Part shown: positions 1 to 64,000 of the stretch, one piece after another | Layout: every line of letters starts with the position of its first letter | Numbering within the stretch: position 1 is the first letter of the stretch | NCBI GenBank assembly: GCA_035293045.1 | Contig: DATDOY010000034.1 | Span: 4,006-68,005, forward strand | Length of the DNA: 64,000 nt | Reading direction: 5' to 3' | Origin: Acidimicrobiia bacterium | Lineage (GTDB): Bacteria > Actinomycetota > Acidimicrobiia > IMCC26256 > JACPCJ01 | The notes under the pieces: model-generated | What the model was told of the DNA's origin: nothing | The model's input: only the letters and a program-made list of their open reading frames with translations | Database searches by the model: none | Translations under genes and position numbers: made by a program

Positions 1-2
1 CC

Positions 3-2816
3 GGCTCGTCGGCCGGCAGTGCCAACTCACCCGGCGACTACCCCGACTCCTACTCGGCGGGCGCCACCGACCAGAACGACGCCATCGCCTACTTCTCGAG
101 CCGCGGCCCCTCGTGTTACGGCGAGACCAAGCCCGAGGTTTCGGCGCCGGGCGTCAGCGTCCGATCGAGCGTGGCCGGCGGTGGGTTCGCCGAATTCAGC
201 GGAACATCGATGGCCACCCCTCACGTCGCCGCCGCCGCCGCGCTCGTGATCGAGGCCGGAGCCGGCGCGGTCGATGTTTCCGACGCGGAATCGACCCTCA
301 CCGAGACCGCTCGAGACCTCGGAGCGACCGGTGCGGACAACACCTTCGGCGCCGGCCTCATCCAGATCGACGACGCGGTGATCTCCGCCCTCCAAGGCGG
401 CACGGTGACGGGGACGGTGACCGACAGTGGCGGCGACCCCATCGCCGGGGCGAAGGTGACGCTCGAAGGCAGCAGCCTCGCCACGCGCCGGACCATCACC
501 GACGGCGCCGGCATCTACCGCGTCCGAGCCCTCGCCGGCTCGTACGACGCCACGGTGTCTGCCTTCGGGTACATCGCGGAGACGACACCGGTCACGGTGA
601 CGGAAGGCACGACGGTGACCGCCGACGCGTCCCTCGCCCTCGCCCCGCAGGTCACGCTCTCGGGGACGGTGCGTGAAACGCCGGCCGACACGCCGCTCGA
701 GTACGTCGAGGTCACGGTGAAGGACACGCCGCTGGCCCCCGTCCACACCAACGCCGCCGGTGAGTACGCCTTCGTGCTCCCGACCGGCACGTACGAGGTG
801 TCCGCCCATCTCGACGGGTGCCGCGAGGACGGCCTCGCCACCATCGCCTTGAACACGGACGCGACCCACGACTTCGACTTGGCTCGGCTCATCGACGCCA
901 GCGGCTACGTGTGCGACCGCGTCCCGTTCACCGACGAGCGCGGCTCCACGAAGGTGCCGCTCTCGGGGTACTACTACTCGAAGCGCGCCCAGATCACCCT
1001 GCCGTTCACCTTCGACTACTTCGGCGAGCAGTACACCAGCGCGTGGGTGAACTCCAACGGGTTCCTGGCCTTTGAGAAGAACCCCCTCGACGTCGAAAAG
1101 CCGGACTGGGTCAACCGTGGGATTCCCGATGCGGCGCGTCCCAACGTCGCCATCTACGCGCTGTGGGACTTCCTCAACGTGCGCGGGAGTGAGCGCGGCA
1201 TCTATACGGCGACCTTCGGCGATGCCCCCAACCGCCGTTTCGTCGTCGAGTACCGCAACTTCGAGGTCCAAGCCACCGGCGACCTCGTCAACTTCTCGAT
1301 CGTGTTGTTCGAGAACGGGACGGTGGAGACCCGGTATCGCAGCCTCGAAGGCGTCGGGAACGGCCAGTACGCCACCGTGGGCATCGAAGGGCCGGGCGGG
1401 CGCCACGGCCTCGAGTACTCGCGCGACGAGAACCTGCTCGACGACGCGTCCGCCCTCCGGTATTTCGCGTCCGCTGACGTCGGCATCGTGACCGGACAGG
1501 TCACCGAGGCCGCCGAGGGACACCCGCTCGCCGACATCGAGGTCTCGGGTGGGGGGCTCACGACCGCGTCCGGCGTCTCGGGCCGATACCAGCTCGCCCT
1601 GGCCCCAGGCACCCACGACGTGTCGGTTGCGGTGCCCGCGGGGTACGACGCGGCGGGCGCGTCCGTCACCGTCGCCGCCGGCGACACGGTGACCGCGGAC
1701 TTCGCGTTGGCGGGGCCCCGCGCCGTGCTCTCACCGGAGTCGCTCGCCTTCGACGCCGAACTCGGCGTACAGGCCGCACCGGTGACGCTGGCCAACACGG
1801 GAAGCAAGCCCCTCGACTACGAAGTCGAGGCCAGCGGCTCGATATCCGCCGGCGACGCCGACGATGACTCGGGCGGGATCGTCGAGGTCGAGGACGCCAG
1901 CGCGGTCGCCGCGGCGGGCAACGTTGCCTTCCGCACCAACTTCTCCGACGCCACGCCCATGAACGAGCTCTACGGTCGGTTCCTCATCGACAGCGACCGC
2001 AACGAAGCGACCGGCGACTCCGAATATTGGTGGGAGGGGAAGGACACCCAACACCTCGGCGTCGACTACGTCGCCTACTTCTCGACCTTCTACGAGTTGG
2101 TCTGGGTGTACCACACCGACAGTTACAACCGGGTCGGCACGTTCCCGCTCGAGATCGACGGTTCGAGCGTGGCCTTTGACGTCGCGCTGAGCGTCCTGGG
2201 GAACGACGAAGGGGACCTGAACTACGCAATGTCCGTCGGTGACCTCAACGACTACTGGGATCCACAGGACTACGCGCCCGACGTCGGCCATGGCACGACG
2301 GCCGGCGAATGGCTCGACGTCGACCTCGCCTCGGGCACGCTCGAGCCGGGTGGCGTCCTCCCGGCGACGCTCACCGTCGATCCTGAGGGCGTGCGGGCCG
2401 GAACCAACCATGGTCTCGTGATCGTGCGGTCCAACGACGCCCTGTCGCCCGAACTCATCGAGGTGACGCTGACGTCGCCGGAGGACACCGAGCCGCCCGA
2501 AGTGGCGTGGACCACCACCGACGGCAGCGTGGTAGGGAACAACAACGTCAGCGGCGTCGAGACATTGCCGTCGATGAACGGGACGGCGGTCGACCTTGGG
2601 TCGGGAATCTACCGAGTGGTGGTGAAGTTCGTTCCCGTCCTTTCGACGGGCACGTCACCCTTCGAGCGGGTCGCCACCCTGGCCTGCAATGGGGCGGGAA
2701 CCTCGTGCACCTGGAAGTCGACCTCACCGATCGGGCAATACCGCGTGACGCCGGTCGCCACCGACGGCATCGGCAAGGTGACGGCGGGCCCGACGATCAC
2801 GATCACCGCCGTCTGA
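3..2816 (+). CDS. Subtilisin-like (S8) serine peptidase, 5'-truncated by the window edge, with repeated beta-sandwich modules and a long C-terminal extension
   Basis: Frame 3 is open from nt 3. Translation reads ...[25 protein letters not shown]...[18 protein letters not shown], the S8 catalytic Ser motif GTSMATPH. Downstream are carboxypeptidase-regulatory-like modules ([24 protein letters not shown]...). Listed ORF 171..2816 is the same frame. Confidence 0.85.
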
Positions 2817-2838
2817 ACACATCTGGAACAATGGGGAG

Positions 2839-3354
2839 ATGAGCGAAACCTCGTCTCCCCCAATCGCCACGACAACCGAACGCGCGACGTTCGCCGCCGG
2901 ATGCTTCTGGGGGGTCGAGGACGCCTTTCGTCACGTGCCCGGCGTCGTCTCGACCCGGGTCGGCTACACCGGCGGCGACGTCGACGAGCCCACCTATGAG
3001 CAGGTCTGCTCGCACACCACGGGGCACGCCGAGGCGGTCGACGTGACCTACGACCCGACCGAGGTGTCGTTCGAGGAGCTCGTGGAGTTCTTCTGGCGCA
3101 TCCACGACCCGACCCAGATCAACCGCCAGGGACCCGACGTCGGCGACCAGTACCGCACGGCGATTTTCGTGCACGACGAATCGCAGCAGAAGGCCGCTGA
3201 GGCGTCCAAGGAGGCACTCGAAGCGTCAGGGATCCTTCCCACCGCGGTCGCCACCGAGATCGTGCCGGCGGAGACGTTCTGGGAAGCCGAGGACTACCAC
3301 CAGCAGTATTTCGAAAAGCGCGGGATGGCCGGCTGTCACCTGCCCAACGACTAG
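2839..3354 (+). CDS. msrA: Peptide-methionine (S)-S-oxide reductase MsrA
   Basis: 171 aa with the hallmark GCFWGVE active-site motif near the N-terminus. Length is typical. Confidence 0.93.
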
Positions 3355-3818
3355 CGCGCTTCCGCCTCTTCCTTGATCCTCGCGAGGGTCTCGCGCATGC
3401 CGTTCGCGTTGTGCTCGTCGCGTTCGGCGATGCCGGTGGCCGCCCGTCCGAGGAGCTTGATGAGCCCGCCCCGCTTGTCGTCCCACCGCTCCGTGACCCG
3501 TGAGCGACCCTCGCCGGCCTCTTCGATCAGATAGGTCCACCGCGCCACCGGCAGGCCACCCACCGAGGCGATGTCGAAGCTCAGCTCCTGACCCGGCTCG
3601 GCCGCGACCACCGTGCCCTTGGTGTTCCATCGTCGCCAACCGAGGCGGTTGTAGCCCTTGAAGCGGGCGCCGGGCACCGCACCGCTCGCGCCGCCCCGCC
3701 ACTCACACTTCACGCACTCGGGACTCCACTCACCCATCCGCGGCAGGTCGCTCACCAACTCGTAGATCCGGATGGGTGGCGCTTCAATGTCGATCGAGAC
3801 TTCCACGCGGTCAGCCAT
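3351..3818 (-). CDS. SRPBCC (polyketide cyclase/dehydrase-like) family protein
   Basis: 155 aa. The N-terminus [35 protein letters not shown] is typical of SRPBCC/START-like proteins. Its stop overlaps the msrA stop in a shared CTAG. Confidence 0.7.
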
Positions 3819-3827
3819 TCGGTGAGC

Positions 3828-5003
3828 CTATGTCGGGTCGGGAGGCGGGAGCACCGCGGCGAGGTAGACGGCGCGCACGGCGAACACCTCGTGCACCTCG
3901 GCGACGACGTCCTCGTAGAACTCGCGGCGGTAGGTCTCGTCGGTCAGCGCCACCACCGTGAAGTAGAGGCCGGAGAAGGCGGCGAGGAAACCGGCGACCC
4001 GCAACAGCTCCTCGGTCAGAGGCACCGGCTGACCCCACAGCCGCCAGTCGGCCAGGACGTGCGCGCTGCCGCCCGTCCACGCCTCGATGGTGGGCACCCT
4101 CATCGTGATCAGTCCGAAGGCCACGAAGAAGGCGCCGATGAGGACGGCCACGAACGCGATCTGCAGGCCCTGGCTGAACAGCACGACGAGGCCCACGTTG
4201 CCCCACTCCTTGCGCGACAGCGACGGGGCTGGCGTGACCGGACGGCGGGGCGTGAGCGCCGACGCCGGGGTCGGGGCCACAAGGCGCCGAAGCTCGTCGT
4301 CCGACTCGAAGGTGGCGAGGTCGCCGATCTCGCGCGGGAGGCGCGTCACGACGAAGACCACGCCGATGACCACGAACAACATCACGGTGACCCAGAAAAA
4401 CGGCCCAGTCAGCGAGGCCGACACTTGCCAGACCTCGGCGTTCACGAACAGGAACGTCACGAACAGCAGCAGGAGTGGCAGGGCCCGCACCAGCAAGTTG
4501 AAGAGGTCCCCCACCTGCCGGGCCGATCTCCCCAACCCCCAGCGGGTCATCGGGACGATGCCGTAGCTTGTGACGAGGTAGGTCCCGCCGACGAGGGCGA
4601 TGTTGAATCCCGCGGTCAGGACGGCGGAGCGCACTTGGCCGCCGAAGACCAGGGGGAGGATCGGCGGGACCAGGACGAACACCGCGAGGTCGGGGGGGCC
4701 GATCCGCTGAGGCCGCGCCAGCGCGGGGCGGTGGCGGAGACGGTTCCCGACCGCCAGGCCTCCGACGAGGATGGCGACGCCACCGAGCGCGGCGAGGACG
4801 TTCAGCCACCACGGCCACTCGAGGTTGAGCGCGCCGACCACTTCGACCACGAAGATCAGTCCGAGCAAGGGGACGGCGCGGGTGAGCACGTCTCGCGAGG
4901 CGCTGTATTGGAAGATGAAGTGCGGGATCCCGCGCGCCACGAACCATCGTTCGGTCTCCGCCACTGCGTCCGGCGCCGGGTCCAAGTTGGCGAGGCTAGT
5001 CAC
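3828..5003 (-). CDS. Polytopic integral membrane protein, function unknown
   Basis: 391 aa with many hydrophobic segments (LLGLIFVVEVVGAL, ALGGVAILVGGLAV, LPLLLLFVTFLFV, etc.). GTG start at 5003. No recognisable catalytic motif. Confidence 0.6.
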   Translation of the reverse strand: MTSLANLDPAPDAVAETERWFVARGIPHFIFQYSASRDVLTRAVPLLGLIFVVEVVGALNLEWPWWLNVLAALGGVAILVGGLAVGNRLRHRPALARPQRIGPPDLAVFVLVPPILPLVFGGQVRSAVLTAGFNIALVGGTYLVTSYGIVPMTRWGLGRSARQVGDLFNLLVRALPLLLLFVTFLFVNAEVWQVSASLTGPFFWVTVMLFVVIGVVFVVTRLPREIGDLATFESDDELRRLVAPTPASALTPRRPVTPAPSLSRKEWGNVGLVVLFSQGLQIAFVAVLIGAFFVAFGLITMRVPTIEAWTGGSAHVLADWRLWGQPVPLTEELLRVAGFLAAFSGLYFTVVALTDETYRREFYEDVVAEVHEVFAVRAVYLAAVLPPPDPT

Positions 5004-5016
5004 CTACATTCGCCCG

Positions 5017-5808
5017 GTGGACGCCATCGAGTTCTACGGCCTCGAACGCCTCGAGCGGTCCCGGTGGCGCATGCCGGTGGTCTCGCAACTGTGTTCGGGC
5101 ATGGGGGCGCTGTTCGGGGGCGCCGCGCTCGGCGGGCTTGTCGAAGCGCTCGAGCGCGAAGCAGGCCGTCCTCTCGTGTGGGCGACCGGCCAGTACCTCT
5201 CCTACGCCCATCCGCCCGAAGTGCTCGACATCGAGGTCGTCCTCGCCGTCGAAGGGGGCTCGGTGACCCAAGCCCGCGCCATCGGGTCGGTCGACGGTCG
5301 TGAGATCCTCACCGTGAACGCCGCCCTCGGCCGGCGGGCGTTTCCTCACGCGGGTCAGTGGGCAGAGATGCCGTCGGTGCCTCATCCCGACGACTGCGAG
5401 CCCCGCAAGCTCCACTACCGCCACGGCGGCACCATCAGAGAGCGCCTCGACGACCGCCTGGCCAACGCTCGCGAGCCCGAGGACCTGAGCGGGGAACCCA
5501 GCTCGGGACGGGCGTCGGTCTGGGTCCGCATCAAAGACGCGCCGATCACGGCCAGCACGCTCGCCATCGTCGGCGACTACGTCCCGTTCGGCATCAGCCA
5601 GTCGCTCGGCGAACGAGCCGGTGGCAACAGCCTCGACAACACCCTGCGGGTGGCGCGCCTCGTCGATACCGAGTGGATCCTCGCCGACGTCCACATGCAT
5701 TCCATCCAGGACGGGTTCGCCCACGGTCGGGTGCACCTGTGGGCCCAGGACGGAACGCTCCTGGCCACGGCGAGCCAATCGACCATCGTCAGGCCCTGGC
5801 GGCCGTAG
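5017..5808 (+). CDS. Acyl-CoA thioesterase (TesB-like double hot-dog)
   Basis: Same frame as ORF 4771..5808. The start is trimmed to GTG 5017 because the upstream part overlaps the divergent membrane gene. The ending ...HMHSIQDGFAHGRVHLWAQDGTLLATASQSTIVR resembles the acyl-CoA thioesterase II C-terminus. Confidence 0.65.
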   Translation: MDAIEFYGLERLERSRWRMPVVSQLCSGMGALFGGAALGGLVEALEREAGRPLVWATGQYLSYAHPPEVLDIEVVLAVEGGSVTQARAIGSVDGREILTVNAALGRRAFPHAGQWAEMPSVPHPDDCEPRKLHYRHGGTIRERLDDRLANAREPEDLSGEPSSGRASVWVRIKDAPITASTLAIVGDYVPFGISQSLGERAGGNSLDNTLRVARLVDTEWILADVHMHSIQDGFAHGRVHLWAQDGTLLATASQSTIVRPWRP

Positions 5809-5818
5809 CATCCCCGTC

Positions 5819-6751
5819 GTGCTTGCCGCCCCGCTCACCGCCGAACGCCTCCACGAGGTCTGCGGGACCGATCCGACCTGGGTCTGCCGGCGCGTGCTCG
5901 ACGGCACCGACAGCGACGTTCTCGCCCAGACGGCCGACTGGATCGTGGCCAAACCCCTGGTCATCCTCCTCATCTTCATGGGTGCATGGGTCGCCAACCG
6001 GCTGATCGGCCGGGCGATCCGGCGGTTCGCCGCCCAGGCCAAGGGAGAGGGCTTCGGCCGGAGAGTCCACGCGCTCCGCACCACGACCGCAAGGCGGGCG
6101 AAGCGCACCGACGCGGTCGGCGCTGTCCTGTCGTCGGTGGCAACCGCCGTCATCTACACGATGGCCGCCTTCATCGCGCTCGGAGAGCTCGGCCTCAACC
6201 TCGGGCCGCTCATCGCCGGGGCCGGCATCGTCGGGGTGGCGATTGGCTTCGGGGCCCAGAGCCTCGTGCGCGACTTCCTGAGCGGCCTCTTCATGATCAT
6301 CGAGGACCAGTTCGGCGTGGGCGACATCGTCGACCTCGGGGTCGCGGCCGGCACCGTCGAAGGGGTCAGCCTCCGCACAACGCGCGTGCGCGACGTCAAC
6401 GGCGTCGTGTGGCACGTGCCCAACGGCGAGATCCACCGGGTCGGCAACAAGTCGCAGGACTGGGCACGCGCGCTCATCGACGTCCCGCTCGCGCTCGGCA
6501 CCAACGTCGACCGGGCTGCCAGCGTCATCGGCGACGTGGGACGCGATCTGTGGAGCGACGAATCGTTCCAGGGCGTGATGCTCGAGGAGCCCGAGGTGTG
6601 GGGCGTGCAGGATCTGGGCAAGGACGGCATGGCCATCCGCCTCGTCGTGAAGACGAAGCCGGGCGAGCAGTTCAAACTCGAGCGGGAGCTGCGCACGCGC
6701 CTCGCCCGCGCCTTCGAGGACGAAGGCATCGCCGCGCCGGCGCCGGAGTGA
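5819..6751 (+). CDS. Small-conductance mechanosensitive channel (MscS family)
   Basis: Contains GIVGVAIGFGAQSLVRDFLSGLFMIIEDQFGVGDIVDLG, the MscS pore helix/beta-domain signature. Start chosen at GTG 5819, after the thioesterase stop. Confidence 0.85.
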   Translation: MLAAPLTAERLHEVCGTDPTWVCRRVLDGTDSDVLAQTADWIVAKPLVILLIFMGAWVANRLIGRAIRRFAAQAKGEGFGRRVHALRTTTARRAKRTDAVGAVLSSVATAVIYTMAAFIALGELGLNLGPLIAGAGIVGVAIGFGAQSLVRDFLSGLFMIIEDQFGVGDIVDLGVAAGTVEGVSLRTTRVRDVNGVVWHVPNGEIHRVGNKSQDWARALIDVPLALGTNVDRAASVIGDVGRDLWSDESFQGVMLEEPEVWGVQDLGKDGMAIRLVVKTKPGEQFKLERELRTRLARAFEDEGIAAPAPE

Positions 6752-7990
6752 CTACAGATAGATCAGCGGGTTGACCGGCGTGCCCGACTGACGCACCTCG
6801 AAGTGGAGATGCGGGCCCGTTGACAAGCCAGTCGATCCGACGGCACCCACCAGCTGTCCTCGGGTCACGTTCTGGCCCACGCCGACACTCACCGACGACA
6901 TGTGCGCATAGAGGGTGGCGAGCGTGTTGCCGTGGTCGATGATCACGGTGTTGCCGTATCCGCCGCGCGCTCCGGCCCACACCACCTCGCCGTCACCCGC
7001 GGCGACGACGGGCGTCCCCGACCGAGCCCCGAAGTCGACGCCGTTGTGCATGCGCGTCACGCCGAGGATCGGATGGCGGCGCGATCCGAAACCGCTCGTG
7101 AGCGCAGCCGAGATCGGCACACCAAGGAGTCCCGACCCGCTCCCCACGAAGACCTGGCCGCTCTGGCGACCGCGAAGCATCCCGGCGATGGAGTTGGACT
7201 CGGCCTGGAGTGCGTTGAGTTCGGCGTTGAACCGATCCTTCTGGGCGTGCACCTTCGCAAGGAGGCGTTCCTGGTTGTTGACCGCCGCGGCAACCTGGCC
7301 GCGGGCCCGCTGCTGTTCGGCCTTCAGGGAGGCGATGTTGGCCCGCTCGGCGGCGACGACGTCTCGGGCGGCGCGCGCCTCGTCCCGCTCGTCCTCGAGC
7401 CCTGCACGCATGTATTCGACCCGCTCCTTGAGGAGGACAAGACGATCGACGCGGTCCTGGTCGATCTCGGCGACGATCGACAGATACTGCGCGCCGGCGA
7501 TGAGGTCCTGCGGCGTGGCGGCGTCGAGGGCGAGATTGGTCATCACGGCGACCCGACCACCCCCCCGCTGGCGATACAGCTCGGAGGTGATGTCCCCGAC
7601 GTCGTCTTTCATCTCGTCGATGTTGGCGCGCGTCTCGTGGAGCTTTGCGGTGAGGGCGAGGTAGCGGGCGTCGAGCCGCTGCACGTCGGCTTCCGCGACG
7701 GCCACGCGATCCGACGCTGCGGCGAGCTCCCGATCGATGCGGGCGATGGCGGCGTCGAAGCCGTCGAGCTGGGCCTGGGTCTCGGAGAGCTCGCCGAGAA
7801 GCTCAGCCTCCTCGGCCGACGCCTCCCCGATAGCCGCCTTCAGCTCCCGGATGCGCTCCTCGATCTCCCGCTGGCGGCGCGCCTCAGGGGCCGTCGTGCT
7901 CGTGGTGCTCGTGGTGCTCGTGGTCTGGGCGCCCGCGTTCGGACTGACCAGCAGGGCGCAGAGCGCGAGAAGGAGAGCGCGGGCACGCAT
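6752..7990 (-). CDS. Secreted coiled-coil M23 (LytM-type) peptidoglycan endopeptidase, EnvC-like architecture
   Basis: Signal peptide MRARALLLALCALLVSPNAGA, then about 250 aa of heptad-rich coiled coil. The C-terminal M23 domain has intact HNGVD (HxxxD) and GPHLHFE (HxH) metal ligands. Confidence 0.85.
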   Translation of the reverse strand: MRARALLLALCALLVSPNAGAQTTSTTSTTSTTAPEARRQREIEERIRELKAAIGEASAEEAELLGELSETQAQLDGFDAAIARIDRELAAASDRVAVAEADVQRLDARYLALTAKLHETRANIDEMKDDVGDITSELYRQRGGGRVAVMTNLALDAATPQDLIAGAQYLSIVAEIDQDRVDRLVLLKERVEYMRAGLEDERDEARAARDVVAAERANIASLKAEQQRARGQVAAAVNNQERLLAKVHAQKDRFNAELNALQAESNSIAGMLRGRQSGQVFVGSGSGLLGVPISAALTSGFGSRRHPILGVTRMHNGVDFGARSGTPVVAAGDGEVVWAGARGGYGNTVIIDHGNTLATLYAHMSSVSVGVGQNVTRGQLVGAVGSTGLSTGPHLHFEVRQSGTPVNPLIYL

Positions 7991-7999
7991 ACGCTGGGC

Positions 8000-8026
8000 A
8001 TGCTACCCCATTGGCCTCACATGCAA
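8000..8026 (-). promoter_or_regulatory. Candidate promoter for the M23 peptidase gene (-35 TTGCAT, -10 TAGCAT)
   Basis: The minus strand reads TTGCAT (8026-8021), a 15-nt spacer, then TAGCAT (8005-8000), 9 nt before the ATG at 7990. This would give a near-leaderless mRNA. The spacer is shorter than optimal. Confidence 0.3.
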
Positions 8027-8091
8027 CAGGGGTCACACTGCCCTCACTGCACGTGCTCGCAACCGGTCTTACCCCGCCGCACCACATTTCC

Positions 8092-8151
8092 TGTGCACTT
8101 TCCGTCGTTGGATTCCGACAAACCGGACACGATCACGACGGAAAGTGCACA
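8092..8151. terminator. Long palindromic hairpin, member A of a two-copy family
   Basis: TGTGCACTTTCCGTCGT (8092-8108), a 26-nt loop, then ACGACGGAAAGTGCACA (8135-8151). This is a 17-bp perfect stem, 13 nt downstream of the stop of the minus-strand gene 8165..8680. There is no U-tract. Confidence 0.55.
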
Positions 8152-8164
8152 TCAAACGCGATTC

Positions 8165-8680
8165 CTACGGACGATGGGCGTCCATGCACGCTCGAGACAA
8201 GTCCGCCCCGTCGACGCCCATCACGCCGAACTCGGGGGGAGCGACCGTGCCAGGAGATCCGAGGACGCGGGCGAGATCGTCCGCCGCAAACGTCAGGTTG
8301 ACGAGATTGGCGAGGTCATCGCGCGAAGACTCGACGTCGCGCATGTGGTCGCGCGTGACGCCAGAAACGGCCCACGTGGCGACTGCCCCGTGGGCGACGG
8401 GATCGCCCGACTCGCGGAGGTAGGCATCCGCCGACAGGAACCACCAGCCCTCGAGGTCGGGGTCGCGGGTGCGGACCATCCACCCACCGCCGAGTGGGAC
8501 GTCGAGACGATTGGACAGTTCGCTCACCCACGATCGCGGCGCCAGCTCACATCGCTCGAGCCCCCGCGAGGCGCTCAGCGCCCCGTACAGCGCGACGCCG
8601 CCGACGAGGGCAGCAACGACGAATAAGGCGACGACGAGGCGACGTACCTCTCGCTGCCCCGTCCGATCGATCGCCAACAC
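8165..8680 (-). CDS. Membrane-anchored hypothetical protein
   Basis: 171 aa with a single N-terminal TM (LVVALFVVAALVGGVALYGAL) followed by a soluble domain. No motif recognised. Sits between ftsX and the M23 peptidase on the same strand. Confidence 0.55.
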   Translation of the reverse strand: MLAIDRTGQREVRRLVVALFVVAALVGGVALYGALSASRGLERCELAPRSWVSELSNRLDVPLGGGWMVRTRDPDLEGWWFLSADAYLRESGDPVAHGAVATWAVSGVTRDHMRDVESSRDDLANLVNLTFAADDLARVLGSPGTVAPPEFGVMGVDGADLSRACMDAHRP

Positions 8681-8701
8681 AGGGCGAACGATAGGCGCCT
8701 G

Positions 8702-9586
8702 CTACACGTCGAGGAAGCGGCGGAGGCCGATGGCGGAGCCGACGACGCCCACGAAGGCGCCGATGGCGAGCACGATGAAGCCGATGCCGAGGGCGTCGCC
8801 GGTGGTGATGAAGAAGCTCTGGAACACGCCTTCGGAGCGTTGCACGAGGTCGGAGAGGATCTGCTGGAGTCCGTAGACGGCGCCGAACGCAAGGCCGGCG
8901 CCGATGGCGCCCTGGATCAGGCCTTCGAGCATGAACGGGATGCGGATGAACCAGTTGGTGGCACCGACGAGTTTCATGATCTGGATCTCGTGGCGCCGGG
9001 CGAACGTTGCGAGCCGGATGGTGTTGACGATCAGGAAGAGCGACGACGCCAACAGGATCCCGGAGATGGCGAAGAACAACCGCCGAATCCACGAGATGGC
9101 GCGGAGCATCCGATGCACCTGCTCCTCGGCCGTGAGCACCTGGTCGACGCCGGGACGGCCCTCGAACTGGGCGGCGATGGTCTTGGTGAGTGCGGGGTCC
9201 TCCGGAATCACGCGGAACGACGGCGGGAGCGTCTCGGGATCGACCGCCTCGATGAGATCGGGCTCGTCCTTGAAGTACTCCCGGAACAAGTCGTAGGCCT
9301 TCTGCTTCGAGATGAAGCGGTAGCTCTTCACGCTGGGCGCGTCGTCGAGCTCGGCCTGGATGTCCTGCACCTGCTTTTGGGTCGGGTCGGTCACGAAGAA
9401 GATCTCGAGCTCGACCCCTTCCTTCCACCGCGCCGTGCCGTGGTCGACCATGCGCGACAGCAGCAGCACGCCGCCGAACAAGAACAGCGAGACCGCGACG
9501 GTGAGGATGCCTGCAAGCGTCATCATGATGTTGCGGCGCAACGAGACGAAGGTCTCGCGGGCGAAGTAGTCGAGCTTGAAGGCCAT
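8702..9586 (-). CDS. ftsX: Cell division permease-like protein FtsX
   Basis: Start trimmed to ATG 9586 (MAFKLDYFARETFVSLRRNIMMTLAGILTV...). Typical FtsX N-terminus with four TM segments. It lies 2 nt after the ftsE stop. Confidence 0.9.
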   Translation of the reverse strand: MAFKLDYFARETFVSLRRNIMMTLAGILTVAVSLFLFGGVLLLSRMVDHGTARWKEGVELEIFFVTDPTQKQVQDIQAELDDAPSVKSYRFISKQKAYDLFREYFKDEPDLIEAVDPETLPPSFRVIPEDPALTKTIAAQFEGRPGVDQVLTAEEQVHRMLRAISWIRRLFFAISGILLASSLFLIVNTIRLATFARRHEIQIMKLVGATNWFIRIPFMLEGLIQGAIGAGLAFGAVYGLQQILSDLVQRSEGVFQSFFITTGDALGIGFIVLAIGAFVGVVGSAIGLRRFLDV

Positions 9587-9588
9587 GC

Positions 9589-10275
9589 CTACGCCGGCAG
9601 GCCGTAGACGCCGCGGGCCTGGTCTCGCACGATCATTCCCCGGTCGAGCTCGATCACCCGCCGGCGCATCGTGTTGACGATGCCCTCGTCGTGCGTGGCC
9701 ATGACGACCGTCGTGCCGGTCCGGTTGATGCGATCGAGAAGACGCATGATGCCTTCGGCGGTCGCCGGGTCGAGGTTTCCGGTGGGCTCGTCGGCCAGCA
9801 GGATGAGCGGGCGGTTGACGAACGCCCGGGCGATCGACACACGCTGTTGTTCGCCGCCCGACAGCTCGTACTCGAAGCGCTCGCCCTTCTCGGCGAGCCC
9901 CACAAGCTCGAGAATCTGGGGCACCTGGGATTCGATGACGTGACGGGGGCGCCCGATCACCTCGAGGGCGAAGGCAACGTTCTCGTAGACCGTCTTGCCG
10001 GCGAGGAGTTTGAAGTCCTGGAAGATGGTGCCGATGTTGCGCCGAAGGTAGGGGACCTTCCACGACGACATGCGGGCGACGTCACGGCCGGCCACGAGAA
10101 TGCGCCCCGTGTCCGGGAGTTCCTCGCGAAGCAACAGGCGCAGGAAGGTCGACTTCCCCGAGCCCGACGGCCCGACCAGGAAGACGAATTCGCCCTTTTT
10201 CATCTCGACGCTCACGTCGCGCAGAGCGACGACATCGCCCTTGTAGGACTTGGTGACGTGTTCGAGCGTGATCAT
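9589..10275 (-). CDS. ftsE: Cell division ATP-binding protein FtsE
   Basis: 228 aa with Walker [13 protein letters not shown] signature LSGGEQQR and Walker [14 protein letters not shown]. Confidence 0.93.
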
Positions 10276-10492
10276 CGGTTGGGCAGCATGGGTTCCTGGA
10301 CGCGGTTCACCCTCAGAGATGGTGCGGAGCGGTCAGGGTACCAAGCGTGACCCCTGAATCGGGGGACGGGACCGCCGCTCCCGAAGTCGGGACGGCTCCC
10401 CGCAGCATGACGAGGAGCCGCGACCCCGCGGGGAGCGGCGAGCGAGCGCGAGGAGAGCCGGCCCGGCGTAGGGAGAGCGCCACAGCCGCGGG

Positions 10493-11599
10493 TTACGAGG
10501 TCGCTCGGCGCCACTGAAGGTAGGCCTCGATGAAGCCGTCGATGTCGCCTTCGAGGACGGCGTCGACGTTGCCGGTCTCGTGGTCCGTCCGCAGGTCCTT
10601 CACCAGCCGATAGGGGGCGAGCACATACGAACGGATCTGGCTCCCCCACTCCACGCTCTGCTTGTCGCCCGAGATCTCGGCGAGGTTCTTGGCCCGCTCC
10701 TCACGCTGGCGGTCGGCGAGGCGAGCGGCGAGGATCCGCATGGCCCGGTCACGATTTTGGTGCTGCGAACGTTCGGCCTGGCAGGCCACCACGATCCCCG
10801 TCGGCAGGTGCGTGATGCGCACGGCGGAGTCGGTCACGTTGACGTGCTGGCCCCCGGCGCCCGACGAGCGATACGTGTCGATGCGCAGATCCCCCACGTC
10901 GATCTCGACGGTGTCGTCGTCGTCCTCCTCGATGGCGGGAATCACGTCGAACGCCGAGAAGGCCGTGTGTCGGCGCGACTGCGAGTCGAACGGCGAGATC
11001 CGCACGAGCCGGTGCACGCCCCGCTCGGCTTGCAACATGCCGTACGCGTGCCGTCCCTTCACCGTGAACGTGGCCGAGGAGATCCCGGCTTCGTCACCCT
11101 CGGTCACGTCATCGACCTCGACCCCGAAGCCCCGGCGCTCCGCCCACCGTAGGTACATGCGCAGGAGCATGTCGGTCCAGTCCTGCGCGTCCGTACCCCC
11201 AGCGCCAGAGTTGACCGAGCAGATGGCGTCGCGCTCGTCATATTCGCCAGTGAACAGCGCCCGGAGCTCGAGGTCGGCGAGCTCGCGCTGGAGGCCGGCG
11301 ATGGCCTGGGCCACTTCCCCTTCCACCGAGTCGTCGGACTCCTCGCGCCCGAGTTGAAACAGCGTCTCGGCGTCGGAGAGGCGGCCGCTCAGGCGGTCGA
11401 ACAGGTCGACGTCGTCGCGCACCCGCGCCAACTCGGTCGTCACCTTGCGGGCTTCGTCGGGATGGTCCCACAGGTCGGCCCGGCTGGCCTCCTGCTCGAG
11501 CTCGACGAAACGAGCGCGCGCGTCGGCGATGCGTAGGTAGGTCTCGGCGTCGGAGACGCGCTTCGCGAGATCGGCGAGTTCGCCGGAGAAATCCTTCAC
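10493..11599 (-). CDS. prfB: Peptide chain release factor 2
   Basis: 368 aa from GTG 11599. Carries the SPF tripeptide (RISPFDSQ) and the GGQ motif (SSGAGGQHVN). It is a contiguous ORF with no internal in-frame stop. Confidence 0.93.
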   Translation of the reverse strand: MKDFSGELADLAKRVSDAETYLRIADARARFVELEQEASRADLWDHPDEARKVTTELARVRDDVDLFDRLSGRLSDAETLFQLGREESDDSVEGEVAQAIAGLQRELADLELRALFTGEYDERDAICSVNSGAGGTDAQDWTDMLLRMYLRWAERRGFGVEVDDVTEGDEAGISSATFTVKGRHAYGMLQAERGVHRLVRISPFDSQSRRHTAFSAFDVIPAIEEDDDDTVEIDVGDLRIDTYRSSGAGGQHVNVTDSAVRITHLPTGIVVACQAERSQHQNRDRAMRILAARLADRQREERAKNLAEISGDKQSVEWGSQIRSYVLAPYRLVKDLRTDHETGNVDAVLEGDIDGFIEAYLQWRRATS

Positions 11600-11604
11600 G
11601 CGCG

Positions 11605-14343
<2,739 letters not shown>

Positions 14344-14373
14344 GAGCGGCTCAGTGTACGAGACTCCCGCACC

Positions 14374-15846
14374 GTGACCGCCTTCAGCACGGCTCGCGTC
14401 GCCCGCCGGGTTCGAGCCGCCCACCCCTCCTGGTTCGTCCTCGTGGCGATGGCGGTGTTCTGGGCGGTCCTCTTCGGGGTTCTCGTCTGGCGGCGCCACG
14501 ATCGCTTCGGCTCGTTCGGCTTCGACATGGGCATCTTCGACCAGGCCGTGTGGCTGGCCGCGCGGGGAAAGTCGTTCATCACCGTGCGGGGCCTCGACCT
14601 CTTCGGCCACCACGCGAACGTGGCCTTCTACTTCCTGGCGCCGTTCTCGTGGATGGGAGCCGGCCCGCACTTCCTCAACCTCCTGCAGGTGGCCGGGCTC
14701 GCGGCGTGCGCTCTGCCCCTCTACCTCCTCGGCCGCCACCGGAACCTCTCGCCCTGGGTCGCCCTCGTTCCCGCGGCGGCGTTCCTCGCTCACCCCTCGA
14801 CGGGGTTCCTCGCGTGGGAGTTGTTCCACCCCGAGACGGTCGCCGTCCCGTTCCTGCTCGGTGCCTACCTGGCCGCCGCAAAGCAGGAGTGGCGCTGGTT
14901 CGCGGTGTTGCTCGTCGTCGCCGTGATGTGGAAAGAGGACGTCGCCCTCGCCGCCTTCTTCCTCGGGCTCCTGCTCCTCGCCCGCGGCGAGCGCAAGGTC
15001 GCCCTCTGGACGATGGTGCTGTCCCTGGCCTGGTTCCTCTTCGTCAACCGGTTTCTGCTCGGCGCGGTCAACGGAGCCGGCGCGTTCTACGACGAGTTCT
15101 TCGGTGACCTCGGCGGGTCGCCGTTTGACATCGCCCACACCGCCGCGTCCGACCCGACGCGGATCGTCCGCAAGTTCGGCACCGATGACGCGCGCGGTTA
15201 CCTCTGGCAGATGGTGAGTCCCTTCGGCATGCTCCCGCTGCTCTCGCCGCTCGTGGTGTTGATCGGTTTCCCCACGGCGCTCGGCAACATCCTCTCGGTG
15301 AACTCGTTCACCCGCGACATCACCTTCCATTACTCCGCGCTGCCCCTCGCCGCCCTCGCGCTCGGCGCGGTCGAGACGCTCGCGTGGTTCCGGAACCGCC
15401 TCGCACGCCCCTGGGTCACGTCGACGCTCGCGGGCGTGATGCTCGTCACCGCCCTGATGGGCGCCAAGGATTGGGGCGTCTCGCCCTGGGGAGACGAGTA
15501 CCGCCTCCGCGGCTGGTGGCCCGGGACCGGCGACCCCGCCATCGACACCAAGCGCTTCGCGGTGACGCTGATCCCCGATGGCGACGCCGTGAGCGCCACG
15601 TACTCGTTTGTCCCCCACCTCTCCCACCGCGACCTCATCTACGAGTTCCCCAACCCGTACGGAGAGCGGAACTGGGGGATCCGCGGCGAAAAGCGCCACG
15701 ATCCGTCGAAGGTGCGATGGCTCATCGCCGACTACAGGATCATGGGCGCCGAGGACCGGGCGGTCTTCGACTCGGCGATCGACGACTACGAATTCGAGAT
15801 CGTCCTCGAGCGCGACGGGATCGTCGTCGCACGTCGCACCGGCTGA
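14374..15846 (+). CDS. DUF2079-type polytopic membrane protein
   Basis: This is the 3' third of the 1410-aa ORF 11614..15846. It contains [42 protein letters not shown], as seen in DUF2079 proteins. Start candidates are GTG 14374, GTG 14443 and ATG 14449. Confidence 0.7.
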
Positions 15847-15849
15847 GGC

Positions 15850-16551
15850 TTACTGGTCCTTGGCCGGGTCGTCGATGAGGTTCTCGCGCATCGCGTAGAG
15901 CACGGCCTCCATACGCGAGTGCACGTGCAGCTTCTCGAGCATGTTGCGCACGTGGTTTTTCACCGTGTTCTCGGAGATGTAGAGCTTGTCGGCGATCTTG
16001 CGGTTGGAGAGTCCCTGCGCGACGAGCTGGAGGACCTCGAGTTCGCGCTCGGTCAACTTCGGCGCGTGGGGACTCGAGCGGTCGTCGGCCTGCTTCGAGA
16101 GCACGTTGAACTCCTGCAGCAGCTTTGACGCCATCGACGGGGAGATGAGGCTCTGGCCCTGGGTGACGGCCCGGATGGCGTCCGCCACCTCTTCGATGGA
16201 GATCTCCTTGAGGAGGTACCCGTTGGCCCCCGCCTTGACCGCCTCGTAGAGGTCCTCCTCCTCGTCGGAGACCGTGAGCATGAGGATCTTCGCCGATGGG
16301 ACGGACTCACGAACGCGGGCTGCCGCCTCGATGCCGGAGAGGCGCGGCATCCGGACGTCCATCAGGACGACGTCGGGCGTGAGCTGCATGGCTTTTTCGA
16401 CCGCCTCGACGCCGTCTTCGGCTTCGGCCACCACCTCGATTCCCGATTCGGTGTCGAGGATCATGTTGAGGCCGCGCCGGAACAGCGCGTGGTCGTCGCA
16501 CACCAACACCCGAATGGTGTCGCCGATGGGTCCGTGCTCGTGATCGCTCAC
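15850..16551 (-). CDS. NarL/FixJ (LuxR-type HTH) response regulator
   Basis: 233 aa. The receiver domain has the acidic pocket VCDDH and the phospho-acceptor context VVLMDVRMP. The C-terminal LuxR HTH reads LTERELEVLQLVAQGLSNRKIADKLYISENTVKNHV. Confidence 0.9.
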   Translation of the reverse strand: MSDHEHGPIGDTIRVLVCDDHALFRRGLNMILDTESGIEVVAEAEDGVEAVEKAMQLTPDVVLMDVRMPRLSGIEAAARVRESVPSAKILMLTVSDEEEDLYEAVKAGANGYLLKEISIEEVADAIRAVTQGQSLISPSMASKLLQEFNVLSKQADDRSSPHAPKLTERELEVLQLVAQGLSNRKIADKLYISENTVKNHVRNMLEKLHVHSRMEAVLYAMRENLIDDPAKDQ

Positions 16552-16572
16552 CGTGCTCCCGCATCCTCCCGG

Positions 16573-17154
16573 TCAACCGGGCATTTCCACCAGACCGTAG
16601 TCGGCTCCGCGGTGTCGGTAGACGACCGCCGCTCGACCACTCTCGGCATTGTGGAACAGGAGGAACGGAGTCCCGAGCAATTCGAGCTGCATCGCCGCCT
16701 CGACGGGCGTCATCGGTTTGGCGTCGACCTCGGTCCGATCGACGATGGACGGGAGACGCTCTCGCACGCCGGAGGAGACGACAGGAGCGCCGCCATTGGC
16801 CGAAGCGCCGTTGGCGCCGGCCTCGGACAGCCCGCCGCTTCGGCGGCCCAGGCGTCGCTTGACGCGCTTGTCCTTGAGCCGCACGACCTGACGTTCGACC
16901 TTGTCGGCGGCCCGGTCGATCGCTCCGAGCGGGTCGGCGGCCGATCCCTCGACCTTCAGGCGATGGCCCTTCAGGTGGGCGACGATCTCGCAGTGGTACT
17001 TGTCGGCGATCCGAGGGTTCTTCTCCTCGACGAACCCGATCTCGATCCAACCAGACTCGTCAAGGAAGGCGTCGAGCTTCGCAAGCTTGCGCTCGGCCGC
17101 CTCGAGAAGATCGGCCGACAGCTCCATGTTCTTGCGATGGACCCGGATGTCCAG
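16573..17154 (-). CDS. hpf: Long-form ribosome hibernation promoting factor (HPF)
   Basis: LDIRVHRKNMELSADLLEAAERKLAKLDAF... matches the HPF/RaiA N-domain. The C-terminal dimerisation domain reads KPMTPVEAAMQLELLGTPFLLFHN. The start is uncertain: CTG 17154 is favoured by SD spacing, and the first ATG is at 17127. Confidence 0.8.
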   Translation of the reverse strand: MDIRVHRKNMELSADLLEAAERKLAKLDAFLDESGWIEIGFVEEKNPRIADKYHCEIVAHLKGHRLKVEGSAADPLGAIDRAADKVERQVVRLKDKRVKRRLGRRSGGLSEAGANGASANGGAPVVSSGVRERLPSIVDRTEVDAKPMTPVEAAMQLELLGTPFLLFHNAESGRAAVVYRHRGADYGLVEMPG

Positions 17155-17252
17155 GACACTCTCCCGTCGGTGAATCGGGTGTCTCGCGACTGGGTGTCGA
17201 ACCCGAGTATATGGCGGCATCGCGAGGCCGCCACCAGGTCGTGCGACCCGCG

Positions 17253-17447
17253 CTAGCGGCGGAAGCCGAAGTGCGGAAGAAGGGCCACGACGAGGCTCTC
17301 GACGACGCCCTCGATCGGGGGGCGATACGTGCCGTTGCGGACCTCGGCGCCGATCTGGCGGATGCGCGCCTGGCGATCGGACAAGTCGGGCGGGGATGTC
17401 ACGGCGGGTCCTCCGGGTGCGGGTGCGTTGGTGGGCATGTGGTTCAT
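17253..17447 (-). CDS. Small protein (64 aa) with a FlgM-like C-terminal motif
   Basis: The ATG at 17447 overlaps the comF stop as ATGA. An SD GGGAGA lies 7 nt upstream. The C-terminus RQARIRQIGAEVRNGTYRPPIEGVVESLV resembles the anti-sigma-28 FlgM signature (..I..G.Y.vd...). This is part of listed ORF 17253..17615. Confidence 0.5.
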   Translation of the reverse strand: MNHMPTNAPAPGGPAVTSPPDLSDRQARIRQIGAEVRNGTYRPPIEGVVESLVVALLPHFGFRR

Positions 17448-18091
17448 GGTGGCGTCTCCCGTAGAGGACTCTCGGAGCCGACCGCAGGGCCCTTGAGCAA
17501 GGTGCGGGCCACGACGACACCGATGACCCTTTCGCACCCTTGCAGCCTGAGTGCTCCGGCAGCGTTGCGCAGAGTGGCGCCGGTCGTGGCTACGTCGTCC
17601 ACAATGATCACGCACCGTGGGACCACGCCTCCCGCAACCAGCGCGGGGCCGCGGAGCCGGTCAGCGCGGGCCCGGCGCGTCTGGGCCCCGTTGTCGACCC
17701 GCCGCAGGAGGCGGCGGGCGGCGACGCCCCGGCGCCGCGCCAGCCCTCGGGCGAGGAGCTCGGCGTGTTCGAAGCCGAAGCCCCGGTGCCGCTCCCGTGA
17801 CGCCGGCACCCAGGTCACCGCGCCGGCGTCGACCTCGGGAGGCAGGACCCCATCGACGAGGTCGACGAGAAGGCCAGCGGCCGTCCGGGCGTTGCGGTAC
17901 TTGAGGCGGGCGACGAGCTCGCGGGCCGCGCCGTCGTAGACGACCGCTGCGTGCACGGCGTCGAGGCCAGGCGGGGGCGGCATGGGCGGAGCAACGCGAA
18001 GCCCGAGCCGGCACCCGGCGCAGAGGCCCCCTTCCGTGCCCGCTCCGCACGCGACGCACCGACCCGGAAACAACCACTCAGCCACACCCAT
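17444..18091 (-). CDS. comF: ComF family phosphoribosyltransferase-like protein
   Basis: 215 aa with an N-terminal Cys cluster (CVACGAG...CAGC) and the PRTase motif VIIVDDVATTGATL. Confidence 0.85.
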   Translation of the reverse strand: MGVAEWLFPGRCVACGAGTEGGLCAGCRLGLRVAPPMPPPPGLDAVHAAVVYDGAARELVARLKYRNARTAAGLLVDLVDGVLPPEVDAGAVTWVPASRERHRGFGFEHAELLARGLARRRGVAARRLLRRVDNGAQTRRARADRLRGPALVAGGVVPRCVIIVDDVATTGATLRNAAGALRLQGCERVIGVVVARTLLKGPAVGSESPLRETPP

Positions 18092-18138
18092 GCCGCGAGC
18101 ATGACGCCCGCGTGTGACATTTCCTTGCCCCTGGGGAG

Positions 18139-20469
<2,331 letters not shown>

Positions 20470-20473
<4 letters not shown>

Positions 20474-20712
20474 GCGGCAGGATCGAACGTGGGGCTGATG
20501 CCCTCCGACGCCGCGCGGGCGACGACCCCGGCCGCCGCCGCCTCGTCGAGCGTCTCCGCTTCGTCGATCAGCATGACGGGGATGTCGTCGCGCACCTCAT
20601 AGCGCCGCCGACACTCGGGGCAGAACAAAAAGCCGTCCGCTTCGAAGTAGAACAGCGGCCCCTTGTCGTCCGGGCAGGCGAGGATCTCCAGCAGTTTCGG
20701 GTCGAGTGCCAT
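20470..20712 (-). CDS. Trm112 family zinc-ribbon protein
   Basis: 80 aa: LLEILACPDDKGPLFYFEADGFLFCPECRRRYEVRDDIPVMLIDEAE, the classic Trm112/YcaR pattern. Confidence 0.85.
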
Positions 20713-20716
20713 GCCC

Positions 20717-22069
20717 TCAGCCTCGCACGATCTCGAGCACTTCCGCCGTTCGCGCCTCGCATGCCGCCGGGTCGGGCGCCTCGAGGTTCAGCCGCAGGAG
20801 CGGCTCCGTGTTGCTCGGCCGCAGGTTGAACCACCACTCCCCGAGGTCGACCGTGAGCCCGTCGAGACGGTCAGACTCGGCGGCGGCGACGGCGGCGAAA
20901 TGCTCGGCGACCCGCTCGATCACGGCGAGTGGGCTCGCCACCTCGGTGTTGATCTCGCCCGACTGCGCGTAGCGCTCGAACGAGCGCCGGGCCTCGGCCA
21001 ATGGGAGCCCGCTGACGCTGAGCTGCTCGAGCATGAGCACGGCCGCGATCAACCCGGAGTCGGCGCGCCAGTTGTCGCGGAAGTAGTAGTGGGCCGAATG
21101 CTCGCCGCCGAAGACCGCGTCGGTCTCGGCCATCACCTGCTTGATGAACGAGTGCCCGACCCGGCTCCGGATGGGCTCGCCGCCGTGTTCCCGGATCACT
21201 TCAGGGACGGCCTTCGAACAGATCAGGTTGTGGACGACGCCGGCCCGGCCGTCGGCCGGCTGTTTGTCGAGAATCCCCGCTGCGAGCATCGCCGTCGTCG
21301 TCGACCCCGATACCGGCTCGGCCTGGTCGTCCACGAGGAAGACGCGGTCGGCGTCGCCATCGAATGCGAGCCCAACGTCGGCGCCGGCGTCCCGAACCGC
21401 GGCCTGGAGGTCCTTGAGGTTGTCGAGGTTGAGCGGGTCGGCGGGATGGTTCGGGAACGTCCCGTCGAGTTCTGGGTACAACACGGTCAGGTTGACCGCG
21501 AGACCGGCGAAGACTTCCGGCACGACGAGGCCGCCCATTCCGTTGGCGGTATCGGCGATGACCGTGAGCGGCGACAGCGCGTCGACGTCGATGAACGAAC
21601 GCACATGCTCGGCGAACTCCGCGAGCGCCGGGCGCTCCTCGAGCCTTCCCCGCTCGGCGGACTTCTCGTAGACGCCCGATTCGACGCGCGCTCGAATCTC
21701 GGCGAGGCCGGTCTCCTCGCCAACCGGAGCGGCGCCGGCACGACAGAACTTCATGCCGTTGTACTGCGCAGGGTTGTGGCTCGCTGTGAACATGACCCCG
21801 GGGAGATCATGGCGGCCCGACGCGAAATACAGCATGTCCGTCGACGCCAGACCGATGTCGACGATGCCGCACCCGGCGTCGTTGGCGCCTTCGACGAAAG
21901 CGGCGGCGAGCGGCTCTGACGACGGACGCATGTCGCGTCCGAGCACGATCGCTCGGGCGCCGGTGAACGCGGCGAAGGCGTTCCCGACGAGGCGGGCCAG
22001 CTCCTCGTCGAGTTGGTCGGGGTAGATCCCGCGCACGTCGTACGCCTTGAACACCGCTTCGAGGTTCAC
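20717..22069 (-). CDS. manB: Phosphomannomutase/phosphoglucomutase
   Basis: Start trimmed to GTG 22069 (VVNLEAVFKAYDVRGIYPDQL). Catalytic loop TASHNPAQYNGMK and metal site FDGDADR are present. Confidence 0.9.
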   Translation of the reverse strand: MNLEAVFKAYDVRGIYPDQLDEELARLVGNAFAAFTGARAIVLGRDMRPSSEPLAAAFVEGANDAGCGIVDIGLASTDMLYFASGRHDLPGVMFTASHNPAQYNGMKFCRAGAAPVGEETGLAEIRARVESGVYEKSAERGRLEERPALAEFAEHVRSFIDVDALSPLTVIADTANGMGGLVVPEVFAGLAVNLTVLYPELDGTFPNHPADPLNLDNLKDLQAAVRDAGADVGLAFDGDADRVFLVDDQAEPVSGSTTTAMLAAGILDKQPADGRAGVVHNLICSKAVPEVIREHGGEPIRSRVGHSFIKQVMAETDAVFGGEHSAHYYFRDNWRADSGLIAAVLMLEQLSVSGLPLAEARRSFERYAQSGEINTEVASPLAVIERVAEHFAAVAAAESDRLDGLTVDLGEWWFNLRPSNTEPLLRLNLEAPDPAACEARTAEVLEIVRG

Positions 22070-22073
22070 GACC

Positions 22074-24473
22074 TCAGCTTGCCACGGGCTCCCCTGAGCT
22101 CTTGGAGTCCAGCCGGGGACGCCAACGAGCGAGCGCCACAAGACCCACCACCCCGAGCACGGAGAGGGCGATCCCGATCCGATCAATCGGTGTTCGGCCG
22201 TAGGTCAGTTCCACCTCGCGCTCGGTGGGAACCACCACCATGAAATTGGGTGTGACGCGCCACGGTCCGTTCGCGCCGCGCACTTGCCAGTTGGGGAAGT
22301 ACGAGACGCGGACGAGGACCGGCACGCCGACGCGGTCGACCGTGAACCGCACATGGTCGTCGCCCATCGAAACGTCGGTGACGTTGACCTCAGGGAGGGT
22401 CTTGCCGAGCGGCAGATTCGCGACCTGCTCGGCCTCGCTCCGGGCCCACGCCCGAGGACCATCGCCGGCCCAGAAGCGGTCCCACAAACCGGGGTCGTTG
22501 AACCACTCCACGGACGGACCCTCTCCATGGCCCTTCCGCCAGTCGTGCGGCTTCACGTCGGTGAGCACGACCGGCTCACGGCGGAGGGGTTCGACGAGCG
22601 ACACGTCCTCGACCTCGAACAGCGCCCAACGGGCGACGCTTGGTTCCTTCTCGGTGTCGGTGAGGTACGTCACGAGTTCGAGGTCGTCGCGGGTGCACAC
22701 ATCGCCGTCGACGAGGAACTGCTCGAGAGTGCGTCCGTCGGTGATCCCGCACGCCTTCTGCTTCGCGGCGTCCGAGCCGGCCATGAAGAACCGCACGCCG
22801 AGCATTCGCAGCCGCTCGACGCCGCGATCGAAGTTGTCGTTGATGTTGCCGTACTCGAGCCCCCGCACCGGATTGGACGGCTGGCTCGAGATGTCGGCGA
22901 CGGTCAGGAAGTGGTACGGCGTCGTGCCGGCCGACTCGAAGTAGAGCCCCTCCATCGAGCCGATCTTGCCGTCGGTGAAGTAAGGGATCAGCTCGAGGGC
23001 AAGATCGGAGCCGTAGTTGTTGATCTTGTCGAGCCGCTCCCATGTGAGGCGCTGGCCATAGTCGACACGAAGGTCGTTGAGGGTGTTCATGATCCCCTGG
23101 AACTCCGAGGCTGCGGGTTCCTTCGTCTTGCTCTCGTACCCCGCGTTGTTCCACTTGGCCCACGACGGGATGAACTCCTTGCCGACCGTCCCGTTGGGCG
23201 TGGTCGAGTCGACCGCGGTGAGGGCGACAACAAGGACGAACACCACCGCGACGTGGCCGGCGATCATGCTGACCTGGAGGAGCACGCGGCTCGGTTCCGG
23301 CGGTTGCTCCTCGCCCTCGGGGATCCCGATCGAGCCGCGCTCGTCGGTCGCCGCCGGCTTCACCGGCAACTCGATGAGCCGCCGGCCCAGGTTGACGACT
23401 TCGGTCACCCCCATCGCCGCGAGCATGAACAGCGGCACTTGATAGAAGGGCAGGAGTCGAAGGTTCCACAGCCGGCCCTCGGGCATGGCCACGAACATGG
23501 CCCCGAAGATGACGGCGAGCACTGCGAGTTCGATGGTGGCGCGACGCAGGAAGGCGGCGCTGGCCACGAGCGCGATCCCCGCCAACACGATCACCCACCG
23601 GAGCTCGGGGTGGACGAGGTAGGTCCGGTACTCCTCGACTTTCTGCCACCCCATGTCGGTCATGTACGCCACCCGGCCCACGACCGGCAGGGTCCAGATG
23701 GCGCTGAGGAGGAAGGCGACAAGGGCGATGGCGCCGGCTACGCGGAACCCCCTGACCGGCCCACGCACGGCCCACACCACGAGTCCGCCGACGGCGGCGA
23801 AGACGGTGACGATGCCATGGGTCATGACGGTGACCCCGAGCAGCAAGGCCGGGAGCCACGGGCGCTTGCGCCCGTCGAGCGCCATGGCGAGGGTTCCGAG
23901 GAAGCACAGCGCGAGGCCGAGGGCGATGGCGAACGAGAACTCTCCGGCGAGGGTGCTCGGGAGGTTCCCACCCATGATGCGGAAGTTGTGCTCGTCGGGC
24001 GTGAAGAACAGGAACGGGAGCATCGAGATCGCGAACAGAGGAGGCCCGGGCCACGGAACGCGAAGTCCGCGGGCGAAGACGTAGGCCCCTACCGGAATCA
24101 GCACCGGTCCCAGCGCAGTGACGAGCTTGAACGCCACGTTGTAGGGGATGAAGAGATCGAGCAGGACGATCAGAAGCGGCGGGATTGGGAAGTAGAAGTG
24201 CCCGGCCGGGAATCCCGCGTACCAGTCCGGCGCCCAGCCGGAGAGGCGGAGCTTGGGGAAGACGTGGTCACGCATGTATGCGGGCCACCACACGTGAGCG
24301 CCGGTGTCTCCCCCGTTCGGCGTCGTGTCACGCAGGAGGAGATGGACCTGGAGCTGGCTCAGGATGTAGCCCGCCACAACGACGAGCACAGCGACGCCGA
24401 CGATGCGTTCGGTCGTCTTCGACGACGACCAGGAGGATTTCAGTGCGGAGGAAACTGACACGGCGCCCAGCAT
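22074..24473 (-). CDS. Large polytopic membrane protein with a C-terminal extracytoplasmic domain (GT-C-like, function unknown)
   Basis: 799 aa. About 12-14 TM segments fill the first 430 aa, followed by a roughly 350-aa soluble domain and a final TM. The N-terminal motif GGDTGAHVWWPAYMRDHVFPKLRLSGWAPDWYAGFP recalls the family often annotated as 6-pyruvoyl-tetrahydropterin-synthase-related membrane proteins. That assignment is from memory and unverified. Confidence 0.6.
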   Translation of the reverse strand: MLGAVSVSSALKSSWSSSKTTERIVGVAVLVVVAGYILSQLQVHLLLRDTTPNGGDTGAHVWWPAYMRDHVFPKLRLSGWAPDWYAGFPAGHFYFPIPPLLIVLLDLFIPYNVAFKLVTALGPVLIPVGAYVFARGLRVPWPGPPLFAISMLPFLFFTPDEHNFRIMGGNLPSTLAGEFSFAIALGLALCFLGTLAMALDGRKRPWLPALLLGVTVMTHGIVTVFAAVGGLVVWAVRGPVRGFRVAGAIALVAFLLSAIWTLPVVGRVAYMTDMGWQKVEEYRTYLVHPELRWVIVLAGIALVASAAFLRRATIELAVLAVIFGAMFVAMPEGRLWNLRLLPFYQVPLFMLAAMGVTEVVNLGRRLIELPVKPAATDERGSIGIPEGEEQPPEPSRVLLQVSMIAGHVAVVFVLVVALTAVDSTTPNGTVGKEFIPSWAKWNNAGYESKTKEPAASEFQGIMNTLNDLRVDYGQRLTWERLDKINNYGSDLALELIPYFTDGKIGSMEGLYFESAGTTPYHFLTVADISSQPSNPVRGLEYGNINDNFDRGVERLRMLGVRFFMAGSDAAKQKACGITDGRTLEQFLVDGDVCTRDDLELVTYLTDTEKEPSVARWALFEVEDVSLVEPLRREPVVLTDVKPHDWRKGHGEGPSVEWFNDPGLWDRFWAGDGPRAWARSEAEQVANLPLGKTLPEVNVTDVSMGDDHVRFTVDRVGVPVLVRVSYFPNWQVRGANGPWRVTPNFMVVVPTEREVELTYGRTPIDRIGIALSVLGVVGLVALARWRPRLDSKSSGEPVAS

Positions 24474-24521
24474 GACATGCGCTGCGCCGGACGCGGCGGC
24501 GGCCCGTGGCCGCCGAGACCT

Positions 24522-24689
24522 CTAGCGAGAACTACGAACGAGTTCGAGGACGCCGTCGCGGGTGATCTCTCCCGTGGGGCGGGTCCAGACCCGTGTGTCA
24601 CACGGCGCACACCGGTGGAGCGTCACCTCTTCAGCGTTGATCGTCAGCTGAATGGTCACGACCGAGCGCGAACAAATTGAACAGTGCAT
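24522..24689 (-). CDS. Small 4-Cys zinc-ribbon protein (55 aa), not in the supplied ORF track
   Basis: MHCSICSRSVVTIQLTINAEEVTLHRCAPCDTRVWTRPTGEITRDGVLELVRSSR carries CxxC...CxxC. A strong SD GGGAGG lies 6 nt upstream of ATG 24689. It ends 48 nt upstream of the next gene on the same strand. Confidence 0.55.
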   Translation of the reverse strand: MHCSICSRSVVTIQLTINAEEVTLHRCAPCDTRVWTRPTGEITRDGVLELVRSSR

Positions 24690-24751
24690 TCCAAGCCTCC
24701 CGATTTGCCACTTCCCCTCCCGTCATCGGCGCGGCGGCGGGGAATCTTGAG

Positions 24752-25450
24752 TCAGGCCGCGAGGGTGAGGCCCAGGCCGATCAGGTTGAACCCGGCGTGG
24801 GTGACGATGGGCCGGGACAGCGAGCCCGTCTTTACGGCCTGCATTGAGAAGATCATGCCGAGCGCCGAGAGGCCGACCACCGTCCCCGCTGCCCCAAGTC
24901 CCGACGCGCCGGGAAGGTGCAAGAGCCCGAACACGAGACCGCTCGCGGCGATGGCCGTGTGGGGCTTTCCGCGGCGGAGCAGTGAGCGCAGAAGCAGGCC
25001 TCGGAACATCAGTTCCTCGAGCACCGGAGCCATCACGACGGCCATGGCGAACATGCCCACGATCCTCACCGTGGAGCGGGTGTCGTCGAGGGTTCGCAGG
25101 ATGTCCTGGGCGGGCTCGTCGACGTCGGCGAGCAGCGTGAACGGAAGGGTGAGGAGCGCGATCACGATGAACCACCCGATCGCGGCGGGGACGGCCGTCC
25201 AATCCCGCAGGCGAAGCTCGAGGCCGAAGTCGACCCGCAAGCTCCGCCGTCCCTTTCTGGCCACGAGGATGAGCGCGCCCCCCGTGGCCAGGAAGAAGGA
25301 GGGGTTCACGAGAAAGACGTCGGCCGCCTCGCTGGAGAGCTCGCGGAGCCCCGGCAGATACCAGAGGAGGAACCCCGCAATGCCGCCGAGGTTCTGGGCG
25401 AGGAGAATCCAGAAGAAGTCGCCGATCCCCCACCGGATTCGCGTTTCCAC
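24752..25450 (-). CDS. CPBP family intramembrane glutamic endopeptidase (CAAX protease/Abi)
   Basis: 232 aa with motifs APVLEELMFRG, FGLLHL and THAGFN in a multi-TM context. Confidence 0.85.
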   Translation of the reverse strand: METRIRWGIGDFFWILLAQNLGGIAGFLLWYLPGLRELSSEAADVFLVNPSFFLATGGALILVARKGRRSLRVDFGLELRLRDWTAVPAAIGWFIVIALLTLPFTLLADVDEPAQDILRTLDDTRSTVRIVGMFAMAVVMAPVLEELMFRGLLLRSLLRRGKPHTAIAASGLVFGLLHLPGASGLGAAGTVVGLSALGMIFSMQAVKTGSLSRPIVTHAGFNLIGLGLTLAA

Positions 25451-25474
25451 CCGTGGAAGGCTACCGAGCAGGCC

Positions 25475-25693
25475 TCAAGCGACGGCTTCGTTGGCCACGG
25501 GCACCGCGCGCAGGTCGATCAACTCCCAGCCGACGGGAACACACAGGCGGTCGGCGTGCGGACCGCACATCCGGTGCTGGGTCTCGTCCGGAGTGAGCCC
25601 GCCGATCCACACCGTGCGCTCGTCGTGCCGGTACGAGAGCGACGCCGACGCTGGTCGTGAACAGTCCGGGCGGTCGCAGCGCTCGAGGGCCAC
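25475..25693 (-). CDS. DUF3499 family protein
   Basis: 72 aa from GTG 25693: ALERCDRPDCSRPASASLSYRHDERTVWIGGLTPDETQHRMCGPHADRLCVPVGWELIDLR. This is the Cys/His and GW..D.R pattern of actinobacterial DUF3499, found next to pmm in mycobacteria. It is the C-terminal tail of shadow ORF 25475..27535. Confidence 0.7.
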   Translation of the reverse strand: MALERCDRPDCSRPASASLSYRHDERTVWIGGLTPDETQHRMCGPHADRLCVPVGWELIDLRAVPVANEAVA

Positions 25694-25774
25694 GAGGCAC
25701 CCTATCCCCCGCCGTCCTGCGTCCCGCGGACGCCCGGACCCCGGAGCGCGAGGCGTGGGTCGTACCATGGCCGA

Positions 25775-27733
25775 ATGAACCCGAGTCCGGGCCGCACACC
25801 CCGAAAGCCTGCCCCGCCGACGCCGGGCCGCTCGCGTTGGATCCCGTGGGTCGTGATCGGCAGCATCGTCAGCGTGCTGCTGTTCAGCACCTTCATGGGA
25901 GGCGGGAGCAAGAAGGAGAAGATCGAATACTCCGAGTTTCTCGCCAAGGTCCGCGCCGGCCAGGTCCAGCAGGTCGACATCCAACAGACCAACGGGAAGA
26001 TCACCGGGCGGGTGAAGGGCGGAGCGGACCGCGTCGAGTTCGAGACCCAGGGCCCCGCCGACCAGATCCCCGACAAGGACATCGAACTCCTCGACGAGGA
26101 GGGTGTGGCCCGCGACTACAAGTCCGCGCCCTCCGACCTCATCCCGCAGCTCTTGACCTGGGGCATCTTCATCGGGATCTTCGTCCTCTTTTGGTGGTGG
26201 CTGGGGCGACGCGCCCAGGGCCAGATGGCGGGCCTGATGAATATCGGGCGCAGCCGGGCCAAGCTCTACACGACCGACAAGCCCAAGACGCGCTTCGACG
26301 ACGTCGCCGGCTACCAGGGCGTCAAGGCCGAGATCAACGAGGTCGTGGACTTCCTGAAGAACCCGGGAAAGTTCAAGGAGATCGGCGCCCGCATCCCCAA
26401 AGGGGTTCTCCTCGTCGGACCACCCGGCACCGGCAAGACCCTGATCGCCCGGGCGGTGGCCGGCGAGGCAGGCGTGCCCTTCATCTCCGTCTCGGGCTCC
26501 GACTTCATGGAGATGTTCGTCGGCGTCGGCGCAGCGCGGGTGCGCGACCTCTTCGAGACGGCGCGCAAGGAAGCACCGTCCATCATCTTCGTCGACGAGA
26601 TCGACTCGATCGGGCGAAAGCGCGGCGCCGGCCTCGGCGGCGGGCACGACGAGCGCGAGCAGACCCTCAACCAGCTCCTCGCCGAGATGGACGGCTTCGA
26701 GACGACCGAGGGCATCGTCATGATGGCCGCGACCAACCGCCCCGACGTCCTCGACACCGCGCTCCTTCGTCCGGGCCGGTTCGACCGACAGGTCATCATT
26801 CCCCTGCCGACGCAGGAGGAACGCCGGGCGATCCTCGACGTCCACAGCCGCGACAAGAAATTCGCCCCCGACATCGATCTCGAGGTGATCGCCCGCGGCA
26901 CGCCGGGCATGAGCGGGGCCGACCTCGCCAACCTCGTCAACGAGGCTGCCCTCCACGCCGCCCGCCGCGGCGAGAAGGTCGTGCACCGTGAGGACTTCGA
27001 GTCGGCACGCGACCGAGTGTTGATGGGACTGAAGCGCGAGTCGATGGCGATGTCCGACGAGGAGAAGGAGGTCATCGCCTACCACGAGGGCGGCCACGCC
27101 GTCCTCGCCTACGTCCTCCCGCACGCGGACCCGGTGCACAAGGTCACCATCCTCCCCACCGGCATGGCGCTCGGTGTCACCCAACAGCTGCCGCTTGAGG
27201 AAAAGCACATCTACCAGCGCGCCTACATCGAGGACTCCCTCGCCGTGCGCCTCGGCGGTCGCATCGCCGAAGACCTGGTGTACGGCGAGATCTCCACGGG
27301 CGCCGAGAACGACCTCGTCGGTTGCACCGAGTTGGCCCGCCGCATGGTGCGCCAGTGGGGCATGAGCGACGCCATCGGTCCGATGGCGTGGGGGGCCCAG
27401 GGTGCGGTGTTCCTCGGCGAGGATCTCGTCCACACGCGCGACTACTCCGACGACACCGCCCGCGTGATCGATGAGGAAGTCGAGGCAATTCTCCGGGCCC
27501 AAGAAACGCGCGCGTCCGCGATCCTCAAGCAACACCGCAAGGGTCTCGACGCCGTTGCCGCTGCCCTCCTCGAAAAGGAAACGCTGACCGGCGACGAGGT
27601 GACGGCGCTCGTCGACCGCGCCATCGGCCGCAAGGCGGGCGGTCCCCGCAAGAAGCCGGCGACCACCAACGGTCGCGTCGCCACCAACGGCGAGGCCAGG
27701 AAGCCGAAGCGCCCCGCCCCCAAAAAGTCCTAG
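25775..27733 (+). CDS. ftsH: ATP-dependent zinc metalloprotease FtsH
   Basis: 652 aa with an N-terminal TM pair, AAA+ Walker [12 protein letters not shown] region, and the zinc site HEGGHAV. Confidence 0.95.
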
Positions 27734-27742
27734 ACCCGTTTC

Positions 27743-28198
27743 CTAGGGCATGAGCTTTCCGAGGCTCGGCTCCGGACTCGAGTTGGGTTCGCGTAGCTCG
27801 GCGACGGCGGCCCACAGGTCGGTGGCCGTCACGTTGCCGAGAAACGCCGCTCCGACGACGCCCTCATGGTCGGCGACGAGCGTGAGGGGAACCGACTCGA
27901 CGCCGTAGCGATCGTGCAGGTCCCGCCGCGCCGACCATTCGACCTCCTCAACCGCCACCGCGTCGCACTCGAGGGGCGGCAGCTTGCCGGCGACCGCCGC
28001 GCAGGAGTCGCACGTGCTCGACGAGAACAGCACCACGAGCCACGGCGCGTCGGGCCGGACGAAGTCGTTGCGATCGAGCTGACGGGGAACGGGGCCTCCG
28101 CCCTGCGGCGGTGGATCGACGCGACGGCGTTCGATCAGCCAGGCCGCCACCACGGCCACGACAATCAACGCGAGGGCCACGACCACCCGGGCTTCCAT
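27743..28198 (-). CDS. Membrane-anchored thioredoxin-fold protein (CxxC)
   Basis: Start trimmed to ATG 28198 (MEARVVVALALIVVAVVAAWL). The motif WLVVLFSSSTCDSCAAV contains CDSC in a thioredoxin-like context. Confidence 0.6.
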   Translation of the reverse strand: MEARVVVALALIVVAVVAAWLIERRRVDPPPQGGGPVPRQLDRNDFVRPDAPWLVVLFSSSTCDSCAAVAGKLPPLECDAVAVEEVEWSARRDLHDRYGVESVPLTLVADHEGVVGAAFLGNVTATDLWAAVAELREPNSSPEPSLGKLMP

Positions 28199-28223
28199 CG
28201 AGGCCGAGGCTATCGTCCGCCCG

Positions 28224-29621
28224 ATGGAAGCCCCGGAGGATGCCCCGGCCCCCGCGGGCATGAGCTCGTGGCCGATGTGGGTCCTCGGACTGGTCTTGAT
28301 GATCGACCAGATCGACCAGAACATCGTCCGCGGCGTCGTGCCTCAGTTGCAGGACGAGTTCGGGCTGAACGACACCGAGATCGGCGTGCTGCTCTCGGTG
28401 TTCGTCTTCGTGAACGGCGTGATCACCGTGCCGGCCGGGTATCTCGCCGACCGGTGGCGTCGCACTCGCGCCATCGGACACACGGTGGTCGCGTGGAGCG
28501 CCATCACCGCGGTGACCGCCGCTGCCCAAAGCTTCGGCCAGCTCATCGGCCTTCGCGCCATGCTCGGCTTCGGCCAGGCGATCACCGAGCCATCGGCGGC
28601 AAGCCTGATCGGCGACTACTACCCCTCGAGCCACCGCGGCCGCGCCTTCTCTCTCACGCAAGTCCTGCAATTCACCGGGTTCGGGCTCGGTATCGGCATC
28701 GGCGGCGCCATCGGATCGACACTGGGATGGCGATGGGCGTTCGTACTCGTGGCCATCCCCGGCACCCTCATCGCCTTCGCCGCCTACGCACTGCGAGAAC
28801 CCCGTCGGGGTCACGGCGATCTCCTCCACGCCGGGGTCACCCACGACGTAGCGGGCGACGACGCCGACGACGACGCCGACCACTCGCTCTTCGACGAGGG
28901 CATGCGCCAGTTCCTCGTCGACATGATCCGCGGGTTGCGGGCCGACATGAAGACCATCCTCGCCATCCCGACGCTGCGGCTCAGCCTCGTCGGCGTGGGA
29001 GTGCTGCTGTTCAGCATCACCGCCGTGGGGGCCTGGCTCCCCCAGTTCCACGAACGGTTCTCCGGCCTGACCCAGCGCGAGGCCACCGGCGCGGTGACCG
29101 CCATCGTCCTGCTCGGCGGGATCCCCGGCATTCTCCTCGGAGGGCGGGTGGCCGACCACTACGCGGGGCGCATCCAGGGCGCCCGTGTCGTGATCCCGGC
29201 GTGGTGCGTCGCCGTCGGCACCGCGCTGTTCACGATCTCCTACCTCGAGATCCCGTTTGCGGTGTCGTTCGTTCTCGAAGTGGTGGGTTTTTTCATCGTG
29301 ACCATGGCGATCCCCGCGCTCCGGGCGGGCTTGACCGACGTCGTGCCGGCCAACCTGCGCGGCGCCGGCTTCGGCGCCTTCAACATCGTCTCGGTCGTCT
29401 TCGGGGCGGCGGCGGCGCCGATCGTCGTCGGCTATCTGGCCGAGGTGTGGGATCTCCGCACCGCGTTTCTCGTGGTCTCTCCCCCGGTGTTCGTCGGGTC
29501 GTACATCCTCTACCGGGCGAAGTACCACCTCGACGAAGACGCGGCCAAGATCATCGAGGCCGTGCTGCGCGCCGTACAGGAGCAGCAGGCGACCGAGCAG
29601 GCCCGCCACCCCGAGGGATGA
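28224..29621 (+). CDS. MFS transporter
   Basis: 465 aa with about 12 TM segments. The MFS loop motif is GYLADRWRRTRAI (G-x-x-x-D-R-x-G-R-R-like). Confidence 0.85.
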   Translation: MEAPEDAPAPAGMSSWPMWVLGLVLMIDQIDQNIVRGVVPQLQDEFGLNDTEIGVLLSVFVFVNGVITVPAGYLADRWRRTRAIGHTVVAWSAITAVTAAAQSFGQLIGLRAMLGFGQAITEPSAASLIGDYYPSSHRGRAFSLTQVLQFTGFGLGIGIGGAIGSTLGWRWAFVLVAIPGTLIAFAAYALREPRRGHGDLLHAGVTHDVAGDDADDDADHSLFDEGMRQFLVDMIRGLRADMKTILAIPTLRLSLVGVGVLLFSITAVGAWLPQFHERFSGLTQREATGAVTAIVLLGGIPGILLGGRVADHYAGRIQGARVVIPAWCVAVGTALFTISYLEIPFAVSFVLEVVGFFIVTMAIPALRAGLTDVVPANLRGAGFGAFNIVSVVFGAAAAPIVVGYLAEVWDLRTAFLVVSPPVFVGSYILYRAKYHLDEDAAKIIEAVLRAVQEQQATEQARHPEG

Positions 29622-29622
29622 A

Positions 29623-31149
29623 CTACGCGAGGGGGAAAGGGATCCCCGGGCTGTAAGAAACCGCGGTCGCCTCGAACAGGCCGCGCACCACGATGACGTC
29701 CTGGTCGGCCTCGACGATCAGCGGGACGTCGGTGCGCTTGAGCGCGTCGCCGAGCCGGAAGGCGGCGCGCTGGCGCGGGGGGACCTCGAGGTGGCCGAGA
29801 CCCTCCGGCACGAGCACCACGCCCCCGGCCAGCACCGAGATGCTCACGTGCGCGGTTTCACCGAGTCCGCCGGCGTCCGAACCCGGATTCATGACGGTGA
29901 TCCACTCGTCCACGGTGTCGTCCGCGCTGCCCGCCACGAACAGCCACGTTCGCGCGGGCGCGGTCGACCCCGAGACGACGGCCGACCCGGGCCGCGCGGC
30001 GCCGTCGGCGGCGATGATCTGCTGCGCCACAACCACGTCCTCGTCACCAACCGCCGAGATCCGCAAGGAGTGACCGACGTCGGGCGGAACCGGGTGGAAG
30101 CCTTCCGCGTCGGCGTCGTTCAGCCGGACCGCGACCGCCGAACGACCGGGCACCGACACCATCGTCGGCTCCTGCAGCGCGTCGCCGTCGAGTTCAGGCT
30201 GGATCTCGACGGCGGTGTCGGCGCGACCAGGGTTGAAGACCCAGATCGTCTCGAAAATCCTGCCTTGGACGATGCCCTCGGGGAAGAACCACGTCTCGGC
30301 TGTCTCGTTGACCCCCGGATACACGGCCATGCCGCGCCGCCCCGTCGTGCCGTCGAAATGGAGGGAGCGCTCGGCCACGATGCGCCCCGATCGCGTGATC
30401 AGCTCGGCGGCTACGACCGCTTTGCGGAGCACGTAGTCGTGCACGGGAACCGTGACCCGCGACCGCGGCGGGACCTCGAGCGCCTGCAGGTTCTCCGGGG
30501 CCACAAGACCCTCCTCGGTGAAGAAGGTCATGTCGACGGTGGCGGCGTCCTCGAACGGGTTGAACAGGGCAATGAAGTCGCGCGTGTCCTTGCGCGTCGA
30601 CCCTCCGGCGAAGAACCACTGCGTGGCCGGGCGGCGCGCACATGGAAGGGCGTCGATGTCGCCGCCCGCGCCACGGAGAATGTGTTCGACGGCGGCGTCG
30701 GGCCCAAACACCTCCACGACGACCCCGGGCTCCTCGGTGGGCACGAGGTCGGCGATGCGAACGACCAGACGCGACCGCGACGGAACCTCGAATGGCTTGC
30801 GCACCGGGGCTTCCTCGCCACGCATCACCGTGATGACCGCGTCGAGGGGCTCCTCGCCGGCGTTGGCGATCGCGACCGACTCGTCGGCGCGCCCGCCCTC
30901 GACCGACGTGCCCTCGGCGCAATACCACGAGGACGAGAGCGTCCCGGGTCGGGTCACGAACGCCTGCGGTTCGGGCTCGGCCTGGGGGCTTAAAACCCAC
31001 GACCCCTTGGAGCGACGGATGCCGATGCCCTCGTCGACCGCGACTCCCATGACAAATAGTGCGGCGAGGACGAGAAACGCGAAGCCGCGTCGGAGCCCGG
31101 CGCCGTCCGGAGCGGGGGGTCGCGTGACCGTGGCGCGTCCGGCACTCAC
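29623..31149 (-). CDS. Secreted/anchored protein, DUF5719-like
   Basis: GTG 31149 overlaps the stop of the upstream GT2 gene (GTGA). It has an N-terminal TM/signal (GFAFLVLAALFVMGVAV) and a beta-rich remainder. The pairing with a giant GT2 gene matches my recollection of actinobacterial DUF5719 loci, but this is unverified. Confidence 0.6.
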   Translation of the reverse strand: MSAGRATVTRPPAPDGAGLRRGFAFLVLAALFVMGVAVDEGIGIRRSKGSWVLSPQAEPEPQAFVTRPGTLSSSWYCAEGTSVEGGRADESVAIANAGEEPLDAVITVMRGEEAPVRKPFEVPSRSRLVVRIADLVPTEEPGVVVEVFGPDAAVEHILRGAGGDIDALPCARRPATQWFFAGGSTRKDTRDFIALFNPFEDAATVDMTFFTEEGLVAPENLQALEVPPRSRVTVPVHDYVLRKAVVAAELITRSGRIVAERSLHFDGTTGRRGMAVYPGVNETAETWFFPEGIVQGRIFETIWVFNPGRADTAVEIQPELDGDALQEPTMVSVPGRSAVAVRLNDADAEGFHPVPPDVGHSLRISAVGDEDVVVAQQIIAADGAARPGSAVVSGSTAPARTWLFVAGSADDTVDEWITVMNPGSDAGGLGETAHVSISVLAGGVVLVPEGLGHLEVPPRQRAAFRLGDALKRTDVPLIVEADQDVIVVRGLFEATAVSYSPGIPFPLA

Positions 31150-34100
31150 GCCGGCACCTCGTCGAGGACTCGGGGCGCACCAGGGCGGACGTCGCGCAAC
31201 GCGAGCCGCCAAGCCACGAGCGCCCGACGCTCACCCCGACGTCGGCGGATCCATGCGCCGACGACGAGAATCCAGAGCGCAGCCTGCACGCCCAGCGCGC
31301 CGTATCGGAGGACTTGGCCGTCGTGGGTCACCCTCACCGCGTCGACGTCGTCGACCACGAATCCGTTGACGAGCCCGAGGGCGCGGAAGTGGGGACGCAA
31401 CGCGTCGCCCGCCTTGGCCTCCCACGCGTCGTCGTAGGCCTCCCCGAGGAGGAGCACGCCCTCGACCCGCCCCTCTTGGGTCGGCTTCAGCCGCACCTCC
31501 GGTGCACGCGGATAGCCATCGACGGGACGCGCCACGGCGATGTCGAGACGGAGGGCGTCGTCGCGGTCGCTCTCGCGGAGACGCTCGGCGGCGTCGGGTG
31601 GGACCAAGGCCCCGGCGGCCACCCAGGCTTCGTTCTCGAACAGCAGCATGCCGGGATCGACCGTGAGTTCGGCGAGGTCGATCTGACGGGCGAGACCGGA
31701 GGCGAGCGGGGCCACGAGCGGCGTCGCGCCCGGCGTTTCCTCGGGGGGAACGAACCGCCCCGGCCCCTTCGCCAGGGGTACCGCGATGTACCGGATGGCC
31801 AGCGGCCCGAGCATGTGTCCGAGTCGCTCGGTGGCGCCGCCAATGGCCGCCTCGACCGCGTCGCGGACATATCCGGTCGCGCCCTCGGCGGGCGGTGGGG
31901 CGAGGGCGAACCCGTCGCCGGGGCCATCGCGGGTGATCGCGAACCCCGTGCCGTCATCGAGGGTGAGGGGGTCGACGGGTAGGAGGTGAGGGTTCCCCAC
32001 CCACAGCACGCGGAATCCGCCGTCGGCCGCGTCGGCGCTCATCCACCCCAAGTCTTCGTGCCAGTCGCGATCGGGGAGTTCCCAACTCCCCTCGAGGGCG
32101 TCGAAGAGGAACGGGATGGAAGCGAGCGCCAATCCACCGATGGCCAGCACCGACGTCGCCTGCCGCCAGCTGAGCCCCGCCCGAAGGAGTTCCTCGCGCA
32201 AGACGCCAGTGCCGAGCCCGACCGCCATGGCGAGGCCGACGGCGGCAACCACCAGCGTGCCCTCGAGCGCGGGCACGCTGAAGCCCGCGCTGAGCCGCCC
32301 GGGGAGCCACGCGGCCGTCCACCCCGCCAGCGCGATCATCCACGCCCGCACCACCCAACGCAGACGCGGCCCCGACGCCACGAGCAGAGGGTGGGCCGCA
32401 ACCGCGATGAACAGCCAAGGGATCCCCACGCGCGCCGGACCGCTGTCGAGGACCAGCACCCGCGCCAGGGAGGGCACCTCGGGAAACGAGAACCCCAGGG
32501 CCCCGAGGTCGGGGGTCGGGAGCAACAGCCCGATCGACCAGGGAAACAGCAACGCGACCGCGACGCCGGCGGCGATGAGGGCGGCGGCAACGCTGCGCGT
32601 ACCCCCACCCCGCTCTCCTGCGAGGGGGACGGCGACGAGCAGACCCAGCGCCATGAGCGGCAGCAGCGCGATGACCGGCGGAAACACCGCGGCGACGAAG
32701 GCGGTCAAGAGCGCCAGAGCGAGCAACGCCCGGCGACCGTCGCGCACCGGCCGGCCGTCGGGAAGCTGGGCGAAGGGATCGATGCCCGCCGCCGTCAAGA
32801 GACGCTCGAGCATGAACGGTGCGAGCGCGTAGAAGACAAGCGGACCAAGGCGGCCCTCGCTGATGGCGTTGCGCGGCACCGGGACGGCGGCGTAGGCGGC
32901 CGCGGCGGCGAGCGGTGGCCACACCGAGCGCGCCAACGGCAACATGAGGCGGAAGAGGCCGTACGCACCGAGCGGGATGGCACCGACGACCACCGCCGTA
33001 CGCGCGAGATCGGCCGAGCCAAACGCCGCCGTGCTCAGCGCACCCATGAGGGCGAGGAGCGGCGGCGCGGGCGAGCCGGAACCCACTCCGACGAACCGCC
33101 ACGCCGACGCGAACTCTCGGAAGGCGTCGCCTGCGCTCGGCCAGGGGAGAAACGACCCGACCGCCGGAATCCCTCCCGTGATGAGGTCGCGGGAGCCGAT
33201 CACCATGACCAGGCTGAGGATCGCTCCGAAGGTCAGGCTGGGACGGCGCACCCCTCCGGAGACGGTGTGGGCGAAGTCGCGCGACGCCCCCGTGAGGGCT
33301 TCGACCCGCATGTCGAGGTGCAACTGGCCGGCAAGGAACGTGCGGACGTAGCTGAACCCCCGCACTTGGAGGGCGCGCACCTCGGCGTCGTGCACCGTGC
33401 GAAGCGCCTGGACCGATCGGCGCGCCCGCATCGTGGCGCCGAAATGCGCCAGCGCCGCCGGCATGGCCCGCAGCACCGCCCACGACCGCCGCGCCCGCCC
33501 GGTCAACAAGAGGGCGACGGCCTGCACGACGCTCACCAACAGTGCCTGCGGAAGCACGCGCAGCAGCGAGAAGGCTGAGTAGTTGCGCACCAGCATCCGG
33601 ATGCGTTCGGTCGGCTCACGCGACCGGGCCGCGTCGGGGTCGGGTCCGAACCGTTCCCGGAGCGTGGCCATCGGCCGGGTCACGACGGCGTCGGGAACGA
33701 CGAGCACGCGCGCGCCCGCGATCCGTGCCCGCCAGCACAGGTCGAGCTCGCCGACCTCGTCGCCGAACTCGGGGTCGAAGCCGCCCAACTCAGCCCAGAG
33801 GTCGGCGCGAACCAACATGGCCTCTGCCGGTACAGCCAAGACGTCGAGGACCCCGTCGTGCTGCTCGTGGTCGACCTCGCCCGGCTCCACGATCGGAGCC
33901 GGCACCCCGAGCTTGTCAGCCGACGCGCCGACGACGAGGAGCACCTCTCGCCGATCAGCGTCGACGATCTTGGGTCCGGCGATCCCCGCGTTCGAGCGCA
34001 CGGCCTCTTCGACGAGCAGCGAGACGGCGTCGGGATCGAGCACCACGTCGTCGGCCAGGAAGAGCAGGTAGTTCGCTCCCTCGACCGCGCTCAAGGCTTC

Positions 34101-34376
34101 GTTGGCAGCCGCTCCAAAGGTGGTGGGCTCACCGAGGCGCCGGATATAAGCGTCGGCGAGGACCGAGCCAATGCGGGCCGTGGGATCGTCGGGAGAGCCC
34201 GCATCGACCACGAGAACGGTCAGGCTCGGATACTCCTGAGCGCCGAGGGACACGAGGGCGTCTTCGAAGCGCTCGTCGGGAGCCGAGGTGACGACGACGG
34301 CGACCACGGAGGGTACGTCGGCCACGGTGCGGTCGAATTCGTCGGGATCGGGGCCCTCCCAGTCCGCGGGAGTCAT
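31146..34376 (-). CDS. Family-2 glycosyltransferase fused to a very large polytopic membrane domain (1076 aa)
   Basis: The N-terminal GT-A domain shows VVAVVVTSAP...SLTVLVVDAGSPDD...FLADDV (DxD-like). More than 15 TM segments follow, then a roughly 300-aa extracytoplasmic domain and a terminal TM. Confidence 0.8.
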   Translation of the reverse strand: MTPADWEGPDPDEFDRTVADVPSVVAVVVTSAPDERFEDALVSLGAQEYPSLTVLVVDAGSPDDPTARIGSVLADAYIRRLGEPTTFGAAANEALSAVEGANYLLFLADDVVLDPDAVSLLVEEAVRSNAGIAGPKIVDADRREVLLVVGASADKLGVPAPIVEPGEVDHEQHDGVLDVLAVPAEAMLVRADLWAELGGFDPEFGDEVGELDLCWRARIAGARVLVVPDAVVTRPMATLRERFGPDPDAARSREPTERIRMLVRNYSAFSLLRVLPQALLVSVVQAVALLLTGRARRSWAVLRAMPAALAHFGATMRARRSVQALRTVHDAEVRALQVRGFSYVRTFLAGQLHLDMRVEALTGASRDFAHTVSGGVRRPSLTFGAILSLVMVIGSRDLITGGIPAVGSFLPWPSAGDAFREFASAWRFVGVGSGSPAPPLLALMGALSTAAFGSADLARTAVVVGAIPLGAYGLFRLMLPLARSVWPPLAAAAAYAAVPVPRNAISEGRLGPLVFYALAPFMLERLLTAAGIDPFAQLPDGRPVRDGRRALLALALLTAFVAAVFPPVIALLPLMALGLLVAVPLAGERGGGTRSVAAALIAAGVAVALLFPWSIGLLLPTPDLGALGFSFPEVPSLARVLVLDSGPARVGIPWLFIAVAAHPLLVASGPRLRWVVRAWMIALAGWTAAWLPGRLSAGFSVPALEGTLVVAAVGLAMAVGLGTGVLREELLRAGLSWRQATSVLAIGGLALASIPFLFDALEGSWELPDRDWHEDLGWMSADAADGGFRVLWVGNPHLLPVDPLTLDDGTGFAITRDGPGDGFALAPPPAEGATGYVRDAVEAAIGGATERLGHMLGPLAIRYIAVPLAKGPGRFVPPEETPGATPLVAPLASGLARQIDLAELTVDPGMLLFENEAWVAAGALVPPDAAERLRESDRDDALRLDIAVARPVDGYPRAPEVRLKPTQEGRVEGVLLLGEAYDDAWEAKAGDALRPHFRALGLVNGFVVDDVDAVRVTHDGQVLRYGALGVQAALWILVVGAWIRRRRGERRALVAWRLALRDVRPGAPRVLDEVPA

Positions 34377-34454
34377 GGGCGCGCCAAGGTATCGGAGCCA
34401 ACTCGCAGAGCGGCGATTGATGGCGTGACGGTGGTCACCCCGTGCCTAGAGTGC

Positions 34455-34483
34455 TTGCAACTGTTATCCGTAGTGAATATGCT
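34455..34483 (+). promoter_or_regulatory. Sigma-A-type promoter candidate (-35 TTGCAA, 17-nt spacer, -10 TATGCT)
   Basis: TTGCAA at 34455-34460 and TATGCT at 34478-34483 sit in a locally AT-rich patch. Downstream is SD AGGAGAG (34503-34509), then ATG 34514. Confidence 0.5.
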
Positions 34484-34513
34484 AGACAGCACTTCACGAC
34501 TCAGGAGAGACGG

Positions 34514-34720
34514 ATGGTCACCGACGTTCGCAAGCTCGCGCAAGATGCCGCCTACGTGACGGTCGGCGTCGGCGTGATCGCCTTCCAGCGGGCCCAGGTG
34601 GCTCGGCGTGAGGCCCGGGCCCGGCTCGAATCGCAGATCTCCGAGGTCCGCGCGCTCGTCGAGCCCATCGCCCAGCAGGTCTGGGCGCACCTCCCGTTCG
34701 GGAACGCGCCGGTCGACTGA
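34514..34720 (+). CDS. Small conserved-looking hypothetical protein (68 aa)
   Basis: Start trimmed to ATG 34514, preceded by AGGAGAG. The protein MVTDVRKLAQDAAYVTVGVGVIAFQRAQVARRE... has one hydrophobic/amphipathic segment. Confidence 0.55.
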   Translation: MVTDVRKLAQDAAYVTVGVGVIAFQRAQVARREARARLESQISEVRALVEPIAQQVWAHLPFGNAPVD

Positions 34721-34721
34721 A

Positions 34722-35519
34722 TCAGGACTCGAGGACGCGCTTCGGTCGCAGCGGGCGAGGGCGCTTGCGCACCGGCTCGGGGGTGTCGACGATCCTCGCG
34801 GCCACGGGCGCTCCCCCGCGGACGGGCTCGAACCCCGGGAAGCGTTCGACCGGCTCTGGTGCGCCCGGCTCTGGTGCGCCCGGCGCCGACGCGGCCGACT
34901 CGACAAGGGCCGCGAGCGCGGCCATTTGCGTCTCGATCGTGTGCTGCGCGCGGTTGATCATCTCCTCGACCCGAGCGACGGAGCCCTCGACCGACTCTCG
35001 CAGCGTGCCCTGACGGGCGAGGTTGGCCTCGTCGAGTTGCTCGATCCATTCGACGACCCGGTCGATCGTGGCTTCAAAACTCGGGCGGAGTGCCTCGAGA
35101 TGGGCGCGGAGCACCTTGTCGCTGTGATCCATGCCGGCCATGAGGCGCTCCTCGGCGCCGCCGACGCGCTCGACAAGGCGCTTCAGGACGGCCTCGAACG
35201 CCGCCATGCGCTCGGTGATCGAACGCTCGAAGTACTCGACGCGCTGGCCGACCTCGTGCTCAAGGTCGACGACGCGATCGGCGACGGAGCGCTCGAGGAT
35301 CTCGAGCCGCCGGTCGAACTCGATGAGGGCCTCGCGGATCATCCGCTGCTCGGCGAGTTGCTCCCCCATGGCGCGCTCGAGCATCGGCGTGATCGGGTCA
35401 GCGGAGTCGCGGAGGTCGACGGAACGGTCGTCGTCCCAGTCGGGGGCCGGTCTGGCGGAACTGACAGGTCTGAGCCCGAACGCGGGATGCGCCGGCTCGA
35501 TGTAGCCGACTTCCTCCAT
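34722..35519 (-). CDS. Coiled-coil protein, function unknown
   Basis: 265 aa from ATG 35519 (MEEVGYIEPAHPAF...). A long heptad-rich E/R/L core is followed by a basic Pro-rich tail with a GAPEPGAPEP duplication. Confidence 0.6.
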   Translation of the reverse strand: MEEVGYIEPAHPAFGLRPVSSARPAPDWDDDRSVDLRDSADPITPMLERAMGEQLAEQRMIREALIEFDRRLEILERSVADRVVDLEHEVGQRVEYFERSITERMAAFEAVLKRLVERVGGAEERLMAGMDHSDKVLRAHLEALRPSFEATIDRVVEWIEQLDEANLARQGTLRESVEGSVARVEEMINRAQHTIETQMAALAALVESAASAPGAPEPGAPEPVERFPGFEPVRGGAPVAARIVDTPEPVRKRPRPLRPKRVLES

Positions 35520-35571
35520 GGCTCGGAGTGTACGAGTGGTCGCTCGGCGTGACGCGGATACCCTCTGGCGG

Positions 35572-36522
35572 ATGCCGGACCGGACCGTGACCGCGCTGGC
35601 GGGCGGCGTCGGTGCCGCCCGCTTCCTTCGAGGCCTCGTACGCGTCGTCGCCCCCGAGTCGGTCACGGTGATCGTCAACACGGGGGACGACGACCACTTC
35701 CACGGTCTCGCCGTGTGCCCCGACCTCGACTCGGTCACCTACACGCTCGCGGGCGCGTCCAATCCCGACACGGGCTGGGGCCTCGTCGGCGAGACCTTCG
35801 AGTGCATGCAATCGCTCGAGCGCTACGGCGCCGACACGTGGTTCCGCTTGGGCGATCGGGACCTCGCCACCCACCTCTTCCGCACGACGCGCTTGGCGTC
35901 CGGCGCGACCTTGTCGGCCGCCACCGCCGAGATCACCGCCGCCTGGAGGCTTGGCGTGCGGCTGATCCCGATGACCGACGACCCCGCCCCCACGGTGATC
36001 GTCGGGACGGATGGATCTCGCTTCGCGATGCAGGAGTGGTTCGTGCGCGAACGCTCGGAGCCACCGGTCGCCGCGGTTGACCTCGCGGCGGCGGAACGCG
36101 CCCGGCCGGCGCCCGGCGTTCTCGACGCGATCGCCACCGCCGACATCGTCGTGATCTGCCCGTCCAACCCGGTGATCTCGGTGGCCCCGATCCTCGCCGT
36201 CCCCGGCGTGCGCGCCGCGCTCGCCGCTCGCCGCGATCGCGTGGTGGCAGTGACGCCGATCATCGGGGGACGCCCGGTGCGCGGCCCCGCCGACCGCTTG
36301 CTCTCGGGGCTGGGCATCGAGGTATCCGCGCCCGGGGTGGCGTCGCTGTACGCCGACGTGTGCAGCGCCTTCCTGGTCGACGAACTTGACGCCGTTCTCG
36401 CGCCGGCGATCGAGACCCTCGGGGTCCGCGCCGTTGTCGCTCCAACCCTGATGACCGACGAAGAGGCGGCCGCGACGCTCGCCAAGGTCGCGCTCGGATC
36501 GGTCGGAAGAGCCGGACCGTGA
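35572..36522 (+). CDS. cofD: 2-phospho-L-lactate transferase (CofD/FbiA)
   Basis: MPDRTVTALAGGVGAARFLRGL...VIVNTGDDDHFHGLAVCPDLDSVTYTLAG is the canonical CofD N-terminus. Confidence 0.9.
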   Translation: MPDRTVTALAGGVGAARFLRGLVRVVAPESVTVIVNTGDDDHFHGLAVCPDLDSVTYTLAGASNPDTGWGLVGETFECMQSLERYGADTWFRLGDRDLATHLFRTTRLASGATLSAATAEITAAWRLGVRLIPMTDDPAPTVIVGTDGSRFAMQEWFVRERSEPPVAAVDLAAAERARPAPGVLDAIATADIVVICPSNPVISVAPILAVPGVRAALAARRDRVVAVTPIIGGRPVRGPADRLLSGLGIEVSAPGVASLYADVCSAFLVDELDAVLAPAIETLGVRAVVAPTLMTDEEAAATLAKVALGSVGRAGP

Positions 36523-37217
36523 CCGCAGCGCTCACCGTTCTCCCGCTCACGGGACTCCCGGAGATCGAGCCGGGCGACGACCTCGCCGGGATGGTCGCCG
36601 ACGCCGCCGAAGCCGCCGGGGTCACCGACGGCGACTGCCTCGTCGTCACCTCGAAGGTGGTGTCGAAGGCCGAGGGCCGGCTCGTCGCGGCGGTCACCGA
36701 TGCCGACAAGCGCGCCGTCGTCGAATCCGAGTCGGTTCGCGTGCTGCGCCGCCGGGGTGACCTCGTCATCGCCGAGACCCGTCACGGTCACGTTTGCGCC
36801 AACGCCGGCGTCGACCTCTCCAATGCGCCCGATGGTCACGCCATCCTCTTGCCCGAGGACCCCGACCGCTCCGCACGCCGCATCCGCGACGTGCTGCTCG
36901 GGCGCGGTGTGCGGGTCGCCGTCGTCATCACCGACACCTTCGGACGCGCCTGGCGCATGGGGGTGGTCGACGTGGCCCTCGGGGTGGCCGGCCTGCGCGC
37001 CGTGGTCGACTTGCGGGGGACGCTTGATGCGTCGGGCCGGGAGCTCCAGGTCACCGAAATGGCAATCGGTGACGAAGTGGCCGCGGCCGCCGAACTTGTG
37101 ATGGGCAAAGCGCGCGGCGTGCCGGCCGCCATCGTCCGTGGCCTCGACCCCTCGTGGCTCGGTGACGGCTCGGGCCGCGACCTCATCCGCCCGCCCGCCG
37201 ACGACCTGTTCCGCTGA
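36519..37217 (+). CDS. cofE: Coenzyme F420-0:L-glutamate ligase (CofE domain only)
   Basis: 232 aa: LPEIEPGDDLAGMVADAA...LVVTSKVVSKAEGR...CANAGVDLSN. The GTG start overlaps the cofD stop (GTGA). Confidence 0.85.
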   Translation: MTAALTVLPLTGLPEIEPGDDLAGMVADAAEAAGVTDGDCLVVTSKVVSKAEGRLVAAVTDADKRAVVESESVRVLRRRGDLVIAETRHGHVCANAGVDLSNAPDGHAILLPEDPDRSARRIRDVLLGRGVRVAVVITDTFGRAWRMGVVDVALGVAGLRAVVDLRGTLDASGRELQVTEMAIGDEVAAAAELVMGKARGVPAAIVRGLDPSWLGDGSGRDLIRPPADDLFR

Positions 37218-37263
37218 CCCGCGACCCGCGCGCTCACGCGCTCGATCGCGAACTCCGGTTTGT

Positions 37264-37323
37264 TGTGCAGTTTCCGTCGTGAAAACCGGCCGCGACGCGC
37301 AGAATCACGACGGAAACTGCACA
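37264..37323. terminator. Long palindromic hairpin, member B of the two-copy family; likely bidirectional terminator
   Basis: TGTGCAGTTTCCGTCGTGA (37264-37282), a 22-nt loop, then TCACGACGGAAACTGCACA (37305-37323). This is a 19-bp perfect stem between the convergent cofE (stop 37217) and epimerase (stop 37341) genes. Confidence 0.6.
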
Positions 37324-37340
37324 CGAAACACCAGCGCCCG

Positions 37341-38282
37341 CTAGACCCGTTCGCGGAACCAGGCGAGGGTGCGGGCGATGCCCTCCTCGAACGAGGTGAA
37401 CGGCGTCCAGCCCAGGTGGATCTCGGCGCGGCCGGGATCGAGGGCCGAACGTCGGGTGTCGCCAGCGCGCTCGGGGCCGTAGTTGGCCTGCCCGTCGATC
37501 TCGAGGACGGCAGCCATCACGTCGTAGACGCGCTGCACGCTCGTTTCGACGCCGGTCCCGATGTTCACCAGCAGCCCGTCGGCCTTCTCGGCGCCGCGCA
37601 CGAACCCGTCGACAACGTCGTCGACGAACACGAAGTCCCTCGTGTGCTCGCCGTCGCCGTTGATGGTCGGCCGCTGCCCGCTCAGCAACGAGTGGGTGAA
37701 GATGGCGACGACCCCGGCCTCTCCCATCGGATCCTGGCGCGGGCCGTAGACGTTGGCGAGCGCCAGCGCGGTGTACTCCACATCGAACGCCTCGCGGTAG
37801 TACCGCAGATAGTCGAGCACGGCCTTCTTCGACACCCCATACGGGCAGATCGGGAGTTGCGGACTCCCCTCTTTGGTCGGGATGTCGTCGGGCTCGCCAT
37901 ACAGCGTCCCGCCTGACGCCGCGAACACGATCTTGCGGACCCCCGCCGCCACCGCGCCCTGCAACACATTGAGCGAGCCGAGAATGTTGACCTCCGCGTC
38001 GTGTCCTGGCTGCGCCACCGACACCGGCACGCTGGGTTGGGCGGCCAAGTGGAAGATCACCTCGGGCTGACGATGCCTGATCAGGTCGACGAGGTCGGGT
38101 TGGCGGATGTCGAGGCGATGGAAGCTGAACCGCCTCGTGCCATCGGCGCGGGCCTCGGCGAGGTTCGGGAGCCCGCCGCTCGAGAGGTCGTCGATGGCGT
38201 CGACGTCGTGGCCTTCGGCGAGGAGTCGGTCGACGAGGTGCGACCCGATGAACCCGGCTCCGCCGGTCACGAGCGTCTTCAC
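37341..38282 (-). CDS. NAD-dependent sugar epimerase (UDP-glucose 4-epimerase-like SDR)
   Basis: 313 aa from GTG 38282 (VKTLVTGGAGFIGSHLVDRLL), with the YGVSK catalytic YxxxK. The start overlaps the upstream stop (GTGA). Confidence 0.85.
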   Translation of the reverse strand: MKTLVTGGAGFIGSHLVDRLLAEGHDVDAIDDLSSGGLPNLAEARADGTRRFSFHRLDIRQPDLVDLIRHRQPEVIFHLAAQPSVPVSVAQPGHDAEVNILGSLNVLQGAVAAGVRKIVFAASGGTLYGEPDDIPTKEGSPQLPICPYGVSKKAVLDYLRYYREAFDVEYTALALANVYGPRQDPMGEAGVVAIFTHSLLSGQRPTINGDGEHTRDFVFVDDVVDGFVRGAEKADGLLVNIGTGVETSVQRVYDVMAAVLEIDGQANYGPERAGDTRRSALDPGRAEIHLGWTPFTSFEEGIARTLAWFRERV

Positions 38283-39370
38283 GTCGGCGCCCCTGGCGGA
38301 TCGACACGCGCACCGACCATCGACGTGCCACCGTCGACCACCGCATGCGCCCCGACCACGCTGACTTCGGTGACCCAGGCGACCGGCCCAATGGAGGCCC
38401 CGAAATCGCAGATCGAGTCGTACACCATCGCCCCCTCCGCGACCCTCGCCCCGTCGAGGAGCACAGAGCGGGTCACGGTGGCCCCCGCCTCGACCCGGCA
38501 CCCGGCACCGAGAACGGACTCGTCAAGAACGGCACCTGGCCCCACGACGGCGCGCGGCCCGATCAGCACGGGCGGGACAAGCCGGGCCGCCTCGTCCACG
38601 TCCGCCCCCTCCTGCAGCCATACCCCGGGCAGGACCTCGGTCGCTCCCGCCACAGGGGGAGCGCCCAGGACGCCGCCGAGCACACAGCTCTGCGCCTCGA
38701 GAAACTGACGCGGGACCCCGATGTCGAGCCAAAAGGCATCCGATTGCACGGCGTACAGGCCGCCGCCCCGCTCCAGGGTGCGCGGAAACGTCTCGCGCTC
38801 GACCGACGCCACCGCTCCCGGTGGGATCCGCTCCAGCATCGACGGCTCGAGAACATAGGTGCCGGCGTTGATCCAGTCGGTCGGAGCGAGCCCGGGCGGG
38901 GGCTTCTCCACGAAGGCCAACACCCGCCCGTCGGGCGCGGTCGGGACGACGCCGAAGGCAGACGGATCCTCCACCCGGGTCAGGGCGATGGTGGCCTCCG
39001 CCCCCGCGTCGCGGTGCAGCTCCAGCAGGGTCCCCACGTCAAGATCGGTCAGCACGTCGCCGTTGCACACGAGGAACGTGTCCGATGCCCCCTCGCCGGC
39101 AAAGCGGATGGCGCCACCGGTGCCGAGCGGCTCGGGCTCCACGGCGTAGCGCAGCGAGATCCCGGCGTACTCGTCATCGGGGAACCGGGCGCGGAAGGCG
39201 TCCGGGAGATAGCCCATCGAGAAGACAACCTCGTCGACCCCGTTGTCACGAAGCCAGGTGAGCTGTCGCTCGAGAAACGGCTGGTTGCAGATCGGCAACA
39301 GCGATTTCGGGGTCGTGTATGTGAGCGGTCGAAGGCGCGTTCCCTCGCCCCCGACCAGCACCACCGCCAT
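38279..39370 (-). CDS. Sugar-1-phosphate nucleotidyltransferase with a C-terminal left-handed beta-helix (ManC/RmlA2-like)
   Basis: 363 aa from ATG 39370: MAVVLVGGEGTRLRPLTYTTPKSLLP (the GxGTRLxPLT motif). Hexapeptide-like repeats at the C-terminus. Confidence 0.85.
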   Translation of the reverse strand: MAVVLVGGEGTRLRPLTYTTPKSLLPICNQPFLERQLTWLRDNGVDEVVFSMGYLPDAFRARFPDDEYAGISLRYAVEPEPLGTGGAIRFAGEGASDTFLVCNGDVLTDLDVGTLLELHRDAGAEATIALTRVEDPSAFGVVPTAPDGRVLAFVEKPPPGLAPTDWINAGTYVLEPSMLERIPPGAVASVERETFPRTLERGGGLYAVQSDAFWLDIGVPRQFLEAQSCVLGGVLGAPPVAGATEVLPGVWLQEGADVDEAARLVPPVLIGPRAVVGPGAVLDESVLGAGCRVEAGATVTRSVLLDGARVAEGAMVYDSICDFGASIGPVAWVTEVSVVGAHAVVDGGTSMVGARVDPPGAPT

Positions 39371-39381
39371 CACGACAGGCT

Positions 39382-40386
39382 CTACCCCCCGCTCGTCGGG
39401 GTGGCGGCGGTGGTATCGGTGGTCTCCCCGCCTTCTGTCGGCGTGGTTGCCGGATCGCCGGTCTCGGCACCCTCGGGAGCCGCGTCGGCCGGGGCGTCGG
39501 TCGGGAAGGTCGTCGGCGTCGTCGTCCCCTGAAAATCGGGGTGCTTGGGCGGCACGTAGCTCTCCGCCATGTGCGACACGGACGGCGGGAGGGTGTCGGT
39601 GAAGTCGGCCTTGGCCGGAAGGAAGGCGATGGCGACGACGTCCCCGTTGCCAGCCACGAAGTTCGCTGGGTTGCCCTCCTGCTCCTCGCCGTTCAGCGCC
39701 CAGCGAAGCACGGCGTCCTTCTTGTCTTTGCCCTCGCCGCACTGGACCTCGCCGCTCTTGTACGTCTCGCCGTCGGAGTACTTGAGTCGGTTGGCGGTGA
39801 TCTCGAGACCGGCGCGATCGAAGAAGAGGCCGAGCGTGGCGTTCTTGCCCGCCGCCGACGTCGACGCCGGGTGGATGTGGAGAAGCCCGTCGCCGTGGGT
39901 GTGGAAGTCGCTCTCGAACTGGCCCACCGGCGGCAGCCATGAGCCGCAGATGTTGACACCGTACGCCGTATGCCAGTGGTCCCCGGCCGCGAAGTCCGGA
40001 CCTGACTGCACGCGCGCGACCTCGGCGCCGGCCTTCACCTTCTGGTTCGGCGCAGCGCCGAGGGCGGTGACCACGCCGTCGATCGGGGAGGTGATCTTCG
40101 TGGCCTTGCCGTCGGCCGTCAGCTCGATGAGGACGTCGCCCTTCTCCACGCGGTCGAACGGAGCGACGTCGACTTTGGAAACCGAAATGGTCTTGGCCGT
40201 CAGCTCGGGAACCTTCACCGATCGCGCGATCTCGCCGAGGGCCGACTCGCCGCGGCTCACGACAACGCCGAGGACTCCAAGGGCCATGATCGTGAAGACG
40301 GTCGCCCACCAGCCGACGTTGACTTGACGGCCTCCCCGGCCGGGGCGACGGCGCCGCGTGGGAGGAGCGAGCTTCTTGCGAGCCAT
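39382..40386 (-). CDS. Membrane-anchored exported protein: lipoyl/biotinyl-like barrel, His-rich domain and Thr/Pro-rich tail
   Basis: 334 aa with a basic N-tail and TM (WWATVFTIMALGVLGVVV). The segment VEKGDVLIELTADGKATKITSPIDGVV is barrel-sandwich-hybrid-like. It continues with HWHTAYGVNICGSW...FHTHGDGLLHIHP and a C-terminal TTPTTFPTDAPADAAPEG... tail. Confidence 0.6.
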   Translation of the reverse strand: MARKKLAPPTRRRRPGRGGRQVNVGWWATVFTIMALGVLGVVVSRGESALGEIARSVKVPELTAKTISVSKVDVAPFDRVEKGDVLIELTADGKATKITSPIDGVVTALGAAPNQKVKAGAEVARVQSGPDFAAGDHWHTAYGVNICGSWLPPVGQFESDFHTHGDGLLHIHPASTSAAGKNATLGLFFDRAGLEITANRLKYSDGETYKSGEVQCGEGKDKKDAVLRWALNGEEQEGNPANFVAGNGDVVAIAFLPAKADFTDTLPPSVSHMAESYVPPKHPDFQGTTTPTTFPTDAPADAAPEGAETGDPATTPTEGGETTDTTAATPTSGG

Positions 40387-40404
40387 GGCTGGGCAGGCTA
40401 CTCC

Positions 40405-41277
40405 CTACGCGCGCGGCGCCTGGGACCGCGCGCGGAGGGCGTGCGCGGCCATGGCGGCAAGCGCCCGAAGCGTCAGATATCCCGCGGCGGGGACGAGCAG
40501 GACGCGCCGGAATCCTCGCCACCGTTTGGCGGCGAACCGCAGCAGCGAGCGGTGGTGGGCCGCCAGCATCCGGTAGGGACGCTGGGCCGTCGACGTTCCC
40601 TGCACATGCTCCACGCGCCCCGCGGGCTCGTAGACGATCCGCCATCCCGCCTGCCGGAGCCGCCAGCACACGTCGACGTCCTCGACGTACATGAAGTAGC
40701 CCTCGTCCCAGCCGCCGATCTCGTCGAGCGCCGACCGCCGCAGCCACATGGCCGCGCCGGACACCCAATCGACGTTGCGCCGCACGCCGGGATCCACATC
40801 GGTCTGGCGGTAGCGGCGCGTGAACGGGTTGCCCGCCCACACGAGCCCGAACGCCCCGTGGCCGATGGCGTCGAGCGTCGACGGAACCGAGCGGGCCGAG
40901 GGGTACGTGGTGCCGTCGGGGTTGAGCACCCGTGGCCCGGCGGCTGCCACCGACGGGTCATCGAACACCGCGGCGAGCGCGAAGCCGGTCCCGGAGCTGA
41001 CGCGGGTGTCGGGGTTGAGAACCGCCACCACCTCGGTGTCGGTGTGACCGATCCCGAGATTCGCACCGGCGGCATATCCCGCGTTGGCTTCCGCCCGCAC
41101 GACGGCAACCGGGAGGTCGTGCGCGTTCGCGACGGCCTCGAGCGCGTCGACCGACCCGTCGCTCGACGCGTTGTCGACAACCACCACTTCGTGTGCGCCG
41201 TCGTCGACGAGCGAGCGCACGCTCTCGAGCAACAGGTCTCCGGCGTTGTGGTTCACGACGACCGCCGACCACTTCAC
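40405..41277 (-). CDS. Family-2 glycosyltransferase, WbbL-like rhamnosyltransferase
   Basis: VKWSAVVVNHNAGDLL...VVVVDNASSDGS...MYVEDVDVCWR. Start taken at GTG 41277. An alternative ATG at 41316 would overlap the upstream gene. Confidence 0.8.
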   Translation of the reverse strand: MKWSAVVVNHNAGDLLLESVRSLVDDGAHEVVVVDNASSDGSVDALEAVANAHDLPVAVVRAEANAGYAAGANLGIGHTDTEVVAVLNPDTRVSSGTGFALAAVFDDPSVAAAGPRVLNPDGTTYPSARSVPSTLDAIGHGAFGLVWAGNPFTRRYRQTDVDPGVRRNVDWVSGAAMWLRRSALDEIGGWDEGYFMYVEDVDVCWRLRQAGWRIVYEPAGRVEHVQGTSTAQRPYRMLAAHHRSLLRFAAKRWRGFRRVLLVPAAGYLTLRALAAMAAHALRARSQAPRA

Positions 41278-41296
41278 GGTTGCGCCCGCGACCTCG

Positions 41297-42424
41297 CTAC
41301 CCGGCGAGCTCGGCATACACATCCCACGTCTTACGCGCCGTCTCGTCCCACGTGAACGTTGCGGCGCGCTGACGTCCGGCCGCCGACATTTCCTTGGCCA
41401 CGGCGTCGTCGTCGAGGATGCGCGCCACCGCACCCGCGAGCGCGTGGTGATCGAGGGGATCGACGAGCGCGCCGGCGTCGCCGACACATTCCGGGAGCGC
41501 CGACTGATTGGACGTCACGACCGGGGTTCCGCAGGCCATCGCCTCGATCACGGGGAACCCGAACCCTTCGTACAGCGACGGGAAGACGAAGACCTCGGCC
41601 CGGGCGTACATCGCGGCGAGCACCCCAAGGCTCAACGTCCCTTCGCTCACGACGGTGCGCCCACCAAGGCCGCGCGCCGCAATGCCTTCGGCGAGCTCCG
41701 ACCCGAGCCACCCGTGCGGCCCATGCAGCACCAGGGTCAAGTCGGGGTGGTCGCCAGCGACGCCGGCGAACGCGTCGAGGACGGCGTGGACGTTCTTGCG
41801 TTGCTCCTGGGTGCCGATCCAGAGCAGGTAGGGCGGGCGCACCCCTCGCTCGTCGAGCTCCGCGATGGCTCGCTCGTCTTCGCCCGGGCTCGGCGGCATC
41901 TCCACGCCGTGGGGCACCACGCGTAGCCGAGCGGGATCGACGTCGAGGAGCGCTTCGACCTCGACCGCGGTGGCCCAGGACGGGCACACGATGCGCTCGG
42001 CCTCGCGAACGGCGAGGAGGGCCCCGCGCTTGAGCGTCACGCGCGCCTGAGCCGAATAGCGCTCCGGGTATCGCAACGGAGCGAGGTCGTGGATCGTCGC
42101 GACCAGGCGGGCCTTGCCGCGAGGAGGGACGGCCGGTCCGGGCGCGTGGATGACGTCGAGGTCACCGCACACCGATTGCGGGAAGGGTCGATGCGCCTCG
42201 CGCCAGGACCGGTAGAGCGAATCGCGATCGAGGCCGAAAGCGCAGCGCTCCATCGGCAAGCGCGCGACCGAATCGGGGAGCCGCTCATGGGACGCGTGGA
42301 ACAGCACGGTGGATGGTGCCCGACCGGTGTCTGCGAGCCCGCGACACAACGCGAGTGTGTAGATCCCGACACCGCTCGGCACCCGCTGGAACAGCGGCTC
42401 GGCGTTGATCCCGACCCGCATCAT
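41297..42424 (-). CDS. Family-4 (GT-B, group 1) glycosyltransferase
   Basis: 375 aa. The C-terminal half contains FVFPSLYEGFGFPVIEAMACGTPVV (EX7E region). Confidence 0.85.
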   Translation of the reverse strand: MMRVGINAEPLFQRVPSGVGIYTLALCRGLADTGRAPSTVLFHASHERLPDSVARLPMERCAFGLDRDSLYRSWREAHRPFPQSVCGDLDVIHAPGPAVPPRGKARLVATIHDLAPLRYPERYSAQARVTLKRGALLAVREAERIVCPSWATAVEVEALLDVDPARLRVVPHGVEMPPSPGEDERAIAELDERGVRPPYLLWIGTQEQRKNVHAVLDAFAGVAGDHPDLTLVLHGPHGWLGSELAEGIAARGLGGRTVVSEGTLSLGVLAAMYARAEVFVFPSLYEGFGFPVIEAMACGTPVVTSNQSALPECVGDAGALVDPLDHHALAGAVARILDDDAVAKEMSAAGRQRAATFTWDETARKTWDVYAELAG

Positions 42425-43299
42425 CCCTCCCCGCGGAGCGCCATCAGTTCCTTGACGCGCTCGTCGACCGCCTCGCGGAGCGGCCGCAGCGGATCGACAC
42501 CGGCCTCGTCGAGACGCACGCTCACCAGGGTGCTGTCGGGGGGTCGCGGGGCCGGACGGCCGAGATCGGCAATCGAGAGGCGCTCGACCTCGACGTCGTG
42601 CACGCCGGCGGCGTCGAGCACCATGGCCGACAGCTCAAGCGGCGAGCAGGTGCCCTCGTTGGTGACGTGAAACAGTCCTTCGATGCCGCGCACCGCCATG
42701 GTGGACAGCGCGGCGGCGAGATCGCCGGCGTGCGTCGGCGAACCCCGCTGGTCATCGACCATCCGGAGCGGTTCGCCCTTGAGGCCGCGATCGAGGATCA
42801 CCTCGATGAGGCTCCGCCCGATCGTGCCGAACACCCATGCGGTTCGGGCGATGACGAAGCGACCGTCGGCGGCTTCCACCGCCTCTTCGCCCGCGAGCTT
42901 CGAACGGCCGTAGACCGAGCGGGGCCCGGGTGCGTCACGCTCGTCGTACGGCGTGCCCTTGTCACCCGAGAACACGTAGTCCGTCGACACATGAATGAAG
43001 AGCGCTCCGCGGGCAGCGCATTCCTCGGCAAGCACACCGACGCCCGTCGCATTCACGCTCATGGCGCCCTCGACGTCGGTCTCCGCCTGGTCGACGGCGT
43101 TGTACGCGGCACAGTTGACGACCACGTCGGGGTGCGTGGCGGCCACCGCCTCGCGAATCGAGTCGGGGCGGGCGAGATCGAGGGTCTCGCGGCCCGCCGC
43201 GACAACGTCGTCAACGCCGCACGCACGGAGGTGGGCCGGCATCTCGGTGCCGAGCTGACCGGCCGCCCCGGTGACGAGCACCTTCATCCCATCGGGCAC
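42421..43299 (-). CDS. rmlD: dTDP-4-dehydrorhamnose reductase
   Basis: MKVLVTGAAGQLG...STDYVFSG. The ORF begins at GTG 43299, and a homology-like start ATG is at 43287. The stop overlaps the GT4 start (ATGA). Confidence 0.88.
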   Translation of the reverse strand: MPDGMKVLVTGAAGQLGTEMPAHLRACGVDDVVAAGRETLDLARPDSIREAVAATHPDVVVNCAAYNAVDQAETDVEGAMSVNATGVGVLAEECAARGALFIHVSTDYVFSGDKGTPYDERDAPGPRSVYGRSKLAGEEAVEAADGRFVIARTAWVFGTIGRSLIEVILDRGLKGEPLRMVDDQRGSPTHAGDLAAALSTMAVRGIEGLFHVTNEGTCSPLELSAMVLDAAGVHDVEVERLSIADLGRPAPRPPDSTLVSVRLDEAGVDPLRPLREAVDERVKELMALRGEG

Positions 43300-43303
43300 G
43301 CGA

Positions 43304-44314
43304 TCATCGGGCTCGCCCGGCCCACGCCGCTTCGTCGATCGGGCCCCTCGCTTTGAGCGGTTCCCACCAGTCCCGACGATCCGCGTACCACTCGACCGTC
43401 GCCTTCATTCCGTCCTCGAACGGAATCTCCGGCGCCCACCCCAACTGAGACTGCAGCTTGGTGGAGTCGAGGAGGTACCGCCGGTCGTGTCCGGGGCGGT
43501 CAGGGACGATCTCCTTGAGCGAGGCCGGTTTCCCGAGCGCGCCGAGCACCGCGTCGGCGATCTCCTCGATGCTCTTCTCGACGCCCGTCCCGACGTTGTA
43601 GGTCTCCCCCACCGTGCCCTTGTCGATGACGGCTTCGATCCCGCGACAGTGGTCGAGCACGTGCACCCATTCACGTCGGTTCTGGGTCGATGCATACAAC
43701 GGGAGCGGCAAGTCGTCGAGCGCATTCGTGGTGAACAACGGAACGACCTTCTCGGGGAACTGATATGGGCCGTAGTTGTTTCCGCCGTTGGTGATGGTGA
43801 TCGGAAGCCCGTACGTCTCGTGATACGCGCGCACGGCGTGGTCCCCGGCCGCCTTCGACGCGTTGTACGGCGTGCGCGGCCGGTAGGGCGAATCCTCCCG
43901 GAAGACATCGGAAGAGTCGAGGGCGAGGTCGCCGTAGACCTCGCAGGTGGAGATGTGGTGGAAACGGCCGACGCCCACGCGACGCGCGGCCTCGAGCAGC
44001 GTCTGGGTGCCGAGGGCGTTGGTGCGAAAGAACAGCCCCGGATCCACCACCGCCAGGCTGTTGTGCGACTCCGCGGCAAAGTTGACGACGACGTCGACGG
44101 AGTGCTCGGCGAGGAGCGCCTCCATCAGCTCGAGGTCTCCGATGTCTCCCTCGACGAACACGATCCGATCTTCGACATCGATGAGATTGGCGCGGTTGCC
44201 GGCGTAGGTCAGCTTGTCGAGGGCAACCACCGAGTCGCCGGGATGGCCCTCGAGCCAGAAGCGCACGAAGTTGGAACCGATGAACCCGGCCGCGCCGGTC
44301 ACGAGTACATGCAT
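43304..44314 (-). CDS. rmlB: dTDP-glucose 4,6-dehydratase
   Basis: 336 aa: MHVLVTGAAGFIGSNFVR...YNASKAAGDH (YxxxK). Typical length. Confidence 0.93.
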   Translation of the reverse strand: MHVLVTGAAGFIGSNFVRFWLEGHPGDSVVALDKLTYAGNRANLIDVEDRIVFVEGDIGDLELMEALLAEHSVDVVVNFAAESHNSLAVVDPGLFFRTNALGTQTLLEAARRVGVGRFHHISTCEVYGDLALDSSDVFREDSPYRPRTPYNASKAAGDHAVRAYHETYGLPITITNGGNNYGPYQFPEKVVPLFTTNALDDLPLPLYASTQNRREWVHVLDHCRGIEAVIDKGTVGETYNVGTGVEKSIEEIADAVLGALGKPASLKEIVPDRPGHDRRYLLDSTKLQSQLGWAPEIPFEDGMKATVEWYADRRDWWEPLKARGPIDEAAWAGRAR

Positions 44315-44367
44315 GGGGATTCAGCGTAGGACGAGGCTTCCGCTCGCGCCGAAGGGGCGCCTGCCTA

Positions 44368-44407
44368 CGGGATGCTGAGGCCGCGGGTTCAAATCCCGCC
44401 GTCCCGA
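44368..44407 (+). other. tRNA-Pro-like acceptor/T-arm minihelix (truncated tRNA remnant, not a functional cloverleaf)
   Basis: CGGGATG-CTGAGGCC-GCGGG-TTCAAAT-CCCGC-CGTCCCG-A. It has a 7-bp acceptor-like stem (one G-U), a perfect T-arm with a TTCAAAT loop, a C1-G72 pair and discriminator A, as in bacterial tRNA-Pro. There are no D or anticodon arms. Confidence 0.45.
44383..44404 (+). repeat. Left copy of the 22-nt perfect direct repeat GCGGGTTCAAATCCCGCCGTCC
   Basis: Identical 22-mer at 45830-45851. Coordinates were checked against the reading frames of ORFs 44421.. and 45797... Confidence 0.9.
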
Positions 44408-44449
44408 CTCAGGGTCAACGTTGCGGACGCCTGAAACGAAGCCGCGCCC

Positions 44450-45504
44450 TCACACGGCGCACCCCACAACAACCCGGCCGTCGCAGTTGTTTGGCGTGTT
44501 CCCTGAGAAGTCGACGCCTAGAGCCACCGCGATCCCGCGGTTGTGCATCCCGCCGCCCCCGAAGGCCGCGTTGCCGCTCACGCTCCCCCCCTCATGGTCA
44601 AGACGCCAAGGTCCTGGTTGAGGATGCCGCCGCCGTTGGCCTCGGCGGTGTTCTCGATCACCTGGCTGTTCTCGAGGTCCACGATGCCCGCGTTGTAGAT
44701 GCCTCCGCCCTCGTAGACACCCCAAGGACCGGCGGCGGGCGTACCGGCGGAGTTCCCGCTCACGGTGCTGTCGATCAGCGTCACGGTGCCGTGGTTGCGG
44801 ATGCCGCCGCCAAAATGGGCGGTGTTCCCGCTCACGGTGCTGTCGATCAGCGTCACGGTGCCCCCAACCAAGTTGAAGATGCCGCCGCCCGAGTTGGCGG
44901 CGTTCCCGCTCACCGTGCTGTCGATCAGCGTCACCGTGCCGCGGTCATTGGAGATGCCGCCGCCCGCGTCGGCGGCGTTCCCGCTCACGGTGCTGTCGAT
45001 CAGCGTCACGGTGCCGCCAGCCAAGTTGAAGATGCCGCCGCCCTGGGACAAGAAGTCTGAGATGAGGCCTCCTGAGATCGTGGTGTTCGAGAGACGGAGA
45101 CTTCCGGGGCCACGCACCAAGAAGATGCCGAACTCTGTGGCGGTGGGGCTGCGGACGATCGTTGACCCTCCTCCGTTGATGGTGATGGGGCGCTCGACCA
45201 CTGGCAGGCCGAGGGGTCCGAAGAGAAAGGTGGTGGGCCCCGTGAGCGTGTAGGTGCAGCTGGGTTGGCTGTCGGCGTTCAGGTTGATCACCGTCGGACC
45301 AGCTGTCGCCCCCATCGCGTCGATGAGTCCCCCTACCTCCTCGCACCCAAGGTCGATTTCGACCACACCGTCTGCCCGCGCGGGAAGAGGAAGCAAGAGC
45401 AGCCCTACGACGCCGATGGCCATCGCAAGAGCCACGCCGGGTCGTCGGCTTCCGTCGCGAAGGGCGCCAAGGGCCCAGCCCCTGCGCCCGCGAGTGATGC
45501 TCAT
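44450..45504 (-). pseudogene. Secreted right-handed beta-helix repeat protein (PMP/choice-of-anchor-type GGGI..N/TVSGN repeats), frame broken at a G7 run
   Basis: ORF 44578..45504 has a signal peptide then repeats GGGIFNLAGGTVTLIDSTVSGNAA.... It stops just after a homopolymer (C7 on the plus strand, 44585-44591). The repeat continues in ORF 44450..44725 (..GGSVSGNAAFGGGGMHNRG..). One extra G would fuse them into about 351 aa. Confidence 0.7.
44752..45015. repeat. Four tandem copies (72-78 bp period) of a 39-bp near-identical core inside the beta-helix gene
   Basis: GTTCCCGCTCACGGTGCTGTCGATCAGCGTCACGGTGCC occurs at 44752, 44824 and 44977 identically. The copy at 44902 has 2 substitutions. Confidence 0.9.
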
Positions 45505-45829
45505 AGCCCCTCCAGCCGCGACGAGACACGGAAGCGCCGGTCGATGCTTCTATGTCTTTCTACGTCGAAGGCGGGGCTGCATGCGCGATCAGCCGAGAAA
45601 CACCCGCAGGTAGTCGGAAGCCTTCAGGACATCGTTCAGTGATTCACGAAGCTTCGAACCTTCACGACATCGTTCAGCCTCCGATGTCGTAGTAGAGGCC
45701 GCGGCGTGCCGATCTCGCGCTGGCGGTCGTCCGCTTCGCGGGCCGTTATGCCTGGGGCCAGATGAAGCCGATAGGCGCCCCGGCCTGCGGGTTTGCGTGT
45801 CCGACGCCGTGAGGGACCGGAGGTGGTCA

Positions 45830-45851
45830 GCGGGTTCAAATCCCGCCGTCC
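45830..45851 (+). repeat. Right copy of the 22-nt perfect direct repeat (tRNA T-arm plus acceptor fragment)
   Basis: GCGGGTTCAAATCCCGCCGTCC. No matching 5' acceptor strand, D arm or anticodon arm lies upstream. Confidence 0.9.
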
Positions 45852-45914
45852 GAGACGATCCGCGGCGGCTCGGTCCGCCTCCGTCGTTGCCTGTGCGTAG
45901 ACGGTCAAGGTCAG

Positions 45915-45933
45915 CCGTAGGGATCGCCTACGG
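45915..45933 (-). terminator. Hairpin downstream of the LCP gene
   Basis: CCGTAGG-GATCG-CCTACGG has a 7-bp stem and lies 18 nt after the LCP stop codon. It is homologous to the arms of a longer hairpin at 44321-44371. Confidence 0.4.
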
Positions 45934-45950
45934 GTGCGAGTCAGAACCCG

Positions 45951-47360
45951 TCAGCATTCCGGCGAGGGGTCCTGGCCCGCCGGCTCCGGCTCCTCGGTCT
46001 GACCCTGCGCCGGCCCGACGCTGCGCACCGAGGCGACGGGATCCATCGGGAGGCCGAGCGACTCCTCGGCCGGCGTCGAAACACCGGTGAAGTCGGCTCC
46101 GACGACGACCACGAGGTCGGCGTCGATGCCGATCGTGGTGTCCTCGACCAGCTTGCCGCGGCCCCCGAGATACTGCTTGAGCAGCTCGGCCTTGTTCTCC
46201 TCACCGGGCCGGTAGTGAATCTCGGTCTGGGAGTACCCGAACCGTTCGGCGTCACCCGCACCGGCTGGAAGGAACCCGACCTCGGCGAGCTGGCGCGATG
46301 TCCGCGTCGCCACCCCAGAACCACCGGTGCCGTTGAGCACGCGCACCTTCACGGACGACGGGGCGACGCCCCCGCCGATCGAACCTTCGCCCCGGAGCCG
46401 AGCGAAGAGCGCGGCCGCCTCCGCCTCGCGGAGCAGCACCACGGACTGGGCTCCCTTGCGGCCCACATCGGCGGGCAGCTTCGCCATCTCCACGTCGTTG
46501 GGGTCGCCGCTGCGAAAGACCCGCACCAGCTTGAAGATGTCGCCGGTGCTGAGATCGGTGTCGAGGGTGACGTTCTTCAGTCCCTTGTTGATGAGGTCGT
46601 TGCCCCGAGCCGGATTGCCGAACCCGCTCTCGAGGCTCTGGGCGATGAGGCGGCGGATGAAGTCCTGCTGCCGGTTGATGCGGCCGAAGTCGCCGCTCGG
46701 GTCGGTGCGCCAGACGCCCGACTCGAAGTACTGGTAGTGACGCGACCGGACGAGGGCGAGCGCCTGGTCGCCGTCGAGGGTCGTGCAGCCCGCCTCGGCC
46801 ACGTTCAAGCCGGTCTTGGGGTCGCGCGCCGGCGCCGCCGAATAGATCTCGACGCCCCCCATGGCGTCGACGATGTTGCGGAAGCCGGCGAAGTCGACCT
46901 GCACGTAGTGGTGAATCGGGATGTTGAAGTTGGTGCGGATCGTCTCGATGACGCCCTGCGGCCCGTCCTGGAAGGCGGCGTTGATCTTCGACCCCCCCTT
47001 GCCCGGGATCTCGACCCAGAGATCTCGCGGGAGCGACACGAGCAGCGCCTTCTTCGTCTTGGGGTCGATGCGCACCACGATCAGGGTGTCGGCGCGTTCT
47101 CCCCCGACCTCGCCGAAACTGGCGGCGTCTTGTTCGGTGCTCACGAAGGCGCGCGAGTCGCTCCCGAGGATCAGGAAGTTCTCGCTTCCCTTGTCGAGGC
47201 TGAGGTCGACGCGCGGCGCTCCCGCGAGCTTGTTGTTGATCCACCAATAGGCACCCGCGATCCCCGAGAGCATGAACACGCTCGAGACGAGCAGGGCGAT
47301 CAGGAACCGGTGGAACCACGCCGTCCGCGCAGACGCGCTGGAGAAAATCCGAGGAGACAC
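45951..47360 (-). CDS. LytR-CpsA-Psr (LCP) family cell-wall glycopolymer ligase
   Basis: 469 aa with an N-terminal TM. The LCP core reads NFLILGSDSR...RADTLIVVRIDPKTKKALLVSLPRDLWVEIPG...KINAAF. A C-terminal LytR_C-like domain follows. Confidence 0.9.
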   Translation of the reverse strand: MSPRIFSSASARTAWFHRFLIALLVSSVFMLSGIAGAYWWINNKLAGAPRVDLSLDKGSENFLILGSDSRAFVSTEQDAASFGEVGGERADTLIVVRIDPKTKKALLVSLPRDLWVEIPGKGGSKINAAFQDGPQGVIETIRTNFNIPIHHYVQVDFAGFRNIVDAMGGVEIYSAAPARDPKTGLNVAEAGCTTLDGDQALALVRSRHYQYFESGVWRTDPSGDFGRINRQQDFIRRLIAQSLESGFGNPARGNDLINKGLKNVTLDTDLSTGDIFKLVRVFRSGDPNDVEMAKLPADVGRKGAQSVVLLREAEAAALFARLRGEGSIGGGVAPSSVKVRVLNGTGGSGVATRTSRQLAEVGFLPAGAGDAERFGYSQTEIHYRPGEENKAELLKQYLGGRGKLVEDTTIGIDADLVVVVGADFTGVSTPAEESLGLPMDPVASVRSVGPAQGQTEEPEPAGQDPSPEC

Positions 47361-47372
47361 GAAGGGGTTAGT

Positions 47373-48533
47373 TTAGGTGTCGACGGGAAGGCCGAGGTCG
47401 CGGGCGATGACCAGCCGCTGGATCTCGCTCGTGCCCTCACCGATCTCGAGGATCTTCGAGTCGCGGTAGAAGCGGGCCACCGGCGTCTCTTCCATGAACC
47501 CGTACCCCCCGTGAATCTGGACCGCCTCGCGGGTTGCGCTCACCGCGATCTCGCTCGAGTACAGCTTGGCCATCGCCGCCGCTCGCCGGATCGGGAGGCC
47601 CCGGTCTCGCATCACCGCCGCCTTGTAGGTCAGGTTGCGTGCGTTCTCGACCGCCACCGCCATGTCGGCGAGCTTGAAGGCGACGCCCTGATACCGGCCG
47701 ATCGGCCCTCCGAACGCCTCTCGTTGCTGCGCGTACGCCAAGGACATCTCGAGGCATGCCTGCGCGGTGCCGACGCCGAGCGCAGCGATGGCGATGCGGC
47801 CCTCGTCGAGCGTTTCCATGAACAGCTTGAAGCCCCCACCGCGCTCGCCGAGGAGGTTCGCCTCCGGCACCCGGCAGTCCGTGAACACCAGCTCGTGGGT
47901 GTCGCTCGCGTGCCAGCCGAGCTTGCGGTACGCCGGCTGCACGTCGAACCCCGGCGTCCCCGCGGGAACGATGATGGCGCTGATCTCGTGGTCACCGGTG
48001 AGCGCCGTAATCGTCACGCACGCCGTCACGTCGGTGCCCGAGTTCGTAATGAAGGTCTTCTGTCCGTTGATCACCCACTCTCCGGTGCCTTGGTCGAGCA
48101 CCGCGCGGGTCCTCGTCGACGCGGCATCCGATCCGGCGTGGGCTTCGGTGAGTCCGAAGGCGCCGAGGGCCCGGCCCTCGATCATCGGCAGCAAGTACTT
48201 CCGCTTCTGTTCCTCGGTGCCGACCCGGAAGAACGGCATCGCCCCGAGGCTCACCCCGGCTTCGAGGGTGATCGCCATCGACTGGTCGACGCGCGCGAGT
48301 TCCTCGAGCGCGATCACGTACGTGAGGAAGTCGGCCCCGCCGCCGCCGTACTCCTCGGGGAACACGAGCCCGAAGAGCCCAAGTTCCCCCATCTTGTGGA
48401 CGATCTCGACGGGAAAGTGCTCCTCGCGATCCCACGCCTCGATGTGGGGCGCGATCTCCCGTTCGGCGAAGTCCCGCACGACCTTGCGGAACTCCTCCTG
48501 CTCGGCGCTGAGGTCGAAGTCCATGGCGGCCAC
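47373..48533 (-). CDS. Acyl-CoA dehydrogenase
   Basis: 386 aa. Starts MAAMDFDLSAEQEEFRKVVRDFAEREIAPH and ends in the ACAD C-terminal region IHGGYGFMEETPVARFYRDSKILEIGEGTSEIQR. Confidence 0.92.
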   Translation of the reverse strand: MAAMDFDLSAEQEEFRKVVRDFAEREIAPHIEAWDREEHFPVEIVHKMGELGLFGLVFPEEYGGGGADFLTYVIALEELARVDQSMAITLEAGVSLGAMPFFRVGTEEQKRKYLLPMIEGRALGAFGLTEAHAGSDAASTRTRAVLDQGTGEWVINGQKTFITNSGTDVTACVTITALTGDHEISAIIVPAGTPGFDVQPAYRKLGWHASDTHELVFTDCRVPEANLLGERGGGFKLFMETLDEGRIAIAALGVGTAQACLEMSLAYAQQREAFGGPIGRYQGVAFKLADMAVAVENARNLTYKAAVMRDRGLPIRRAAAMAKLYSSEIAVSATREAVQIHGGYGFMEETPVARFYRDSKILEIGEGTSEIQRLVIARDLGLPVDT

Positions 48534-48565
48534 TGTACGGGGGGAAACTGTTCCCGTTCGGGGTC

Positions 48566-49822
48566 GTGGCGGGCCCTAACCTCATCTCGGTGCCTTCGCT
48601 CGTTGCCCGCGTGCTCGCCGCGCTCCCCGCCGCGCTCCCCGCCGTCGCCGTGCGTGACGGGGTCCGGTGGATCGTGGCCGCCGACCCGGAGGCGACGACC
48701 GTTGCGTCGGGTCAGGCCGCCTTCGACGTGCTTGACGGACTGGCCCCGTCGTTCTGGGCGGGCTGGCTTTCGTACGACCTCGGTCGTGCGGTCGAGCGGG
48801 TGGCACCGCGGGCGGTCGACGACCTCCACCTGCCCGATCTGGCCCTCGCCCGTTTCGACACGCGCCTCGTCATCGACGGCGACTCCACCTCGATCGAGGG
48901 GGACGGCGCATCGCGCGCGCTGCTCGAAGCCGCGCTCGTCTCGGCCCAGGCGGAGACGACGCCATCCGACCTCGCGCCCGGGCCCGCGCTCCAGCGGTGG
49001 CGTTCGACGCTCGACCAGACCACCTTCGAGGCCGGCGTGCGAGCCATCGTCGAGTTGATCCGCGCCGGCGAGTGTTACCAGGTCAACTTCACCCGTCGGC
49101 TCGAGAGCGACGACCCCGCCGATCCGGTGGCCCTGTTCAGCTCGCTCGTCGAACACAACCCCGCGCCACACGCCGCGTTCGTGCGCACCGGCGACGTCAC
49201 GATCGTGTCGGCTTCCCCGGAGCGCTTCTTGCGCCGCGACGGACGACGGGTCGAGACCCGTCCGATCAAGGGAACCGGCATCGACGCAGGCCGGCTCATG
49301 ACGAGCGCGAAAGATCGCGCCGAGAACGTGATGATCGTCGACCTCGCCCGCAACGATCTCGGGCGCGTGTGCGAATACGGGTCGATCGAGGTCCCCGAGC
49401 TGTGCGCGGTCGAAGAGCACCCCGGGCTCCTCCACCTCGTCAGCACCGTGCGGGGCACGCTCCGCGCCAACGTCGGCACGGGTGCGCTCATCGCCGCCAC
49501 GTTCCCGCCGGCGTCGATCACCGGGGCGCCCAAGCCTCGGGTCATGCAAGCCATCGAAGACCTCGAACCGGTCCGTCGCGGGGTGTACTGCGGAGCGGTC
49601 GGGTGGATCGACGAGGCGAACGGCTCGCTGGACCTCAACGTGGCGATCCGCACGTTCACGATGGCCGGCGGCCGCACCTTCCTCAATGTGGGCGGCGGCA
49701 TCGTCGCCGACTCCGACCCGACGGCGGAGTGGGAGGAGACGGAGTTGAAGGCGGCGCGTCTCCTCGAGGCGGCCAGCATCGGGTCTCGGGCCACCCGGGG
49801 CGGAAGGGTCGGCGCGCGATGA
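48566..49822 (+). CDS. pabB: Aminodeoxychorismate/anthranilate synthase component I family protein
   Basis: Chorismate-binding domain motifs: SPERFL, ENVMIVDLARNDLGRV, FPPASITGAPKPRVMQAIEDLE, RGVYCGAVGW. Confidence 0.85.
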   Translation: MAGPNLISVPSLVARVLAALPAALPAVAVRDGVRWIVAADPEATTVASGQAAFDVLDGLAPSFWAGWLSYDLGRAVERVAPRAVDDLHLPDLALARFDTRLVIDGDSTSIEGDGASRALLEAALVSAQAETTPSDLAPGPALQRWRSTLDQTTFEAGVRAIVELIRAGECYQVNFTRRLESDDPADPVALFSSLVEHNPAPHAAFVRTGDVTIVSASPERFLRRDGRRVETRPIKGTGIDAGRLMTSAKDRAENVMIVDLARNDLGRVCEYGSIEVPELCAVEEHPGLLHLVSTVRGTLRANVGTGALIAATFPPASITGAPKPRVMQAIEDLEPVRRGVYCGAVGWIDEANGSLDLNVAIRTFTMAGGRTFLNVGGGIVADSDPTAEWEETELKAARLLEAASIGSRATRGGRVGAR

Positions 49823-50667
49823 GCACCAACCGCATGGTGTCGATCAACGGGAGCCTCGTCGACGCCGCGGACTCCGGCATCTCGCCCTTCGACCACGGCT
49901 TCATCGTCGGCGATGGCGTCTTCGAGACGTTGACGACCGTTCGCGGTGTGCCGTTCGCGTGGACCCGCCACTACGAGCGCCTCACACGAAGCGCCGCCGG
50001 TCTCGGCCTCGCGCCGCCACCGTCCGACGACCTGCGGTCGGCCGTCGATGCCGTACGAGAGGCCAACGCGTTGGCGGAGGCTCGCATCCGCATCACCGTG
50101 ACGAGCGGCCCCGGGCCCCTCGGATCCGACCGGGGAACCGACGGCATCACGGTCGTGGTCGCCGCGACCACGCCCACGGAGTGGCCGGCCACCGCCGACG
50201 TCGTCGTCGTGCCCTGGACGCGCAACGAGCGCGGCGCCATGGTCGGGCTCAAGACCATCTCCTACGCCGAAAACGCCATCGCCCTCGCGTGGGCGAAAGA
50301 GCGCGGGGCCGGCGAGGCCATCTTCGCCAACACCCAGGACCGCCTGTGCGAGGGCACGGGGACCAACGTCTACGTCGTGCGCGACGGCCGGGTCGCGACG
50401 CCTCCGCTGTCGTCGGGATGCCTCGACGGGGTCACGCGCCAAGTGCTGCTCCTCATCGCGCCCGACGTGGGCGTCGAGATCGAGGAGATCGATCTGCCCA
50501 TCGCGGCGCTCGCCGACGCCGACGAAGCCTTCCTCTCCTCGGCAACCCGCGGTGCGCAGCCGATCGCCCACGTCGACGGGCGGCCGGTGGCCGCGGCCCC
50601 CGGACCGATCACCGAGAAGCTCATCGCCGCCTACGACGACCTGCTCACTCGCGATCTCGACCCCTGA
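49819..50667 (+). CDS. pabC: Class IV aminotransferase / aminodeoxychorismate lyase
   Basis: ATG 49819 overlaps the pabB stop (ATGA). The protein reads SPFDHGFIVGDGVFETL...LKTISYAENAIALAWAKERGAGEAIF, with the fold-type IV PLP lysine context. Confidence 0.8.
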   Translation: MSTNRMVSINGSLVDAADSGISPFDHGFIVGDGVFETLTTVRGVPFAWTRHYERLTRSAAGLGLAPPPSDDLRSAVDAVREANALAEARIRITVTSGPGPLGSDRGTDGITVVVAATTPTEWPATADVVVVPWTRNERGAMVGLKTISYAENAIALAWAKERGAGEAIFANTQDRLCEGTGTNVYVVRDGRVATPPLSSGCLDGVTRQVLLLIAPDVGVEIEEIDLPIAALADADEAFLSSATRGAQPIAHVDGRPVAAAPGPITEKLIAAYDDLLTRDLDP

Positions 50668-50684
50668 TCGACCCGCGCAAGAAC

Positions 50685-50733
50685 GACGTGTGCGTATGGC
50701 GTCGCGCTATGCGCGACGCCATACGCACACGTC
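50685..50733. terminator. 23-bp perfect palindrome with a 3-nt loop between convergent pabC and birA
   Basis: GACGTGTGCGTATGGCGTCGCGC-TAT-GCGCGACGCCATACGCACACGTC. The right arm overlaps 2 nt of the birA stop codon (50732-50734). Confidence 0.7.
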
Positions 50734-51511
50734 ATGGGACGGGGCGCAGGTGGATCACGTCGCCGACGGATACCTCACGCACGTCGCCGGGATCGGCGTC
50801 GCCGTCGCTCGGGCCTCCGGCCACCCGCACCCGCAGGTGCCCGTCGTCGCTCACGTCGACGGCGGTCCCGCTGAACGACTCGCTCGCCAGTTCGACGCGA
50901 ACTTCGCGGCCGAGGGTGGCACACCGCTGCCGATAGCCCGCGAGCACCGCGGCGGGGCCGTCCGGCCCGAGGAGCGTCTCGTACTGGGCGTCGAAACGGT
51001 CGAGCAGGGCTTCGAGGAGGGCGTCGCGATCAACGGCGCGCCCCGCCTCTACGTTGCACGCCGTAGCGGTTTCGGCGATGTCCTCGGGGAAGGCGTCCCA
51101 ATTCACGTTGACGCCGATCCCGACGACGAGCGCGTCGAGTCGCCCGTCGCGGATCTCGGCTTCGGCCAACATTCCGGCCAGCTTGCGACGGCCCACCACG
51201 AGATCGTTGGGCCACTTCAAGCTGGGCGCGAAATCGGCCACGACGAACACGGCCTCGCACGCGGCGATACCGGCGGCCATGGTCACCAGGTGCGCCCGGG
51301 CGACATCGATCGGCGGGCGCACCAGCATCGAGACGAGCAGCGACGACCCGGGTGGCGCACTCCACGTGCGTCCGAGCCGTCCTCGCCCCGCCGTCTGGGC
51401 GTCGGCCACCGCCACCACGCCCTCGGGCGCGCCCGCCCTCGCCTCATCGATGAGGTACCGGTTCGTGGAGTCGATTTCGGGGAAATGGCGGATATCGGCG
51501 AACCGCGACAC
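50732..51511 (-). CDS. birA: Biotin--[acetyl-CoA-carboxylase] ligase, group I (no N-terminal HTH)
   Basis: 259 aa from GTG 51511: FPEIDSTNRYL...ADAQTAGRGRLGRTWSAPPGSSL...LKWPNDLV...KLAGMLAE. Confidence 0.88.
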   Translation of the reverse strand: MSRFADIRHFPEIDSTNRYLIDEARAGAPEGVVAVADAQTAGRGRLGRTWSAPPGSSLLVSMLVRPPIDVARAHLVTMAAGIAACEAVFVVADFAPSLKWPNDLVVGRRKLAGMLAEAEIRDGRLDALVVGIGVNVNWDAFPEDIAETATACNVEAGRAVDRDALLEALLDRFDAQYETLLGPDGPAAVLAGYRQRCATLGREVRVELASESFSGTAVDVSDDGHLRVRVAGGPSDGDADPGDVREVSVGDVIHLRPVP

Positions 51512-51530
51512 GACCCGTAGGATACGGGTC
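51512..51530. promoter_or_regulatory. Palindrome GACCCGTA-GGA-TACGGGTC occupying the birA/accA divergent spacer
   Basis: An 8-bp perfect inverted repeat with a 3-nt spacer. The whole spacer between birA GTG (51511) and acc ATG (51533) is 21 nt. Confidence 0.4.
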
Positions 51531-51532
51531 CC

Positions 51533-53323
51533 ATGTTTGAGAAAGTCCTGGTGGCGAACCGCGCCGAGATCGCCGTGCGCGTCATGCGCACGTGTCGCGA
51601 GATGGGCATCGCGACCGTCGCCGTCTACTCGGAACTCGACCGCGACGCCTTCCACGTCCGCTACGCCGACGAGGCGTACGCGCTCGGCGGAGAGACCGCA
51701 GCCGAGAGCTACCTCAACACCGACGCCATCCTCGACGCCATCCTCCGCTCCGGCGCCCAGGCCGTGCACCCCGGCTACGGATTCTTCGCCGAGAACGCCG
51801 AGTTCGCGGAGGCGATCCTCGGCATCGCCCATTCGGATGGAACGCGCGTGGCGTGGATCGGGCCGCCACCGTCGGCCATCCGGATCATGGGCGACAAAAT
51901 CTCCTCTCGGAAGGCGGCGCTCGAGGCCAAGGTGCCGATGGTCCCGGGCACCACCGACGCGCTCGCCTCGGCCGACGACGTCGTCGCCTTCGGCGAGGAG
52001 TTCGGCTGGCCGGTCGCCATCAAGGCCGCCTACGGCGGCGGCGGCAAGGGGATGAAGGTGGCGCGTTCGGCCAACGAGGCCGCCAAAGTGCTCGAGTCCG
52101 CCCAGCGCGAGGCCAAGGCCTACTTCGGGCGGGACGAGGCCTACCTCGAGCGCTACCTCGAGCGTCCTCGCCACGTTGAAGTGCAGGTCTTCTCCGACAC
52201 CCACGGCAACCACCTGTGGATCGGCGAGCGCGACTGCTCCACCCAGCGTCGTCACCAGAAGCTCATCGAGGAGTCCCCCGCGCCGGGCATCGACGACGCC
52301 ACCCGCAAAGCGATGGGCGAGTCCGCCGCCGCGGTCGCCGCCGCCTGCGGCTACGAGGGCGCCGGCACCGTCGAGATGCTCTTCGAAGCCGGCGAGTTCT
52401 TCTTCCTCGAGATGAACACGCGGCTCCAAGTCGAGCACTGCGTGACCGAGATGGTCACCGGCCTCGACCTGGTCAAGGAACAGCTCCGCGTCGCCGCCGG
52501 CGAGCCGATCTCGATCTCGCAGGAGGAGATCGAGATGCGCGGCCACGCCATCGAGTTCCGCCTCAACGCCGAGGACCCGGCCAAGAAGTTCCTCCCGTCC
52601 CCCGGAACCATCGTGCGCTTCGACCGCCCGTCGGGCCCCGGCGTGCGGGTCGACCAGGGCTACGAAGCCGGCGACACCATCAGCCAGTACTACGACAACC
52701 TCATCGCCAAACTGATCGTGTGGGCACCCACGCGCGACGAGGCGATCGCACGGGGCAAGCGGGCGCTCCGCGAGACCACCATCGAGGGCGTCAAGACGAC
52801 CATCCCTGCCCACCTCGCCATCCTCGATCATCCCGACTTCGTCGCCGGCAACCACTCGACGAAGTGGCTCGAGGAAGAGGTGGACGCGTCGACCTTCGCC
52901 GCACCACAGGCGTCGGCGGCCGGTGCTCCGGTCGCCGACGAGGCCGCCCCTGGACGCGTCGAGCACACCGTGCCGGTCGAGGTCGACGGCAAGCGATTCA
53001 ACGTCCGGCTGTGGCTCCCCGACGTACCCGCCGGTGGAGGCCAGCCGACGGGCGCCGCGAGCAGGCCGCGGCCCGCGGGGACGGGCGGGAGCAGTGGTGG
53101 CGGCGGAGCCTCCGGCTCGCTGACCGCGCCGATGCAGGGAACCATCGTCAAGGTGCTCGTCGCCGTCGGCGACGCCGTGAAGGCCGGCCAAGCCGTGGTC
53201 GTGCTCGAGGCGATGAAGATGGAGAACCACATCAACGCCGACACCGACGGCACGGTCAAAGAAATCAAGGTCGAGGCGGGCCAGACCGTCTCTGGCGGCG
53301 ACGTCCTCGTCGTGCTCGAGTAG
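51533..53323 (+). CDS. accA: Acetyl/propionyl-CoA carboxylase alpha subunit (biotin carboxylase + BCCP)
   Basis: 596 aa starting MFEKVLVANRAEIAVRVMRTCREMGI, with the ATP-grasp core. The C-terminal biotinyl domain has the EAMKMEN biotinylation motif. Confidence 0.93.
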   Translation: MFEKVLVANRAEIAVRVMRTCREMGIATVAVYSELDRDAFHVRYADEAYALGGETAAESYLNTDAILDAILRSGAQAVHPGYGFFAENAEFAEAILGIAHSDGTRVAWIGPPPSAIRIMGDKISSRKAALEAKVPMVPGTTDALASADDVVAFGEEFGWPVAIKAAYGGGGKGMKVARSANEAAKVLESAQREAKAYFGRDEAYLERYLERPRHVEVQVFSDTHGNHLWIGERDCSTQRRHQKLIEESPAPGIDDATRKAMGESAAAVAAACGYEGAGTVEMLFEAGEFFFLEMNTRLQVEHCVTEMVTGLDLVKEQLRVAAGEPISISQEEIEMRGHAIEFRLNAEDPAKKFLPSPGTIVRFDRPSGPGVRVDQGYEAGDTISQYYDNLIAKLIVWAPTRDEAIARGKRALRETTIEGVKTTIPAHLAILDHPDFVAGNHSTKWLEEEVDASTFAAPQASAAGAPVADEAAPGRVEHTVPVEVDGKRFNVRLWLPDVPAGGGQPTGAASRPRPAGTGGSSGGGGASGSLTAPMQGTIVKVLVAVGDAVKAGQAVVVLEAMKMENHINADTDGTVKEIKVEAGQTVSGGDVLVVLE

Positions 53324-53340
53324 GGCTCGCTCTTCTCCCG

Positions 53341-54699
53341 CTACTCGGCCGCGTCGACCAGCGACTCTGCGAGCGCCGGGTGCACGAGCAGCGAGTCGAC
53401 GATGTCGGTCACGGTCAAGGTTGCCGTCACCGCCAGCGCGATCACCGAGATCAACTCGGCGGCGTTGCGGCCCACGATCGACCCGCCGAGCACCACGCCG
53501 GTCGCCGGGTCGGAGATGATCTTCACAAACCCCCGTGGATCGCCCTCGATCAGCGCCTTGGCGTTGCCGGCAAACGGCACTTTGGTCACTCGCACCTTCC
53601 GGCCCTCGGAGAAGGCGTCGGCCTCGGCCAAGCCGACGTCGGCGATCTCGGGATCGGTGAAAATGGCCGACGCCGCCTTGTCGTAATCGAGATGCCGGTG
53701 CTCGCGGGTATGGAGCCCCATCACGTGCTCGGCGATCTTGCGCCCTTGCATCGACGCCACCGACGACAGCGGGAGCTTCCCCGACAGGTCGCCGGCCGCA
53801 TAGATGTGCGACACATTGCTCTGGAGGTGGTGGTTGACGGGGACGTAGCCGGCGTCGTCGACCTCAACTCCCGCCGCGTCGCAGTCGAGGCCGTCGCTGT
53901 TGGGCACCGACCCGACGGCGAGGACGGCGTGGCTTCCGACGGCGGTGCGGCCATCGGTGCACTGCACGCGAACCGAATCGCCGGAGCGCTCGATGGACTC
54001 GGCGCGGGCACCCTTGAACAACTGGACGCCGCGATCGACGAACGCCTCCTCGAGGACGGTCGCCGCTTCCGGATCCTTGCCCGGGAGCACATGCTGGCGC
54101 GACACGATGAGCGTGACCTGCGAGCCGAGCGCCGAAAACATGTGGGTGAACTCCACGCCGGTGACGCCTGATCCGATGACGACGAGGTGCTCGGGGATTT
54201 CGGGGGGCGGGTAGGCGTCGCGCGTGGTGAGCACCCGCTCGCCGTCGACCGGTGCGAAGTCCGGGACGCGCGGCCGCGATCCCGTCGAGAGGAGGATGGC
54301 GTCGGCCTTCAGTTCCTCGACCCCGTCTGCCGTCTCGACGACGACCTCGTTGGGACCCTTCAATCGACCCGAGCCCTGGATGATGCGCACGCCCTGGCTC
54401 TCGAGGAGCGAGGTCAGGCCGAAATGCAGGCGCTGTTCGATGCCCGTGACGCGGCTCCGGAGGGCGTCGAGATCGAGTTCGGCGTGACCGATGAGGCCCA
54501 TCGCCGGGGCGCGCTCGACCGCCCGGAGCCCGCCGCCGGTGGCGATCATGGCCTTGGAGGGGATGCAGTCGAGCAGATGCGCGGACCCGCCGACGACGTC
54601 GCGCTCGATCAACGTGACCTGTGCGCCGAGGGTCGCCGCGACGGTCGCCGCGGTGTTTCCGGCAGGCCCGGCGCCGATGATCACGAAGTGAACTGCCAC
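53341..54699 (-). CDS. Pyridine nucleotide-disulfide family flavoprotein, LpdA/NAD(P)H-quinone reductase-like
   Basis: 452 aa from GTG 54699. FAD motif IIGAGPAGN is present. The active-site region reads GGSAHLLDCIPSK, a single Cys instead of CxxxxC. A second dinucleotide fold reads VVIGSGVTGVE. Confidence 0.8.
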   Translation of the reverse strand: MAVHFVIIGAGPAGNTAATVAATLGAQVTLIERDVVGGSAHLLDCIPSKAMIATGGGLRAVERAPAMGLIGHAELDLDALRSRVTGIEQRLHFGLTSLLESQGVRIIQGSGRLKGPNEVVVETADGVEELKADAILLSTGSRPRVPDFAPVDGERVLTTRDAYPPPEIPEHLVVIGSGVTGVEFTHMFSALGSQVTLIVSRQHVLPGKDPEAATVLEEAFVDRGVQLFKGARAESIERSGDSVRVQCTDGRTAVGSHAVLAVGSVPNSDGLDCDAAGVEVDDAGYVPVNHHLQSNVSHIYAAGDLSGKLPLSSVASMQGRKIAEHVMGLHTREHRHLDYDKAASAIFTDPEIADVGLAEADAFSEGRKVRVTKVPFAGNAKALIEGDPRGFVKIISDPATGVVLGGSIVGRNAAELISVIALAVTATLTVTDIVDSLLVHPALAESLVDAAE

Positions 54700-54753
54700 G
54701 AGCGCCAAGGCTACCGAGCGAACTCGCCGTGGAACGTCGTTACGATCCCGTCC

Positions 54754-55671
54754 GTGAGCACCGACGGTTCCCGGAAGGCGATCATCGCGGCCTTCGTCGC
54801 CAACCTGGGGATCGCCATTGCCAAGTTCGTCGGGTTCGCCGTCACCGGGTCGGCGTCCATGCTGGCCGAAGCGGTCCACTCCGTCGCCGACACCAGCAAC
54901 CAGGGGCTCCTCCTCCTCGGGGGCCGACGAGCGGGGCGCGCCGCCACTGCGGACCATCCCTTCGGCTACGGCCGGGAGCGCTATTTCTGGGCCTTCGTCG
55001 TCGCCCTCGTCATCTTCTCGCTCGGGGCGCTTTTTGCCTTGTTCGAGGCCGAAGAGAAGCTTCGCCACCCGCATCCCCTCGAGTCGCCCAACGTCGCCAT
55101 CGTCATCTTGTCGATGGCGATCGTCTTCGAGCTCCTGTCCCTGCGCACCGCGGTCCGCGAGTCGCGCCCGCACAAGGGCTCGGCGTCGTGGATCACGTTC
55201 ATCCGGCGCTCGAAGTCGCCCGAGCTGCCGGTCGTGCTGCTCGAGGACATCGGCGCGTTATTCGGCTTGGTGTTCGCCCTCGCGGGGGTCATCCTCGCCG
55301 ACGTCACCGGCAACGACCGCTTCGACGCGGTGGGCAGCCTCGCAATCGGGATCCTCCTCGCGGTGATCGCCGTCACGCTCATGATCGAGATGAAAAGCCT
55401 GCTCATCGGTGAGGCGGCGACACCGGAACGTGAAGGCACCATCCGCTCCGTCGTCGAGAAACGCCCCGAGGTGCAGCGGATCATCCACATGAAGACCCAG
55501 CACCTCGGCCCCGAAGAACTTCTCGTCGCCCTCAAGGTCCAGCTCAACCCCGGTCTCACGGTGGAAGAGATCGCCGACGCCATCAACGCCCTCGAGACCG
55601 ACGTGCGCTCCGCGGTGCCCGTGGCTCGCGTCATCTACGTCGAGCCCGACCTCCACCGGGCCACGGCGTAG
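54754..55671 (+). CDS. Cation diffusion facilitator (CDF) family transporter
   Basis: 305 aa from GTG 54754: AFVANLGIAIAKFVGFAVTGSASMLAEAVHSVADTSNQ, with six TM segments and a cytoplasmic C-domain. Confidence 0.85.
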   Translation: MSTDGSRKAIIAAFVANLGIAIAKFVGFAVTGSASMLAEAVHSVADTSNQGLLLLGGRRAGRAATADHPFGYGRERYFWAFVVALVIFSLGALFALFEAEEKLRHPHPLESPNVAIVILSMAIVFELLSLRTAVRESRPHKGSASWITFIRRSKSPELPVVLLEDIGALFGLVFALAGVILADVTGNDRFDAVGSLAIGILLAVIAVTLMIEMKSLLIGEAATPEREGTIRSVVEKRPEVQRIIHMKTQHLGPEELLVALKVQLNPGLTVEEIADAINALETDVRSAVPVARVIYVEPDLHRATA

Positions 55672-55679
55672 CCGGCCCC

Positions 55680-56675
55680 ATGCCCGAACTCCGCCGCAAT
55701 CCCATCAACGGCCAGTGGGTCGTCGTCGCCCCCGCCCGAGCGGCGCGGCCCGATACGTTCCGCGCCGCCGACGGCGCGCAGTCGCGCCGAGGACTCGAAC
55801 CCTGTCCGTTCTGCCCCGGCCATGAAGCCGAGACGCCTCCCGAGGTCGCCCGGACCGGTGAGGGGGAACCCGACACGCCGGGCTGGCGCATCCGCGTCGT
55901 TCCCAACCTCTACCCGCTCGTGGATGGCTCGCCGGTGAGCACCGCGGCGACGTTCTCGCGTTTCCACGATGCCGTGCGCGCCGCGGGCGCCCACGAAGTG
56001 GTGGTGCTCTCGCCCGACCATCACCGCTCCCTCGCCGACCTCACCGGGGTCGAGATCGAGGAACTCTTCGAGGTCGTCGGCGAGCGGGTGCGGGCGCACA
56101 CGTCCGCTGGTCACGAGTACGTGCAGGTCCTCGTCAACCACGGAAGGGCCGCAGGGGCGTCGATCGACCACCCACACGCCCAACTCGTCGCCATCGGGGT
56201 GGCCCCACCCGCGGTCGACGTGGAAGCCCAGCGCATCCTCGCGGCGCGCGAGTGTCCGGTGTGCCGCGCCCTCGCCGAGGACGCCGACCGCACCGCGCCG
56301 CTTTTCGTGGCGGAGTCGCCTGCTCCCATCTGGTGTCCCTGGTGGTCCGGCGTGCCGTTCGAGGTCCTCGTGGCGCCGCGCAACCACGAGCCGCACTTCG
56401 AGTACGCCCGCGAGCTCGGCGACGTGGCGCGCTCGATCGGTCATGGCCTCGGGCTGCTGCGCAACGCCCTCGGGGACATCCCCTACAACGTCGTGCTCCA
56501 CACGTCCCCGCACTCCAACGGCGACGACTTCCACTGGCACGCCCACATCTGGCCCCGCTTGGTGATCCAGGCCGGCTTCGAGCAGGGCACCGGCATCCTG
56601 GTCAACCAAGTGCCGCCGGAACACGCCGCCGCCGCGCTGCGCGCCGCCGGCCGGGGCGCGGAGCCGCCGGCGTGA
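55680..56675 (+). CDS. galT: Galactose-1-phosphate uridylyltransferase (HIT superfamily)
   Basis: 331 aa with the zinc-knuckle CPFCPGHE and the HPHAQL active-site HxHxQ motif. Confidence 0.88.
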   Translation: MPELRRNPINGQWVVVAPARAARPDTFRAADGAQSRRGLEPCPFCPGHEAETPPEVARTGEGEPDTPGWRIRVVPNLYPLVDGSPVSTAATFSRFHDAVRAAGAHEVVVLSPDHHRSLADLTGVEIEELFEVVGERVRAHTSAGHEYVQVLVNHGRAAGASIDHPHAQLVAIGVAPPAVDVEAQRILAARECPVCRALAEDADRTAPLFVAESPAPIWCPWWSGVPFEVLVAPRNHEPHFEYARELGDVARSIGHGLGLLRNALGDIPYNVVLHTSPHSNGDDFHWHAHIWPRLVIQAGFEQGTGILVNQVPPEHAAAALRAAGRGAEPPA

Positions 56676-57109
56676 CGCGCCTGCATGTCGAGGTCGTGAT
56701 CGATGCTCCACCGGCGGCGGTGTGGGCGGAGATCGAAGACGTCGCGTCGCACGTCGAGTGGATGGCCGAAGCGGTGGCGATCAGGTTCCGCAGCGCCCAG
56801 CACCAGGGCGTCGGGACGGAAATCGAGTGCGACACCCGGGTGGGCCCCCTCACCACCACCGACGTTCTCCGGTTCGTCGAATGGACGCCCCCGCGTGTCA
56901 TGGGGATCGAACACACCGGCGCCGTGAAGGGCAGCGGGCGATTCCTGTTGGAGCCGATCGCGGATTCCCGCACGCGGTTCGCGTGGGACGAGGACTTGAC
57001 CTTCCCGCTCCGGCTCGGAGGTCGGCTCGGAGGCGTCGTCGGCGCCGCCCTCTTGCGGCGGGTGTGGGCCCGCAACCTCACCCGCCTCAAGCGGAGGATC
57101 GAGGCGTAG
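56672..57109 (+). CDS. SRPBCC family protein
   Basis: 145 aa. The GTG start overlaps the galT stop (GTGA). VEVVIDAPPAAVWAEIEDVASHVEWM is a typical SRPBCC N-terminus. Confidence 0.7.
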   Translation: MTRLHVEVVIDAPPAAVWAEIEDVASHVEWMAEAVAIRFRSAQHQGVGTEIECDTRVGPLTTTDVLRFVEWTPPRVMGIEHTGAVKGSGRFLLEPIADSRTRFAWDEDLTFPLRLGGRLGGVVGAALLRRVWARNLTRLKRRIEA

Positions 57110-57123
57110 CGGCGGCCATGGTG

Positions 57124-57219
57124 GGCGCCCGAGCGAGGTGGCGGGTGGGTGGGCGAGCGAGGGCTCGCGGTGGCCAGGGTCGGCGCCCGAGCGAGGTGGC
57201 GGGTGGGTGGGCGAGCGAG
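57124..57219. repeat. Two direct copies of a 38-nt GC-rich unit (period 58 nt) in a convergent intergenic region
   Basis: GGCGCCCGAGCGAGGTGGCGGGTGGGTGGGCGAGCGAG occurs identically at 57124-57161 and 57182-57219. It is followed by a GCGAGC-rich tract. Confidence 0.9.
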
Positions 57220-57286
57220 CGCAGCGAGCGAGGGCGAGCGAGGGCGCCAACCATGGCCACACGTGCGAGCCGGTTGCGCGCCAGGG

Positions 57287-58066
57287 TCAGCGGCCGGAGA
57301 AGTTGGCCTTCCCGGGGCCGTGTTCGAGGAAGCTCTGCACGCCGACGGTGGCGTCCTCGGTCTCGAACACCTCGGCAAAGGCGTCCGTCTCGGCCGCGAG
57401 TCCCTCGTCCAGCGGTCGGCCGAGCCCGGCGTGGATGGCCCGCTTCGCGAGGCCCATCGCCACCACCGCCCCCGACGCCAACGCTGTCGCCCATGCCATG
57501 GCGGCGTCCCCGAGTTCCGCGGCCGGAACGACGCGGTCGACGAGCCCAATCCCCAACGCCTCGTCGGCCTTGACCTGCCGTCCCGTCCAGATGATCTCTT
57601 TGGCACGCGCCGGTCCGACGAGACGCGTCAGCCGCTGGGTTCCGCCGCCCCCGGGGATGATGCCGAGCAGGATCTCCGGCTGGCCGAGCCGGGCGTCGTC
57701 GCTCGCGATGCGCAGGTCGCACGCCATGGCCACCTCGAGCCCGCCACCGAGGGCATAGCCGCGGAGGGCGGCGATCACGGGCCGGGGCAGCGCCTCGAGC
57801 GCGCCACAGGCCTCGTGGAACACCCCCGCCACCCGCCGGGCCTCGCCGGGGCCCGCGAACTCCTTGATGTCGGCACCGGCGGCGAAGGCGCGATCCCCTG
57901 CCCCGGTGACCACCACGGCCTTCACGGCGGCGTCGCCGGCGAGGTCCTTTGCGGCCGAGGCCAACTCGGAGAGCAGGGCGCTCGACAGCGCGTTGAGCGG
58001 CGGATTATCGAGCATGATGACGGCGACGCCGCCGTCGTGGCGGTCGAGCTTCACGAGGTCGGACAC
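57287..58066 (-). CDS. Enoyl-CoA hydratase/isomerase (crotonase) family protein
   Basis: 259 aa from GTG 58066: VAVIMLDNPPLNAL...VVVTGAGDRAFAAGADIKEF...GYALGGGLEVAMACD. Confidence 0.9.
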   Translation of the reverse strand: MSDLVKLDRHDGGVAVIMLDNPPLNALSSALLSELASAAKDLAGDAAVKAVVVTGAGDRAFAAGADIKEFAGPGEARRVAGVFHEACGALEALPRPVIAALRGYALGGGLEVAMACDLRIASDDARLGQPEILLGIIPGGGGTQRLTRLVGPARAKEIIWTGRQVKADEALGIGLVDRVVPAAELGDAAMAWATALASGAVVAMGLAKRAIHAGLGRPLDEGLAAETDAFAEVFETEDATVGVQSFLEHGPGKANFSGR

Positions 58067-58151
58067 GTACGGGACGTTACCGGGAACCGATCGCCGGGTC
58101 GCAGCGTCTGATCGGTGGGTTCCACCACGAGACACACAGGGGTTCGCACAC

Positions 58152-60302
58152 ATGACCGGATCACTCCGCCGCCTCACCATCACCGCCACCTCCCTTCTCC
58201 TCGTCGCCGGCTGCAACGGCGATTCGATCTACGACGGCGGCGCCTCCCGGCCCGACGGGCCACCCGAGTTGGCGCTGCGCCTCGAACTCGCCGCCAACCT
58301 CGAACCCTTCGGCGACTGCGAAGAGCTCCTCGGCTATTTCGAGGAGTCAGCGCGTGAGATCGCCACGTCATTCGAGGTCCCCATCGCCGATGCCGTCGGT
58401 CCCCTCCCCCCCGCCGGCGCCCAGGCGGAAAGCAGGGGTGACGACCTCGGCGCGGCCGCTGGCCAGGCGGGAGACGCATCGGGCGCCGCCGGTGTCGCCG
58501 CCGACAGCGCAGAAGGCGCCCTCGCCACCTCGGAACCGCCGGCCACCGGCGGCCCGACCGAGTTCTCGGGCACCAACATCCAAGAGCGCGGGGTCGACGA
58601 ACCCGACCTCGTGAAGACCGACGGCGAACGCATCGTCGCCGTCTCGCAGAACCGCCTGTTCGTCGTGGTTCCGGAGGGATCGGGGACGCGGGTCGTTGGC
58701 TCGGTCACGCTTCCCTCCGAAGGCGGCCACGAGGTCTTCCTGCACCGGGACCGGGTGATCGTGCTCACGCGCTCGTATTACGCGATCCCGCTTGGCGGGC
58801 CCGAGGTCGGGGGCAACCCCGTCGCCGACTACGCGGCGCCGACCGCGAGCACCACCGTCGTGACGGCCGTCGACATCTCCGACCCCACAGCGCCCTCGGT
58901 GGCGACGTCGGCCACCTTCGAGGGCGACTACGTGTCGGCGCGACTGCACGAGGGGGTGGTTCGCCTCGTGCTCACCTCCTACCCGGGCGGGCATTTCGCA
59001 CCGGCCGCGCTCGAGGGCACGGAGATCGACGACTGGCTCCCCAACGCGGTCGAAGGCTCCGACCCCAACTCGTCGGAGGCCACCGACCTCCTCGTTCCCT
59101 GCGACGCCGTCGCCCGGCCACCGGAGCCCTCGGGAACGGGAACCGTCACGGTGCTCACGATCGACGCCGGCGGTTCGATGGAACCGATCGATACCGACGC
59201 CGTCGTCGCCGACGCGCAGACCGTGTACGCGTCGACAGAAACGCTCTATGTCGCCACGAACCAATGGCACGATCCGAGCACGACGGTCGACGGATCGGAG
59301 ACCACCACCGAGCTCCACGCCTTCGACATCTCCGAGCCCGACCGGACGACGTACCTCGCGTCGGGCAGGGTGCGTGGCCAGCTCCTGAACCAGTGGTCGC
59401 TCTCGGAGCACGAGGGCCATCTCCGCGTCGCCACCACCGACGGCTCACCATGGGGTCCGGCGGACGGCCAGTCGACGTCCGAGAGTTTCATGAGCGTCAT
59501 CCGGCGCGAGGGCGACCGCTTGGCGATCGTCGGACAAGTCGGCGGCCTCGGAAAGGGCGAGACCATCCAGTCGGTGCGCTACATCGGCGACATCGGCTTC
59601 GTCGTCACGTTCCGCCAGACGGATCCGCTGTACGCGCTCGACCTTTCCGACCCGTCGTCGCCCCGGGTCGTGGGTGAGCTGAAGGTCCCAGGGTTCTCGG
59701 CCTACCTGCATCCGATCGAGGGCGACCGCCTCCTCGGTGTGGGTCAGGACGCCACCAACGAGGGCGTTCGCATCGGCACGCAGGTTTCGTTGTTCGACGT
59801 CTCCGACGTCACCGATCTGAAGCGCCTCGACAACGTCACCATCGAGAACGCGTCATCGTCGGTCGAGTTCGACGCCAAGGCGTTCCTGTGGTGGGCCCAG
59901 CGCGAGCTGGCCCTCGTCCCCGTCGAGATCTACGGCCCGCCGATCGCCACCGGGGTCATCGAACCGGTGCCCGTGTCGCCCGACTCCCCTGACACTCCCG
60001 TCGCCGGCGGCGACGCCGTCGCCGAACCAAGCATTGGCATCGCTCCGCCGCCGCCCGTCGACGTGTTCAGTGGCCTCGTCGCATTCCGAGTGGAAGGCGG
60101 CAACGTCGACGAGAGGGCCCGGATCACCCACCAGGACCAGGCCGCTTCCCTGTCGGGGACGGCGTCCGATCCGTACTACGGGGGGCCGCAGATCCTGAGG
60201 GCCATCGTGGTCGGCGACAGCCTCTACACGGTCTCCTCGGTGGGAATCATGGCGAGCGACCTTGGGTCGTTTGCCGAGCAGGGCTTCGCCGCCTTCTCCT
60301 GA
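58152..60302 (+). CDS. Beta-propeller domain lipoprotein (PF09826-like)
   Basis: 716 aa from ATG 58152. Lipobox LLLVAGC is present. FSGTNIQERGVDEPDLVKTDGERIV matches the conserved start of secreted Beta_propel-family proteins. Confidence 0.75.
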   Translation: MTGSLRRLTITATSLLLVAGCNGDSIYDGGASRPDGPPELALRLELAANLEPFGDCEELLGYFEESAREIATSFEVPIADAVGPLPPAGAQAESRGDDLGAAAGQAGDASGAAGVAADSAEGALATSEPPATGGPTEFSGTNIQERGVDEPDLVKTDGERIVAVSQNRLFVVVPEGSGTRVVGSVTLPSEGGHEVFLHRDRVIVLTRSYYAIPLGGPEVGGNPVADYAAPTASTTVVTAVDISDPTAPSVATSATFEGDYVSARLHEGVVRLVLTSYPGGHFAPAALEGTEIDDWLPNAVEGSDPNSSEATDLLVPCDAVARPPEPSGTGTVTVLTIDAGGSMEPIDTDAVVADAQTVYASTETLYVATNQWHDPSTTVDGSETTTELHAFDISEPDRTTYLASGRVRGQLLNQWSLSEHEGHLRVATTDGSPWGPADGQSTSESFMSVIRREGDRLAIVGQVGGLGKGETIQSVRYIGDIGFVVTFRQTDPLYALDLSDPSSPRVVGELKVPGFSAYLHPIEGDRLLGVGQDATNEGVRIGTQVSLFDVSDVTDLKRLDNVTIENASSSVEFDAKAFLWWAQRELALVPVEIYGPPIATGVIEPVPVSPDSPDTPVAGGDAVAEPSIGIAPPPPVDVFSGLVAFRVEGGNVDERARITHQDQAASLSGTASDPYYGGPQILRAIVVGDSLYTVSSVGIMASDLGSFAEQGFAAFS

Positions 60303-60330
60303 GCTTCGCAGGCCTCCTGAGCGCGATGGC

Positions 60331-61275
60331 TCACGCCTCGCCCATGAGCCGGTCGGCAGCTGCGTAGGGGTCGAGGGTGCGCGATCGCACGCCCTCGACC
60401 GCTGCGTCGAAGGCGGGGCCCTCGCAGATCTCGGCGGCCCGTTCGTGCAGTCGCTGGAGGACGATGTCGTGCAGTTCGCGCCGCACGCGGTCGGCGCGCC
60501 GGCGGTCGAGTTCGCCCGACGATTCGAGGTGGGCGCGGTGCTCGCCGATGGCGGCCCACAACTCAGACACGCCGTCGCCCGACGTGGCGACCGTGCTCAG
60601 GATGGGCGGACGCCATTCGGAGAGGTCGGAGAGCTCGAGCATTAACTCGAGGTCGCGACGCGTGTCGGCGGCGCCGTCACGATCGGCCTTGTTGATCACG
60701 AAGATGTCGGCGATCTCCATCAAGCCAGCCTTGTTGGCTTGGACGGCGTCACCCCACCCCGGCGTGACAACCACGATGGTGGTGTCGGCGGCGCCGGCGA
60801 TCTCGACCTCGACCTGACCAACGCCGACCGTCTCGATGATCACCCACGGCTTCCCGGAGGCGTCGAGCACGCGAACGGCTTGGGGCGTGGCGAGAGCGAG
60901 ACCACCCATGTGACCGCGCGTCGCCATCGAGCGGATGAACACGCCAGGGTCGGTGGCGTGCTCTTGCATCCGCACGCGGTCACCGAGAATCGCTCCCCCG
61001 CTGAACGGACTCGACGGATCGACGGCGAGCACGCCGACCTCGTCACCGGCGGCGCGGATCTCGGTGACGAGCTGGTCCGTCAGCGTCGACTTTCCCGCCC
61101 CGGGCGATCCGGTGATCCCGACCGTGTACGCCGATCCCGTGTGCCGGAACAGTTGTGCGACGGCGTCGTGCGCCCCCTCGCCGCCCCGTTCGAGGAGAGA
61201 AATGAGCTTGGCGACGCCGCGCCGGTCGCCGTCGACCGCGAGGGCGACGAGATCGTGGGCGGCGATGGCGGCCAC
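60331..61275 (-). CDS. meaB: Methylmalonyl-CoA mutase-associated G3E GTPase MeaB/ArgK
   Basis: 314 aa with P-loop GSPGAGKST, then ETVGVGQ and the NKAD motif. Confidence 0.9.
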   Translation of the reverse strand: MAAIAAHDLVALAVDGDRRGVAKLISLLERGGEGAHDAVAQLFRHTGSAYTVGITGSPGAGKSTLTDQLVTEIRAAGDEVGVLAVDPSSPFSGGAILGDRVRMQEHATDPGVFIRSMATRGHMGGLALATPQAVRVLDASGKPWVIIETVGVGQVEVEIAGAADTTIVVVTPGWGDAVQANKAGLMEIADIFVINKADRDGAADTRRDLELMLELSDLSEWRPPILSTVATSGDGVSELWAAIGEHRAHLESSGELDRRRADRVRRELHDIVLQRLHERAAEICEGPAFDAAVEGVRSRTLDPYAAADRLMGEA

Positions 61276-61282
61276 GGCGGGT

Positions 61283-61543
61283 TCAGGCGCCGAACGAAAG
61301 TGCGGTTCCCTCGGCCGCCACGTCGACGACCTCGGTGACCCCGGGTACGCGATCCTTCAGGATGCGCTCGACGCCCGCCTTGAGCGTCGTGGTGGAGATG
61401 GGGCACGTGCCGCACGCCCCCTCGAGGCTCACCCGCACCACGCCGTCGTCGGTGACCTCGACCACGGTGAGGTCGCCGCCGTCGGCCTTGAGCGCCGGCC
61501 GGATCACGTCCATCGCCGCTTCGAGCTTTTCGAGATCGACCAC
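61283..61543 (-). CDS. NifU-like (Nfu C-terminal domain) Fe-S cluster protein
   Basis: 86 aa: IRPALKADGGDLTVVEV...GACGTCPISTTTLKAGVE, with a CxxC motif. Confidence 0.85.
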   Translation of the reverse strand: MVDLEKLEAAMDVIRPALKADGGDLTVVEVTDDGVVRVSLEGACGTCPISTTTLKAGVERILKDRVPGVTEVVDVAAEGTALSFGA

Positions 61544-61559
61544 GTCTTCAGTATCCCAT

Positions 61560-62819
61560 TCAGGCGTCGTCGCGTCGGATGTCGGCGCCGAGGCTGGCCA
61601 GCTTCCCGGCGAGATCCTCGTAGCCCCGGTCGACGTGGTGCGTGTCGATCACCCGCGTCTCGCCGTCGGCGGCCAGCGCGGCCAGCGTCAAGGCGGCACC
61701 CGCCCGCACGTCGTTGGCGACGACCGGCGCTCCCGACAGGCGTTCCACCCCCCGGATCACCGCGTGGCGACCTTCGGTGCGGATGTCGGCGCCCATCCGG
61801 TTGAGTTCGTCGACGAACCCGAAGCGGTTGTCGAAGAGGTTCTCAGTGACGATGGCGGTTCCCTCCGCGATCGAGAGCAGTGCGACGGCGGTGGGCATGA
61901 AGTCGGTGGCGAACCCGGGATACGGGAGCGTCGCGATATCCACCGCGCGGGGGCGGCCGTCGGCGCGGACCCACAGGCCCTCGGCCGTGGGCGACACCTT
62001 CAACCCCATCTCGCCGAGCTTCACGACCACCATCTCGAGGTCTTCCATCCGCGCGCCCTCGAGGGTGACCTCGCCCCCGGCGACGCCGCACGCCATGAGC
62101 AGGGTGCCGGCCTCGATCCGGTCGGGGATGATGACCGAGTCGACCGGCTCGACGCCCTCGACGCCCTCGACCTCGACGGTCGAGGTGCCGGCGCCGATCA
62201 CCTGCCCGCCCATGCGGTTGAGCGTCGACGCGAGGTCGGCGATCTCGGGCTCGCGCGCCGCGTTCTCGATGACGGTCACGCCGTCGGCGAGCACGGCGGC
62301 GAGCATGAGGTTCTCGGTGGCCCCCACGCTCGGAAAATCGAGGACGTGGCGGGCCCCGACCAGGCCGGGCGTCGACGCTTCGATGTACCCGTGCACGATG
62401 GCGATGTTGGCTCCCATCGCTTCGAGGCCGCGGAAATGCATGTCGAGCTTGCGCGAGCCGATGTTGTCGCCGCCCGGCATCGCGACGCGCGCTTCGTGGC
62501 ACCGGCCGAGGAGCGCGCCGAGCACGTTGACCGACGCCCGCATCCGCGACACCAGCTCGTAGGGCGCGTGCGGGGTGATCGTCCCGCTGGTGTCGACTTC
62601 GACGACGTCGTCGCCGGGCTGGTTGACCCCAACCCCTAGTTCGCGGAATAGGTCGACCATGACCGGGAGGTCGCCGACGGGGGTCATGTTGCGGAGCACG
62701 GTGGTGCCCGGCGCGAGAAGCGCGGCGCACATCTGCTTGAGGCCCGCGTTCTTCGTGGCGCCCGCCACGCGGACCGAACCCTCGAGGGGCGCGCCGGGGC
62801 GGATCACAAACGAACTCAT
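61560..62819 (-). CDS. murA: UDP-N-acetylglucosamine 1-carboxyvinyltransferase
   Basis: 419 aa from ATG 62819: MSSFVIRPGAPLEGSVRVAGATKNAGLKQMCAALLA..., an EPSP-synthase fold. The active-site loop reads PGGDNIGSRKLD, with Asp at the position usually Cys. Confidence 0.9.
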   Translation of the reverse strand: MSSFVIRPGAPLEGSVRVAGATKNAGLKQMCAALLAPGTTVLRNMTPVGDLPVMVDLFRELGVGVNQPGDDVVEVDTSGTITPHAPYELVSRMRASVNVLGALLGRCHEARVAMPGGDNIGSRKLDMHFRGLEAMGANIAIVHGYIEASTPGLVGARHVLDFPSVGATENLMLAAVLADGVTVIENAAREPEIADLASTLNRMGGQVIGAGTSTVEVEGVEGVEPVDSVIIPDRIEAGTLLMACGVAGGEVTLEGARMEDLEMVVVKLGEMGLKVSPTAEGLWVRADGRPRAVDIATLPYPGFATDFMPTAVALLSIAEGTAIVTENLFDNRFGFVDELNRMGADIRTEGRHAVIRGVERLSGAPVVANDVRAGAALTLAALAADGETRVIDTHHVDRGYEDLAGKLASLGADIRRDDA

Positions 62820-62955
62820 CGGCGAAAGGGTAGGTCTCTCGGCCCCTCGCTGACGCATACTCACGCCTGAGATGGACATGCCGAGAGCGGTGCTCTTCGC
62901 CAGCCTGCCGGCGCCTGAGGCAAGACACGTCATGACCGCACGCCAGACTTGACGG

Positions 62956-63660
62956 ATGCGTCAAGCCAGCGAGGAGCCGCCGAAGGCGGTGCTTTTCGAC
63001 TTCCATGACACGCTGGCGGAGCTCGTCGGTGGCACCGAGCGGGTCGTCGCGAGCGAGATCGGCGCGCCCGTCGAAGACGTTCGCCTCGCCGTTGCTCGGG
63101 CCTTCGACGAGCGAGTGCCATTGCTGCGTGCGGAGGGGGTGTGGCCGGGCCAACCTGGCGTGATGTTCCACCGCCTCTACGAGCATGTCTATGAGTTCCT
63201 CGGCCTCGAGGCCGACCCCGCGCCGGTGGTCGATCGGCTGAACGCCCTGTTTTGGGCGGCCGACTCGTATCGGGCCTACCCCGATTCCGCGCCCGTCCTC
63301 AGGCGACTCCACGATGCGGGGTTCCGCCTCGGGGTCGTGTCGAACTCCGACTTCGACCTCCACCACGTGCTCGACCACATCGACCTCGGGAAGATCATCG
63401 ACGTCGCGGTGCCCGCGTTCCTGCACGGCGTCGAGAAGCCCGACCCCGCCGCGTTCGACCTCGCCCTCGACGGCCTCGGCGTCGCCGCCGCCGACTGCTG
63501 GTTCGTCGGCGACCACCCCGAGTTCGACGCGGTCGCGTCACACGTGCTCGGCATGACCGCGGTCCTCGTCGACCGCGAGGACCGTCACGCCGCGACCGAC
63601 TGGCCCTTCCCGCGCATTCGCGACCTCACACCCCTTCCCGCGATGCTCGGGCTGGCCTGA
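62956..63660 (+). CDS. HAD superfamily hydrolase
   Basis: 234 aa with motif I VLFDFHDTL, motif II VVSNSD and motif IV WFVGDHPEFD. Confidence 0.8.
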   Translation: MRQASEEPPKAVLFDFHDTLAELVGGTERVVASEIGAPVEDVRLAVARAFDERVPLLRAEGVWPGQPGVMFHRLYEHVYEFLGLEADPAPVVDRLNALFWAADSYRAYPDSAPVLRRLHDAGFRLGVVSNSDFDLHHVLDHIDLGKIIDVAVPAFLHGVEKPDPAAFDLALDGLGVAAADCWFVGDHPEFDAVASHVLGMTAVLVDREDRHAATDWPFPRIRDLTPLPAMLGLA

Positions 63661-63673
63661 CCATGGGGCGTCG

Positions 63674-64000
63674 GTGATCCGCTCGCGAACGATCGCCTAT
63701 CGGGTCATCCGGTTGTGGTGGCGCGTGGCGCGTCCGCGGACGCTCGGGGCGCGCGTCCTCATCGTCGACGCGGAAGGCCGCGTGCTGCTGATCCGCCACA
63801 CCTACCGGCGCGGGTGGCATCTTCCCGGGGGCGGGGTGCGCCGCGCCGAGTCGTTCGAGGCGGCGGCGCGGCGCGAAGCCCGCGAAGAGGTCGGCGTAAT
63901 CCTCGGCGCCCCGCTCGAGCTCCTCGGGATGTACTACAGCGACGACGAGGGGAAGTTCGACCACATCGCCGTCTACGTGGCGCGGGTGTGGGAGGGAACG
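63674..64000 (+). CDS. Nudix hydrolase, 3'-truncated by the window edge
   Basis: Open frame from GTG 63674 to the end of the window. The Nudix box is GGGVRRAESFEAAARREAREEVGV. It is absent from the ORF track because no stop falls within the window. Confidence 0.75.
   Translation, partial: MIRSRTIAYRVIRLWWRVARPRTLGARVLIVDAEGRVLLIRHTYRRGWHLPGGGVRRAESFEAAARREAREEVGVILGAPLELLGMYYSDDEGKFDHIAVYVARVWEGT

Follow-up and report, generated by a model that had tools for sequence, protein, structure and literature searches.

Two long palindromic hairpins of closely similar sequence occur in the stretch of Acidimicrobiia DNA analyzed here (64,000 nucleotides, hereafter the window), each a short distance past the stop codon of a gene. 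The locus raises the question of whether the two belong to a family and, if so, what kind of element it is and what keeps its sequence in place. The first-pass annotation of this DNA named a conserved terminator type, a REP-like element and a palindromic protein-binding site as candidates, and took a compensatory base change between the two copies as the sign of a selected structure. The first two of these candidates point to the right neighborhood, but the covariation argument behind the selected structure does not survive comparison with further copies. Segments identical to the window are present in ENA, Logan and JGI metagenome assemblies.

The two hairpins of the window and their gene setting

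Copy A (8092-8151) consists of TGTGCACTTTCCGTCGT, 26 nt and ACGACGGAAAGTGCACA, with arms that are perfect over 17 nt, and copy B (37264-37323) of TGTGCAGTTTCCGTCGTGA, 22 nt and TCACGACGGAAACTGCACA, with arms perfect over 19 nt (Table 1). The coordinates and sequences originally reported for both copies were exact on re-checking. The same applies to the exchange at arm position 7 (C/G in copy A, G/C in copy B), the lower G+C content of the arms (53% for the 17-nt arm of copy A, about 69% for the window), the absence of a U-tract 3' of both hairpins, and the distances from the stop codons (13 nt from the stop at 8165 for copy A, 17 nt from the stop at 37341 for copy B). The unit is, however, longer than first described. 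It reads GTTT-NN-arm...arm-NN-AAA(C), with six additional bases on each side that provide weak extra pairing. Folding energies of the two hairpins as RNA range from -35 to -51 kcal/mol, and on both strands the z-scores fall between -5.5 and -7.8. When the arm pattern is searched in the window with up to three mismatches, the four matches obtained are exactly the four arms of A and B; 100 dinucleotide shuffles of the window gave a mean of 0.36 arm matches, and none of them contained four or more.

Table 1. Positions in the window of the two hairpins, their parts and the adjacent genes.
Feature	Coordinates	Strand	Description
Copy A full unit	8086..8157	-	GTTTGA-TGTGCACTTTCCGTCGTGA-loop-CAACGACGGAAAGTGCACA-GGAAAT on the strand of the upstream gene; CM R1 72.9 bits
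Copy A low-coordinate arm	8092..8110		17 nt perfect (8092-8108); last two bases (TG) imperfect
Copy A high-coordinate arm	8133..8151		Minus strand equals the family consensus TGTGCACTTTCCGTCGTGA
Copy A loop	8111..8132		22 nt, locus-specific; 24/24 identical in the orthologue L077, including CA at 8109-8110
Upstream gene of copy A	8165..8680	-	171-aa ORF (ORF171) after ftsE and ftsX; stop 13 nt before the hairpin
Downstream gene of copy A	6752..7990	-	M23 peptidase with coiled-coil region; start about 100 nt from copy A
Copy B full unit	37258..37329	-	GTTTCG-TGTGCAGTTTCCGTCGTGA-loop-TCACGACGGAAACTGCACA-ACAAAC on the epimerase strand; CM R1 81.3 bits
Copy B low-coordinate arm	37264..37282		19 nt, G at position 7
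Copy B high-coordinate arm	37305..37323		19 nt; the family's only arm with C opposite position 7
Copy B loop	37283..37304		22 nt, locus-specific; C-to-T SNP in strain variant L002
cofE (F420 ligase)	36519..37217	+	Converges on copy B; stop 46 nt before the hairpin
NAD-dependent epimerase/dehydratase	37341..38282	-	Converges on copy B; stop 17 nt from the hairpin

Copy B is located between two convergent genes, cofE and the gene for the NAD-dependent epimerase. The ORF upstream of copy A has no match in Pfam. Canonical intrinsic terminators are defined by a G+C-rich stem, a loop of 3-8 nt and a U-tract immediately 3' of the hairpin. Neither A nor B passes a scan for such terminators, the loops being 22-26 nt long and the tails reading GGAAAUGUGG and ACAAACCGGA. 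Canonical hairpin-plus-U terminators are not enriched in the window in general (25 found versus about 22 expected). Rfam returned no hits in the window at the gathering threshold, and in E-value mode only sub-threshold matches to miRNA precursors, that is, generic matches to long hairpins.

In the find_repeats list of short-range inverted repeats from the window, A and B are two of the three longest that are fully complementary. The third, at 50685-50733, is a palindrome with a perfect 23-bp stem and a 3-nt loop (GACGTGTGCGTATGGCGTCGCGC / GCGCGACGCCATACGCACACGTC). It lies between convergent stop codons, 18 nt past a plus-strand stop (50667) and abutting a minus-strand stop (50732), and is terminator-like by scan on the minus strand. 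Its arm agrees with the family arm described below at 12 of 19 positions in register (TGTGC....CGTCG), and it scores 35.5 bits with the covariance model of the family (CM R1). This palindrome may be remotely related to the family, or it may simply be one more hairpin at a gene end.

A dispersed family at gene ends

The first-pass annotation had proposed searching for more copies, and scans of sequence collections did retrieve them, so that A and B are members of a sequence family rather than a chance pair. The family comprises 10 independent loci in at least four organisms, namely the source organism, the Acidimicrobiia MAG nzgw84 and two other metagenome organisms, and most of its copies lie just past stop codons. 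Its unit of about 60-72 bp is built from 19-nt arms (TGTGCA[C/G]TTTCCGTCGTGA) that enclose a loop of 20-24 nt.

In a scan of 185,579 species genomes, with a pattern that required the inner stem on both arms, true members were found only in MAG nzgw84, as three exact-core copies on three contigs (L027, L058 and L064). A complementary pattern was used for the JGI metagenomes. In metagenome Ga0209640 it recovered A and B as well as two loci from the same population, L067 and L068/L070, the latter being two strain versions of one locus; two other JGI metagenomes contributed one locus each (L066 and L071). One more copy, degenerate in sequence, came to light at L070 8098-8158 when the flanks were searched with a fuzzy pattern (L070b; the first copy on that contig is L070a). 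Five loci were thus found in the metagenome contigs of the source population; the counts for it and for nzgw84 come from metagenome contigs and a MAG, and the patterns miss diverged copies. CM R1, which was built from the 10 loci, and a fuzzy arm search revealed no copies beyond L070b in about 254 kb of locus sequence. Outside cellular genomes, the viral contigs and the phages gave no matches to the family, and the plasmids only chance-level matches of 24-26 nt.

A hairpin in the Acidimicrobiales MAG ant_bin.517 (L004 1439-1487), 35 nt past a stop codon, may represent a diverged branch of the family. Its inner 13 nt (TTTCCGTCGTGAT / ATCACGACGGAAA) are common to the family, its outer stem (GAGCAC/GTGCTC) is different, its loop is shorter, and it scores 42.6 bits with CM R1. 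Hits in other taxa (Rothia, MFD02581, Terriglobia and others), which share the inner 10-mer and differ in their outer stems, were treated as unrelated hairpin families. Other Actinomycetota have multi-copy long palindromes of their own, as in MAG MFD02581.bin.1.1 (L006 4276-4340, L007 6045-6109 and L019 1431-1495) and in Rothia (L013, L018 and L032). These share the inner 10-mer TTTCCGTCGT/ACGACGGAAA with the family within different outer stems; one example, GATAGTCCGAGACG-TTTCCGTCGT...ACGACGGAAA-CGTCTCGGACTATC, was seen three times. Dispersed palindrome families seem to be common in Actinomycetota.

Gene 3' ends are favored by the family. As to whether copies always follow stop codons, a point raised in the first-pass annotation, seven loci do so at a distance of 13-36 nt (A, B, L067, L070a, L070b, L058 and the divergent L004), but one copy is inside an operon and another is found 227 nt past a stop codon, some 50 nt ahead of radA. 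None of the family loci is situated between divergent genes. According to Pfam, the neighboring genes encode an M23 peptidase, CofE, an epimerase, PDH E1, an AMP-ligase, a GNAT acetyltransferase, an acyl-CoA dehydrogenase and a PMT-like protein, in addition to radA and cbiB/cobC; they are unrelated housekeeping genes without a common theme.

The operon-internal copy is known from two orthologous contigs that are 80% identical over 2.6 kb and carry the element at the same cbiB-cobC junction of a cbiB-cobC-cobQ operon (L064 4654-4728 and L071 2334-2392). In both, the element overlaps the last codons and the stop of cbiB directly before cobC. The cbiB frame runs through the hairpin, and the C-terminal residues and the stop codon are supplied by the element. 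Judged from these two contigs, the element appears to persist vertically at this junction. The arm identity between L064 and L071 (37/38) is not significant, because the search patterns force 24 of the 38 positions; at the free positions the agreement is 13/14 (p of about 0.2).

Conservation, copying and loss

In the alignment of the 10 copies the 19-bp stem is 95.8% paired. Thirteen of the 19 pairs are invariant and are therefore uninformative on structure. Arm position 7 is a C-G pair in six copies, a G-C pair in copy B only, and mismatched in three (L058, L070a and L070b). The mismatch is an uncompensated G.G in L058, L068/L070 and L070b, the last with further mismatches. The covariation score is 0.071, compared with 0.076 for the shuffles, of which 319 out of 500 score at least as high, and the combinations of the two arm versions are close to those expected if they assorted independently. 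Covariation does not support a structured RNA, since one double change stands against three mismatches at the only variable stem position. The compensatory change thus holds for the pair of A and B, but not for the family. Uncompensated substitutions in further copies were what the first-pass annotation had itself named as evidence against its argument from covariation, and that argument has to be abandoned. The motif AAACCGG, to which the annotation had drawn attention, is indeed present in the loops of A and B, but in only two of the 10 loops of the family.

With 13 of 19 pairs invariant and no covariation, it is the sequence that is conserved and not merely the pairing. Arms are near-identical between lineages even at positions that were free in the genome-scan pattern (1-7 and 18-19), while the loops have nothing in common between lineages. 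Across lineages, the aligned copies indicate that the outer arms are better conserved in sequence than the loops. At the core positions, arm invariance is partly a product of search patterns that demand exact cores; since most copies were found in this way, the apparent conservation is inflated, and the copies found independently of the arms (L070b, L077 and L082) are the diverged ones.

Where an arm has G at position 7, this is the 5' arm in gene-sense orientation (four of four cases), which is only suggestive of an orientation bias. The C of the window in copy B is probably derived, repairing a G.G mismatch, because the copy B of a relative (L082) has G at this position of the right arm; only one such event was seen, and template switching within the palindrome accounts for the repair no less well than selection.

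Evidence for copying differs between lineages. Among the five copies of the nzgw84 type, which occupy unrelated loci in either orientation and have unrelated flanks, the loops are homologous, meaning that the whole unit was copied; the alignment scores of these loops are 9-18, as opposed to at most 2 for other pairs. Their orientation relative to the upstream gene (3 sense, 1 antisense) is not significantly biased. In the source lineage, what the copies share is GTTT-NN-arm...arm-NN-AAA(C). The five loops there are 22-23 nt long yet mutually unrelated, and recent copying is not demonstrable for this reason; source-type loops cannot be oriented objectively. No copy has a direct target-site duplication, and the flanks extend the palindrome instead (GTTT..AAAC). 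Pfam identified no transposase among the neighboring genes in about 250 kb, and a phmmer search of about 250 kb with an approximate IS200 TnpA query, a weak test, found nothing. About 254 kb of sequence contain no solo arm and no longer element bounded by these ends. Two further candidates were rejected: an attC-like site, given that the flanks read GTT...AAC and not AAC...GTT, and an invertible switch, for which a spacer of about 22 bp is too short.

Orthologous sites show how readily the element is absent or lost. Relatives with an 82-84% identical CofE have no element between cofE and the epimerase gene, and their spacer is too diverged for insertion borders or a duplication to be recognized at site B; in a 92% relative, the contig ends 36 nt past the cofE stop. 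The cofE/epimerase spacer of an 82% CofE relative (L075 9698-9759, L076 2571-2632) holds an unrelated hairpin, GTCTGCGGCG...CGCCGCAGAC, whose 11-bp stem and loop of about 26 nt with a GGGG/CCCC mini-stem give it a geometry similar to that of the family.

At site A, ORF171 and the element are both missing from relatives whose M23 peptidase is 63-72% identical, and there ftsX abuts the block upstream of the M23 gene. In a relative with 95% identity, ORF171 is 146 aa long. By this distribution, ORF171 together with copy A is a lineage-specific insertion. The upstream block itself, about 45 nt directly before the M23 peptidase start (minus strand, 7991-8045; CTGTTGCATGTGAGGCCAATGGGGTAGCATGCCC), shows conservation across L077, L084 and L085, including where element and ORF171 are missing. 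It looks promoter- or leader-like (TTGCAT ... TAGCAT) and was not flagged by a simple sigma-70 scan.

The closest relative, in Logan run SRR33230358, has an M23 peptidase that is 95% and an epimerase that is 96% identical to those of the window. At its site A (L077 1583-1641), the loop is conserved at 24 of 24 positions, the left arm at 15 of 19 (TGTGCACTTggtgcCGTGA) and the right arm at about 8 of 19, and the hairpin is lost (MFE -29 versus -53 kcal/mol, z of about 0). At its site B (L082), only the right arm and the adjoining flank survive (TCACGACGccAAgTGCACA-ACAAACCGGAG) and the left arm is scrambled. Neither site retains structure (z of about 0), with the flanking genes of site A and the epimerase kept; this loss at both sites argues against an indispensable structure, and the elements appear dispensable in relatives. 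Copy E of the family is decaying. The two arms that survive in the closest relative carry the same TC-to-GG change, and from these comparisons arms appear to change in blocks and in concert, not by point decay. Candidate causes of the scrambling are repair provoked by the palindrome, the loss of a maintaining factor followed by selection against the bare palindrome, and assembly error. The right flank in L077 (TCAAACGCG) is the exact complement of the left flank of copy A in the window, so that the ancestral palindrome was probably longer.

Three close strains differ in what lies downstream of the same epimerase, as seen in the orthologues of window 37200-37345: convergent cofE in the window, an APH-family kinase in L082 (6744-6950), and a minus-strand gene 5 nt away in L083 (2895-3073), the last from a second run, SRR33230357. 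Such differences suggest that the elements sit at rearrangement-prone borders. The copy B site is at the edge of a variable region beside a cell-envelope glycosyltransferase cluster.

Explanations and known systems

The reading that we favor, with moderate confidence, is that the hairpins are lineage-restricted dispersed palindromic repeats of low to moderate copy number, of the REP/REPIN or TRIT kind, in uncultured Acidimicrobiia. The unit has been copied to unrelated intergenic sites and, on this reading, survives where it is harmless, chiefly between convergent genes and just past stop codons. As part of the upstream transcript, at its 3' end, it would fold into a hairpin of about -35 to -50 kcal/mol, which could block 3' exonucleases and may help to end or pause transcription without a U-tract. 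Its near-invariant arms would be kept by something that reads the sequence and not just the pairing, most plausibly the copying enzyme of the element or some other protein that binds hairpins. Once such maintenance lapsed, the long palindrome would quickly be broken up.

A serious, if unlikely, alternative is that the hairpins are dedicated terminators or 3'-end processing signals without a U-tract, selected by the host in the manner of TRIT, with a trans factor that reads the sequence of the double-stranded RNA stem and with dispersal being incidental. Their high stability and their location 13-36 nt past stops and between convergent genes suit this role, and since hairpin-plus-U terminators are not enriched (25 versus about 22), another signal must end the transcripts. 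Copy A separates the end of the ftsEX-ORF171 unit from the conserved M23 upstream block, and an unrelated hairpin of like geometry occupies the orthologous L075 spacer. TRIT is moreover an earlier example, from an actinobacterium, of a terminator motif that is palindromic and conserved in sequence (PMC3152330). However, a U-tract is lacking and the terminator scan accepts neither copy. A conserved copy overlaps the end of cbiB inside the cbiB-cobC-cobQ operon, a place in which strong termination would do damage. The element is rare as well, being carried by only two gene ends in 64 kb, and the closest relative is structureless at both sites (z of about 0) despite having kept the flanking genes. 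Compensatory variation is absent, and the 3:1 excess of sense over antisense copies of the nzgw84 type is not significant.

We consider it distinctly unlikely, though worth stating, that the arms are the recognition sequence of an undiscovered trans-acting system in Acidimicrobiia, which would actively preserve or rewrite the 19-nt arms wherever the element occurs and take no account of the spacer of about 22 nt. Candidates for such a system are a non-RAYT transposase or nuclease that has been domesticated, and a factor with affinity for hairpins or double-stranded RNA. It would account for arms that are identical between lineages while the loops have a fixed length and unrelated sequences, for the TC-to-GG change that two loci of the sister lineage have in common, and for the block-wise scrambling of arms around a conserved loop once maintenance fails.

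The protein-binding site of the first-pass annotation would take the form of a duplex-DNA site for a dimeric or tetrameric protein (a regulator, nucleoid protein or recombinase), with inverted 19-bp half-sites whose centers are 39-42 bp apart, about four helical turns. Invariant arms around a spacer that is free in sequence and near-constant in length (20-24 nt), together with the lack of covariation, would fit such a site. It is nevertheless improbable, considering that the copies are at gene 3' ends or in operons and none is in a divergent promoter region, that their neighbors have no common theme, and that the closest relative has lost the site and not the genes. Moreover, 19-bp half-sites 41 bp apart match no operator type that we know of.

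Equally doubtful is a classical MITE, that is, a deletion derivative of a DDE insertion sequence with the 19-nt arms as terminal inverted repeats (5'-TG...CA-3'). The arms do start with TG and end with CA, and in the nzgw84 lineage the whole unit has been dispersed to unrelated loci. Against this stand the lack of a target-site duplication at any copy, the flanks being inverted repeats, the lack of a solo arm or a longer element with these ends in about 254 kb, the absence of anything similar from the plasmid, phage and viral collections, and the unrelated loops within the source genome. Finally, a chance pair of unrelated hairpins is refuted, as none of the 100 shuffles reached four arm matches and eight further loci have the same arms.

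If the family is only a selfish repeat, its value lies mainly in annotation. With a working covariance model, the family can serve as a marker for gene 3' ends and for strain typing in Acidimicrobiia MAGs. It would be a second actinobacterial case in which the sequence of a stem and not only its pairing is conserved, and it bears on how transcripts end without U-tracts in high-G+C bacteria. The main interest lies in this sequence-level conservation of the arms and in their scrambling around a conserved loop. The family also lends itself to studying how long palindromes are maintained or broken up. Acidimicrobiia is a large and mostly uncultured class. Dispersed palindromes are already well described in Proteobacteria (REP/REPIN) and mycobacteria (TRIT). 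A limited literature search found no dispersed palindromic repeats in Acidimicrobiia, and to our knowledge none has been described for the class.

Hairpin terminators without a U-tract, termed I-shaped, occur in high-G+C Actinobacteria, with examples from Streptomyces and the actinophage phiC31. The family resembles them in forming long perfect hairpins past stops, without a T-run and often between convergent genes. I-shaped terminators are individually unrelated in sequence, however, whereas the copies of the family repeat a single sequence across many loci and several organisms. With MITEs, the family shares a short non-coding unit with terminal inverted repeats that has been copied to unrelated loci; it differs in that neither a target-site duplication nor a cognate insertion sequence was found, and 60-72 bp would be unusually small.

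The likeness to the REP and REPIN elements of Proteobacteria (PMC3116915, PMC5581495, PMC3733652) is closer. The family shows the REPIN architecture of two inverted conserved repeats around a variable, less conserved spacer that together form one long hairpin. Like REPINs, it is extragenic and mostly located downstream of genes, between convergent or tandem genes, and it shares with them vertical inheritance at a locus, lineage-specific arm variants and decayed singlets. At the level of the monomer the two differ. A REP is a short imperfect palindrome with a 5-13 bp stem and an unpaired GTAG or CGTC tag at one end (PMC3733652), while the family has a 19-bp stem whose arms are not themselves REP-type stem-loops: they have no internal stem-loop beyond CAC/GTG, CGTC is found only inside the paired stem, and no unpaired tetranucleotide is conserved. 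REP elements number tens to hundreds per genome and their families typically exceed 100 copies, compared with three found here in nzgw84 and five in the metagenome contigs of the source population. The family is hosted by an actinobacterium, and that phylum does not appear in the text of the GTAG/CGTC survey (PMC3733652). REP copies flank a single-copy RAYT (Y1 transposase) gene; no RAYT was found near the family copies in the roughly 250 kb searched.

The nearest counterpart within the phylum is the TRIT ("Tuberculosis Rho-independent terminator") motif, with 147 copies centered at about -8 inside the coding end and reported only in Mycobacterium (Gardner et al. 2011, PMC3152330). The family belongs to another class and lies at +13 to +36 past the stop, as opposed to about -8 for TRIT. 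Set side by side by description, the TRIT consensus being given only in a figure of PMC3152330, both are palindromes of actinobacteria that are conserved in sequence as well as in structure, and both are dispersed and tightly associated with gene ends, TRIT being bidirectional.

Follow-up and report, generated by a model that had tools for sequence, protein, structure and literature searches.

Secondary attachment sites are known from lambda, and CIMEs were defined in Streptococcus ICE systems, where their mobilisation has been demonstrated experimentally. Integration at tRNA genes has been described in detail for the AICEs: their att identity segments overlap the 3' ends of tRNA genes, tandem integration leaves a 44-bp att between the elements, and remnants of such elements have been reported (PMC2440964). 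One of these systems, pSE101, uses multiple integration sites in a foreign host, Streptomyces lividans (PMC2440964). The sublocations at which recombination takes place within tRNA genes include the anticodon loop and the T-loop (bioRxiv 10.1101/2020.11.02.365908). Fragments of tRNA genes occur as attR sites, and tRNA finders list them as pseudo-tRNAs (PMC9897764).

The locus described here lies in a window of 64 kb, the whole stretch of DNA that was analysed, and separates rmlB from an LCP gene in an Acidimicrobiia species. It is probably a composite of 1563 nt, left over from integrative elements with att sites that imitate a tRNA-Pro 3' half. The best reading is that two elements lie in tandem, one an integrase-less cassette with a beta-helix gene between two copies of a 22-nt repeat (the 22-mer) and the other an older element that has been reduced to an integrase stub.

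Insertion between rmlB and the LCP gene

The rmlB-LCP spacer of this species contains an insertion with exact junctions (Table 1). In 7 contigs of relatives, from 5 organisms, the LCP gene is followed directly by rmlB across spacers of 19-84 nt, and the empty site was seen in L128/L135, L130/L131, L132/L133, L136, L137 and L155. The last of these belongs to a close relative (LCP 94% identical in amino acids; 90.4% nucleotide identity), and its LCP-rmlB spacer of 76 nt can be aligned on both sides of the insert. Two L155 HSPs cover positions 47445-45926 and 44372-44277 of the window, the latter with 89.7% identity, and they overlap by 10 nt. The insert therefore measures 1563 nt, from the core at 44363-44375 to the core at 45926-45937, with a junction repeat of 10-13 nt, GCCTACGGG(A)TGC, and 10 nt of the L155 spacer match both window junctions. 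The L128 spacer showed no significant homology to the window junctions, and no synteny was found between tRNA-Pro loci and the window. All five same-species contigs contain the insert. The locus is not an assembly artefact, since five independent contigs from metagenomes agree at 99.8-100% identity and show no indels; the source metagenomes are ENA ERZ27254861, ERZ27254795 and ERZ27254865 and JGI 3300025324 and 3300002124. A protein identical to the rmlB product, from an Acidimicrobiia MAG, carries the NCBI name dTDP-glucose 4,6-dehydratase. The insertion parts the LCP gene from rmlB, yet the TACGCT-N8-ATG motif upstream of rmlB, which lies inside the B arm and is conserved in all relatives, remains.

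Table 1. Features of the rmlB-LCP locus, in window coordinates
Feature	Position	Strand	Basis or remark
rmlB (dTDP-glucose 4,6-dehydratase), native left-flanking gene	43304..44314	-	ORF; Pfam families
Native spacer, rmlB side (B arm)	44315..44362	.	aligns to L155 empty site
Left junction core GCCTACGGGATGC	44363..44375	+	both junctions align with the same 10 nt of L155
tRNA-Pro(CGG) 3' half, anticodon loop to discriminator A, holds 22-mer copy 1	44366..44407	+	39/42 identity to real genes
Intrinsic-terminator-like hairpin	44441..44458	-	overlaps frame-B stop codon of beta-helix gene
Secreted beta-helix cargo gene, choice-of-anchor Q / CSLREA / Chlam_PMP-repeat type	44450..45504	-	homologue names; PF02415
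Non-coding region upstream of cargo gene, 64% GC	45505..45829	.	ends on the right in the left flank of copy 2, which is not tRNA-like
22-mer copy 2 (T-arm and 5 nt of acceptor), inside insert	45830..45851	+	exact repeat
Tyrosine-integrase 3' stub, ~25 codons, RLTLTVYAQATTEADRAAADRLG; reads RLTLTVYAQATTEADRAAADRLGRR	45843..45917	-	blastn, tblastn, phmmer
Right junction core GCCTACGGGTGC	45926..45937	+	L155 HSP (window 47445-45926) stops here
Native spacer, LCP side (B' arm)	45938..45950	.	aligns to L155
LCP (LytR-CpsA-Psr) gene, native right-flanking	45951..47273	-	PF03816 and PF13399

An earlier note on this DNA, made from the sequence alone, had already taken the region for an insertion, as the relatives with an LCP gene directly beside rmlB and the L155 empty site now bear out, but it had placed the bounds at the two 22-mers. 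The insert instead extends from core to core, and copy 2 of the 22-mer lies 74 nt inward of the right junction. The note had further proposed a second, imperfect repeat pair around the region (44321-44380 and 45911-45941). This pair is present; as a whole it does not rise above chance in local alignment (56/1000 and 84/1000 shuffles), but its central 12-13 nt are the true junction repeat, which the 22-mer is not. The relatives do not all carry the same gene at this position without repeats, and the 22-mer is not a dispersed repeat unrelated to tRNA genes.

A 10-nt direct duplication of the target at both junctions could also be left by a transposon or IS-type insertion with a 9-10-bp target-site duplication. 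Such an origin is very improbable: terminal inverted repeats are seen at neither end of the insert, no transposase-like ORF was found, and the duplicate of the target leads in register into a tRNA 3' half, which transposition would not produce.

tRNA-Pro sequence in the insert and an anticodon-loop-like target

The 22-mer, GCGGGTTCAAATCCCGCCGTCC, is present in exactly two copies in the window, at 44383-44404 and 45830-45851 on the + strand, just as first reported, and no third copy was found in the 64 kb at up to 3 mismatches (shuffles expect 0). Both copies derive from tRNA-Pro. In a scan of GTDB genomes the 22-mer formed the 3' end of an ARAGORN tRNA-Pro (GGG, CGG or TGG) in 61 of 80 loci, which upholds its original identification as a T-arm with the start of the acceptor; a further 3/80 loci were tRNA-Leu, and 16/80 had no tRNA, the pattern of attR-type fragments. 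Neither window copy is part of an intact tRNA, again as the note had it: ARAGORN found none in the whole window, and Rfam at gathering thresholds returned nothing there, with only partial matches at the level of the T-arm. The cloverleaf is incomplete in both cases, copy 1 being the 3' half only and copy 2 the T-arm and 5 nt only. The intact tRNA-Pro genes with the same 3' end that the note had suggested looking for exist in the GTDB loci; the genuine tRNA-Pro genes of this species were not found, and a metagenome scan with the 36-mer of copy 1 returned this locus alone.

The two copies differ in their surroundings. The 42-nt 3' half around copy 1 runs in register from the junction core, and the CTC behind it is also seen at native genes. 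With 3 positions left degenerate, the 42-nt pattern agrees with 22 genuine loci of tRNA-Pro(CGG). To the left of copy 1, 17 of 22 nt agree with tRNA-Pro(CGG), a value reached by 1/300 shuffles. On the left of copy 2 the sequence has no likeness to a tRNA (79/300 shuffles), and on its right follows the tail of the integrase. The acceptor of copy 2 goes on as GAG, not CGA, so that the att of the older element would not have restored a perfect tRNA, a point against the tandem reading. An upstream extension of the 22-mer repeat was marginal (13/500 shuffles) and was given no weight. Both copies are best read as partial tRNA-Pro genes left by mobile-element integration.

The identity of all 22 nt in both copies, next to flanks that differ, might be taken to mean that the two segments are functional tRNA-like RNAs, kept under selection as processing signals, terminators or regulators, and the 3' half may form a predicted 7-bp acceptor-like minihelix (CGGGAUG with CGUCCCG). 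There is next to nothing to be expected of this reading. Predicted folding is no better than that of shuffles (z -0.7 to +0.2), the segments lie antisense to every gene around them and are missing from all relatives, and att recombination accounts for the sharp edges of identity.

The left core contains an anticodon-loop-like heptamer, TACGGGA, at 44366-44372. The native version of the core in L155 is GCC TTCGGGA AGC, and TTCGGGA is the anticodon loop of tRNA-Pro(CGG). In both window cores the bases are TACGGG, against TTCGGGA in L155 and in real tRNAs. This heptamer occurs only 7 times in 128 kb (both strands of the window). With its flanks, the L155 target is CTGCC TTCGGGA AGCGG, compared with CAGCG TTCGGGA CGCTG in real tRNA-Pro(CGG). 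The L155 empty site holds no tRNA and no tRNA-like Rfam match, only the heptamer. A whole-tRNA similarity of the kind that an ancient, decayed tRNA might retain was not significant (111/1000 shuffles). The empty site lacks a tRNA and the target was never a tRNA gene; from its sequence we infer that the landing site is an intergenic pseudo-attB that would merely mimic a tRNA anticodon loop.

These observations also bear on a simpler history, in which a tRNA-Pro gene once resident between rmlB and LCP was entered by a single element. The 22-mers would then be the attL and attR of that element, whose integrase would have decayed later, like the tRNA. The 22-mer is indeed a tRNA-Pro 3' end, copy 1 keeps a 42-nt 3' half, and 22-nt identity segments of T-arm and acceptor are typical of att sites. 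The history is nevertheless scarcely credible, because the empty sites of L155 and five other organisms are without a tRNA or a recognisable fragment, sequence that is absent from L155 reaches 74 nt past copy 2, and the DNA to the left of copy 1, past the anticodon loop, belongs to the native spacer and is present in L155.

Integrase stub and beta-helix cassette

Copy 2 is adjoined on the opposite strand by what sequence comparison identifies as the stub of an integrase gene, whose last conserved codons (G-R-R) it overlaps. The stub was picked up by short-word blastn, and Pfam and PHROG searches on six-frame peptides missed it. Its catalytic-Tyr codon lies at 45897-45899, and the gene breaks off immediately ahead of the LGHSDP motif. 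The best comparison is L051, also from Acidimicrobiia, with a blastn identity of 77.6% over 58 nt (E 1e-8) and a tblastn E of 4e-8; the L051 fragment itself matches positions 137-169 of the 172 in PF00589. A phmmer search with the stub against 1.84 billion proteins gave 8 matches at E<=1e-3. The tail ..YAQAT.EADRAAA.. is present in 7/7 of the matches fetched, and when 5 matches were scanned with Pfam, 2 passed the PF00589 cutoff, 2 fell below it and 1 had no match. The statement of the earlier note that no integrase is present thus holds for a complete gene, not for this ~25-codon tyrosine-integrase stub. No complete integrase, excisionase or transfer gene was found in the insert, nor any ORF with a Pfam or PHROG match beyond the cargo gene and the stub. 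When the islet was compared by blastx with the ORFs at 120 tRNA-Pro loci, the matches listed were all spurious ones over tRNA sequence.

The segment between the perfect 22-nt att-type repeats (44405-45829) encodes the beta-helix gene alone. Its content had been described correctly as a frameshifted beta-helix gene and 325 nt of non-coding DNA. The ORF occupies 44578-45504 on the - strand and the other frame carries on to 44450. The frameshift falls in a G7 run (C7 on the + strand) at 44585-44591, and G8 in its place would restore the repeat motif ..MRGGSVSGN... To judge from this sequence, the surface-protein gene is possibly phase-variable and at present phase-OFF. Its nearest non-self homologue is only 38-51% identical and has a length of 450-600 aa, and no second copy of the gene or close donor was found; against phages and plasmids the islet gave only beta-helix repeat matches, on Streptomyces plasmids. 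The upstream region contains two 19-nt direct repeats (45621-45639 and 45659-45677) and six-frame comparison with Pfam and PHROG gave no match across 45505-45829. A composition check that had been suggested for the segment marks the cargo as mildly atypical, with a GC content of 66.2% against 69.1% and a tetranucleotide distance in the top 0.3% of windows; the GC content of the 325 non-coding nucleotides is 64%, against 69% for the window.

Comparable arrangements were found elsewhere. L051 runs from tRNA-Pro(CGG) through ~800 nt to the homologous integrase stub, and in L024 the integrase gene is opposite in strand to the tRNA, with its 3' end adjoining it. Copies of the 22-mer without a tRNA flank integrase-bearing islets and proviruses (L024, L140/L142), and L083 is an att-flanked islet without integrase. 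Proviruses in IMG/VR are flanked by the same 22-mer, and the reconstructed attP had no match in IMG/VR. Apparent T-arm-like duplicates near other att fragments turned out to be neighbouring tRNA genes. As a separate observation, many tRNA-Pro(CGG) loci of Actinomycetota have an ORF of ~400 aa downstream of the tRNA and on the same strand.

Proposed history and relation to known systems

Read along the + strand, the composite consists of native spacer, the core GCC-TACGGGA-TGC, the tRNA-Pro(CGG) 3' half with copy 1, the 1.4-kb integrase-less cassette, copy 2, the opposite-strand integrase stub, the second core and native spacer. It could have arisen in three steps. In the first, a tyrosine-integrase element would have carried as attP a tRNA-Pro(CGG) 3' half beside the 3' end of its int gene, the usual layout of tRNA-att next to int. 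This attP would have recombined with the pseudo-attB of the spacer through the anticodon-loop heptamer TTCGGGA, with the crossover in the loop, and we infer on these grounds that an integrase acted at the rmlB-LCP site. In the second step, the beta-helix cassette would have taken the T-arm/acceptor 22-mer of the tRNA-like arm as its own att, a tandem accretion that would have yielded the perfect 22-nt direct repeat with its sharp edges; this step may instead predate arrival at the rmlB-LCP site. In the third, a deletion would have removed the older element from within int to the right-hand core. The need for such an extra deletion, with an end that coincides with the core, counts against this history; it arises because the right junction falls within int. 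The microhomology GCC.A.G.GGG between the LGH codons of int (L051 GCCGAGGCGGG) and the core could explain where the deletion ended.

The position of the right junction, within int coding sequence and not at a natural end of an element, invites another account. A linear 1.56-kb piece of a tRNA-Pro(CGG) locus, from this genome or another, may have entered the spacer by microhomology-mediated or illegitimate recombination with no integrase acting at the site. The piece would have run from the anticodon loop through the accreted cassette to the adjacent integrase gene, with the 22-mers and the int stub as passengers. Such a capture would produce the whole structure in a single event, and L051 shows that an array of this kind (tRNA, insert, int stub) occurs at a real tRNA-Pro(CGG) locus within the same class, Acidimicrobiia. 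Microhomology is possible on the left (native GCCTTCGGGA against tRNA GCGTTCGGGA) and on the right (native GCCTACGGG against the LGH codons of int, as in L051 GCCGAGGCGGG). Both ends, however, would need microhomology to the same 10-nt target together with a duplication of that target, which is unusual for end joining. The target moreover has the full 7/7 heptamer and partly matching stems, as expected of a secondary att of an anticodon-loop integrase, and no donor locus was found. We consider capture unlikely, if clearly the most serious of the alternatives.

Under the preferred history of tandem elements, excision between the outer cores would leave an empty site reading GGGGCGCCTGCCTACGGG(A)TGCGAGTCAGAACCCG. 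Loss of the cassette only would leave GATGCTGAGGCC, one 22-mer and GAGACGATCCGCGG, and the circular cassette would read GGAGGTGGTCA, the 22-mer and CGACTCAGGGTC. The remnant is probably immobile on its own and decaying, and no function was detectable in it beyond the possibly phase-OFF surface-protein gene. More tentatively, and with the odds rather against it, the tRNA-like arm that the first element brought to a non-tRNA pseudo-site may have become the landing pad for a second, T-arm-specific element. If so, integrative elements would seed new hot spots away from tRNA genes, in this instance within a cell-wall glycopolymer cluster, and finders of tRNA-anchored islands would overlook such sites. 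The biological effect is limited; the cell-wall locus has gained a surface beta-helix gene that is frameshifted and possibly phase-variable. For annotation, the locus cautions that orphan tRNA halves may occur far from tRNA genes and that the most conspicuous perfect repeat need not be the boundary of an insertion.

Like tRNA-targeting tyrosine-integrase elements (islands, prophages and AICEs, for instance pSAM2 at tRNA-Pro), the locus has att sites that copy a tRNA 3' half, from the anticodon loop or T-loop to the 3' end. It further shares with them the placing of int, here a stub, on the strand opposite to a tRNA-like att next to it, as well as direct repeats around cargo and an empty site in relatives. 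It differs from them in that there is no intact tRNA gene and the landing site appears to be an intergenic pseudo-attB, the integrase is down to ~25 codons, xis, rep and tra are missing and the insert is just 1.56 kb. The int, xis, rep and FtsK-like tra modules of a pSAM2-like AICE are accordingly absent, leaving one cargo gene and an int stub. The cassette resembles a CIME in being flanked by att-type repeats without integration and transfer genes, and it resembles tandem accretion in sharing its middle att with the remnant of an integrase-bearing element; it departs from CIMEs in its dead partner element, its partly degenerate att sites and a mobility that is putative. The landing site recalls pseudo-att integration in lambda and pSE101 (PMC2440964), where a site resembles only the core or overlap of attB; here the likeness is a 7-nt anticodon loop with partly matching flanks, and, in contrast to those cases, the event is reconstructed from comparative sequence and the responsible integrase is gone. 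The two copies are comparable to the orphan tRNA fragments described as attR (PMC9897764), being partial tRNA-Pro genes from mobile-element integration, although they have no full-length tRNA partner within 64 kb and the locus never held a tRNA gene. Taken together, this is a well-resolved case of an ordinary, known phenomenon, which introduces no new principle and leaves current understanding unchallenged. It offers a base-resolved example of how tRNA-targeting elements may settle at a secondary site and undergo accretion, with decay in the end leaving an islet of one gene between att repeats, together with an int stub.

The insertion between rmlB and the LCP gene

Five metagenome contigs from different samples match the window at 99.8-100% identity with no indels, so that both the arrangement of this locus (Table) and the frameshift in its beta-helix gene are real rather than artefacts of assembly. 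The LCP (LytR-CpsA-Psr) and rmlB homologues place the host in Acidimicrobiia. In relatives with LCP identity of 59-69% or rmlB identity of 78-84%, the LCP stop and the rmlB start are separated by 19, 24 or 84 nt (L128/L135, L130/L131, L132/L133, L136, L137); the spacer in the window is 1636 nt.

Table. Features of the insert and its flanks (+ strand coordinates of the window)
Feature	Position	Strand	Remarks
rmlB	43304-44314	minus	
Left junction core	44363-44375		GCCTACGGGATGC; L155 alignment ends
22-mer, copy 1	44383-44404	plus	GCGGGTTCAAATCCCGCCGTCC
Beta-helix ORF	44578-45504, continuing in another frame to 44450	minus	
G7 run	44585-44591	minus	C7 on + strand
19-nt direct repeats	45621-45639, 45659-45677		CCTTCA(G/C)GACATCGTTCAG; 38 nt apart
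22-mer, copy 2	45830-45851	plus	GCGGGTTCAAATCCCGCCGTCC
Integrase stub	45852-45925	minus	catalytic Tyr codon 45897-45899
Right junction core	45926-45937		GCCTACGGGTGC; L155 alignment ends
LCP gene	45951-47273	minus	

The exact junctions emerge from L155, a 1609-nt contig whose LCP protein is 94% identical to that of the window. By blastn, its positions 1-1522 align with window 47445-45926 (90.4% identity) and 1513-1608 with window 44372-44277 (89.7%). As L155 aligns on both sides with an overlap of 10 nt, the insert measures 1563 nt, with a junction repeat of 10-13 nt at a site that mimics an anticodon loop. In the + orientation of the window, the native site in L155 is ...CTGCC TTCGGGA AGCGG GTCAGAAACCCG TCA, compared with CAGCG TTCGGGA CGCTG in a genuine tRNA-Pro(CGG): the loop matches at 7/7 positions and the two stem strands at 3/5 and 3/5. 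TTCGGGA occurs only 7 times on both window strands together. Taken as a whole, the empty site shows no significant likeness to a tRNA. A resident tRNA gene as the target is contradicted or unsupported, since this site contains neither a tRNA nor a tRNA-like Rfam match.

The earlier note had proposed an insertion bounded by a perfect 22-nt repeat. The insertion itself is borne out by the short spacers of relatives and the L155 empty site, but the 22-mers are not its bounds: the left junction core leads, without a shift of register, into the 3' tRNA half that carries copy 1, and copy 2 is internal, 74 nt from the right junction. A second, imperfect flanking repeat is as a whole not above chance, although the true junction repeats fall within it.

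On the rmlB side, TACGCT followed by 8-9 nt and the start codon (window 44315-44330) is kept in every relative (L128, L132, L136, L137, L155), even where the entire spacer is 19 nt, and no Shine-Dalgarno sequence is found there. The motif looks like the -10 element of an rmlB transcript that has no leader or a very short one.

Kinship of the 22-mer with tRNA-Pro

The 22-mer has exactly two copies on the + strand and no third with 3 or fewer mismatches in the window, where none would be expected by chance. As the note had held, neither lies in an intact tRNA: ARAGORN finds no tRNA gene in the 64 kb, and Rfam yields no match in the window at gathering thresholds, only T-arm-level partial ones. 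The proposed likeness to tRNA-Pro also held. Scanned against the GTDB genomes, one per species, the 22-mer matched at least 120 stretches, and ARAGORN was applied to 80 among the matches listed. In 61 of these 80 loci, chiefly from Actinomycetota and Gemmatimonadota, the 22-mer forms the 3' end of a tRNA-Pro (GGG, CGG or TGG anticodons); it lies within a tRNA-Leu in 3, all non-actinobacterial, and at no detected tRNA in 16. Where a copy elsewhere has no tRNA, its identity to tRNA-Pro sets in at the anticodon loop or stem, the pattern to be expected of attR-type fragments. The tRNA-Leu genes (TAA or TAG; L007, L022 and L077 from a Sphingomonas, a Lachnospiraceae and a Peptococcaceae MAG) end in the 22-mer and continue GCACCA, which indicates that isoacceptor families across phyla share the T-arm and first acceptor bases.

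Two segments of the insert derive from tRNA-Pro, and to different extents. [quoted passage not shown] The likeness of copy 2 is confined to the 22-mer, with a left flank at chance level (79/300 shuffles) and GAG on the right where copy 1 has CGA.

The anticodon region of tRNA-Pro(CGG), CGGGACG, equals its 5' acceptor strand, so that a 3'-half att fragment (window 44368-44406, or any tRNA-Pro(CGG) 3' half) can pair CGGGAUG with CGUCCCG to give an acceptor-like minihelix of 7 bp that stacks on the T-arm; the Rfam mascRNA model aligns in this way at 18.6 bits. A functional tRNA-like RNA is contradicted or unsupported.

Several loci combine a tRNA-Pro with a fragment. A 5.1-kb islet in Gemmatimonadota (L024 1779-7011) runs from tRNA-Pro through an opposite-strand PF00589 integrase, PRiA4_ORF3 and an AbiEi/AbiEii pair to a tRNA fragment. 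Another (L083 940-2165, Gemmatimonadota) is an integrase-less 1.15-kb islet between tRNA-Pro(GGG) and its fragment, with a single 226-aa ORF that has no Pfam match, and an IMG/VR provirus contig bears tRNA-Pro at one place and the fragment at another. Downstream of tRNA-Pro(CGG) in an Acidimicrobiia MAG (L037 3975-4167) lie a direct fragment of 18 nt (AAATCCCGCCGTCCCGAC) and two 17-mers that resemble the T-arm in inverted orientation, with repeats of ~40-60 nt (gcatgcgcagaggcttca...) beyond; this micro-fragment cluster suggests repeated integration and decay.

Contents of the insert

The 74 nt between copy 2 and the right junction are an integrase stub; the earlier note's absence of an integrase thus applies to a complete one only. 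Over 58 nt they are 77.6% identical (E 1e-8) to L051, from another Acidimicrobiia MAG, reading SLRLTLTVYAQATTEADRAAADRLGRR on the minus strand against ..VDVRTAQARLGHSDPRLTLAIYAQATGEADRAAAARIG.. in L051, whose fragment covers positions 137-169 of the 172 in PF00589. Searched by phmmer against 1.84 billion representatives, the window's peptide of 47 residues had 8 matches at E<=1e-3, and all 7 retrieved carry the ..YAQAT.EADRAAA.. tail. In a Pfam scan of five, two exceed the PF00589 cutoff (P0363, 35.9 bits; P0364, 46.7 bits), two match under it and one does not match; P0363 and P0364 also contain HDLRR...LGHSDPRLTLAVYAQATTEADRAAADRLG.RF. The stub spans RLTL through the catalytic Tyr to the tail, and the LGHSDP motif and all upstream integrase sequence are missing, the cut being the right junction. 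The G-x-R family conservation extends into copy 2, so the integrase 3' end overlaps the tRNA-like att. This adjoining of att and integrase end on opposite strands is the canonical integrative-element layout, seen also in L024.

The cargo gene, once reconstructed, encodes a 351-aa beta-helix protein with a signal-peptide-like N-terminus and GGGIxN...TVTLIDSTVSGN repeats. Its homologues (450-600 aa), named choice-of-anchor Q, CSLREA or polymorphic outer membrane protein repeat proteins, reach at most 38-51% identity; the search found neither a close orthologue nor another genomic context. The frameshift lies in the G7 run, where G8 would restore ..MRGGSVSGN.., and a hairpin resembling a terminator overlaps the stop of frame B. 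Run length is identical in the window and the five same-species contigs. A frameshift so placed is the classic arrangement in surface-protein genes that undergo slipped-strand phase variation. The 19-nt repeats, in non-coding DNA 117-173 nt upstream of the start codon, may be a pair of operator or regulator-binding sites. Composition deviates only mildly: GC content is 66.2% (window, 69.1%), and the tetranucleotide distance, which the internal 75-nt repeats inflate, falls in the top 0.3% of windows.

Origin and known systems

The insert is probably an accreted remnant of tRNA-Pro-type integrative elements at a secondary att site; the order of events is less secure. A tyrosine-integrase element whose attP was a tRNA-Pro(CGG) 3' half overlapping the integrase tail would have recombined with the pseudo-attB in the LCP-rmlB spacer, with crossover in the anticodon loop, one of the two symmetric sublocations at which integrases of this type act (bioRxiv 10.1101/2020.11.02.365908). 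The beta-helix cassette may then have integrated into the T-arm/acceptor 22-mer of that tRNA-like arm, a tandem accretion that would account for an identity that is perfect over 22 nt and breaks off abruptly at its edges, for the tRNA-like left and tRNA-completing right (CGA) flanks of copy 1, and for the foreign left flank and integrase tail of copy 2. A deletion from within the integrase to the right-hand core would finally have removed the older element, perhaps across short similar sequences (GCC.A.G.GGG versus GCCGAGGCGGG in L051). A transposon is contradicted or unsupported.

A parallel remnant array stands at a real tRNA gene in L051 (6503-7630), where tRNA-Pro(CGG) is followed by ~800 nt with small ORFs and then by the homologous truncated tyrosine-integrase C-terminus, its tail overlapping a degenerate T-loop/acceptor-like sequence (AACCGCGCC--CCGA). 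The main rival, that a linear fragment of such an array was captured from a tRNA-Pro locus through microhomology, seems unlikely.

For accretion at a secondary site, each ingredient has precedent. [quoted passage not shown] The insert is best filed as a decayed example of an already known kind of element; its value lies in being a precisely dissected case and a warning that a conspicuous repeat need not be an insertion boundary. It resembles an accretion remnant, left at a secondary att site by a tRNA-targeting integrative element or a CIME, and, unlike tRNA-integrating elements, has neither an intact tRNA partner nor a complete integrase.
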